A stretch of DNA of 63,927 nucleotides, counting the filler, from Stramenopiles sp. TOSAG23-2 (lineage: Eukaryota): assembly GCA_900128395.1 (NCBI GenBank). It is 17 parts of 17 records of this genome, joined end to end, with 100 filler letters (N's around TTAATTAATTAA, not from the genome) between each part and the next. Parts side by side here need not be neighbours in the genome. Positions count along the whole stretch, not along the records: positions 30,250 to 34,461 come from LT650956.1; 16 more parts are not named here. One strand, written 5' to 3'. Made by a program: the position numbers and the translations under genes. The notes below the pieces were generated by a model. That model was not told the origin of the DNA. It was given only the letters and a program-made list of their open reading frames with translations, and did not search any database. Below are positions 1-63,927 of the stretch, piece by piece. How positions within the stretch are numbered: position 1 is the first letter of the stretch; each line of letters opens with the position of its first letter.

Positions 1-11056: not shown

Positions 11057-12166
11057 TTACAATTTTGATTGCTGTACAAGCCGTGGCAATACGTTTTTAT
11101 CTAAATTTGACCCTTCTTCCATGAGCCAACTTGCAGTACAAACAGGTTCACATACATACTCATGATAGATACCATACAAAACTAAAAACGATGCTATTGC
11201 ACGTGGAAATTTTCTTGCTAAAAGTGCCATAGCTACTGACGCACCACCAATTTTTATAAATTGTGTGGTTATTGAGTCTTGAAAATGTTTATAACCTTTA
11301 CCACTAACACCATCCTCTGGCAATTCCAATCCGACGGGACGTATGAAATTACCTTTTGCTAACATCATTGCTTTAAACATAGTCCGCCCAGCTAGTGTGT
11401 TAGTGTTCATCATCCCATTTTGACGTGGATTTTCAACATATTCTGGCACCCAATTAGCCAGACTTTTATCACCACTAAGACTACGTTCAATTGCTTTCAT
11501 AGCATCTTTTGCATGAACACGACCAGTAGCACCACCAGAATTTTTTCTGGAAGGAATCAAGGCCCAAGCATATAGTTTCTCCCAATCTTTCGTGATTGCT
11601 GCAACACCAGGTTCCATCATACCTTCTTTATATGTCCTTAAACCTTTCATATCACCAATTGTATATTTATCTTGATCAACCCATAATGTTAGAATATTTC
11701 TTTCATACAACTCCTTTGCAATTACAAGAGATGGATCCCCAACAATTTCATATTCAATCTTCCAAGCCTCTTTTGCCTTTTGCGCTTCATCGTTATCTTG
11801 CGAAGAAACTCCAATAATTTGTCCACCCGCTTCTTGAATTTTTTGTGCCACGCCTGAATTTTGATAACTTCTTAGTTCATCACGGCACGGTGGTCTGAAG
11901 ATTGATGAGTTAGTCTTAGAGGAATAGATATATACATTATGGCAGCTTGATGAATTAGATAGTATATCTTTTATAAAGCCTTAGGGGAATAGATATATAC
12001 ATTACGGCAGCTTTACGAGTAGCATGGCGGGGTTTCCTGAGTAGAGAATAGAATTTACTTACCACCATGTACCTCTGTAAAAAACGAAAGTAGTAAAATC
12101 TGCTTCTTGTAATTTACGTTCCAACCAATTTGTTGTTACAAGTGGTGCCTTATTAGTAACTGACAT
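11057..12166 (-). CDS. AhpC/TSA (peroxiredoxin-like) selenoprotein with UxxC; exons 12166-12063 and 11894-11057; 313 aa
   Basis: Exon 1 reads MSVTNKAP...FVFYRGTW-TG, donor GTAAGT, branch-like GACTAAC, acceptor TTCAG, exon 2 A-CCA-CCG-TGC, giving FYRGTW-U-PPCRDEL in frame with the annotated ORF (IIGVSSQ, IVGDP, EPGV thioredoxin-fold motifs). Confidence 0.85.
11895..12062 (-). other. 168-nt spliceosomal intron splitting the Sec codon; contains a 33-bp direct repeat
   Basis: GTAAGT...GACTAAC...CAG; repeat copies at 11916-11948 and 11981-12013 with 2 mismatches. Confidence 0.85.
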
Positions 12167-12607
12167 TGTTTTCTTATGAAATATTTCCAGCTGTTTATAA
12201 ATATATATTATCCAGGTGACACTATATTAATCAAAAAAGCTGGTTCAATATCTTCGTAGTATATATTTTGTAAATGGCTAAATATAATTATAATGATGGT
12301 TAAAATCAAAGTTATAATAATTTTACTTCCAAATACGAGTAATTATTTGTATATTTTATTATACGAGTAATAATTTTGTGAAGTCGAAGGTTAGACCAAA
12401 ATCTACAGCGACACGCGGAATAAGTGAAAATATAAAAAAAAATTATTTTTTTTTAAAACTTGGGACATGTATTTCGCATATATCTCGTACGACCCGTCGT
12501 ATATTATATTATATGATGCATATATATCTCCATATATATATAATATCCAAATTATTATATAATAATATATTCGTAGAAACTTTAAGCTCTCTCTCTTGCT
12601 CCATATA

Positions 12608-12877
12608 TTAATCTTCTTCATCATCTTCAACCAATACCCAACCTTCCGGAGGATTATATGTTTTAGTACCATCATCATTATCATCAAATGCTCCTTCAAT
12701 TGGACGTGTCGTCCTAGTTTTTATAACATCGCATATTGCTGGATCATCAGCACGGGTATCTTTACCCCATGTTTTAATTGTATGGTGCAAAGCTCTACCA
12801 TTATCTATCAAACGTTGGCGATCAACAATTTTTATATTTTGTGTTTTATTAATGGTAATTGATTGTATACAACCGCC
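12608..12877 (-). CDS. C-terminal fragment of a hypothetical protein (5' partial)
   Basis: Frame open from the contig edge: GGCIQSITINKTQNIKIVDRQRLIDNGRALHHTIKTWG...EDDEED*. Confidence 0.65.
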   Translation of the reverse strand, partial: GGCIQSITINKTQNIKIVDRQRLIDNGRALHHTIKTWGKDTRADDPAICDVIKTRTTRPIEGAFDDNDDGTKTYNPPEGWVLVEDDEED

Positions 12878-12978
12878 ANNNNNNNNNNNNNNNNNNNNNN
12901 NNNNNNNNNNNNNNNNNNNNNNTTAATTAATTAANNNNNNNNNNNNNNNNNNNNNNNNNNNNNNNNNNNNNNNNNNNN

Positions 12979-15900
12979 ATGGCAGCAACGTGCGTTTTCA
13001 ACAAGTCAGTGCCGGTTTTTTTCATACTTGCGGTGTTACCAGTGTAGGTGGACTTGAGTGTTTTGGTAATCGTGCAGACAAGAAAGATAAGCCCGAAAGT
13101 GGAGGTAAATTCATTCAAGTTAGTGCAGGTAAAGATCTCACCTGTGGTTTAACAGATGCAGGTGCAATAGAATGCTTGGGAGAAACACGTGATAAAAAGC
13201 TCCCACAACGTTTAAAGACAAAACATACAAACAAGTAAGCTTAAGTAATAATGGTAACTTTGTGTGCGGTTTAAAAAATGATGGGTCCACGGTCTGTTCT
13301 ACGCATGATAAATTACAAACATACTCGAAAAATTCTCATAGGTTCACTCAAATAAGCGTATCTGGATCCTTTGGTGGCCACTATTTGTTTGCATGCGGTA
13401 TTATAGATTCTGATGATGGTGGAATTGCATGTTTTGGTAACAACAAACCAGGATTTGACATGAACAAAATTCAACAGCCATCCAAGAAAAATAAAGGTGT
13501 TAAATTTATTGAAGTGCGTACGGGCCCTTACTATGTATGTGGTTTAACAAGTATCGGCGAAATTGAATGTTGGGGCGATGATCACAAGGTCAAAGGATAT
13601 ACAAATGGCTGGCAACCAAAAAAAACCAAAAAAATGTGGGGCATTTGGTTTATTTTGTAACGACAAAACATGCATAAACCAATGCCCTGCAGATACATAC
13701 AAACATGACAATAGCTGCACACATTGCCCAGAAAAGAGACCATCCACAAGTTCACAAATAGGAAAGACTGCCATATCCCAATGTGTAGCGAAGGGGTCCT
13801 GCAACCCTGGTTATGGCGTTATTGGGAACAGCGATTGCATCGAGTGCGATGTAAATACCTTTAGTTTAGGTGGATATGAGGCGAAATGCCAGAACTGCAA
13901 AGCTGATAACCCAACAACAAACAAAAAGAAAGGCCAAAAAAAATGTGAAAAGTGTTTGCCTGGGTATTCTCTTCAACAAAACGATAATGTAGAAACTGGA
14001 GTCTGCAATATACCATTGTCAAGACATGAATGTAGGACGGCAGCTGGAACAGAACGACATACAGCGGCAAGAAAAGAAATGGTAGTAAAAAAAAGAGGAG
14101 AGAAGATACCTGAGTTAGGGTTAGATTTGTTTGATAAACCTTATTATAATCTCAACCACTTCCCACCGGGATGCTATTTCGATCACTCGGTGTCTCGATT
14201 TGTTTTCAACGAAGATTTAACTTCAACAGCAAAATGCAGCAAAGATATGCCTTGTAGGTGTGCAAAAGCAACAACGACATGTATAAAATGCCCAGCGCTA
14301 TACTACAGTAATGAGAAAACCGATGGAAAATGTAACTATTGTATGCCACCTAGTTTAACAGATATAAAACAAACAAAATGTTTTTCTCAAGCAGATTTTT
14401 TTGAAGAGGTGAAACGGGATATAAATGCACAAAAAGAAACCACGAACGATTTATCACTAAAAAATACACGGTTATGGCAAAAAGAAGAAATTAGAGATAT
14501 GCACGATGAAATAATGGCAAAACGTAAATCAACCGACATTGAAAAGGAAAAAGAAACATGTGAAACACAACGTGAGAAAGGTATTGTTATTTTCCCAGCT
14601 ATGGAAATATCAGATGAAATTGACTTAAATGAATCAACTACTTGTATTGATATAAATCGTGATGAATTGATAAAATCGTTTTGTGAGTTTCGATCCGATT
14701 TAGACGAGTTTTTTTCATTGGAAAGCATAGACGAAGACGCTAAAACATTTTGGCCAAATATATGTTGCAAAGAACGACACGATACAGACAAAACAAAAAC
14801 GCTAGAAACATGCAAACCACCAGAAGGTACCAATATAAAATCTGAGGACATGATACCATTTGCTTTATCGCAAGGCGGGAATTTCAATCGTCACAATTTA
14901 TATGTTGAAGTTAGTGAAGCAATTAAAGAGAATGGTTATATCCATAAGGGTATGAATGACCTGTTAAAAAAGGTAATGGAGCATGATCATAACAAGCGTA
15001 CAGGTGCGACAAAATTAGTCAAATCCTTCTTCGAGGGGATTTCATTATGCGGACCTCGTCTAATAGATGGACCGGATGAAAACAAAATGTGCGAATTATT
15101 TATTCCATATAAGCATTCAATGAAGCATTTTCTGGAATTATTCAAAAGTTTATACAAAACAAAATTCAATCTGATACCACAGCAAGTATCATTTCTTGAA
15201 ACAATGGAACAATCCTTGCTAACTCGGCAATTATCGTCAAGGAAAATCCGATTAGGTAAAAGTGGTAAAAACACATTGACTTCAGTTGCCGCGGCAATGC
15301 AATCGAAGACAGCCCCAACACAGGTAATAAATAAACTTTTTAAAACTTGCAAGGGTACAAATTATCCAAAGACTGAGTTAGAGAAAATGAAAGAATCGTT
15401 TTGCAGTGGAGTAGAGCATATTGATTTACACAGTAAGAATGTCAAAAATGTCGCTGTATATTATCTTCACGATCAAATCTCAAAATCATACGTTGACAAT
15501 AATGTAAATATGTTTCGTTTAGCAGAAAAAATACGTTATGATGTCAAAGATTCTTCAAGCTGCCCAGTAAAACTTTTTGATGCAAACGATATATCTATTC
15601 AAAGAATAGCAATGGATACAAATGGTAAGAACAAAGAATGGGTTGCAGTTATAAATTTGAACACAAAATCAGAAGATGGATATTTCCAAAGTGAATTACC
15701 ACATTGCAAGGCGAAAAAATATTTAATAAGTGCAAAGGTCCAAGTTAAAGCTTATGTTGATAATACAAATTGTTGTAAGGATGATCGAGATTTTAACATG
15801 TGTCAAACAAATGCTGGTTGTGCAGACCAGTTAAACAAATGGAAATTGGCAGATGTTGACAACACGAAGCAATTTACGCGCGATATCATAGTGACAGGAA

Positions 15901-15980
15901 CCAACTATAAAATTAGTAATCTACATGATCAAAGGAGAAGAAGGCTTTTGACAAAAACTGATAGTCAGAATACAAGTTAA
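12979..15980 (+). CDS. Modular Cys-rich protein: RCC1/BLIP-II-like repeats, TNFR/ephrin-receptor-like Cys repeats, unrecognised domains A and B, RRRRLL tail; 5' partial; two homopolymer frameshifts
   Basis: ORFs 12990-13238, 13262-13660 and 13563-15980 join if A-runs at 13194-13198 and 13618-13634 are corrected by one base each. Repeats QVSAG..HTCG.T..G.LECFG; domains A and B align with ORFs at 52375 and 54173. Confidence 0.8.
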
Positions 15981-17355
15981 AAAAAAAAACGATTTTTATA
16001 CTTATGCGCATGAGAGCTTTATTAATATGATCATAATCGGAGTAAATCCTTCTTAGATTGAGTGAATTAACAAAATGTTATTCCTGAGATTGAGTATTGA
16101 GTGTGTATGATAGTATTTACCACCGGGAAGTAAATATATTAAATTATTAACCTCTAGATAAACTAAAAATGTAAAAGGGTATCATATTTTTAATTTTTTA
16201 AAATTTCTATATGATAACAATTCCTACTCTCCAAAAAATACAGCGTGCTTGAGCCAATATTAATATCTATCTCACTAAAATCGAAGTCAGATTGATACAG
16301 CGTACTGTTGTAGAGTATAGTCATAGTCCACGAAACGTGCCATTATTTCTAAAATGTAGCAATAATGAAGGAGGTAAACAGATGCGATTAACGTTATTGA
16401 AACACGTCAAACGATGAACATCGTACCTTGGTAGAGTATATCTTGGTCCTTGTCAAAGTCACATAAAGCATATCGGTTATTGTAGGCGCACGTCTTAATA
16501 ACCTGCTTAATAAATTGCTTGAAGCAATGGTCTACAGCAATAGGAGCTGTTACTAAAGTTGATTTGAAGTTGTTGACAATCGTATTTTCCTGGCATACGT
16601 TTAGGTTTTCCCTTTTGTTAATATATGTGGGTGCGCGTACTCCTACGTTATCAGCAACAATAATCTTATTCAGTAATAGATTTTTGCAGCAGTCATTATT
16701 ATCGTTCATTGATAATTGCTTCAAGTAATGAGTTTATATATATGTCTAGATATATTTAAATAATTCTCTTATTTACTATAATTTAAAGATTTTATTTACT
16801 CATAGATATATATTTAATATATATATATACGTAATCGCCAGAAATAATCAATTTCATAAATTGAAAGATATAACTAAACCGGAAAGACCTGTGAAAGAAT
16901 TATTCATGTTGTTTAGATCCAGGGGAAGCAAGAGTTGTAACTGCTGGTCGTGCTTCTTTTTGTTTTTTTGTGACTGGTCGTCGTTTCTCTTTAACTCGCG
17001 CTGCTATATTTTGTGAACCAGATGTATCATTAGTAGGTAACTTTCGCTTCTTCAGAGTGGAGCCACCAGTAATCGAATCAATGGTACTGGAAACGTCATC
17101 TACAGCCGACTTATCGATTGATGCCTGTGTATTTAAGTTTACGCATAATTAATTAATGCATAACTTATTTTTTAATTTACTCATGATAATTCCTACTCTC
17201 NNNNNNNNNNNNNNNNNNNNNNNNNNNNNNNNNNNNNNNNNNNNTTAATTAATTAANNNNNNNNNNNNNNNNNNNNNNNNNNNNNNNNNNNNNNNNNNNN
17301 ATTTATCAAAAGCCAGGGAAGAAAATTATCCTGACATAAACCTAATGAAAAAAAA

Positions 17356-20300
17356 AGCAAAAAAGAAATTAGCAGTTGAAAATGCAAAATTTGAAAAGTT
17401 AAAAGTAGATGAATCATTAAAACATACAAAGAGATTAAAACGGGTAAATAAGGAACGGCACAATTTCGAAAAGCAAATAAAGAAGCTGCAAGGTAAAGTT
17501 GAAATTTTAAATACGCAAAATCAAGATTTAAAAGAACAAAATACGGATTTAATGGGTAAAATACGCAGTTCCGATGAAACGGAACGTTCCAATTTAAGCA
17601 GTATATTAGAATTAAGAGACCAGTTGAGTAAACGTTTGAGTCAAATAACCGCATTAGAAAATGACATCCAATCAAAAAATAAAGTTATTAAAGAATTATC
17701 TAGCAGAGCCGCTTCCAATGAAATGTCGAAAAAATCGAATTTTGAAAATGAACGTCTTGAACTTGCGGAAGAAATCGCAACATTATCTATGCAATTGAAC
17801 ACTGCTAAAAAAAAGAACGAGAAAATACCGAGATTAGAAAAACAAATAATGTCTGCAAAATCCGTTGAGAAAAAACATAAAGAGGCAATGAAAGAATTGA
17901 AAAAGATTCAGAAAGAAAATGATTCCTTAATAGCAGAAACCAAGAACTTGCAATTGGAATGCTCAAAAAATAAAAATAACTTTAAAGAAATGTCTAGAAG
18001 TTTATTAACATATAAAAAAGGGAAAAAAGCAAAGGAGAACATAATAGCAGAGTTAAAAAAACGATTGGAAGCAAGTGCAACGGAAATGAAAGAATATGAA
18101 TTGCTTCAAACGAAATATAAACAACAAACGGATAATTACCAGCAAGTTTTACGAGAAAAACAGAAATTAATTAAAAGTTTAACCGATTGTAAGCAAACAT
18201 TGGAAGTCACTGCAGAGAAAAGTAAATTGGTAGAAGAAATACCTAAATTAAATATGGAAATAACTAGCTTAAAGGAGAAATTATCATTAGGAGGGAAAAC
18301 TATACAACAACGTGATAACGAAATAGTTGCATTTCAAAATCAAATTGCATTGCATGAAGGGGAGAATAATCAGTTACACGAAGCACTTACTACAGAAAGA
18401 GATCGCTCATCGAATCTATTAGAAAAAGTTACAATCTTGGAAATTGAAACCGATAGGCTGAAACGAGAATTGGAAGATTACAAGGAGAAAGATGATATTA
18501 TATTATCGTTAGAGGAAGAGGCAACAAGCAGAAACGAGGAAATTGAAAAGCTGAATGATGAAAAACGTATACTAAAAGCAACCATTTCAGAGTTAGAGGA
18601 GGTGCATCGACGGGTGGATATTACAAATCGAGCATTAAATGAGTCAAAAATGGTAATAGAATCATTAAAGAGAGAAGGTTTGGAACAAGCGGAACAAATT
18701 AAACAACATCAAGCTAACCATGAATCGACAAAACTAGAATTGAAGAAAACCTTTAAAGCATTAACGATTGCTATGCATGCATTGTTGCCATGCATGGTAA
18801 GGTGCCATGAGTTGTCAACACAAAAACGATTTGCAATGCGTGAACACCATCGTTTACATACAATACTAATGGAAACAAATGAAAAATTGGAAGAAATGAA
18901 TATCAAAGCAGCTAATAACAATATTGATATAGGTATTAATAATAGCGATAATAACGAAAAGAAAAATTTGCAGAAGGAGACAAAGAGGAAAAAATCTTTT
19001 AGAACTTGCGCAATAGCTATAATTGCTGCAAATAGATTACTACGTTTTGCAGGTATTCAATCATCCATTATCCCAATCTCACCCAATGCATTTTATCAAA
19101 CAAAAAATACGGAACCATATAATTATTTAGGAAAAAAAATATCAACATCAAAACACCAAAGTCATATAGACATGTATTTAGCTGATCCACCAGTATCACC
19201 AACAACATTGCCTTCTAATTTTTTGACAGAAATCGTTCCAACGTCACCACAGCAAAATGTCAAGAAAAATAATCATAAATATTTATCTTTGGAAAGAAAT
19301 GCGCTTGTGCAATTGATAAACCATTTCAAAATAAAACGAAATGCAAACAATGATGGCATAATGGACAATAATGCAATATCACAAACACTTGATGATGCTG
19401 GATTGTTGTTAAAGTCACCTCAAATATCTTTGTTAAATGGCCTCTTACGTGGACAAAATGACTATTTTAAAGTAAATAATATAAAAAACTTTCAACCTAG
19501 CGAGATATATACTAAGACAACTGCATTAGATTCATTTTTGGAAAGACTTAAAAGTGTCCGTTCGATTGAAAAGAAGAATATGAAAGATCTCGAGGAAAAG
19601 TCTAGCCTATGGGAAGCAGATTTAAAGTCATTAAATACGAAACATAAGATGACGATACTACTTGTAGAAGAAAGAAATATCGAGATATCTGCATTGAAGA
19701 AATCAATTGAAAAGCTAGAAGCAATCAATTCAAAATTAATATCGAAAAAAGAATTGAATCATATTAATGAGCTTTATAACAAAAGTGTAGAAGAATTTGC
19801 ACGCATCAAAGAAATTTTAAGTAAGGAAAAAGATAAGCATAAAAAGACACGAAAAGCTTTAAAAGAATTGAAAAGTAAATATAGCGAAGTGTCGGTAACG
19901 TTGGAGGAACAAGGACAAAATATCAAAACCTTTGATGCAAACTCTGCGCGTTTAAAGGGATTATTGGCAAGTCAAAAACGTATAAGTGCAAAAAAATCAT
20001 CAATAGCAAAATCTATTGAATCAAAATTAAATGAAGCAAATGCAAAAAATGATGATATCCAAGAGAAGCTAAATGTTGCGAAGCGAAAAAATTGGGAAGA
20101 TCGGCGAAGGTTAGAAGAAAATACTGCGCAAGTAACGCGACAATTAAATAAGAAGTCAAAGCAATTTGATTCAGTAAAAGAAAAATTAAGTACATGCAAA
20201 GCAGCAAAGAAAGAATTAGAGAAAGAACTAGAAACTTTACAAGAAAAATACTATGAAATGCGCAAAGATCACCGTAAACAAATGGCATCCGTTGCACAAG

Positions 20301-20689
20301 ATTTATCAAAAGCCAGGGAAGAAAATTATCCTGACATAAACCTAATGAAAAAAAAGATAGATACTCTTAATGAAGAGAAAATCGAATTAAAAAACGAGTT
20401 AAAGCAAATGCATAAAATATTAAAATCGAAAAATAGAAGTAGCAGCTCAGTTAAACATAAGAAAGAGATTTTGATATTGGCCCAACAACAAGCAAGTGCG
20501 GATTTAGATAGGTCATTAAGTACAATAACAACGCCTGTTAGGGTTAAAAACAGTCATGGAAATAATGCTGTTGTTGGGGAGGATGGAGAAGACAATATTG
20601 ATGATTATTTGTCACAAATTGATAAGAAATTGTTTCAAAAATATGGTACACCAAGTTCACGTAATAAAACTGGTAACTCGAAAAAATAA
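17356..20689 (+). CDS. Long coiled-coil protein, CCDC171-like (5' partial)
   Basis: Extended coiled coil with CHELSTQKRF and FRTCAIAIIAANRL, resembling segments I recall from CCDC171. The first 55 nt of the contig duplicate 20301-20355, so the annotated start at 17345 is probably artefactual. Confidence 0.75.
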
Positions 20690-20985
20690 CGAGGGAGATT
20701 ATATTATATATATACGAAGTATATAAATACGTAAAAGAAATTTATATATATAATATATGAGTAAGAGAAATAAGTATATATATATACTATATCATGATCG
20801 TATTCGTGTATCATAGTAATATCATATACGTAGGAGTTCACAGACATATGCAACATATCCGTAAATATGATATCATGTCATGTCATAAAAATAACATTTT
20901 TTCTTCACTAAAAGAGTTGTGTACAACGTATATTTTTTACGCGTACGTAGAAGAAACAAAAACACCTCTACGTACTTATTTTATT

Positions 20986-21474
20986 TTACACTGTATTGCT
21001 TACTTGATGATCGTCTATCTTTTTTGAAACACTTTGCTTTTTTTTACTTGTTAACATATAAGGTAATACACAACAAAGCAAAAAACAACAAAACAAAAGA
21101 TATGATAAAATTTTTAATTCCACAAAAAACAAATATATTACAAATAAAGGGAATAAAACACACCAAACCTCAACTGGTATTATATGAGCACCACCCGGAA
21201 AAGGAAAAAGAGACTTTGATTGGATCGCATTAATACAGCGATTTGGATCTAATTTACATTGACATATAATCCCTTCAATAATGGAATCGACTTCAGAACA
21301 CTCCATACAATGTTGCGCTATATGTATTCCCTGTTCATTATCAGCTCGTTGATATTCGCAACAACATAGTATCTCTGGTGGTATAAATCCATCCTCATCT
21401 TTAAACTTATTGTCATCTATTATTTTATCATATATTTTTGGGTTGACACCCGTTCCAGTCCTTTGCATAATCAT
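20986..21474 (-). CDS. N-terminal part of a ZDHHC23-like palmitoyltransferase; truncated
   Basis: LCCCEY...HI..HCMECSEVD and PFPGGA followed by two TM segments resemble the ZDHHC23 N-terminus; possible donor GTAAGC near 21003; no DHHC domain follows. Confidence 0.55.
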   Translation of the reverse strand: MIMQRTGTGVNPKIYDKIIDDNKFKDEDGFIPPEILCCCEYQRADNEQGIHIAQHCMECSEVDSIIEGIICQCKLDPNRCINAIQSKSLFPFPGGAHIIPVEVWCVLFPLFVIYLFFVELKILSYLLFCCFLLCCVLPYMLTSKKKQSVSKKIDDHQVSNTV

Positions 21475-22018
21475 CTTGATCTATTATTGATGAAGAACAT
21501 TTATATATCTCATTATTATNNNNNNNNNNNNNNNNNNNNNNNNNNNNNNNNNNNNNNNNNNNNTTAATTAATTAANNNNNNNNNNNNNNNNNNNNNNNNN
21601 NNNNNNNNNNNNNNNNNNNAAGTTCGCAACTATTGATATCAACATTACCATCACTTGGGATTTCTGAGTAAAATGGTTTATTTATTTTATTTTTAACTAA
21701 TAATCCGTAAATTATTGATACATTTTATCATCATATTATGAATTTTTATTTATTTTTTTACTTCCGTATATTTTTTTAATACGTAACACTCTACATATCT
21801 CATATCATGTATCATACAAACGTATTACGAGTTTAATATATTACACTTTGTATTTGCGACTTACGTTAGTAAGTTGACAACTCGTTATCTTTTGCCAATG
21901 GCGGAATCCCCCATTTTCTTTATAGATTTTAACCATCATATGATTATAGAGTCACCGTTTATTTTCCATGAAATTGCGCAACTAGTCATGGCTAATATAT
22001 ACTAGTATATATATGATA

Positions 22019-22030
22019 TCATTTTCCATT

Positions 22031-22065
<35 letters not shown>

Positions 22066-25000
22066 CGAAATTATCAACATTTGCTTCAACAAACTTGCGA
22101 ACATACAGTTCTACCTGGTTGACAGCCTGACCAGGGCACGTGGCTGGAATGCCGCCGCGATAATCAATGTACGACCCAACGGCAAAATACCACCAATTAT
22201 TAGTTGATCCACTTAATAATGCACTTGATGAAGCAGAATGTAATCCACCCCAGTTACATTCATTATGTGGACACGATACCGATTCATATCCTTCGACACG
22301 ATTTGTTGTACATGGATTACTTGATTGCTTCCATCTTTGACAATCAAGTCCAGACCCTGGCCATTCAAGTTTAAACTCAAACATTTGATCAGGTGACGCA
22401 GACCGAAATTTTTCAAGTGTATCTAACGCAGCATAATTCTGTTCTGCTACGTTTCCAAACTTTAACCCATTTCTCCCCCAAAATGGCATATCGTCCGTCT
22501 TCGTCTGTCTTGCCACCAGTTGCCACTCAGCTTTGGGTAAAATACGCACGTTAAAATTTCCAATAAACACACTCTCATGATCTTCGACGTTTTCAACAAA
22601 TATATATGCAGTTGTAGTCGCACTTGAATAAAACTTGAATGAAAATTTTCCAATGCTATCTACAACAATTCCATCACTAGCATGATGCCAGCAATAACGT
22701 TGAGGCTTAGGCCCTGTGTGAAATTCAACGTAAACACGCAAATTACCAATAACACCATCAGGGTTTACAAACGTTTCAAATGAAACTTCATATGTTCCTT
22801 CCGAAATAACGGTATTGAAGTAGATTCTGCCATTCATATCAGCTTTTTTCATAGGTAAACTTAATGCTTGACATTCAATATTTTTTCGAATTTTCGAACC
22901 AGTTTGGTTGTGCCAGTTGGATACATTTGTATTATTCCAATTGAATTCTTCAATACGTGGAACAAAACAATAAACCCATCGATACCAACGCTGGGAGTCG
23001 GGATTGTGATCTCCTTCTAATGATTTTATCTCATTGTTTCCGAAATACCATGTCTGCCAATTATTATTGCGTAAATTTACTTTAATTACATTATCAGCAT
23101 TATTATTTTGATATTGTGTATCAATTTCATAACGATGTTGCTCCCATAGTTTACCACTACAAAAATGTGATTTTATTTTGTTGTGTTCAATGATTACAAT
23201 AGTAATAGAACAATAATCACTCTGATCGCCAACATCAACTCTGCGCCAAATACCATCACGCATAGCTGTTTTTAAATGGTTTAGAATCGACGCATTAGTA
23301 TCTTTTTTTGTTGACATTCTTTCTAGTGCTGTTTTACCATCATTATCACCTTTGATTCTAAGATCAGCACCTAAATCGATGAGTAATTTTACTACTTCGA
23401 AACTATTATAGAATGCAGCAATTCTTAACAAGGTATGGCCGTGTTTATTGTATTTTTTATTAAGAATCGCGCCATCTAAATTACATAAAATTTTTATAAT
23501 TTCTTCGTAATTATACTTGGCAGCTGCAAGTAATAATTTTTTTGTTTGCGTGCTGCTTACTAATGCTTGAGCCGCATTATTTGCAGCTAATGCAGCAGCT
23601 TGTCTTGCTACTTCAGCTTGCTGTTGCTCTTCTCTTCTCGCGGCTTCAACGGCTTCCGCTCGAAGTCTTGTTACAGCAGCTGTTTGTTTCTTTTGCAATT
23701 TACGTTTCAATTCTTCGGTTTCTTTCTCACATGTTTGTTTAGCTTCTACTACTTCAGCTTCACATTCTTTTATATTTTGTTTTAAATGTTTATTCTCTTT
23801 TGTAGCCACCTGTATTTTTTTGGTTAACTCAGCTATTTTATTGAAAAGCAGTTTTGCACGAGATTTTTCCTTTTTCACTTCATTTTTTAACATCGCTATT
23901 TTCGCTGCCGTTTCTTCTCCCGCTTCCATATCATCATAATCTGCACTACCTTTGTGTGTATTGTTTTGTTTACCTTCATTCTCTGCATTTATTTCAGAAG
24001 GAAACTTTCTTGCTTCAATCAATACATCCCGTTTACATCTTTGATATACACATACACTTGATCCAATACATAAAAATGCGATGAAGCACTCATACAACAT
24101 GTTAAAATTACAATTACTAAAATTTAAAGGATTGGACGTTTTCGTACCGCCAAAAGAAGACTTCATTGGTGGTGCAATTAAAGCGGTTTTAACACGTTGA
24201 AATTTCATATATTCATTGCCACCACTAATTAATAACTGCATAAACGGTTCTGTAATATTCAATTTTAAAATCTCACCAATGTAGGATGATACGAATTGAA
24301 AATAGCATCCACAAATGATAAGAAATATCGGTATTACCATATAAGTTCCTATGCGTAATATCATTTCATTTCTTTCGTTAATATCATCTATGTTTGTTCT
24401 TTTTGGTTGTGGTAGAACAGCATCGGCTTCTGGCGCAATTCCAGATGTTATATTATCAATATGATCATCAATATGATTATCAATATGATTATCAATATGA
24501 TTATCAACATGATTGCCCAAGATAACAAATTCACTACTATTAATTGCACCACCGAGTATTCTTCCGAGTACGTTTAATGTAGCACTATCTTGTATATTAT
24601 AGTCAGATAACTTACGACCAATTATCAATTCTGAACCTAAATAATTTAATCGTATTTCATTGACAGGAATACCCGATATTGTATGCACTTTTTGCATCAA
24701 TGCGTCCACTAAATCAGTACTACACATATGAATTGTACGTCTACTGCCCTCACCTAATTGAACATGTAACTGTATTGTACTGCCTTTACCTTGTGATACA
24801 CTTTGACCATTACGTTTATCTTTGATAAAGTTGTTATTGTCAACCGCACCATCTCTCTTTCGAAATTTGTCTTGAGCTTTTTGCAATTGATTCAATAACA
24901 TTGATGGGCTTGTACATCGTTCCTCATTTTTCCATTCAGGTTTGATGCAATTGACGATTTTTTGAGGCCACCCCTTGTTAAAAAGATTTCTTACATAATT

Positions 25001-25834
25001 CCTTCTAGAAAAACAAAGATGTTTTGAACAAGAAAGCGTTTTATAATTCCTTTCGATGTGCTCAACATTTGGTATAATGCCTCCTTTTTTCAATACAGGA
25101 CCATCTGTATGTAGATCATTGTGATTTGCACACACTCCAATTAACGATTTCAATTTATTATGGCAGGATTCTTTACTTGTTCTATATTTAAAGTCGCCTT
25201 TTCCTTTTAGAATCAAACTTCGCTCCAATGCTGAAATAATAAATCCGGCAAACTTACGTGAATTTTTGAACGATTTTTTACAGTGACTATACTTCTTCAT
25301 AAACGTTTTATCCTTTGGTAAAAAAATTTCCCATACTTTAATTTCCTTTGCAAACCTACACCTTGATAAAGGATTTACAATATTGTATTTACGATAAACC
25401 GATTCCATACAATGATAATTGCCGTCAATCTTTAACGTTAAGTTTGTTTTCTTCAAAGATTTTTTATTATTACCTTTACCATTTAATGCATGTTGGCTTT
25501 CTCGTTTAAGCGAGTTGTTATTGTTGTTGTAATTCTCCAATAAAACTTTTGGCCTTTGTGAAGTAGCAACATTTTTATCATCATCTCGCAATCGCAATGG
25601 ACTTTTTGAAGCAATATTTTCGTCATTACCACTCGTAACACCACCTTTCTTGGCAATAACGGCATAGGTAGTACCACCTGCGTCGACTTTTTCCTCCCCT
25701 TTTATCTTGGCTTCTTGCGCGTCATTGCTATGATCTAACTTTTGAACAGGTGCAGTAACTTGCATTAGTTGCTGACTTTGAACTTTAGCAAGTAAATTCG
25801 AATTTTCACGATGTGCAATCAGATTAACTCCGGA
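22019..25834 (-). CDS. Multidomain protein: internal ubiquitin-like domain, 2 hydrophobic segments, coiled coil, ankyrin repeat, C-terminal fibrinogen-C-like domain (5' partial)
   Basis: Ub-like IQLHV...GIPVNEIRLNYLG...LSDYNIQDSATLNVLGRILGG (24775-24548); ankyrin GHTLLRIAAFYNSFEVVKLLIDLGAD; C-terminus WQLVARQT..FEFKLEWP..WKQSSNP..WGGL..VELYV. Frame open to the contig edge. Confidence 0.85.
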
Positions 25835-25936
25835 ATNNNNNNNNNNNNNNNNNNNNNNNNNNNNNNNNNNNNNNNNNNNNTTAATTAATTAANNNNNNNN
25901 NNNNNNNNNNNNNNNNNNNNNNNNNNNNNNNNNNNN

Positions 25937-27442
25937 TGCTGATATTAAATCAATATCACCATCATTATCAATATCAATTGCAAATACACTTGAGGCACCA
26001 CCTGCATCTGTTGTAACTATTTGTTGTGGTCCAAATGTACCTTTACCATCTATGTTATCATACCATGCAATTTTATGATCATTCCTAGATGCTGATATTA
26101 AATCAATATCACCATCACTATCAATATCAATTGCAAATACACTTCTTGCACGCAACGCATCTGTTGTAACTATTTGCTGTGGTCCAAATGTACCTTTACC
26201 ATCTATATTCTCATACCATGCAATTTTATTATCTTTAGAAGATGCTGATATTACATCGATATCACCATCATTATCAATGTCAATTGCGAATACACTATAC
26301 GCATAATACGCATCTGTTGTAATTATTTGCTGTGGTCCAAATGTACCTTTACCATCAATGTTCTCATACCATGCAATTTTATCATCAGAAGCAGATGCTG
26401 ATATTAAATCTATATCACCATCATTATCAATATCAATTGCAAATACACTTCTGGCACTATTTGCATCTGTTGTAACTATTTGTTGCGGTCCAAATGATTC
26501 AGCTGATTTGCGAAGGCAATCGTGGCGACACTTGAAGCATGTCCCGTTTTCGCCATATTTTCCAAATGGGCAAGATGCACAATTTTTTGCACCAGCAAAA
26601 CCATATTTTCCGATTGCACAAGTACCTGAGCAGCCATGTGTTTCAGTGGTTGCTTCAATAATTCCCCCATATTTACCAGCTGGGCAAAGGATTTTACTTG
26701 TAACATTTGGACAATATGCACCCTTTGGACATAGACTACAATATGTAGAACCTGTATATACTGCTGTTTTCCCAACTAAACACGATTTACACGCACTAGC
26801 GTTTGTACTGCTTATTGTATTACTATATTTACCAGCTGGGCAAAGGATTTTACTTGTAACATTTGGACAATATGCACCCTTTGGACATAGACTGCAATAT
26901 GTAGAACCTGTATATACTGCTGTTTTCCCAACTAAACACGATTTACACGCACTAGCGTTTGTACTGCTTATTGTATTACTATATTTACCAGCTGGGCAAA
27001 GGATTTTACTTGTAACATTTGGACAATATGCACCCTTTGGACAAGGATTACAAGACGTCGGTTTGCATACACAGAACACCGTAATCGAACAGTCCAAGCT
27101 ACTTCTATATGGGTTGAAAGCCATAGTAAATTGGAGGTGTGGAAAAATTAAACAACCAAAAGGCAAAGATAATTTCATAGGATTATCATCGAGTGACCCG
27201 AAATACATGTTTCCAAGCCTTGTGGCAGCTTGTTGACACTCAGCTTCGGTTTGAGAGTCTTCTACACATCGTCCAATATTTTTTATCTTATCGTAGGGAA
27301 GGAAGCCCGGGTCACAGACAACAGCACTTGTATTTAAACAATATCCCCACTTTAAACACAATGTAAGCGCGAAGAAAAATAGAAAAAACACCTTCTTAAT
27401 TTTGAGTTTGTATTTGGGTCCAAATAAGCTAATGAAAAGCAT
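25937..27442 (-). CDS. Secreted/surface protein with TNFR/ephrin-like Cys repeats and FG-GAP/VCBS repeats (3' partial)
   Basis: Hydrophobic N-terminus; CPKGAYCP..CPAGKYS repeats; 51-aa repeats SVFAIDIDNDGDIDLISAS..DKIAWYENIDGKGTFG. Confidence 0.9.
26669..27043. repeat. Near-exact 156-bp coding tandem repeat (~2.4 copies)
   Basis: ATTTACCAGCTGGGCAAAGG starts at 26671, 26827 and 26983. Confidence 0.95.
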
Positions 27443-27551
27443 ATTTTGTTATTCTCACACGCAGCAGATACCAGTTTTTTTTCGTGAAGCCCTCCACACA
27501 CAATATCCTTCAGTAGTATCTCCTAAAAGGATATCTCTACAGTTGATATTT

Positions 27552-27894
27552 AAGAACCAAAACAATACGTCACCTAAAAGGATACCCACCACCAACGGAA
27601 ACACTTGTATGGAAGTCTCAGGAAATACCCTCTTGAAGGACTTCTACCACAAAGCGCCTCTCTTTTTTTAAAATATCTCTACTAGTGATACTTACGATCA
27701 AGCTGTGCGACGAAGCACCTCTCCTAAGAACGAAAAGGATACCACACCTAAAAAGGATATTCACAGATGAGACCACTTGTATGGACTCCTATAAGATTGG
27801 ATCTATGAACAATATATATATTTTCTAAAAAAAGAACACTACCTAAGCGTTTTCTTTTTTAATATTATCTCTACCGATGATATTTTATGATCAA
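27552..27894. repeat. Two diverged ~150-170 bp non-coding direct repeats
   Basis: Collinear blocks AAGAAC.AAA, CACCTAAAA(A)GGATA, CACTTGTATGGA, AAGCG..T-rich, TATCTCTAC..TGATA..GATCAA at 27552-27701 and 27726-27894. Confidence 0.7.
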
Positions 27895-30009
27895 ACAGTA
27901 AAAACAAAAGTTATTAACCGAAAAGATAAAAAAACAGAAAATAAAAGGGAAATCACCTGTATTTATATCTAACAAGGGGTAATGATAAAGCTAATGGATA
28001 TCTTTCTTGCCGGGTATGTTTAATGAATGGCTGATGTATGCGTGTGTGTATGTGTAGGGAATATATGATGTTGTTTACTTAAGAGTGTTATATTCATTCA
28101 TATCAGTATATTGTAAATAAATAATTATTTATCTCCATTATTATCCGACTAAAGATTTTATCAACGTTCGAACGAGAGACATACTCAAAAGGATATCTCG
28201 TAGTGTGATTGTTCCTATGTGAATTGGATCGTGTAAAAAATAATAATATCGTGTTTTTTTTAAAAAGATATTCGTGTAAAAAATCGTGTTTTTTTAAAAA
28301 GATATTATTCCCAATAATAATTATATATATAATATTATGAATTGGGGTTACTTACATAGATACAAAACATGGGGGCGAAAACGAAATGATATTTTCAGAC
28401 TACTCCATCACCATTCACATAGTATCGTCTACCATTACCCTATACAAACCAATCCATCTTAAAGGAATCGATTCCACTGGTTCGCCCTTAGTAACCAAAA
28501 AAAAGTATACCAATAATATATCTTTTTTTTCTTCCACAGGATTTCTTTATCTAGACATGCCGTTCAAAAAACGATCATAAACCATGCGATACACCAAGTA
28601 CATATCCTCAATAGCTAGAACAACCAATAGATAAAACACTAGATCAGATAATCCATTGAAATCATATCCATGGTACACAACACCGATGGATGGTGGTATT
28701 TTCTAGATATCTCGATAAGAAGAGAAACCACACTGACTACCAGTACCAAAAAAAACCATAAAATACATATAGTTTAACATACATATATTTTCACAGTGTT
28801 TCTGTTGTATCTTGCAATAAACAGGAATTCACATTCACAATACCATCACCGCGGAGTGCTGCCCGTGGCTTTGAAACGAATCGATTCAAGTGATTACCCT
28901 GACAACGTTACTGACCAGGTACCTTTATATATACATATTACAAACCACTAGCCGTAAACACATATCTATCGCAACCGATGAAAGATAAAAAAACAACACC
29001 CATCAGCGGAGAATACCCTCACATACCATATATAACATATAGTATCTACCAATAGACAAGGCAGTGCAAAACAAAAGCAATTGAGATCAAAAGGAGAAAT
29101 TCCTTGAAAAAGAGATGTGTTCAATGTCTCCTGCTTTTCTTCATATATCTTTTCTGCGAATAAACTTTCTGTAATATAATATATATTTATTTGTATGATT
29201 CATTCAAAAGGACTATAAAAAAATAATACCTTTGCCATACACTACAGAAATATCGTACTGCACTACCCTATATAGTTCTTTTCAATTACTTTTTAAAACA
29301 ATTTTAGGGGGGGTATAAAAGTAGCCGATTTTCATATTAAAAAATGTGCCATTATTGTACGAAAACCACTACACACTACTCTCACGAGACTCCTATGTGC
29401 AGATTGTGCTGGGAAGAGCAAAATATAAGATCAGCAGAATAATGAATTGAAATGAATAAAATAATTATAAAATAATAGTACCTATTTTATACTATCATAT
29501 ACTTATCCTACAAAAAAACTTAAGGGTCCTTTTTACTTCATCTCATTAATATGGATACAGTATTGTGAATCAGTAATACAATAGTCCTCCGTTGTAGATG
29601 GTGTTCCTATAGGCTTTACAACATTGATTGACAATAGGAGCCGCCGGGCTTAAATCTCTTTTTTTTTCTGACATTGCTTTGTTAGCCGCCTGGTTAGCTA
29701 TTGTGCTGTTGTCGTCTCCATACAGCTTGTGTCAGCGTGGCCCTTGTGATGTGACGGCTGGCGAGCTGTGTACTAGGGAAGGTTTTGAATTAGTGTGGAA
29801 TACCATTAGCTTTTTTCGGTTAGGTACTGAAAGACTGTATAGGAAGTTTTTAGTACATCAATCGTATACTAATATATATATATATAAAAATAATTTTAAA
29901 AATATTTGAAATGTGCAAATTTCAATCCAAAAATATGAAAATTACAAGTAGTAGATATAGAAGATGAAACATAACAAAAACAAGATAATAAGAACGATAA
30001 CAATCAAAC

Positions 30010-30149
30010 ATGAATGACGCTACGAATCGATTTTTAAATGCAAATGTGGTTGCAAATGGGAAACCGTTGCAAGTGCATACGCCGAAAGATAAACTAACGT
30101 TAAGTGATTTAGATGCAAGATTAAAACGTAATAATAGTAGTAGTAATGA
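30010..30149 (+). CDS. 5' end of a hypothetical protein (3' partial)
   Basis: ATG after an A-rich leader; frame open to the contig end. Confidence 0.5.
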
Positions 30150-30249
30150 NNNNNNNNNNNNNNNNNNNNNNNNNNNNNNNNNNNNNNNNNNNNTTAATTA
30201 ATTAANNNNNNNNNNNNNNNNNNNNNNNNNNNNNNNNNNNNNNNNNNNN

Positions 30250-32499
30250 AAAGTACATAATATTAATAATAAAAACAAGACGGTATCAACAAAACCGTCT
30301 TCTTCTAGTAGTATCGCATATACGAATTATTTCAATAGAACAGATCGACATAAACATCTAGCAAGTTTAGCGCATAGATCTCATTCAAAAGCAGATCTTA
30401 AAAAATATTTTGCAAAACATTTTCATGATAAATCTCCCTCAAATGAAAAGCAAGGAATAGAACAAGAAGAAGAAGGTAATAATAATGAATGGAATGCTTT
30501 TGCTACAGCGTCATTTATATCTTTAACCTTTTTAGCTGTTGTAACTATAATATTTGAAAAAGGAAAAGAAATGCTAGTTGAGCGAGCTAGTAAATCTTTG
30601 CGTCCTATTATCACATCATTGTTTTCAGAGTTAACAGTCCTTGGTTTCTTAGGTTTAGTCACGTTTTTAATTATAAAATCAAATGTTTTACCAAGACTTT
30701 CAGTTGAGTTATTGTGTGATGGGGATTGTTATCGAGTTTGTCGTATTGAAGAAAATCCTATTGTATGTGTCAGAGAGAAAATGGGAGAATTGCAAGAATT
30801 GTTTGAAAGCATTCACATGTCGTTGTTTCTCGTGATGGTATTATTTATTGTTTTAGGCTTAATTAATTTAAAAATATCAAGTGGCACATTTAAAAAATGG
30901 CAAGAATGGGAAAAATTGTGCATTGATGATTTTGATAATGTACGAAAAAATTATAAACGAAATAGTAGTGGACGCGGAACAGTTACATTGCAACAAATGG
31001 TATTTTCATCCATACGAGAGGTATTTGTTAAAAATCCAAAAAAGCCAAAGCAAGCATTAAATCGAGATTTTGCATTTTCATTATATTTATTTGAAATATT
31101 AGGGAAGGAAGTTGCTGAAATTACGGAAGTGCCAGTATCAACATGGATCTTCTTAGAAGTTATATTATTAGGATGGTATGGGTTCACAGAGATAGTACAA
31201 GGAGATATGGTATTATTACAATTATTATGGATTGGCATAGCATGGTTTTTAGTTTTCCTAGCTTTCATTTTAAAAAATAAATTGGAAAGTATATGTTTAA
31301 ATTGTTGTGTTGCGGAAGATTTGGGTTTAAAGAAAATGAAAAAGCCATTAAATAATATCGATGAGAATAGCTCATTAATTAGTAATAAAATAGATTTTAA
31401 TACGTATAGTGAGGAGGAGGAAAATGATGATATAGAAAATGGCAGTAAAAAAATGGCATTGCGTCTACCTCAGTATGAGAGCATCCAACCAAAATCAAAC
31501 AACTTAAAATTAAGTTGTTTGTTACGAGGACAAGGACTACCATCAAGACATGAAATGTTATTTTGGGCACGTGGAAAAGGACCTGAGTGGCATGTATTTT
31601 TAATTCGACAATTAATGTTAATGATGAGTATCTATTTAGCAATATTTACAATGTTGTATACAACACATATGATTGTAGAAGTTGAAAGTGATGATGCAAC
31701 TTGGTTAGACATTGTGGGAGATTTGGTATTGCTGATCTTAGCATATTTACCAGCATTTCTTGTTTTAACAACTTTGCCACAAATTTTAAGATTGCATATA
31801 GAATCATGCAGTATTGGTTCATTTCGTCATCATCATCGTGAAACGATGAAATATATCATCCGATTACAGCGCACGGAAACAGCTTTAAGGGTCATGCGCG
31901 TTTTATCAAACGCACGTATGTTGGCATTAAATCAAAAGAAAACAAATGCAAAAAAGAAGAAAAATCAAAATAATGGAAATGATATATCAGAAAGTGCTGC
32001 TGCTGTAAATAATTTATCACCTGAACAAGAAGTTGCCTTGAGAAGGCAAATTGAAGATGCCGAACGAGCATGGAAGTGCATTGATGTAGACAATTCTGGA
32101 ACGATTGATGAAGACGAAATGAAATTGTTGATGCAATCAATTGGACAAACATGTGGCAAAGAAGAAATTTCACAAATGATGTTAGAATTAGATTTAGATG
32201 GTGATGGTGATATAACGAAAGATGAATTTATCAAATGGATTGTAAAGCAAAATGATGGCAGTGAACCAAGCGTAGAGGAATTGGCACAAATATTATTTGA
32301 TATGTTTGATAGTGACAAAAGCGGATCTATTAGCGTGCAAGAATTTATAGAAAAGCTACAAACGGTTGCAAAAGATTTAAGTTTGGATGATATTACAATG
32401 ATTGCAAGGGAATTGGATGAGGATCAAAGTGGAAGTATAGAAATGGTCGAATTCAAAGAGTTTCTAGAAAAACATTCCGAGGATTTTGCTCATCATTAG
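30250..32499 (+). CDS. MLO-like multi-pass membrane protein fused to a C-terminal four-EF-hand domain (5' partial)
   Basis: MLO-type motifs ELTVLGFLGL, FESIHMSLFLVMV, WQEWE, F..IREVF, DFAFSLYL; EF loops DVDNSGTIDEDE, DLDGDGDITKDE, DSDKSGSISVQE, DEDQSGSIEMVE. Frame open from 30250. Confidence 0.85.
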   Translation, partial: KVHNINNKNKTVSTKPSSSSSIAYTNYFNRTDRHKHLASLAHRSHSKADLKKYFAKHFHDKSPSNEKQGIEQEEEGNNNEWNAFATASFISLTFLAVVTIIFEKGKEMLVERASKSLRPIITSLFSELTVLGFLGLVTFLIIKSNVLPRLSVELLCDGDCYRVCRIEENPIVCVREKMGELQELFESIHMSLFLVMVLFIVLGLINLKISSGTFKKWQEWEKLCIDDFDNVRKNYKRNSSGRGTVTLQQMVFSSIREVFVKNPKKPKQALNRDFAFSLYLFEILGKEVAEITEVPVSTWIFLEVILLGWYGFTEIVQGDMVLLQLLWIGIAWFLVFLAFILKNKLESICLNCCVAEDLGLKKMKKPLNNIDENSSLISNKIDFNTYSEEEENDDIENGSKKMALRLPQYESIQPKSNNLKLSCLLRGQGLPSRHEMLFWARGKGPEWHVFLIRQLMLMMSIYLAIFTMLYTTHMIVEVESDDATWLDIVGDLVLLILAYLPAFLVLTTLPQILRLHIESCSIGSFRHHHRETMKYIIRLQRTETALRVMRVLSNARMLALNQKKTNAKKKKNQNNGNDISESAAAVNNLSPEQEVALRRQIEDAERAWKCIDVDNSGTIDEDEMKLLMQSIGQTCGKEEISQMMLELDLDGDGDITKDEFIKWIVKQNDGSEPSVEELAQILFDMFDSDKSGSISVQEFIEKLQTVAKDLSLDDITMIARELDEDQSGSIEMVEFKEFLEKHSEDFAHH

Positions 32500-32843
32500 A
32501 AAGAATAAATAATAGTTAAGGTATTTTAGTCCATAGGATATTTTAATTAATTAAAGTTGGTATTAAATCGTGTCACTATTAAAGTAGGAAAAAGACAATC
32601 GGAAATTAAGAATTTTCATTTTTTTGTTTAATTTTTTCTGAATTTTTTATAAAAATGACTACTACACTATAACACGCATCTCATTAATTATTACCACCTG
32701 GTAGACTCGACGAACAACGATGACGTATATTGGTAATAAAAATATATTTATATATTTGTGTCACATACATACATATTGCATTCCTTTCATTTATCATAAA
32801 CAACAACAAAAGAGGCGCTGCTAGTGAAACCGTTCATTATAGC

Positions 32844-33530
32844 ATGGCCAAACGCCCACAAGCGAATACTCATAAGATGGAAAAGGCGATAACAAACATT
32901 TGTTTATACGGTTATGGAACGTGTAATTTTTATAGACAATCTACAAAACTAGGAGAAAAGGCAAAGGAAAAAGGCTTAATAAACCTTGAGAATAAAAGGT
33001 TCATAGATAGTAGTAGTTATTTTACTTGGTTAAAAGAAAACAATTCAAGTGGGTTTGCAGAAAATCATGAGCTTTGCCCAATTATATGGATAGAGACAGG
33101 TGATGAAAAAAAAGAATTAATTGGCGGTTGTACTGAATTTCATAAATATATGAAAGAAAAATATAATTTTGGCAGCGGGGAGTGCAACGCAACATGCGGT
33201 CTAAGAGGTCTTACATGGAAAACACTGGGTAGAAAAGATAAAGGCAGAATAATTATAGCATCTGCTATTTTTGCATTGTTTCTAATAATGGCATTATTGA
33301 TGATAATAATTGGACTAGATAAACACTATCGTTTTTATTTGTACATACCCTTGTCTGTTTCATTTGTAGTGGGAGGGCAAGTTTTAGCTTTATGAGTTAA
33401 AGAGGCTTTCAAAGAAATTGTTCTTGGGAAAGCCTCAAAAGGTACTTTGATTTCTGTTTTAAAGTTGATTACAATTAGTTCAATTTTAGCAGCTGGTGTG
33501 ACAGCTTTATTTGTATATATAATACCATAA
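32844..33530 (+). CDS. Probable selenoprotein: glutaredoxin-like domain fused to a membrane domain; in-frame TGA at 33393-33395; 228 aa
   Basis: Grx-like LYGYGTCNFY...CPIIWI...LIGGCTEF; TM region RFYLYIPL...GGQVLAL-TGA-VKEAF then 44 more codons with a further TM helix to TAA 33528-33530; SECIS-like hairpin follows. Confidence 0.75.
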
Positions 33531-33537
33531 AGAAGAA

Positions 33538-33694
33538 GTTGCAAAGCAATGCAATCAAGATTATAAATGACAATCAATTCTTTTTAAAATAATACCATTT
33601 TGTAAAAAAATAGATATGATAAACTCGTTTCTATTTTTCATATATATCATACCTACAATGGAGAAAAATTGATTTGATATTGCCATGATGCAGC
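33538..33694 (+). promoter_or_regulatory. Candidate SECIS element with elongated apical stem
   Basis: AUGAC (33567-33571) / UGAU (33675-33678) quartet; helix II AAUCAAUUcUUUU with AGAAaAAUUGAUU; AAAA at 33586-33589; helix I GCAAU/AUUGC plus GUUGCA/UGCAGC; apical CCAUU..GUA/UACAAUGG and AAAAAUAGA/UCUAUUUUU. Confidence 0.75.
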
Positions 33695-34561
33695 TACACA
33701 CACATCATATTCATATATATATGATAGTAAATGTTTTTATCAAGAGATTTAATATATATATACGAGTATATATATAAATGTTTAATACAAATGTCACACG
33801 AAACGACAAACAAAAGCAAAATATTTTATTACAAATATAAAATAGTCACGTATATACTCGTAATATTTATAATCCTCTTGTTTGAAAAAATGAAATTAAA
33901 TATTTGATAATATATGATATTTTAATTATATAATGCATATTTCTGGATTTCATATATCATAATATCATATAATGATGGTTAAAATCTAAGTTATGTGAGA
34001 GATATAAAATAAATTTATAATAATATATATATATTATCCAGATAGTTACTGGCTGTTGTTCACAACAGGATCTTTCACTTTGACAGCCTCACCGTTTTCG
34101 AATGAACCCGACGTCTAGCGCGTTCAACGAACGAACATGGAAGGATAGAAACCTACTCATGCTTGTGGAGTATTAGTTTGCACAGGTGCATTAGAGCTTT
34201 ACTATATCATACTTCGTATCATAGTATGATATCATATGATATACGAAGTAGGATAGAATTATTATTCTTAAGATTGAGAGTATTGAGCATATTTACTAAG
34301 CACGGGAAGTAAAATTATTATAACTTATAGATTTTAACCATATCAATAATATCATACGAACGTGTATTATATATATATATATATTATGATACTTCGTATA
34401 TGATATATATATGACAATACAAAAACATTTAGATTGATTAAACCATGTGATTTACAACTTTNNNNNNNNNNNNNNNNNNNNNNNNNNNNNNNNNNNNNNN
34501 NNNNNTTAATTAATTAANNNNNNNNNNNNNNNNNNNNNNNNNNNNNNNNNNNNNNNNNNNN

Positions 34562-35525
34562 TGTATATAATGTTGTATATGGATTGTTCTATTTGGCGGT
34601 GGCAATTGCGCATCTGGCGATGCAACCAACTGGTTGCGACGTTACCACATGGGCAAATGGCTGTGTTAACAAGATTCCTTTCTGTAATACTTTGTTTACA
34701 CCCACCTGTAATTGCGCTTCATTAATGATAGAAAACAATAAATCGCTGGTAAAATTGCCTAATTCGTTGGCAGACGAGATGACGGGGCTGCGTAAACTGT
34801 ATATACGCAATTGCAATTTGACAAATTTACCGCCCAACATGGAACAATTAACGGAGATGGTGGATTTTGAGATATCGTTTAATCAGTTACAAACATTTGA
34901 AGTAGATATATTGAAATGGAAAAAACTAGATAGTTTAGTGCTGATTTACAATGAACTAGAAAGTTACAATCAGGCTGCTTTATGGGCACATCCACATCTC
35001 GGCTATCTTGATGTGTCAGATAATATTGGTATGGAATTGCCAAGTGCTGAAACGAAAATTGCAATGCCTTTGCTACGGTATTTTGGGTGTAGAAATAATA
35101 GTATAACGATTCATCTTCCATTTGATAAGAATCGCTTTCCAAATCTTATAGATTTATATGTCAATGGCAATCGATTAATCGAATTTCCAGATGCATCGTT
35201 ACAAGAAACGCTTCAGTATGTAGGTGTTGCTAGATGCGATTTAAAAAATCTGCCATCGTATTTGGCTGAATTTAAGCAATTGCAATACTTAGATGCACGG
35301 GATAATAATATTTCAGAGGTGAATGATGACTTGAAGATGTTGATAAGTAAAAACGAAGTAGAGTCGTATTTTTCAGACAATCCGGTGTGCAATACAGATG
35401 TGACTTTAGATTGTGAGCCATTATGCAGTAAATATTGCGGAAGTAAAAATGTGGTAGCCGATAAGTTCTGTCATCCCGAATGTAACTCAGAGGAGTGTCA
35501 GTACGATGGCAGTGATTGCTTTTAA
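34562..35525 (+). CDS. Leucine-rich-repeat protein with C-terminal LNR/Notch-like motif (5' partial)
   Basis: LxxLxLxxNxL-type repeats; terminal FCHPECNSEECQYDGSDC. Confidence 0.88.
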
Positions 35526-35613
35526 ATCTTAATATTACTAATTAAAAATTATTTTATCAAAAATAATTTACCAGTTGATATGATACGGCTTTTTTGAATA
35601 AAAAAAAATACAA

Positions 35614-37300
35614 CTAGCACCCCTTTCGATGACCCATCAACAATCGCCTCCTCCTACTCTGCACACTCGACGTAAAAGTTAACCCGGTAAAATCAACCTG
35701 TGTATCACCCATTTTAACACTCCATTCTAATGTTTCGCAATTGTCTCGGATAAACTGACTAATATCATTTGGAATCACACCATTCCAAATAACAATATCT
35801 CCATCAACGGTTATTTCTTTTCTATCTTTCATATCGTTCACCCATTTTTTTAACTTCCTAATCTTTTTATCTTCTTTTTCATCTTCTGTCTCGCTGTTAA
35901 CAATTTCAATGGTCACTGGCTGTTCAGCATCCATTTGATTCTCCATTTGAAATTCCATTCCACTGATAGCACCTTCTCCATACATATCAAGATGCTTTGG
36001 AATGCCACAATTACCTTCGTTCCTTTCAGTTTCATCAACCGGGCATCGACTTGCTGCTTGATTATTATTAATTTGTTGCCATAAGTTTATGCATGTCATT
36101 TCCTCGGCTTTTGGTGGACCAGAATGCGATTTGGCGCGTTGCAATGTGTCTTTACATTGCAGATCGGTATATTTTTGAATCAGCTTTTTGCAAAAGCATA
36201 ACATCGAATTGTAATTGGAAAATAGCTCCTTCGTGTAGTTGAATTGTATTGCACTTGTATCTTGACTTATTTCAGTATTATAACGTTTTGTTGTATCAGC
36301 GATTTTAATTTCTTTATTGCTAAAGTCTCTAGGATCTTTGGTTTTTGCACTGATCTTTTCAGCTTTTTTTTTTTTTTTCTTCTTCTTTTTTTCTGTTTTG
36401 TCTTTTTCTCCAATTGCTTCTTTTTTTTCTTTTCCTTATGTTGCTTCTTTTTTTTCTTTTCCTTATGTTGCTTCTATTTTTTCTTTTCCTTCTTTTCCTT
36501 CGCATGGTTTGTTCCTGTTGCGACGTTCGTTGATCTACCTTTAAGAATGCATCCGTTGCCAATAGTCGGAATGGTGTTCCTAGTGTCTCTCCTTCTTTCA
36601 CTGTTGCTGCCGTTTGCCTAAACTGTGTTGCCACAGCACGTCTACTTAATAATGACCTACTTTTCTCTGCAGCACGGTTCAGTAATAACCGTTGACTATT
36701 CTTCGTTTCCAGAAAACTTGGCGTCTTTGGCTTTGGGTTTTTGTTGTCATGACATATAGGATGTTTGACCTCTTTTTTTCTTGATTCCATATCCTCCTTT
36801 GTAAGTCTATCGTCTCTTTGATACGCCGCAACAATTTTCCTGTTCACTTTCTGATTCTCCTCTTCTTTTTTCTTCTGCTTCTGTCGTTCTTCTTCTTTTT
36901 TTTTCTCCTGCTTCTGTCGTTCTTCTTCTTGTTTTTTCTCCTGCTTCTGTCGTTGTTCTTCTTGTTTTTTCTCCTGTCTCTGTTCATTTCTTTTTTGTAT
37001 ATTTTGTTTTTTTCTCCGGTTGCTTCTTTTTTTTCTTTTCCTTCCCATGGTTTGTTCCTGTTGCGACGTTCGTTGATCTACCTTTAAGAATTCATCCGTT
37101 GCCAATAGTCGGAATGGTGTTCCTAGTGTCTCTCCTTCTTTCACTGTTGCTGCCGTTTGCCTAAACTGTGTTGCCACAGCACGTCTACTTAATAATGACC
37201 TACTTTTCTCTGCAGCAATCACGTGGAGCGTAATAAATAGAAGAAAACAATATAACAGGTTCTTGTAGATCCTGTTGCTATGCGTGTTGTTTGTCTTCAT
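35614..37300 (-). CDS. Secreted protein with duplicated N-terminal segment, K/E/R-rich linkers, SFLE motif and RRRRLL...C tail; one frameshift in an A15 run
   Basis: Signal-like LLYCFLLFITLHVIA after ATG 37300; removing one base from the run at 36364-36378 gives AEKISAKTKDPRDF...NYNSMLCFCKK, continuous with ORF 35614-36204. Confidence 0.75.
36503..37217. repeat. 172-bp near-identical internal duplication
   Basis: 36503-36674 and 37046-37217 both encode AAEKSRSLLSRRAVATQF...SQQEQTM. Confidence 0.95.
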
Positions 37301-38155
37301 CTTCTTTGCACTGTATAAAAATATCTGATCGATCGTCACTTACAAATACGTAACACGTCTATGAGGTCTTGTAACTAGTTGTTTCTTGTTATGTTTTTTC
37401 GAAAACGTCGTATGCTTTTGTATTATAAACACTTTTGGAAATAAAAATGAATAAAATGTTTCTATTTTATCTTTTCGATACAAATTTGCTTTATAGTAGA
37501 TAAAAGGTTGTTGAATAATATAAATACATAAGTAATTATTCGTGTTCCTCCACTTTTTTTATTCATTTTATTTGGATTGGACTGCTCCTTCCTCGATTTG
37601 GCAGGCCCCTTGTAATCGCTTGCTAGCTACTGAGCTACCCCGCTATCCCCCCGCTATCCCCCCGCTTGCTTGGGCTCATCAATACCAAGGATTGACTTTG
37701 CCGATTTGCCTTCTTTTTAAATTATACACGACGTGGTTCTTTTTTACAATGGAAATATCATATGTATAAACTTTATGATTATTATGCCGGTATTAATATA
37801 TGATGATACAAAGAAGATATTTATTAGCACATTATAATTATTGCACGACATAGAAAAAAAATAATAAAACAGATACTTTTAACGAAACAACTTGATTATA
37901 TAAATATTACAACTTCGTATATTACTATTATTTTAGTTATACTATTCATCAACATAATTATTATACCAGAGAATATATATATATATAATCGTAATAATAC
38001 AGTTATAAATAGTTAGTTTATTATTATTATTACTCGTATTATGATTCTGCAGTAACATATAATCGAACTGGTCAATTTACTCAAGAACACGTATAAATTA
38101 ATAAATAATTGAATAAATTAAAACTCCAATATAGTCAATAACTATTTTCAGAAGT

Positions 38156-38769
38156 TTAAGGCATCGTCCGTTTTTTAAACTTCTGTCGATGCAATTCTTG
38201 TGCTTTTTTCATCATTTGTTCGAGCTTTTGTTGCATGGCTTTTAGTTTTGACGAATTGCCTTTGCCGTCTTCGATCAGACGCTGGACCGTCCTATATAAG
38301 CCCCAGACCTTGGACAAATAGTGTATTTGTCCGTTTTGATCCTGTAATGTAAGTTCAGTCATGTCATGACAGCGTTCAAATAACGTTGCATCACTAATCG
38401 TATCTTTTGGTTTCACGAACTCAAGAGGCCCTTCGTTCGTCCACGAAGGAGGAATCAACGGATTACTTGACATTCTATGAGGCATCATGTCTGTATTCTT
38501 TGCTAGCCTCGTGAACGGTTCATAAATAGTTTTCTTGAAGCAGTCATAAGTGTTGATCACGTTTTTTGAAACATGCGATTCTTCTCTTTGTAATTGAGAC
38601 AAGTAGAAGTCCAACTGAACTGCAACGTCTGTGTCTTGGATTTTATGCTTTAAGTAGCTAATAATGTCCTTTAAGTGCATTCCCGTAACATAGCGCGCCA
38701 AGTGACGATAATTTAGACCAGCATAAGTTGCTAGTCTTAAATGATTTTTCTTTTCTTTTATTGTCAAGT
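38156..38769 (-). CDS. C-terminal fragment of a hypothetical protein
   Basis: About 200 open codons from the contig edge with protein-like composition; no family recognised. Confidence 0.6.
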
Positions 38770-38870
38770 NNNNNNNNNNNNNNNNNNNNNNNNNNNNNNN
38801 NNNNNNNNNNNNNTTAATTAATTAANNNNNNNNNNNNNNNNNNNNNNNNNNNNNNNNNNNNNNNNNNNNA

Positions 38871-41800
38871 AAGTTGGTATATATGTTTTTGACGCATTAT
38901 GCAGATGCTAGTATAGAAATTCGCGAGCTTGCACTTCTAAGTATTAATTCTTTTCAAAAGGATTTAACATCGCCAAACCAATTAATACGCGCATTAGCGT
39001 TAAGAGTTCTTACTGCGATACGGATACGTGAGATTGTTGGTATTCAAATTACTGCATTGACGAAATGCGCTGGTGACAGTTCGCCGTATGTACGGAAAAC
39101 AGCAGCGCATGCATTGACAAAATTGTATAATTTAGACCATGAAACCAAGGATGATTTGATAAATATATTGCAAAAGTTGCTAAATGATAGGTCTACCATT
39201 GTACTTGGTAGTGTCATAGCTGCATTTGCAGAGATATGTCCTGAACGGATGGATTTACTGCATAAGCATTTTCGAAAATTATGTTCACGATTAAGTGATA
39301 TAGATTCATGGGGTCAAATTGTATTATTACGTATATTGACACGTTACAGTAGAACACAATTTTTGAACCCGCGAATTGATTTAAATACGGGGGAAGAAGT
39401 AATAGGAAACCCTGAGCAACATTTATATTCCGAAGGCTCGTCTTTGAACGATTCACTTGTCGGAGCAACAACGTCAATTGCAAAATCAAGTATGCAATCT
39501 GCATTAGAAGCTGCATTAGATTCTGGTGGCAAAGGCTTTTACTCAGATGACGAGGAAGATAATGATAAAATGGCAAAAATGGACAAAGGTGAAAGTAGGA
39601 CAAAGGTCGACGACAATAAGGGCAACAATGATGATACGAAGAAAAATGATAAAGATACGAGTGGTAACGATAATTCAATGAATAAAGTTTCTGAAAGTAA
39701 CGACGAAAAAGATACTCCAAAGAATAATGATGAAAAATCAGGGAAAAAATCAAAAAAAAAGAAAAAGAGAAAAAGTAAAAACGGTAATGATAGCATGGAG
39801 GAAAACAAGGAGGACGAGGAAGAATTTAAACCGGAAATAAAATTGCGCGGAGTGCAAGATAAAGACCATCGAAGATTACTAGCGGCATCGCTTCCACTAT
39901 TGAAAAGTTCCAGTGCTGGCGTTGTCCTACAAGTTGCATCCCTTCACTGGTACTTAGGCTCTAGGAAAAATGCAACTCTAAGTAAAGTAGTTAAAGCACT
40001 TTGCCGACTTGCATTTGGCAACAAAGAGGTTCAAACTATTTTATTGGAACATATGGTAGCATTTGCAAAAGATCGTCCTGAATTATTTCGACCGTATTTA
40101 AGCGATTTCTTTGTGCAATGTGCAAACGACACCAGTACCGTGCGTACATGCAAATTAAAAATGCTATGCTTACTTGCTGATCAATCCAACATCGATCAAA
40201 TTTTACGTGAAATGACTGAATATGTTCGCCATAGTGATGTTGAATTTGGGAAAAGTGTTATTCAATCTGTTGGGCGATTAGCAGCTGATTTTGAAGAGAA
40301 CTATCCCAATGTAATACACGGGTTAACAGCCATGGTTGCATTACCAACGTTGGACGAAGAATTGGTTGGAGAAGCAATTGTTGCTATACGAATGTTGGTT
40401 CAAAAATTCAAGTCAAAAGATATCGAAGCAGAGAAGAAGAAAAAGGAAGAGGAAGACAAATTAGCAGAGGAAAAAAAGAAAAAGAAAGCGGAGGGCGGTG
40501 ATGATGGTGATGGCAATTTGAATGAGTCAGTTGAATTGACTCTTGATGACATTAGTTCAGAGGATGACTCCGATGATTCAGATAATGATAACGATTCCGA
40601 TGATGGTAACGATAAGGACAGCCCTAAATCACAAAAAAAGAAGAAGAAAAGAGCAAAGAAGAAATTAAAAAAGAAAAAGAAGAAATTGAAGAAACGTATT
40701 AAGAAACGAAAAAGAGAAAAGGCACGCCTGATACATGAGGAAAATATGAAAGACCCTGTAATAATGTTAGCACGACTTTTGGATCGTGTGAAGGTTCCAT
40801 CTGCACGTGCTAGCATAATATGGATTATTGGTGAATTTCAATATAAGCCTGCGTTGTTTAGAATGGCACCAGATGCTTTGAGGCGTTTAGCGATCAGTTT
40901 TAAAGAAGAATCAGCTGAGGTAAAATTACAAATAGCAAATCTTGCAATGAAATTATTTTTGCAACGGCAGGATCATGAAATGTTAAAATTGCTCGTTGGG
41001 TATATTATGGAGCTTGGCTTCTATGATTTAAATCATGATGTTAGGGATCGATATAGGTTTTTACGCGGGATATTGCAAACGGAATCTCTAAGAGATTTCG
41101 CTAAATCAATTTATTTAGGGGAAAGGCCGGAACCAGAAATGTCAAAAATCGCGACTTACCAAGACCGTCTGGAATGGGGATCCTTAAGTGTCGTCGTGAA
41201 TCATATTGCTTTTGGTTACACTCATATTCCAGATTTCCCATCTGTCCAGCCAGATGTTAAAGTTCGTGAGCCGCCTGCAATTGTTACACCTGCAAAAAAA
41301 TCGTTGTCATCATCATCATCTTCCACTTCTTCTACGGGTAAAAAATCTATGAGTGCGAAACGTAATAGTGTAAGTCGTAGTAGCAGAAAGAAATCTGCAG
41401 TTGATAGTGACAGCAGTGTTAGTAGTGATACTAGCAGTAGTGATAGTAGTGATAGTAGCGGTAGCAGCAGTAGTGATAGTAGCTCTGATGATGGAGAGGA
41501 TGTTATGTTATCAGATGAAGAGATGGATCTTGCTAATGTCAAACTAGACGATGCATCTGATAATAAGAAACCGAATCGGAAAAGTAAGAAGGAATCTAGT
41601 AGCGATGATTCGGGTGAAGAATCGAGTAGTAGTAGCAGCAGCAGCAGTGGCAGTAGTAGCGACAGTAGTGATTCATCAAGTAGCGATTCGGATGATTCGA
41701 GTGATGATGAGGAAGGGAACGGAAAAAAGAAAAAAGGGAAAAATAGCAAGAAGAAGAATTCTGAAGGCAATGATAGCCCCAAAAATGGGAAAACAAATAG

Positions 41801-42623
41801 CAATCAGAATAATGTTTCACAATCCCCTGTACCACCTGCACCAGCAACAACAATGGATTTGTTGTCTTTCAGCCCAAGTATTTCACCGCAAGTCGGTCAA
41901 TTACCAATGTCTACTAATGACTTAAAATCATATATAGCAATGGACAAAGTGCAAGGGCGTGGATTAGAAGCGAAAGTTAGATTTTTGCGAGATGCCTCTA
42001 GCTTTGGAAATACATGCATCGTGGTTCAACTTAGCTTATTAAATACTCGGGATGAATCTTTAAATGAAGTTGAAGTCAATCCTGATGACGTTGGTGAAAG
42101 CAAAGCATTAATATCTGTTTTTGATAAAATCGAAGTTTTAGACGGTGGGGTTATAAATTGTATGCATGTTAAAATCCATGTTGATTTACGAGTCAAACGT
42201 GATGGTATTAAATTTTCTATACAGGCCAAAGATTTTGGTTCATGCGTGTGTACATTAAATATACCGATTGGGGAGACACTAAGACCGAAGCATATGTCTA
42301 TTGAAGAGTTTAAGAATACAGTAAGCACTTTAGGTGGGATGAACGAAGCATCGACGGAGCTTTCGGGAAAGAAGATCGACGATCTTAATTCAGTTATGCT
42401 AGATATCAAACAACTAGCAAATGTAGGCGAATGTCTTAATGGCCTTGATAATAATAATACAGGCGATGAGCCGTTATTATATTTAGCTGGTGAAGATATT
42501 GTAAATGATACTCTGGTTTTAATTAGAATTAGTGGTAATGGTAATGGTGGTATTAAAATCATAGTGAATTCTTCTGATGTCTTATTAACTGGGCAAATAC
42601 TTGAAGCGTTTGGAAATTTTTAA
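38871..42623 (+). CDS. AP3B: AP-3 adaptor complex beta subunit (5' partial)
   Basis: ALLSINSFQKDL..PNQLIRALALRVL, DSSPYVRKTAAHA, LHKHFRKLC, ARASIIWIIGEF, YDLNHDVRDRYRF, Ser/Asp-rich hinge and appendage domain. Confidence 0.95.
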   Translation, partial: KLVYMFLTHYADASIEIRELALLSINSFQKDLTSPNQLIRALALRVLTAIRIREIVGIQITALTKCAGDSSPYVRKTAAHALTKLYNLDHETKDDLINILQKLLNDRSTIVLGSVIAAFAEICPERMDLLHKHFRKLCSRLSDIDSWGQIVLLRILTRYSRTQFLNPRIDLNTGEEVIGNPEQHLYSEGSSLNDSLVGATTSIAKSSMQSALEAALDSGGKGFYSDDEEDNDKMAKMDKGESRTKVDDNKGNNDDTKKNDKDTSGNDNSMNKVSESNDEKDTPKNNDEKSGKKSKKKKKRKSKNGNDSMEENKEDEEEFKPEIKLRGVQDKDHRRLLAASLPLLKSSSAGVVLQVASLHWYLGSRKNATLSKVVKALCRLAFGNKEVQTILLEHMVAFAKDRPELFRPYLSDFFVQCANDTSTVRTCKLKMLCLLADQSNIDQILREMTEYVRHSDVEFGKSVIQSVGRLAADFEENYPNVIHGLTAMVALPTLDEELVGEAIVAIRMLVQKFKSKDIEAEKKKKEEEDKLAEEKKKKKAEGGDDGDGNLNESVELTLDDISSEDDSDDSDNDNDSDDGNDKDSPKSQKKKKKRAKKKLKKKKKKLKKRIKKRKREKARLIHEENMKDPVIMLARLLDRVKVPSARASIIWIIGEFQYKPALFRMAPDALRRLAISFKEESAEVKLQIANLAMKLFLQRQDHEMLKLLVGYIMELGFYDLNHDVRDRYRFLRGILQTESLRDFAKSIYLGERPEPEMSKIATYQDRLEWGSLSVVVNHIAFGYTHIPDFPSVQPDVKVREPPAIVTPAKKSLSSSSSSTSSTGKKSMSAKRNSVSRSSRKKSAVDSDSSVSSDTSSSDSSDSSGSSSSDSSSDDGEDVMLSDEEMDLANVKLDDASDNKKPNRKSKKESSSDDSGEESSSSSSSSSGSSSDSSDSSSSDSDDSSDDEEGNGKKKKGKNSKKKNSEGNDSPKNGKTNSNQNNVSQSPVPPAPATTMDLLSFSPSISPQVGQLPMSTNDLKSYIAMDKVQGRGLEAKVRFLRDASSFGNTCIVVQLSLLNTRDESLNEVEVNPDDVGESKALISVFDKIEVLDGGVINCMHVKIHVDLRVKRDGIKFSIQAKDFGSCVCTLNIPIGETLRPKHMSIEEFKNTVSTLGGMNEASTELSGKKIDDLNSVMLDIKQLANVGECLNGLDNNNTGDEPLLYLAGEDIVNDTLVLIRISGNGNGGIKIIVNSSDVLLTGQILEAFGNF

Positions 42624-43179
42624 GTGAGAGAGGAATGTGTTGTGTGTGTGCTATTTTTAATTTTCTCTTTTGTATAAATACGATTCGTAAAAAATATATA
42701 AATATCATCATTTAAAACACACGTAATAATATTTTTAAATTTTATATATATGTATACGACTCGTATATATATAAATAATAAAAATAATACGCGAGAGTGT
42801 ACATACAAACGGTTCGTAATATAATTATTACTTCGTACGACTCGTATTTCTTTAAAAAATATAAAAAATACGAACTACGAAGAGCGTAAAATTAAATACA
42901 AATCATCAGTACGCGTATATAAATCATTATATGGTGGCATTTAATTATACTATATATAATGTGTACTACGAACGTACAAGACTTCACAAACTAAATTTAA
43001 TTTTTATTTATTTACGACTCCTTTGTATAAAAACCTATTCCCCGTATGTTCCATATATCACATAATGAATAATATCANNNNNNNNNNNNNNNNNNNNNNN
43101 NNNNNNNNNNNNNNNNNNNNNTTAATTAATTAANNNNNNNNNNNNNNNNNNNNNNNNNNNNNNNNNNNNNNNNNNNNTG

Positions 43180-45423
43180 ATGGCATTAGGTAGTAGTGCG
43201 CCAGAAATTTTATTAGCAGTCGGAGAAACTGTAGGTACATTAGGCAAGCCACCGCAAGATGGTTTAGGACCAGCAACAATTGTTGGTAGTGCCGCATTTA
43301 ATTTATTGGCTATTAGTGCTATATGCGTCATGGCAATACCAAAGGGTGAAGTGCGACGAATTGATGATATCGGGGTATTTATAATCACTGCTTCTTTTAG
43401 TTTATTTGCGTATGTATGGATGTACATATGTTTAATCGATGGTGAAGTAACGGTAGTTGAATCTATCATTACAATAGTTTGGATGTGGCCATTGATACAT
43501 TTATCTTACTGTGCCGATAGAGGTTGGCCATGCTTAAAGAAGAAAGGTGGAAAATCTACAGCTGTACCTACATTGGCAAAAATACGTGTTGGGGGTGATG
43601 CGCAATATGCAAACTCAAAATACATTCAAAATCTCAACGTGGATGGTGCTGCAAAAGAGGAAAGATACAAGGTTGCTAAGGAACCGTTAGAATTGCGTAA
43701 CAAATTGCATACAATGTTAAAGGAGGAACAAGATCCATCGAAATTAGATCCTGACATTTTAGCAAGAGATTTAGCAATGCGTCAATTGGAGGAGGCACCA
43801 AAATCAAGAATGTACTACAGAATCAATGCTCGACGAGGATTGACCGGTGGTAAGCGATTAGGTGTGAAGCGTGGTGGCAGCAAAACGGATTTAATGGACG
43901 CTCAAAAGAAAGAAGCTTTGTTGAAAAAGATGCATTTGCCAGATGTAGAGAAAGAAGCTAAAGCACACCATAGTGTATTTGAGTTTGCAGCTATACATTA
44001 TAATGTGTTCGAAAATGAGAACTTTGTGAGTGTAAAAGTTATTCGAAGAGGTGATACAACAATTGATGCAAGTGTTTTCTATGAAACAAGTAATGGTACA
44101 GCATTAGCGGGTGTTGATTATGATTATGCGTGTGGTGAATTAATATTTAAAGCAAATGAAACCGAAAAAGTTATCAAAATTAACATTGTTGATGATAATG
44201 AATATGAGCCAGATGAAAATTTCTTTGTTCGAATTTATATACGCGACACGAAAAGCAAACACGTATGTGCTGGGCAGGTTATTACAGAAGTTACGATCAT
44301 TAACGATGACGAGCCAGGGGAGATATCATTCGAAGATGGCAAAATGATTTTATCTGAATTGTCAGGTTTGAATAAGCTAAAAATACTTCGTAAAAACGGA
44401 AGTGATGGCACCATACTTTTAAAATATAAAATAACACCAGGCACGGCTGTCGAAGGCATTGATTTTAAGTGTGCGGTTGAAGGAACATTAAAATTCGCTC
44501 ACATGGAAATGGTTCAGTTTTTAGACATTGAAGTAATAAATGATGCAAAGAAAGCTGGTAAAAATCGTGAATTTGACATTGACTTAGAAATTGATGGATT
44601 TCCAGAATGTGGTGTGAAATATGGCATGTTTAGAAAAACAACGGTATCGATAGTAACTGACGTAAAATTGGCAGCTGCTATTGATAATGTAACGGCAAAG
44701 CTTAATGAACATTTAGAAAATTTTGCTGTGGGTAGTGCAACGTGGGCGCATCAATTTAGCGAAGCAATAACATTACATGGTGAACATGGCGAAGAACCAT
44801 CTGCAGTTGATCTAATCTTTCATTTCTTAAGTATAAATTGGAAAGTTTTATTTGCGTTCGTACCACCAACTAGTTATGCCGGTGGATGGGCATGTTTCTT
44901 TACAAGTTTAGCATTTATCGGCGGGTTAACTGTATTTGTTGGAGATGTCGCTGGTACATTTGGTTGTCTACTAGGTCTTAGCCCAACAGTAACTGCAATT
45001 ACATTCGTAGCTTTAGGAACGTCATTACCAGATACGTTTGCCTCGTATGAAGCTGCAGTAGACAGTGACAATGCAGATGCTAGTATTGGTAATGTTACGG
45101 GTAGTAATAGTGTAAATGTTTTTCTAGGGCAAGGGTTGCCTTGGTTAATCGCATCCCTTTATTATGCAGGGAATGCAGATCATAAAGGGACAAACAAATA
45201 CTTCGTATCAGCAGGTGATTTGGCATTTAGTTTAGCAGTTTTTCTTCCATGCGCTATCATTTGTATTGCATTGTTTTTTGTACGAAGGTATAAATGTGGT
45301 GGTGAATTAGGTGGACCTGTAATGGCTAAACAGGTTAGTGCATTTATTATGATTTTCTTGTGGTTCTTATATGTCTTAATGAGTACACTGCAAAGTCAAG
45401 GTATTATTAGTGTCAATATTTAG
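43180..45423 (+). CDS. Na+/Ca2+ exchanger (NCX/SLC8-like) with two Calx-beta domains (5' partial)
   Basis: MALGSSAPEILL, GPATIVGSAAFN, KSRMYYRINA, Calx-beta GTALAGVDY..DDNEYEPDENF, VALGTSLPDTFAS, GNVTGSNSVNVFLG, GGELGGP. Confidence 0.96.
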   Translation: MALGSSAPEILLAVGETVGTLGKPPQDGLGPATIVGSAAFNLLAISAICVMAIPKGEVRRIDDIGVFIITASFSLFAYVWMYICLIDGEVTVVESIITIVWMWPLIHLSYCADRGWPCLKKKGGKSTAVPTLAKIRVGGDAQYANSKYIQNLNVDGAAKEERYKVAKEPLELRNKLHTMLKEEQDPSKLDPDILARDLAMRQLEEAPKSRMYYRINARRGLTGGKRLGVKRGGSKTDLMDAQKKEALLKKMHLPDVEKEAKAHHSVFEFAAIHYNVFENENFVSVKVIRRGDTTIDASVFYETSNGTALAGVDYDYACGELIFKANETEKVIKINIVDDNEYEPDENFFVRIYIRDTKSKHVCAGQVITEVTIINDDEPGEISFEDGKMILSELSGLNKLKILRKNGSDGTILLKYKITPGTAVEGIDFKCAVEGTLKFAHMEMVQFLDIEVINDAKKAGKNREFDIDLEIDGFPECGVKYGMFRKTTVSIVTDVKLAAAIDNVTAKLNEHLENFAVGSATWAHQFSEAITLHGEHGEEPSAVDLIFHFLSINWKVLFAFVPPTSYAGGWACFFTSLAFIGGLTVFVGDVAGTFGCLLGLSPTVTAITFVALGTSLPDTFASYEAAVDSDNADASIGNVTGSNSVNVFLGQGLPWLIASLYYAGNADHKGTNKYFVSAGDLAFSLAVFLPCAIICIALFFVRRYKCGGELGGPVMAKQVSAFIMIFLWFLYVLMSTLQSQGIISVNI

Positions 45424-57219: not shown

Positions 57220-60200
57220 ATGTCGGTGTCAATACAAGTTGCTGTGCGTTGCCGGCCGTTTGTGTGTGACGATGAACTTGGGGTATCTATGTTTCAAAAT
57301 TCAGAAGATGAAGGGGAAATTAATTTATTGCGTGCTAAATATAGTACGAAACGATTCGCGTTCAGTTGGTCGTGGTGGAGCGCATATGGTTACAAAAACC
57401 ATTGTAAGTCTCAAGAGTCGAAAGATGAAGCTGACAGTATGAAGCTGATTGATCAAACGACTGTTTATGGAGCATGTGGAGAGAAAATTAAAAAGCAACT
57501 ATTTGATGGAAATGCCGTTGTATTATTTGCATATGGATTATCTGGTAGTGGAAAAACCTTTACCGTTTTTGGCCCTGATGCTGCCGATATTCCAGAAGCT
57601 TGGTTCAAACACGCAACACCGCATCCTTTGTGGGGAATTTTTCCTCATCTAGGTTATGATACGTTTCAAGAAAAAGGCGATACATGGAAAATTAAAATGA
57701 AATATTTCCAAAATGTTGTGGATATTGTTCGAGATTTAATGTCTCCAGTTGCACAGGAACAAAATTACAAACAAGGTATGAGGAAAGATAAAGATGGGTT
57801 CACGGATATTACTTGGTGCTCTGAGATGATGTTAAACAATTGGGATGATTTGAGAAATACATTTTTAAGTGCAAATGGGCGTAAAGCAATCGCACCGACA
57901 CAATTTAATCCACAATCCACACGTGGCCATTGTATTATGACCTTGGAAGTTGAAAAACCAAAAAAAGATGATCCAACTACGAAACAACGTGGACGTGTTT
58001 ACGTGTGTGATTTAGCTGGTACGGAACCAGCTGGGGATGTTGTCTATGCATTATACAAAAAGAAAAAAATGCAAGATGGGTCAATTGAAAATCAATTTCA
58101 AGGAGCGCACCCAGACAAATCAAAAACAAAACAATTGCAAGATCAAGGGAAAAAAATTAATTTATCATTGAGTGAGATGGCACAATTTTTTATGAAGATG
58201 GCAGCGGCAATTAAAAAGAAAAAATTAAAAGCTGGGCAAAGTATTCCAGGTTGCAATAGTTATTTCTTGTGCAAATATTTAAAAGACACTATGTTGCAAG
58301 CAAGGACGTATTTGTTTTGCGCAATTAGGCCAGAAGTAAAATTTCATCCATATACATTTAGCACCTTAGGTTTTGCTAAAAATGCAAGTGTCATTAAACT
58401 CCAACCTAAAAAAGCTACTACAGCTATGTCACCGAAGGAAAGAAAATTAATGCAAGAATTGGAAGCAATGAAATTAAAATTTGAAGAGATGATGAAAGGC
58501 GGCGGCGGTGGTGGTGGTGGGAACACCGCAGAAAAAGATGAAGAAATCAAAAAATTACAAGAAATGCTTGCAGCAAAATCTGAAGCTATGGTTAATGAAA
58601 TGAACAAATCAGATGGGCCATCGGAAAGTGATGCATTATTAGAGCGACAAAAGCAAGAATATGGAAGGCGTGGTATTATCATGACTGCATTCGGTGATGA
58701 TATTGCAGCGCCATATTTTTTAAATCTAGATGAAGATGAATTTCGTTCTGAGCGTTTCATGTATGTACTGGATCGTGATGTTACAGAATTTGGTAAAGAT
58801 ATTCGACCAACAAATTTTGCAATTAAAGCAGGACATTGCACAGTTAAACGTGCTGGGGATGACATCACATTGGTTTGTGGAGAGGGTGAAACATATCACA
58901 ATGGGAAAAAGTTGGAGAAGGGAGAAGAAGTGAAATTAAACGTATTTGACCGCGTTGGTATGGCAACCGATTTGATGGTTCTTCGCTTTCCTGGAAAAGA
59001 TGCTGCAGCTGATGCAATGTCAACAGAGGATATGGTGCTAGAATTTCAAAATGCAAAAATGTCCTCCGCTGATTCTGCAGCCATGAAGCAGATTGAAGAG
59101 GAGAGAAAGCAATTTGAGGAAGAGAGAAAGAAATTTCAAGCAGAAATGGAAAAAATGAAGTTGAAAGCATCAGAAGGTGGTGCTCAAGCAGCTAAGGCGC
59201 AACAAGAAATGGAAGAGATGAAGGCTAAACAAGAAGCTGAACAACGCAAGATGCAAGATACCGTAAATCGTCAACAAATGTTGGAATTAATTCCTCAAGT
59301 TGATGAATCTAATCACTTGTTACAAATGTTAAATAGAAATATGTTATTTTGTGAAGCCATGTTACGCGTTGGTTTATCAGAAGATGGTGAGTTTTCTGTG
59401 CCACAAGTGAAAGTGAAAGTTTCCAACAAATTTACGGATGATGTGATCTATTTGGATCCCTTTGAATTTAAAAAAGTATGGCAAGTAATGAAGGATGAGA
59501 TTGGGTTTTTGCGAGGGGCGTTATCAGATGGCACAGAATATTATGCAAATGAATTTCATGATCCAATGGCAATGCTTTACAATCATAGTTACGAAATTGG
59601 AACTGCAATTTTGTTTGTAGAATCGCTTGTTTATATGTTAGACACTGATGATGAAGAGCGGCATGTCCAAATCAAAAATGTTGGTGATCCACATAATGAA
59701 TATGGTTCCATTGAAGTCGTTTGGACACCATTGGGCAGCCAAGACGAAGATGAGCAGGTAGAAGTACCAGATATTTCTTCTCCTGAAGAATTATTAGGCA
59801 AACCATGGAATTTTAAAATTGAAATCATCGGTATTTCAAAGTTGCCAGTACAAACAGAACGTACTTATTGTCAATATGAATTTTTTGGTCAACAATTTAC
59901 TACTGACGTCGTTGATACAGTGACAAATCACCCACACTTTAATTATTCATATATTCACCACGTAGATGAAGTTACACAGGAATTTATTGATTATCTATCA
60001 ACAAAAAGCGTAACTATTCATGTATTTGTTGATCCATATGTGTCATCACCACCGAAAGACAAAATTTCAAGTACAAATAAGACGATAGCAAAAAATTTAG
60101 GTTTTGTAAGTGGTGGTGATGATAGTGATTTACGTGCAGAAAATGCTAATTTACGAACACAAATTGACAAATTGATGAAGGAAAATGATAATTTAAGAAA

Positions 60201-60270
60201 AAAGGTAGCTGAACTTTCTGGACAGCCGAGTGTAGTTGCAAAGTTACAAAATGCGAAGGAAACGGATAAT
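57220..60270 (+). CDS. Kinesin motor protein with FHA-like and C2-like tail (kinesin-3/KIF28-like architecture; 3' partial)
   Basis: IQVAVRCRPF, P-loop AYGLSGSGKTFT, switch I NPQSTRGH, switch II DLAGTE, INLSLS, STLGFA; PYFLNLDED FHA entry; C2-like ELLGKPWNFKIEI..YCQYEFF. Confidence 0.92.
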
Positions 60271-60412
60271 NNNNNNNNNNNNNNNNNNNNNNNNNNNNNN
60301 NNNNNNNNNNNNNNTTAATTAATTAANNNNNNNNNNNNNNNNNNNNNNNNNNNNNNNNNNNNNNNNNNNNTATATACACACATACATATATAAATATATA
60401 TCATTGATTGTA

Positions 60413-61490
60413 ATTATTCCATACGAGTACAATACAAGTGATTTATCGGCTTGCATTAATTTTTTGGAAAAACATTTATACAATGGTTCATTGTCATGGC
60501 CAACGTTGCAATACATGGTCAGTGAAGCACAATATGGTGGTAAAATCACGGATGATATGGATAAACGTTTATTCAAGACTTACGCAGCTGTTTGGTTAAG
60601 TCCAAAATCCCTTGAATCGACATTTACGTACAATCCAGAAATTCCACTTATTCCAATACCAGAAAATTTCCAATATTCTGTTCCAGATTTCACGGAATTG
60701 GCCAAATACAAAGCATTTTGTGGGCAATTCCCAGAAATCGATAGCCCAGAAATCTTTGGCTTACACCCAAATGCCGATTTAACATTCCGTGTAAAAGAGG
60801 TAAATGAAATGATAAGCACTTTGACAGAAACGCAGCCAAAGCAAAGTTCAGGTGGTTCTGGACAATCTAGGGAAAGTGTTGTAAATGAAAAATGTGTTGA
60901 ATTGTTGGGTAAATTCCCTAAAGATTACCTTGAGATTGAATACAATCAACAAATTCAAAAACAAGGTGGCTTATCAGTGCCATTGAATATTTGTTTGTTC
61001 CAGGAAGTACAACGATTGCAAGTGGTAATTGAGACGGTACGAAGTGATTTAGAAAATTTACGTTTAGCTATTAAAGGTGAAGTTGTAATGACACCTGCAC
61101 TGCAAAATGCTTTAAATGATATTTATGATGCAAATGTGCCTTCTCAATGGTTGTTAACACCTGGTGGAGACGTATTTTCATGGTTAAGTCCAACGCTTGG
61201 TTTATGGTTCTCTGTACTACTTGAGCGTGATTTACAATTGACACAATGGCTAAGCAAAGGTCGCCCACCTAGTTTTTGGATGACTGGATTTTTCAATGCA
61301 CAAGGTTTTTTAACTGCTATGAAGCAGGAAGTTACTCGTGCACATCGAAGTGAACAATGGGCATTGGATGATATGGTTTACACAACGGTTGTAACCGAAC
61401 ATGAACATGGCGGTAATTTGAAAAAAGGACCAGATGAAGGTGTTTATGTACATGGTCTTTTCTTAGATGGTGCAGCATGGAAAATGAGCA
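60413..61490 (+). CDS. Dynein heavy chain, C-terminal region fragment (axonemal type)
   Basis: IPYEYN.SD, EAQYGGKITDDMD, DSPEIFGLHPNAD, FWMTGFFNAQGFLTAMKQE, WALD, EGVYVHGLFLDGAAW. Confidence 0.95.
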
Positions 61491-62809
61491 NNNNNNNNNN
61501 NNNNNNNNNNNNNNNNNNNNNNNNNNNNNNNNNNTTAATTAATTAANNNNNNNNNNNNNNNNNNNNNNNNNNNNNNNNNNNNNNNNNNNNTGTTTTTCTG
61601 CCACATTTTCTGTTTTTCATTTCCTATCATATTTGTACTTAATGTCGTCCTTTTCATATACTAAATAGATTTGTAGTGTTTGATATATTTGATAGGAAAA
61701 ATTAGGTATTTTTTGTACTTGAGAGAGGGTATTACCGAATAATCGATTTATACGTTTTATCTTTTTGACTACCAGATAACACCTGTTTGTGTGAACACAT
61801 TATAAAAGTGCAAATATAGAAGAACTATTTTATTATATTATACAAATGAAAACACACACCAAAACAAGAAACAGATCTCGTAGAAGATAAGAAAATAACA
61901 ACAAAGATAAATAAGAATACAAATGGGAAAGAAAAAAAAGAAAGGTAAAGGTGGTGGTGCCATTAAAATGAAATCACCACCAGAACCAAAACCTATATTT
62001 ACGTGTATTCCATTTATTCTTTAAATTTGTTTCCATCGATGTTACATCTTTTATTGCCGTTTGTTGTTGTGGTGGTCGGTTCTTGTTGTCATTAATGGCA
62101 TTGATCGATAGTGTACATATCGTAACAAGAACAATAATGATAAATATGTTTACAATTGATATTAGATTCATTTCTTTATTATTATATTATTCGAAGTAAA
62201 ATTTAAAGATTGATATTTTAACCATAGAAACAATAAAAAAACCAAACAATTAGATTATTATATATCTCTATAAAAATAAATAAATTAAATGTACTAAAAT
62301 AGCCAGTTAGAAAATCAAAAAAGCAGATACAGTTCTTCTTGTTGACATCTATATGTATACATCCAGATGACGACTACTTCTACTTGTTTTGATATTTTTG
62401 TTGATTTAGATTTCCGTCCCCCTTTTTTGTTCATTCAATTTTTTTTTTGTTATCAATTTTTGACGAGATTTGAGGTATTTGATAGGAATATTTCCTATCA
62501 TAAGAAAAGTTGACTGAGGATGATGTGTTACAGATTAGCATATATAATTACAATAATAAATAAGATTAAGTATTATTTATGATCTAAATATAGGTACATA
62601 AATCGATGAAAAACCCTAAATGTTATCGTGCTTCACGGAAACACTTGATTTTTGACCTATTTAGTATATTAATAAGACTTAATGTTATTTATATAGTAAT
62701 CTGTGGCACNNNNNNNNNNNNNNNNNNNNNNNNNNNNNNNNNNNNNNNNNNNNTTAATTAATTAANNNNNNNNNNNNNNNNNNNNNNNNNNNNNNNNNNN
62801 NNNNNNNNN

Positions 62810-62829
62810 GACGTGTGCTCTTCCGATCT
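62810..62829 (+). other. Illumina TruSeq adapter remnant
   Basis: GACGTGTGCTCTTCCGATCT at the contig start. Confidence 0.97.
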
Positions 62830-63210
62830 AATTGAAAAGAAGTCGTACTACCACGTGTTCAAATTATGCGGCTTCGCGTCGTTCGATTCCAGGGATCAGT
62901 AATTCATAACTTCAAAGACCATTACAACTTTAAGGCACGGCTAATTTTGCTACCACATGTACTGCCTTCTGCTTCTTATGCTAGAGTACGATGAGAAGAG
63001 GAACTCGCAGAGCAAGATTAATACAATGATAGACACTTTTATTGCTGTATTTCTATTTTCTACTTTAGCTCCAATCACTTTTTAAAGTACTAGTATGTAT
63101 GTACATCAATAGATTGACATTACAAACGAGTCCCCGCAATAGCACGCGACTCTCTCACTCGACGAATTCTAAAGTTTTCTCGCACAAAATAACCCCAATA
63201 TCTATGTCTA

Positions 63211-63927
63211 TTATTTTCCCAAGAGGCCTTCTCTGACTCCATCTTCGTCAGGAACGATACCCAAAACACTCCTCGGTATGCATGGTAGTATTGTTTTCGG
63301 ATTGAAGCCGCTCTCTCCCGGTCGTAGCGGCGCCTGCTCGTAAAAAATACCACACGCCATGATCAAGCACACCGCCCCCGCGCCTTCCAAGGAGGCATGG
63401 TTTTTCCAGATGAAAAAGTTCACAATCTCGGCGAGAAACTTGTTGCACGTCGCAACGACGGCGCACGAAGTTGCACTCAACGCATCTCTGATTAACATGG
63501 TAAAATAACCCATCCCAACACCAAAGAAACACGAGGACACCAAAGCAATAACTCCCCGCTTCCCAAACTGAAACGGTTCACCATTCGCTTCTTTCCCGTT
63601 AATCGCGTTTTCCAATTCACCGGTAAAGACTGATAAAACGATACCAATCGGAATGGACAAAGTGTTCACCAGAAATGTTCTCGACCACGAGTTCATTTGA
63701 TATCTATTAATGGTATCTTTTGCAACCCCTCCTTCGATGCACGCCACGAAAACAAAAATTGCGCAATACACGTATGCGAAGTCTTCTGATTTAACATCGC
63801 CAGACACGTACCAAATTGCCCCGATAGTGATACCAATCATCGCGACGATCGATTTCGCACTTGGAAACATTCTTCCCATGAATAAATAATCTAAAATCGA
63901 CAAGGCAATGGGTGTCGTCGACTTGAA
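63211..63927 (-). CDS. Nucleotide-sugar (GDP-mannose-type) transporter, C-terminal part (5' partial)
   Basis: KSTTPIALSILDYLFMGR.FPS, LSATSCAVVATCNKFL..VN.FIWKNHAS...GIFYEQ; multiple TM helices. Confidence 0.88.
   Translation of the reverse strand, partial: FKSTTPIALSILDYLFMGRMFPSAKSIVAMIGITIGAIWYVSGDVKSEDFAYVYCAIFVFVACIEGGVAKDTINRYQMNSWSRTFLVNTLSIPIGIVLSVFTGELENAINGKEANGEPFQFGKRGVIALVSSCFFGVGMGYFTMLIRDALSATSCAVVATCNKFLAEIVNFFIWKNHASLEGAGAVCLIMACGIFYEQAPLRPGESGFNPKTILPCIPRSVLGIVPDEDGVREGLLGK

Follow-up and report, generated by a model that had tools for sequence, protein, structure and literature searches.

We found that the window analysed here (the whole stretch of 63,927 nucleotides, made of 17 joined contigs from a 32.8-Mb eukaryote assembly) holds members of a large family of proteins that carry a secretion signal, exchangeable tips, a constant core formed by two domains, A and B, and conserved motifs; the loops of one tip module are diversified, and genes for membrane proteins with LRR and LNR domains adjoin a number of the family loci. 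Together, these results led us to propose that the family constitutes a secreted, processed and multivalent recognition repertoire whose constant end would be captured by the linked membrane protein, a reading to which we assign a probability of about 0.45.

The organism is taken as a MAST-4 picoflagellate, assuming a single-species assembly. The sole 18S gene found in the assembly contains an exact match to the MAST4 FISH probe and lacks the MAST3 probe site, allowing up to three mismatches (probe sequences from a table in PMC4234645), which ruled out the MAST-3 origin to which one EukProt label had pointed. MAST-4 are described as uncultured marine picoflagellates that feed on bacteria and small algae (10.1101/2020.10.09.333062). 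The GC content of the window contigs ranges from 27 to 44%. One of them, at positions 8656-12878, has a 30-nt inverted repeat at both ends, typical of amplification chimeras, and the contig of higher GC (0.44) starts at 62810-62829 with a sequence that we take to be Illumina adapter-like; these two features point to amplified single-cell DNA as the probable source. Elsewhere in the window, positions 1103-2374 (minus strand) encode a GH56 hyaluronidase-like protein (E 5e-39), and positions 22019-25888 (minus strand) a 1289-aa mosaic with a ubiquitin-like domain, a TM segment, ankyrin repeats and a C-terminus that looks fibrinogen-like.

Three loci of the window were considered in relation to the family (Table 1).

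Table 1. Coordinates of the family-related features within the window.
Feature	Position	Strand	Remarks
Gene 1, 3' part	12979..15980	+	Contig G000:C4790; intact orthologue L109, 1265 aa
Gene 1, A/B frame, 810 aa	13548-15980	+	Holds both A and B
RCC1-like repeats, tip module in two frames	12981..13620	+	PF13540, E 2e-7 and 0.004; colinear with P0045
1-nt deletion relative to L109	13202..13203	+	Frameshift; stop at 13236-13238
1-nt insertion in a run of A relative to L109	13618..13625	+	Second frameshift; restores the A/B frame
Ephrin-receptor/TNFR-like Cys repeats (stalk spacers)	13660..14390	+	Flank the variable module; PF07699, PF23091, E ~1e-3, below cut-off
Divergent hypervariable Cys 'PGC' module	14004..14264	+	Copy itself in the alignment, basis partly circular
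Gene 1 domain A	14418..15167	+	53-residue helix, then Cys-rich helical bundle; 6 invariant Cys
SFLE motif directly after A	15189..15200	+	Candidate maturase site
Gene 1 domain B	15333..15930	+	Cys-rich, mainly beta, loosely Ig-like at most
RRRRLL motif and short C-terminal tail	15933..15980	+	
Gene 2, 5' half	51780..54039	+	Frame 52198-54039; Cys repeats, A, SFIE motif, small Cys module
Close-type PGC modules of gene 2	51780-51970, 52270-52491	+	
Gene 2 domain A	53044-53784	+	56% identity to gene 1 A
Gene 2, 3' half, inverted	54173..55976	-	Collagen with small insert domain, coil, B, RRRRLL tail ending in Cys; frame extends 54173-56020
Gene 2 domain B	54179-54811	-	49% identity to gene 1 B
Gene 3	35614..37300	-	Family-type leader, SFLE and RRLL motifs, unrelated core, RRRRLL-GC tail; frameshift near 36400
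TM-LRR-LNR gene, 3' part	34562..35525	+	Partner-family member; convergent with gene 3, 88 nt apart

Both domains were found in gene 1 with the motifs quoted in a sequence-only reading of this DNA, and both recur on a second contig, where the flanking modules differ as that reading had described (RCC1, Ephrin_rec_like Cys repeats and collagen). Its view of the second copy as one gene did not hold for the assembled sequence, in which gene 2 consists of two convergent frames, with A on the plus and B on the minus strand. These frames are together colinear with a single protein, P0055 (residues 1-378 and 434-935); the homology ends at ~54030, a hairpin lies at about 54049-54101, and a locus of another assembly (L166) presents a similar inverted split. 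In gene 2 the split is likelier to be an inversion artefact than a sign of two genes, short of proof. As for gene 3, which had been counted as a third member, it shares with the family just the tail, some 27 residues at its end, and a leader of 40 residues with 85% identity to P0090, but neither A nor B was found in it, and the A/B family is present on two of the 17 contigs instead of three.

The signal peptide, a Gly-Ser linker and the first RCC1 repeats of gene 1 sit on another contig, G000:C1945, which overlaps G000:C4790 by 55 nt; that linker is long (L177), and the orthologue L109 has a duplicated unknown domain in its place. At both gene 1 indels the same letters were present in two DNA runs that are possible sources of the assembly, and none of the RNA contigs among the matches listed spans these sites. 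Poly-A phase variation was discarded, as just one of the two indels lies in an A run; none of three other frameshifts found elsewhere was in a homopolymer. Of 30 bins along gene 1, RNA contigs from two studies covered 28 and 25, differing from it by a few percent, a result consistent with expression in the sea, though not proof of it. Downstream of the gene, at 16245-16300, there is a short multi-copy element that is matched by other contigs of the DNA runs.

Searches of the assembly retrieved 63 matches to A and 57 to B (lower bounds rather than copy numbers), as would be expected from the expanded family that had been suggested. Relatives amounted to 73 proteins, 152 representatives at 50% identity and 67 loci in several assemblies, in external sets that overlap the own-genome proteins and are not fully independent. 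The GC3 of the family was 0.10-0.44 in its own genome and reached 0.68 in a few external loci, suggesting that the external A/B loci stem from more than one species.

Pfam gave nothing convincing for 37 A and 41 B sequences: no family was common to more than two A or more than five B members, and all matches were weak. Likewise, the A and B alignments found no convincing match by sequence in the PDB, a hit of A to a designed coiled coil (E 2e-4) being dismissed as generic helix. AlphaFold2 modelled A as a 53-residue helix plus a helical bundle (pLDDT 82, pTM 0.80) and B as mainly beta (pLDDT 86, pTM 0.81). With these confident models Foldseek returned nothing at E<=0.001, BFVD no match to B, and the ESM Atlas no usable named match; in a wide structural search the best scores, Z 6.6 for A against generic helical bundles and Z 4.2 for B against an Ig-like fold (101 aligned, rmsd 3.7), were within background. 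Mutual homology of A and B was ruled out by comparison of the two domains. Judging from these sequences and models, A and B belong to no known family among those compared, in line with their earlier description as unrecognised; missing matches do not prove new folds. Literature searches yielded no paper describing the A/B family; supplements of MAST genome papers could list such genes.

Variants of the core were also observed. L062 (G000:C3018) has three copies of the N-terminal helix of A, two of them placed within Cys modules with RRLL after them, showing that this helix is a separable module. Deep-branching members (L030-L036, L073, L077, L080, L211) have a third conserved domain of ~170 aa after B, a domain with no Pfam match that is also found without a preceding A or B before an RRRRLL tail.

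The proteins follow a common layout. A signal peptide and the variable tips come first, followed by a coil and A; after A stand an SFLE or RRRRLL motif, a linker that sometimes contains collagen, B, and the RRRRLL tail. Signal peptides were detected in 65 of 80 family frames closed at the 5' end, versus 19 of 95 control frames. Whole A and B were present in 94 of the 97 sequences that begin in signal-like fashion and finish with RRLL, and the other three had B with a split or partial A; a hydropathy heuristic identified no segment of transmembrane strength in any of these full-length sequences. The identities of A and B co-vary (rho 0.82, 82 genes), and over 16 reciprocal-best pairs dN/dS was 0.68 for the tips, 0.20 for A, 0.34 for the linker, 0.24 for B and 0.25 for the tail, showing that the A-B core evolves as a unit under purifying selection and that the tips evolve fast. 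The tips are from 46 to 959 residues long and, in 50 proteins scanned, included RCC1/tectonin-like, Kelch, F5/8, PA14 and DUF4214 domains and Cys repeats; they are carried by stalks made of Cys repeats or coiled coil. No NTPase domain was present in the 50 members scanned. Collagen was restricted to 2 of 38 own and 7 of 116 external linkers, and Asn layers of the trimeric-autotransporter type were not enriched before A (3 in 7627 residues). With its signal peptides, lack of TM segments, constrained A and B and fast tips, the family thus answers to the lineage-restricted secreted scaffold with variable tips that had been put forward from the sequence.

Two motifs of this layout deserve attention. 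Of the linkers, 26 of 38 own and 58 of 116 external ones have SF[LIVM][EQ] at most 45 aa after A, against 4 of 849 background windows; in the same two sets a looser form accounted for 6 and 25 linkers and an RRLL-type replacement for 5 and 14, and by the rules used 1 and 19 had no motif. An RRLL-type motif lay within the last 22 residues in 45 of 46 own and 100 of 108 external B-containing ends, with a C-terminal tail of 5-15 residues beyond RRRRLL. The strict tail pattern matched 29 times versus 8 in the control; a loose one lacking Gly (128 matches versus 222) was useless as a count. In the tree, SFLE and RRLL take each other's place more than once, with the position unchanged and in several clades. 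RRLL is described as a recognised S1P site (PMC2685025) and HSFIQE as a plasmepsin X substrate (PMC9352755), and in a diatom frustule protein an RXL is reported five residues before the end (PMC9650480); from these likenesses we infer processing at the RRLL and SFLE motifs. S1P and kexin genes were not found in the assembly, which is incomplete, and PF23090 and PF23094 gave no match, with the controls silent too. The genome has several aspartyl proteases, and the one tested was weakly nearest to plasmepsin V (E 1e-16). Six sedolisin-looking and several aspartyl proteases (L094-L099, L100-L108) are candidate maturases. The same RRRRLL tail was also seen on secreted proteins with unrelated, unannotated cores (L074-L077, L194, L195, L197, L199, L200), of which L194 and L195, on two contigs, resemble a two-gene unit that has been duplicated.

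A two-domain proprotein with an internal motif could instead belong to an extrusome matrix, A and B being lattice subunits cut from it, in the manner of Grl in Tetrahymena or of the trichocyst matrix proteins in Paramecium, and the variable tips making the discharged thread sticky. SFLE resembles the maturase sites of apicomplexan secretory organelles, the genome contains several aspartyl proteases, as mentioned, and Grl proteins of ciliates are reported to be processed by an aspartyl cathepsin (PMC4142616). However, no sequence or fold similarity to Grl or trichocyst matrix proteins was found, B is mainly beta, Grl proteins are described as acidic and Ca-binding whereas the family is Cys-rich and basic at its linkers, and no report of extrusomes in MAST-4 was found in the portions of the literature covered; we consider a matrix role unlikely.

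The diversification of the tips was most evident in a ~70-residue Cys module, here called PGC, in which two loops flanking PPGC differ heavily between pairs with ~99% identical cores. Its strict pattern occurred 38 times in the assembly and was absent from the control; the Pfam matches of 29 module sequences were weak, with none common to more than three members. For 62 distinct close copies, picked by DNA similarity (which favours a low pS) and with two dropped for lack of an open frame, pN was 0.219 and pS 0.121; those inspected were within open frames. Within a common set of 17 genes, 7 of 2063 four-fold sites differed in the module versus 1662 of 4729 in A, and the modules were 69% identical in protein. 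The diversity at codon positions 1, 2 and 3 was 0.237/0.236/0.151 in the module (52 copies, protein-pattern set) versus 0.245/0.162/0.399 in A, and 43 loop pairs were distinct among 45 copies. In gene 1 itself, an RNA contig that is 96-97% alike on either side has 73 different letters in place of loop 1 (14076-14147). Close module copies were found on cores from distant clades (L156, L159, L163), indicating that modules have probably been exchanged between genes; repeat mis-joining could contribute, and a four-gamete test was as high in the control as in the module. As far as the sequences tell, the pattern matches concerted evolution plus diversifying selection as in fungal NLR repeats. Resemblances of the small modules to WW, CBM5/12, kringle and crystallin domains were not confirmed. 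Positions 25889-27448 (minus strand) encode a secreted-type protein with Cys repeats in which a divergent PGC module (27083-27304) stands beside FG-GAP repeats, so the module is present on other scaffolds as well.

Dispersed two-gene units and loops that vary at codon positions 1 and 2 with position 3 fixed might also be expected from an artefact, a viral insertion or a selfish cassette (contaminant, giant virus or mobile two-gene unit) or from a DGR-like mutator, and artefacts of single-cell type are present in the window. This possibility is largely refuted and we regard it as highly improbable: GC3 is alike in the family and in the housekeeping genes of the genome, and the genes adjoining family loci are ordinary eukaryotic ones, such as U1-70K, IFT20 and cyclophilin (27 frames scanned). 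No relatives were found in viral contigs, prokaryote genomes or phages with A, the PGC module and A plus B as queries, and neither A, B nor the module had a significant match in PHROGs, BFVD or a phage tblastn; A and B are, moreover, under purifying selection. A DGR-type mutator was rejected since 11 four-fold adenine sites are 94-100% conserved over the 62 copies, which excludes adenine-specific mutagenesis. Neither a characterised Pfam family or fold nor an origin in a virus or another organism came to light, in agreement with the sequence-only reading.

Another explanation for a large family with diversifying tips, Cys-repeat stalks, collagen and no catalytic domain is a surface coat or decoy, whose processed chains would polymerise on the cell and whose loops would vary to escape recognition by viruses or predators; a C-terminal RXL is used by diatom wall proteins (PMC9650480). 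Against this explanation, which we think unlikely, the tips include glycan-binding types, no anchor is present, and the linkage to LRR-LNR genes is left unexplained unless the LRR-LNR proteins anchor the coat. In addition, the loops are rich in Tyr, Ser and Gly (17, 17 and 16%), a composition typical of binding surfaces.

The recognition reading draws further on the linked gene, which the sequence-only reading had passed over, as it had the hypervariable Cys module and the two interchangeable motifs of processing type. Its product has 640-780 residues, about four TM segments, LRRs and a C-terminal LNR domain, and at least 63 matches to it, from 120 candidates, occur in the assembly. It adjoins 13 of 64 own family loci (4 of the 13 partners having served as queries) and 14 of 66 external loci, versus 0 of 30 control loci (107 kb); by a hand estimate, 0.3-0.6 partners would be expected by chance in 161 kb of flank. 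Among own loci with at least 2 kb of flank, 11 of 32 have the partner; half of the 51 own loci with no visible partner have less than 2 kb, and gene 1 has none within 1.2 kb. By coordinates, the arrangement is convergent in 9 own and 9 external pairs, divergent in 4 of either set, and tandem in one pair. Of 20 further LRR-LNR loci, six (two of them duplicates) have a convergent secreted gene with an RRRRLL tail and without A or B; among the others, roughly half do not extend far enough to judge, and a few clearly lack a tail gene. Gene 3 and its neighbour at 34562-35525 form such a pair, and because tail genes without A/B also lie beside LRR-LNR genes, the pairing follows the tail class and not A/B alone. 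An in-frame RRRLL tail was also noted ~220 nt from a convergent LRR-LNR gene at G000:C782:5322-7432. Co-divergence of partner and A/B was not detected among 20 pairs (Mantel rho 0.18, p 0.14).

The close linkage of two genes, mostly tail-to-tail, together with strong allelic loop divergence on 99%-identical cores, calls to mind a self/non-self or mating-type system made of a polymorphic secreted ligand and a TM-LRR-LNR receptor. In Brassica SCR/SRK and Dictyostelium TgrB1/C1, a polymorphic secreted or surface protein is encoded beside a membrane receptor. The likeness lies in the linkage of ligand and receptor; here, in contrast, the pairs number in the dozens and are scattered rather than confined to a single locus, the folds are unrelated, the partners do not co-diverge, and generic glycan binders are found among the tips. 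We therefore hold such a system to be improbable.

Under the recognition reading, a subtilisin would cut RRLL in the secretory pathway and an aspartyl or similar maturase would cut SFLE, separating tip-stalk-A from linker-B and taking off the tail. The chains might then oligomerise, as trimers where collagen is present, so that several tips would be displayed together. The loops, diversified by point mutation, selection and module exchange, would attach to foreign surfaces (of prey cells or viruses) in the course of an arms race, while the neighbouring membrane LRR-LNR protein would capture the constant part of the chain, B or the tail being the likeliest; this pair of soluble adaptor and receptor could couple variable binding to the cell. 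In support of this idea are the secretion without TM segments, the obligate A and B, the motifs, the dN/dS values, the module, the tip domains, the linkage and the RNA coverage. Weighing against it are the failure to find an S1P or kexin gene in the incomplete assembly, the partners without co-divergence, the many loci with no partner and the 4 of 13 own pairs that are divergent, the rarity of collagen in the linkers, the lack of enrichment of trimer-type Asn layers before A, the frameshifts of gene 1 as assembled, and short-read mis-joining of repeats, which could fake some of the module exchange.

A bolder proposal, which we find rather unlikely, is an antibody-like system in a free-living unicellular predator: a library of multivalent secreted binders would be built on a new Cys scaffold that has two CDR-like loops, and module exchange would shuffle it between genes. 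Two conserved SAR-type proteases would mature the binders, and the linked 4-TM LRR-LNR receptors would read them out, selecting prey or neutralising viruses. Few molecular candidates are available for prey recognition and virus resistance in such grazers, and the family supplies testable ones, namely two confidently folded domains with no known relative, a small disulfide scaffold with naturally randomised loops, which is of interest as a binder scaffold too, and a receptor candidate from linkage.

Collectins, ficolins and C1q are soluble collagen-containing pattern-recognition proteins with binding heads on stalks. The family resembles them in being secreted and, in some members, in having collagen, a neck coil and a C-terminal globular domain; it differs in that B is no C-type lectin, fibrinogen or C1q domain (from Pfam and the fold search listings), collagen is optional and the variable part is N-terminal. 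Ciliate Grl/trichocyst matrix proproteins are, like the family, multigene secreted proproteins with conserved processing motifs (PMC4142616), whereas Cys richness, variable adhesive tips and a beta domain set the family apart, and no homology was found. With respect to processing, RRLL in a secreted protein fits the R-X-L-X consensus of S1P/SKI-1 substrates, though no S1P gene was found here; SF[LI][EQ] fits the plasmepsin X substrate peptide, which suggests that the SFLE-type maturation of apicomplexans may also operate in stramenopiles; and the C-terminal RXL with a short tail is as in the diatom RXL proteins. The way of diversifying is already known, whereas literature searches turned up neither the scaffold nor the module nor the gene pairing. 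In Podospora, NWD/HNWD repeats are reported to be exchanged within and between genes, with near-identical frameworks and few diversifying positions (PMC4986451). Fungal NLR repeats with high internal conservation thus share with the PGC module a homogenised framework and diversified positions; they are, however, cytosolic WD, ANK or TPR repeats on NACHT/NB-ARC proteins, whereas the family carries an extracellular Cys module on secreted proteins with no NTPase. If the recognition reading is true, the regime of concerted evolution plus selection of those cytosolic receptors would extend to secreted proteins.

Follow-up and report, generated by a model that had tools for sequence, protein, structure and literature searches.

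Introduction

A thioredoxin-fold domain is joined to a membrane thiol oxidoreductase in the VKOR-Trx fusions and in DsbD. In the selenoproteins SelK and SelS, a disordered tail carries the selenocysteine (Sec) residue close to its C-terminal end. The membrane selenoprotein MSP was predicted in Ostreococcus, Chlamydomonas, Volvox and Dictyostelium and is described as restricted to unicellular eukaryotes, two Sec residues being mentioned for the protein of Dictyostelium (PMC2375036). MSP is almost exclusively Sec-containing, and SelK, SelS and MSP are all given as membrane-anchored proteins which occur almost only in the Sec form and have no Cys homologues (PMC7539508).

The Sec-UGA of SEPN1 is followed, after a 6-nt spacer, by a conserved 16-bp stem with a 5-nt loop (PMC3159437), and this stem stimulates readthrough even when the SECIS is absent (PMC3159437; PMC2248747). 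For structure-driven readthrough in viruses and Drosophila, similar stems are described at 7–12 nt from the stop (PMC3159437).

The gene analysed here is located in a stretch of 63,927 nucleotides of DNA from Stramenopiles sp. TOSAG23-2 (GCA_900128395.1; filler letters included), which is referred to as the window. Its product resembles SelK, SelS and MSP in being, as predicted, membrane-anchored; no Cys form was found among the seven profile matches which reach the candidate Sec position. It differs from SelK and SelS in the position of the candidate Sec, which is placed between membrane helices 2 and 3 and behind a glutaredoxin (Grx)-fold domain. Dictyostelium MSP, compared by its description only (PMC2375036), has two Sec residues, whereas one in-frame TGA and a final TAA are present here. 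The likeness to the VKOR-Trx fusions and DsbD is one of proposed function: a soluble thiol-redox domain is anchored to a membrane module made of helices, which has a redox residue at the surface of the membrane, the module here having three predicted helices and a single UGA-encoded residue.

Reading frame and coverage by RNA-library contigs

The window consists of AT-rich, gene-dense eukaryotic DNA. Its long frames are single-exon and encode Clp1, AP-3 beta, kinesin, the C-terminus of a dynein heavy chain, Na/Ca exchangers, a GH56 hyaluronidase-like protein and others. No tRNA gene was found in a scan of the whole window.

The frame under study starts at the first ATG (32844), and its table-11 ORF is ended by the TGA at 33393–33395. 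Past this codon the same frame is open for another 44 codons (33396–33527) until a TAA at 33528–33530; both the end of the ORF track and the continuation had been read from the sequence by the first-pass annotation. The long product counts 228 residues and the short product, up to the TGA, 183 residues with Leu183 as the last one. The coordinates of the features are collected in Table 1.

Table 1. Features of the gene in window coordinates, ordered by start position.
Feature	Coordinates	Strand	Basis
Candidate mRNA body, covered by RNA-library contigs	32810..33815	+	Contigs of X15–X18; ends not fixed
Coding part 1, residues 1–183	32844..33392	+	First ATG to the codon preceding the TGA; P0002 ends here
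Grx-like domain, residues 15–118	32886..33197	+	Predicted b-a-b-a-b-b-a fold; Cys27 (TGT 32922–32924), Pro79, Gly94-Gly95
Predicted membrane helices 1 and 2, residues 136–157 and 164–183	33249..33392	+	Hydropathy; invariant K160, R163, V176, Q179
In-frame TGA, very probably recoded, position 184	33393..33395	+	Same column is TGA in L002 (922–924)
Predicted coding part 2, residues 185–228: amphipathic loop and membrane helix 3	33396..33527	+	25/44 residues identical to L002
Predicted stem-loop, 9 bp + 5 bp, 4-nt loop, 6 nt past the TGA	33402..33436	+	MFE and covariation with L002
Final stop TAA	33528..33530	+	L002 counterpart: TGA 1057–1059 after the same ..IP
3' region scanned for SECIS, none found	33531..33815	+	Rfam and own descriptor

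The open extension is the longest among the 17 frames of at least 120 codons in the window that end in TGA. Antisense frames reach 42 and 32 open codons past a TGA, and by itself an open extension of 44 codons is not beyond chance.

Metagenome and metatranscriptome runs of marine and seawater origin contained the gene stretch; they come from 11 studies, and six are RNA libraries. Contigs covering it were obtained from four RNA libraries (X15–X18) of three studies, two being poly(A)-selected and one oligo-dT primed. The TGA is bridged by one record of each library: X18 record 25 (32825–33527), X16 record 10 (33207–33436), X15 record 2 (33290–33537) and X17 record 18 (33370–33559). These are contigs and not reads, which neither prove transcription nor fix the ends of the mRNA; the furthest one stops at 33815 and there is no cover at 33859–33919. 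None of the four bridging records shows a joint or an altered letter at 33393–33395, which speaks against an intron and likewise against editing or a fault in the assembly.

Clear genes in the window, such as those of the GH56 hyaluronidase-like protein and of ankyrin/ubiquitin proteins, end with TGA, and the standard code leaves frames of up to 1249 codons open. In this organism UGA therefore serves as an ordinary stop, and any recoding of the codon at 33393–33395 would be site-specific.

Conservation behind the TGA

A single metagenome scan, with patterns fitting close orthologues only, returned three contigs, designated L001, L002 and L003. L001 is an independent contig identical to the window, including the TGA. 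L003 turned out to be a false lead, a bacterial epimerase which shares one peptide pattern. L002 carries the orthologue of another, more GC-rich organism, with 57% identity.

In L002 a TGA (922–924) occupies the same column and is followed by exactly 44 open codons, the frame ending after the same ..IP with a TGA at 1057–1059. Between window and L002, seven of the codons behind the TGA are identical, 18 differ only synonymously and 19 non-synonymously. The TGA itself is unchanged, though both of its flanking codons differ synonymously. Given the same TGA column, the 44 open codons, the 25 of 44 identical residues and the 18 of these kept via synonymous codons, the extension is real and beyond chance. 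The first-pass annotation would have been contradicted by orthologues ending here in TAA or TAG, or by a lack of conservation downstream; instead, L002 has TGA and 44 conserved codons.

Identity to L002 is 57% in the extension (25/44), 57% in the N-terminal part (68/120) and 58% in the membrane part (34/59). The extension is as conserved as the protein body, which suggests that it is made in most molecules. Since Met is absent from the extension in both orthologues, it has no independent AUG start. With the TGA column and the 44-codon frame conserved in L002 and 18 of the 25 identical residues kept via synonymous codons, the UGA at 33393–33395 is, as judged from these comparisons, very probably decoded and not terminating.

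The terminal TGA of L002, right after ..IP, is followed by four codons and a TAA (1057–1074). An L002 mRNA would carry one recoded and one terminating UGA, 45 codons apart. The second TGA is at the conserved C-terminus.

Relatives of the protein

A word-indexed protein search gave five matches. P0002 corresponds to the protein of the window up to the TGA, with 183 aa and 99% identity, and stands for a cluster of 42 member sequences; P0003 is the same stretch with the TGA read as W by its source, continuing to ..YIIP. P0004 and P0005 are orthologues of 52–54% identity which both end in the TGA column, and P0006 is an N-terminal fragment.

A profile built from both read-through proteins and searched against 1.84 billion representatives gave 18 matches at E≤0.001, with the membrane-bearing relatives being 22–38% identical to the window's protein. 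The TGA column is reached by seven of the 18, and five of these seven end there or one residue later: P0002, P0011 and P0012 end exactly at the column, P0016 and P0017 (together with the cluster mate P0035) one residue past it. P0013 runs past the column with a W, which is the reading of its source, and its extension is 71% identical. P0008 has a recognisable extension, only by way of a shifted frame over helix 2, and this shift looks like an artefact of gene calling or assembly. Of the other matches, four are N-terminal fragments, and the remaining seven have the N-terminal domain as a soluble copy or in a different fusion.

Apart from the source-read W of P0013, neither Cys nor another ordinary residue was found at the TGA column in any of the seven profile matches which reach it. 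The protein search gave no longer or fused form of the membrane protein, and among shorter proteins P0013 was the only C-terminal piece. Scans of genome and viral contigs with P0025, P0035 and A1 for DNA of the distant relatives returned nothing. The ends of these relatives are known from their protein sequences alone, from which their stop at this column is presumed to be TGA as well. The gene calls P0003, P0013 and P0008, all of which pass the TGA, look like caller or assembly artefacts, yet show the extension in two more lineages.

The glutaredoxin-like domain

A structure model based on an alignment of 16 sequences (pLDDT 83, pTM 0.65) predicts a b-a-b-a-b-b-a order of elements over residues 17–107, with strands at 17–24, 46–53, 80–85 and 89–94 and helices at 28–42, 56–65 and 96–107. 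In structure comparison, residues 15–118 resemble glutaredoxins and the N-domains of GST. The best structure match (VIA) of this region was with 9d2f_F (Z 14.3, rmsd 2.4, 98 residues aligned), and Grx1 (3msz_A) was matched with Z 10.5 and rmsd 2.6 over 85 aligned residues; in the Grx-fold comparison, Foldseek gave a TM score of 0.74 on the target. The 16-sequence profile, compared with PDB sequences, hit the N-terminus of MDH1B over about 105 residues (E 2.2e-8 and 3.1e-8) and E. coli Grx1 (E 7e-4). No Pfam family of the thioredoxin fold, Glutaredoxin PF00462 included, matched the window protein (E up to 10) or 12 of its relatives (E up to 1). A search of the ESM Atlas with the 183-residue part and with P0025 gave scores of at most 0.87 and faint leads only, to GST_N_3 and Glutaredoxin. 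Taken from the model, the N-terminal stretch of about 100 residues has the predicted fold of a glutaredoxin, and the Grx-like module of the first-pass annotation is upheld by the predicted fold, the structure matches and the profile matches to MDH1B and Grx1.

The motifs which had been pointed out in this module are all present in the window protein: TCNFY at residues 26–30, CP at 78–79 and GGC at 94–96. The Cys of CP is not conserved, the orthologues having SP. Cys27 is located at the b1-a1 junction and is kept in all seven membrane-form sequences that cover it; H75, P79, G94 and G95 are nearly invariant in the 16 sequences, P79 taking the place of the cis-Pro ahead of strand 3 and the pair G94-G95 preceding helix 3. 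Classical glutaredoxin 1 has a CxxC motif, whereas here its second Cys is absent (C-N-F-Y), a single Cys remains and the Pfam Glutaredoxin family finds no match. A CxxxC linker (C114..C118), also part of the earlier proposal, occurs only in the window's protein, the orthologues having one Cys there.

The N-terminal domain of MDH1B (residues 2–106; PDB 9d2f_F and 9fqr_Xq), matched in profile and in structure, shares with the Grx-like domain the motifs C-P/N-x-Y, H-x-T/S-S-P-x-I/V-W and GG. MDH1B is a ‘putative malate dehydrogenase 1B’ of the mammalian ciliary radial spoke 3 and, unlike the membrane protein described here, is soluble and fused to a dehydrogenase. At E 2e-8, its N-terminal 100 residues belong to the same Grx-like family.

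The same domain precedes a deiodinase-like domain in the transcriptome protein P0023 (T4_deiodinase E 5.8e-6). This protein, as well as P0056–P0058, combines the Grx-like domain with the start of a deiodinase-like part and ends at ..FGSCS, presumably the place where deiodinases carry Sec. P0023 probably represents a further selenoprotein whose UGA was taken for the end by the gene caller. In P0019, P0021 and P0022, the Grx-like domain stands behind a 4HBT thioesterase-like part (E 8e-4) or a faint AhpC-TSA_2-like part (E 0.05), the latter being that of P0021. The Grx-like domain looks like a portable redox partner.

Membrane part and topology

Three hydrophobic segments were found by hydropathy, and the model places helices at residues 130–156, 160–193 and 199–226. 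The third segment corresponds to the membrane helix which the first-pass annotation expected to be gained past the TGA. In the membrane part, K160, R163, V176 and Q179 are invariant in eight sequences. The pattern around these residues, which has a putative likeness to MSP proposed by the first-pass annotation, had been given with nine positions between YLYIPL and Q; the actual spacing is R-x-YLYIPL-x8-Q-x4-U-V.

Ahead of helix 1 the charges amount to +6/-1, and behind position 184 to +4/-2. Because of the positive-inside rule applied to these charges, the Grx-like domain and position 184 would be on the same, cytosolic side of the membrane. The idea of a ‘self-contained membrane redox relay’, put forward from the sequence earlier, would be compatible with this predicted topology.

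A stem-loop behind the TGA

Upon folding, the hairpin of the window has a minimum free energy of -18.1 kcal/mol and that of L002 of -17.4 kcal/mol, with z about -2.7. The same two-part 14-bp stem is predicted in both orthologues, with 27 of the 28 cells paired in the gap-free alignment. Window and L002 differ at 11 positions in the 35-nt hairpin, and eight of these make up four doubly changed pairs (G-C to A-U, U-A to C-G, A-U to G-C and G-C to A-U). No doubly changed pairs arose in slid registers. When the 11 differences were placed at random, at least four compensated pairs resulted in 63 of 200,000 placements, a crude null which ignores coding constraint; the covariation is that between two DNA sequences, the window and L002.

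As in the Sec redefinition element (SRE) of SEPN1, the stem-loop lies in the coding region, starts 6 nt past the recoded UGA and has covariation in its favour. It differs in its two-part stem of 14 bp, its 4-nt loop, its protist host and the fact that no SECIS was found, and its activity is putative. A conserved, compensated stem at a short and fixed distance past the stop is also described for alphavirus nsP3/nsP4 and for Drosophila kelch and headcase (PMC3159437). Those stems begin 7–12 nt past the stop (PMC3159437) and, unlike the one found here, frequently close long loops. As described, they are conserved within one virus genus or insect order, whereas several protist lineages are involved here. 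A hairpin of this kind, known both for the Sec codon of SEPN1 and for plain readthrough, supports recoding and decides for neither.

SECIS search

No SECIS was found with Rfam at E≤10 in window 32500–35000, in window 33396–33900 or in L002 925–1500, and at the gathering score Rfam found nothing in the whole window or in L002. Two descriptor scripts of our own, which look for NUGA...AA...GA with helices I and II and were not calibrated on known SECIS elements of the lineage, had as best candidates -6.3 in the window (at 33722) and -13.8 in L002 (at 1112). Neither is better than the background, which in 254 window bins of 500 nt has a median of -4.2 and a 10th percentile of -15.8. The SECIS candidate noted earlier at about 170 nt downstream is not supported: Rfam gave no match at E≤10, and the best candidate of the descriptor, at 33722, scores at the background median.

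Inspected by eye, the AUGAs at 33567, 33616, 33685 and 33723 were rejected, as they lack helix I or II or are in competing hairpins. The motif UAUNAAUGACAANC, shared by both orthologues at 37 and 52 nt past the two stops, was set aside as well, having no common structure and being within chance for AT-rich DNA. There is little 3' room in L002 because a convergent gene ends at 1678. A non-canonical SECIS may be present, the sensitivity of Rfam and of the descriptor for this lineage being unproven. It is the missing SECIS that weakens the Sec reading most.

Neighbouring DNA

(AT)n palindromes at window 33740–33780, in the 3' region, and at 34350–34410, in the intergenic region, form long AU hairpins, and these yield spurious microRNA-like Rfam matches (mir-568 and mir-4012).

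A segment of about 170 nt at window 34034–34206 is GC-richer than its surroundings and has a summed depth of 20 to 600 in the four RNA libraries, compared with 3–6 for the gene. Many contigs carry the segment; they are 90–95% alike and differ in their flanks on both sides. No Rfam family matched this segment. The segment could correspond to an abundant small RNA or to a repeat common to related organisms.

Runs of N at window 34462–34506 and 34519–34561, between the gene and that of an LRR protein (from about 34584), make part of the intergenic region unreadable.

Probable decoding of the UGA

It is reasonably probable that the UGA-encoded residue is Sec and the gene that of a selenoprotein. 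This reading is favoured because of the deep stop column, the constrained extension, the thiol-redox fold, the lack of forms with an ordinary residue and the spacing of the SEPN1 type. The product would be a membrane protein of 228 residues with a cytosolic Grx-fold domain, in which one Cys (Cys27) is conserved, and three membrane helices, the UGA-encoded residue 184, most likely Sec, lying where helix 2 ends on the cytosolic side. The hairpin 6 nt downstream would aid decoding of the UGA in the manner of the Sec-redefinition element of SEPN1. At the membrane surface and beside the invariant Arg163 and Gln179, Sec184 may act on a membrane-borne oxidant or disulfide and could be recycled by Cys27 of its own Grx-like domain, with glutathione. 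The comparisons themselves bear out the recoding, the hairpin with its covariation, the Grx fold and the three hydrophobic segments; the identity of Sec, the topology, the Sec184-Cys27-glutathione relay and the membrane-borne nature of the substrate we infer. A redox role of position 184 draws no support from a Cys-form homologue; in protists, several families of selenoproteins are found almost exclusively with Sec (PMC7539508).

Programmed readthrough independent of a SECIS, by which the hairpin would make a share of the ribosomes insert Trp, Cys or Arg via a near-cognate tRNA, is unlikely but deserves serious consideration because a SECIS was found in neither orthologue, with either of the two methods. 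It would yield, equally doubtfully, a two-helix form of 183 residues and a three-helix form of 228 residues, the C-terminus of the latter being across the membrane. The short form would still comprise a complete Grx-like domain and two helices. Relatives down to 22–38% identity, however, all end at this column, and we know of no readthrough that is conserved as deeply. A conserved 3' stem-loop near the stop is a known readthrough signal (PMC3159437; PMC2248747), but the cases described (PMC3159437) have spacers of 7–12 nt and mostly UGA-C, compared with 6 nt and UGA-G in the gene studied. The conservation of the extension, equal to that of the protein body, the thiol-redox fold and the probable use of Sec in related lineages also speak against readthrough.

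A true stop, with a protein ending at Leu183 and the downstream likeness due to a constraint at the RNA level or to another non-coding one, would agree with the gene callers, which end the protein here in every lineage, and with the conserved RNA hairpin in the downstream stretch. The hairpin spans just 35 of the 132 nt, however, and in both orthologues the whole frame of 44 codons stays open up to the same ..IP, with 18 synonymous-only against 19 non-synonymous differences and an identity equal to that upstream, making a true stop highly improbable. That UGA is generally a sense codon, as two sources have it by placing W at the TGA (P0003 and P0013), or that the TGA is spliced out, edited or an assembly error, is barely credible in view of the 17 TGA-ended window frames with clear genes among them, the frames open up to 1249 codons under the standard code, the TGA by which L002 closes its own frame, and the presence of the TGA, with no joint, in contigs of four RNA libraries and in the identical contig L001.

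Whether the residue is Sec or not, recoding could proceed without a canonical SECIS in the 3'UTR and with the hairpin as the main or sole cis signal. The hairpin would then be a codon-adjacent Sec signal of a eukaryote, or part of a deeply conserved protist readthrough which switches between a two-helix and a three-helix topology. We advance this only tentatively and consider it rather unlikely.

Significance

A full-text literature search for a Grx-like membrane selenoprotein gave nothing that fits; the family may already be listed as MSP or ‘Hypo’ in selenoproteome supplements or databases. On either reading, Sec or readthrough, the hairpin could be probed directly with a reporter. With a residue other than Sec, the gene would be a case of structure-driven stop-codon readthrough in protists, and one of unusual depth. 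If the residue is Sec, the protein would combine a Grx-fold domain with a three-helix membrane module that has Sec at the surface of the membrane, an architecture of which we found no description. Such a gene would be missed by pipelines that search for a SECIS first, which bears on the completeness of protist selenoproteomes.
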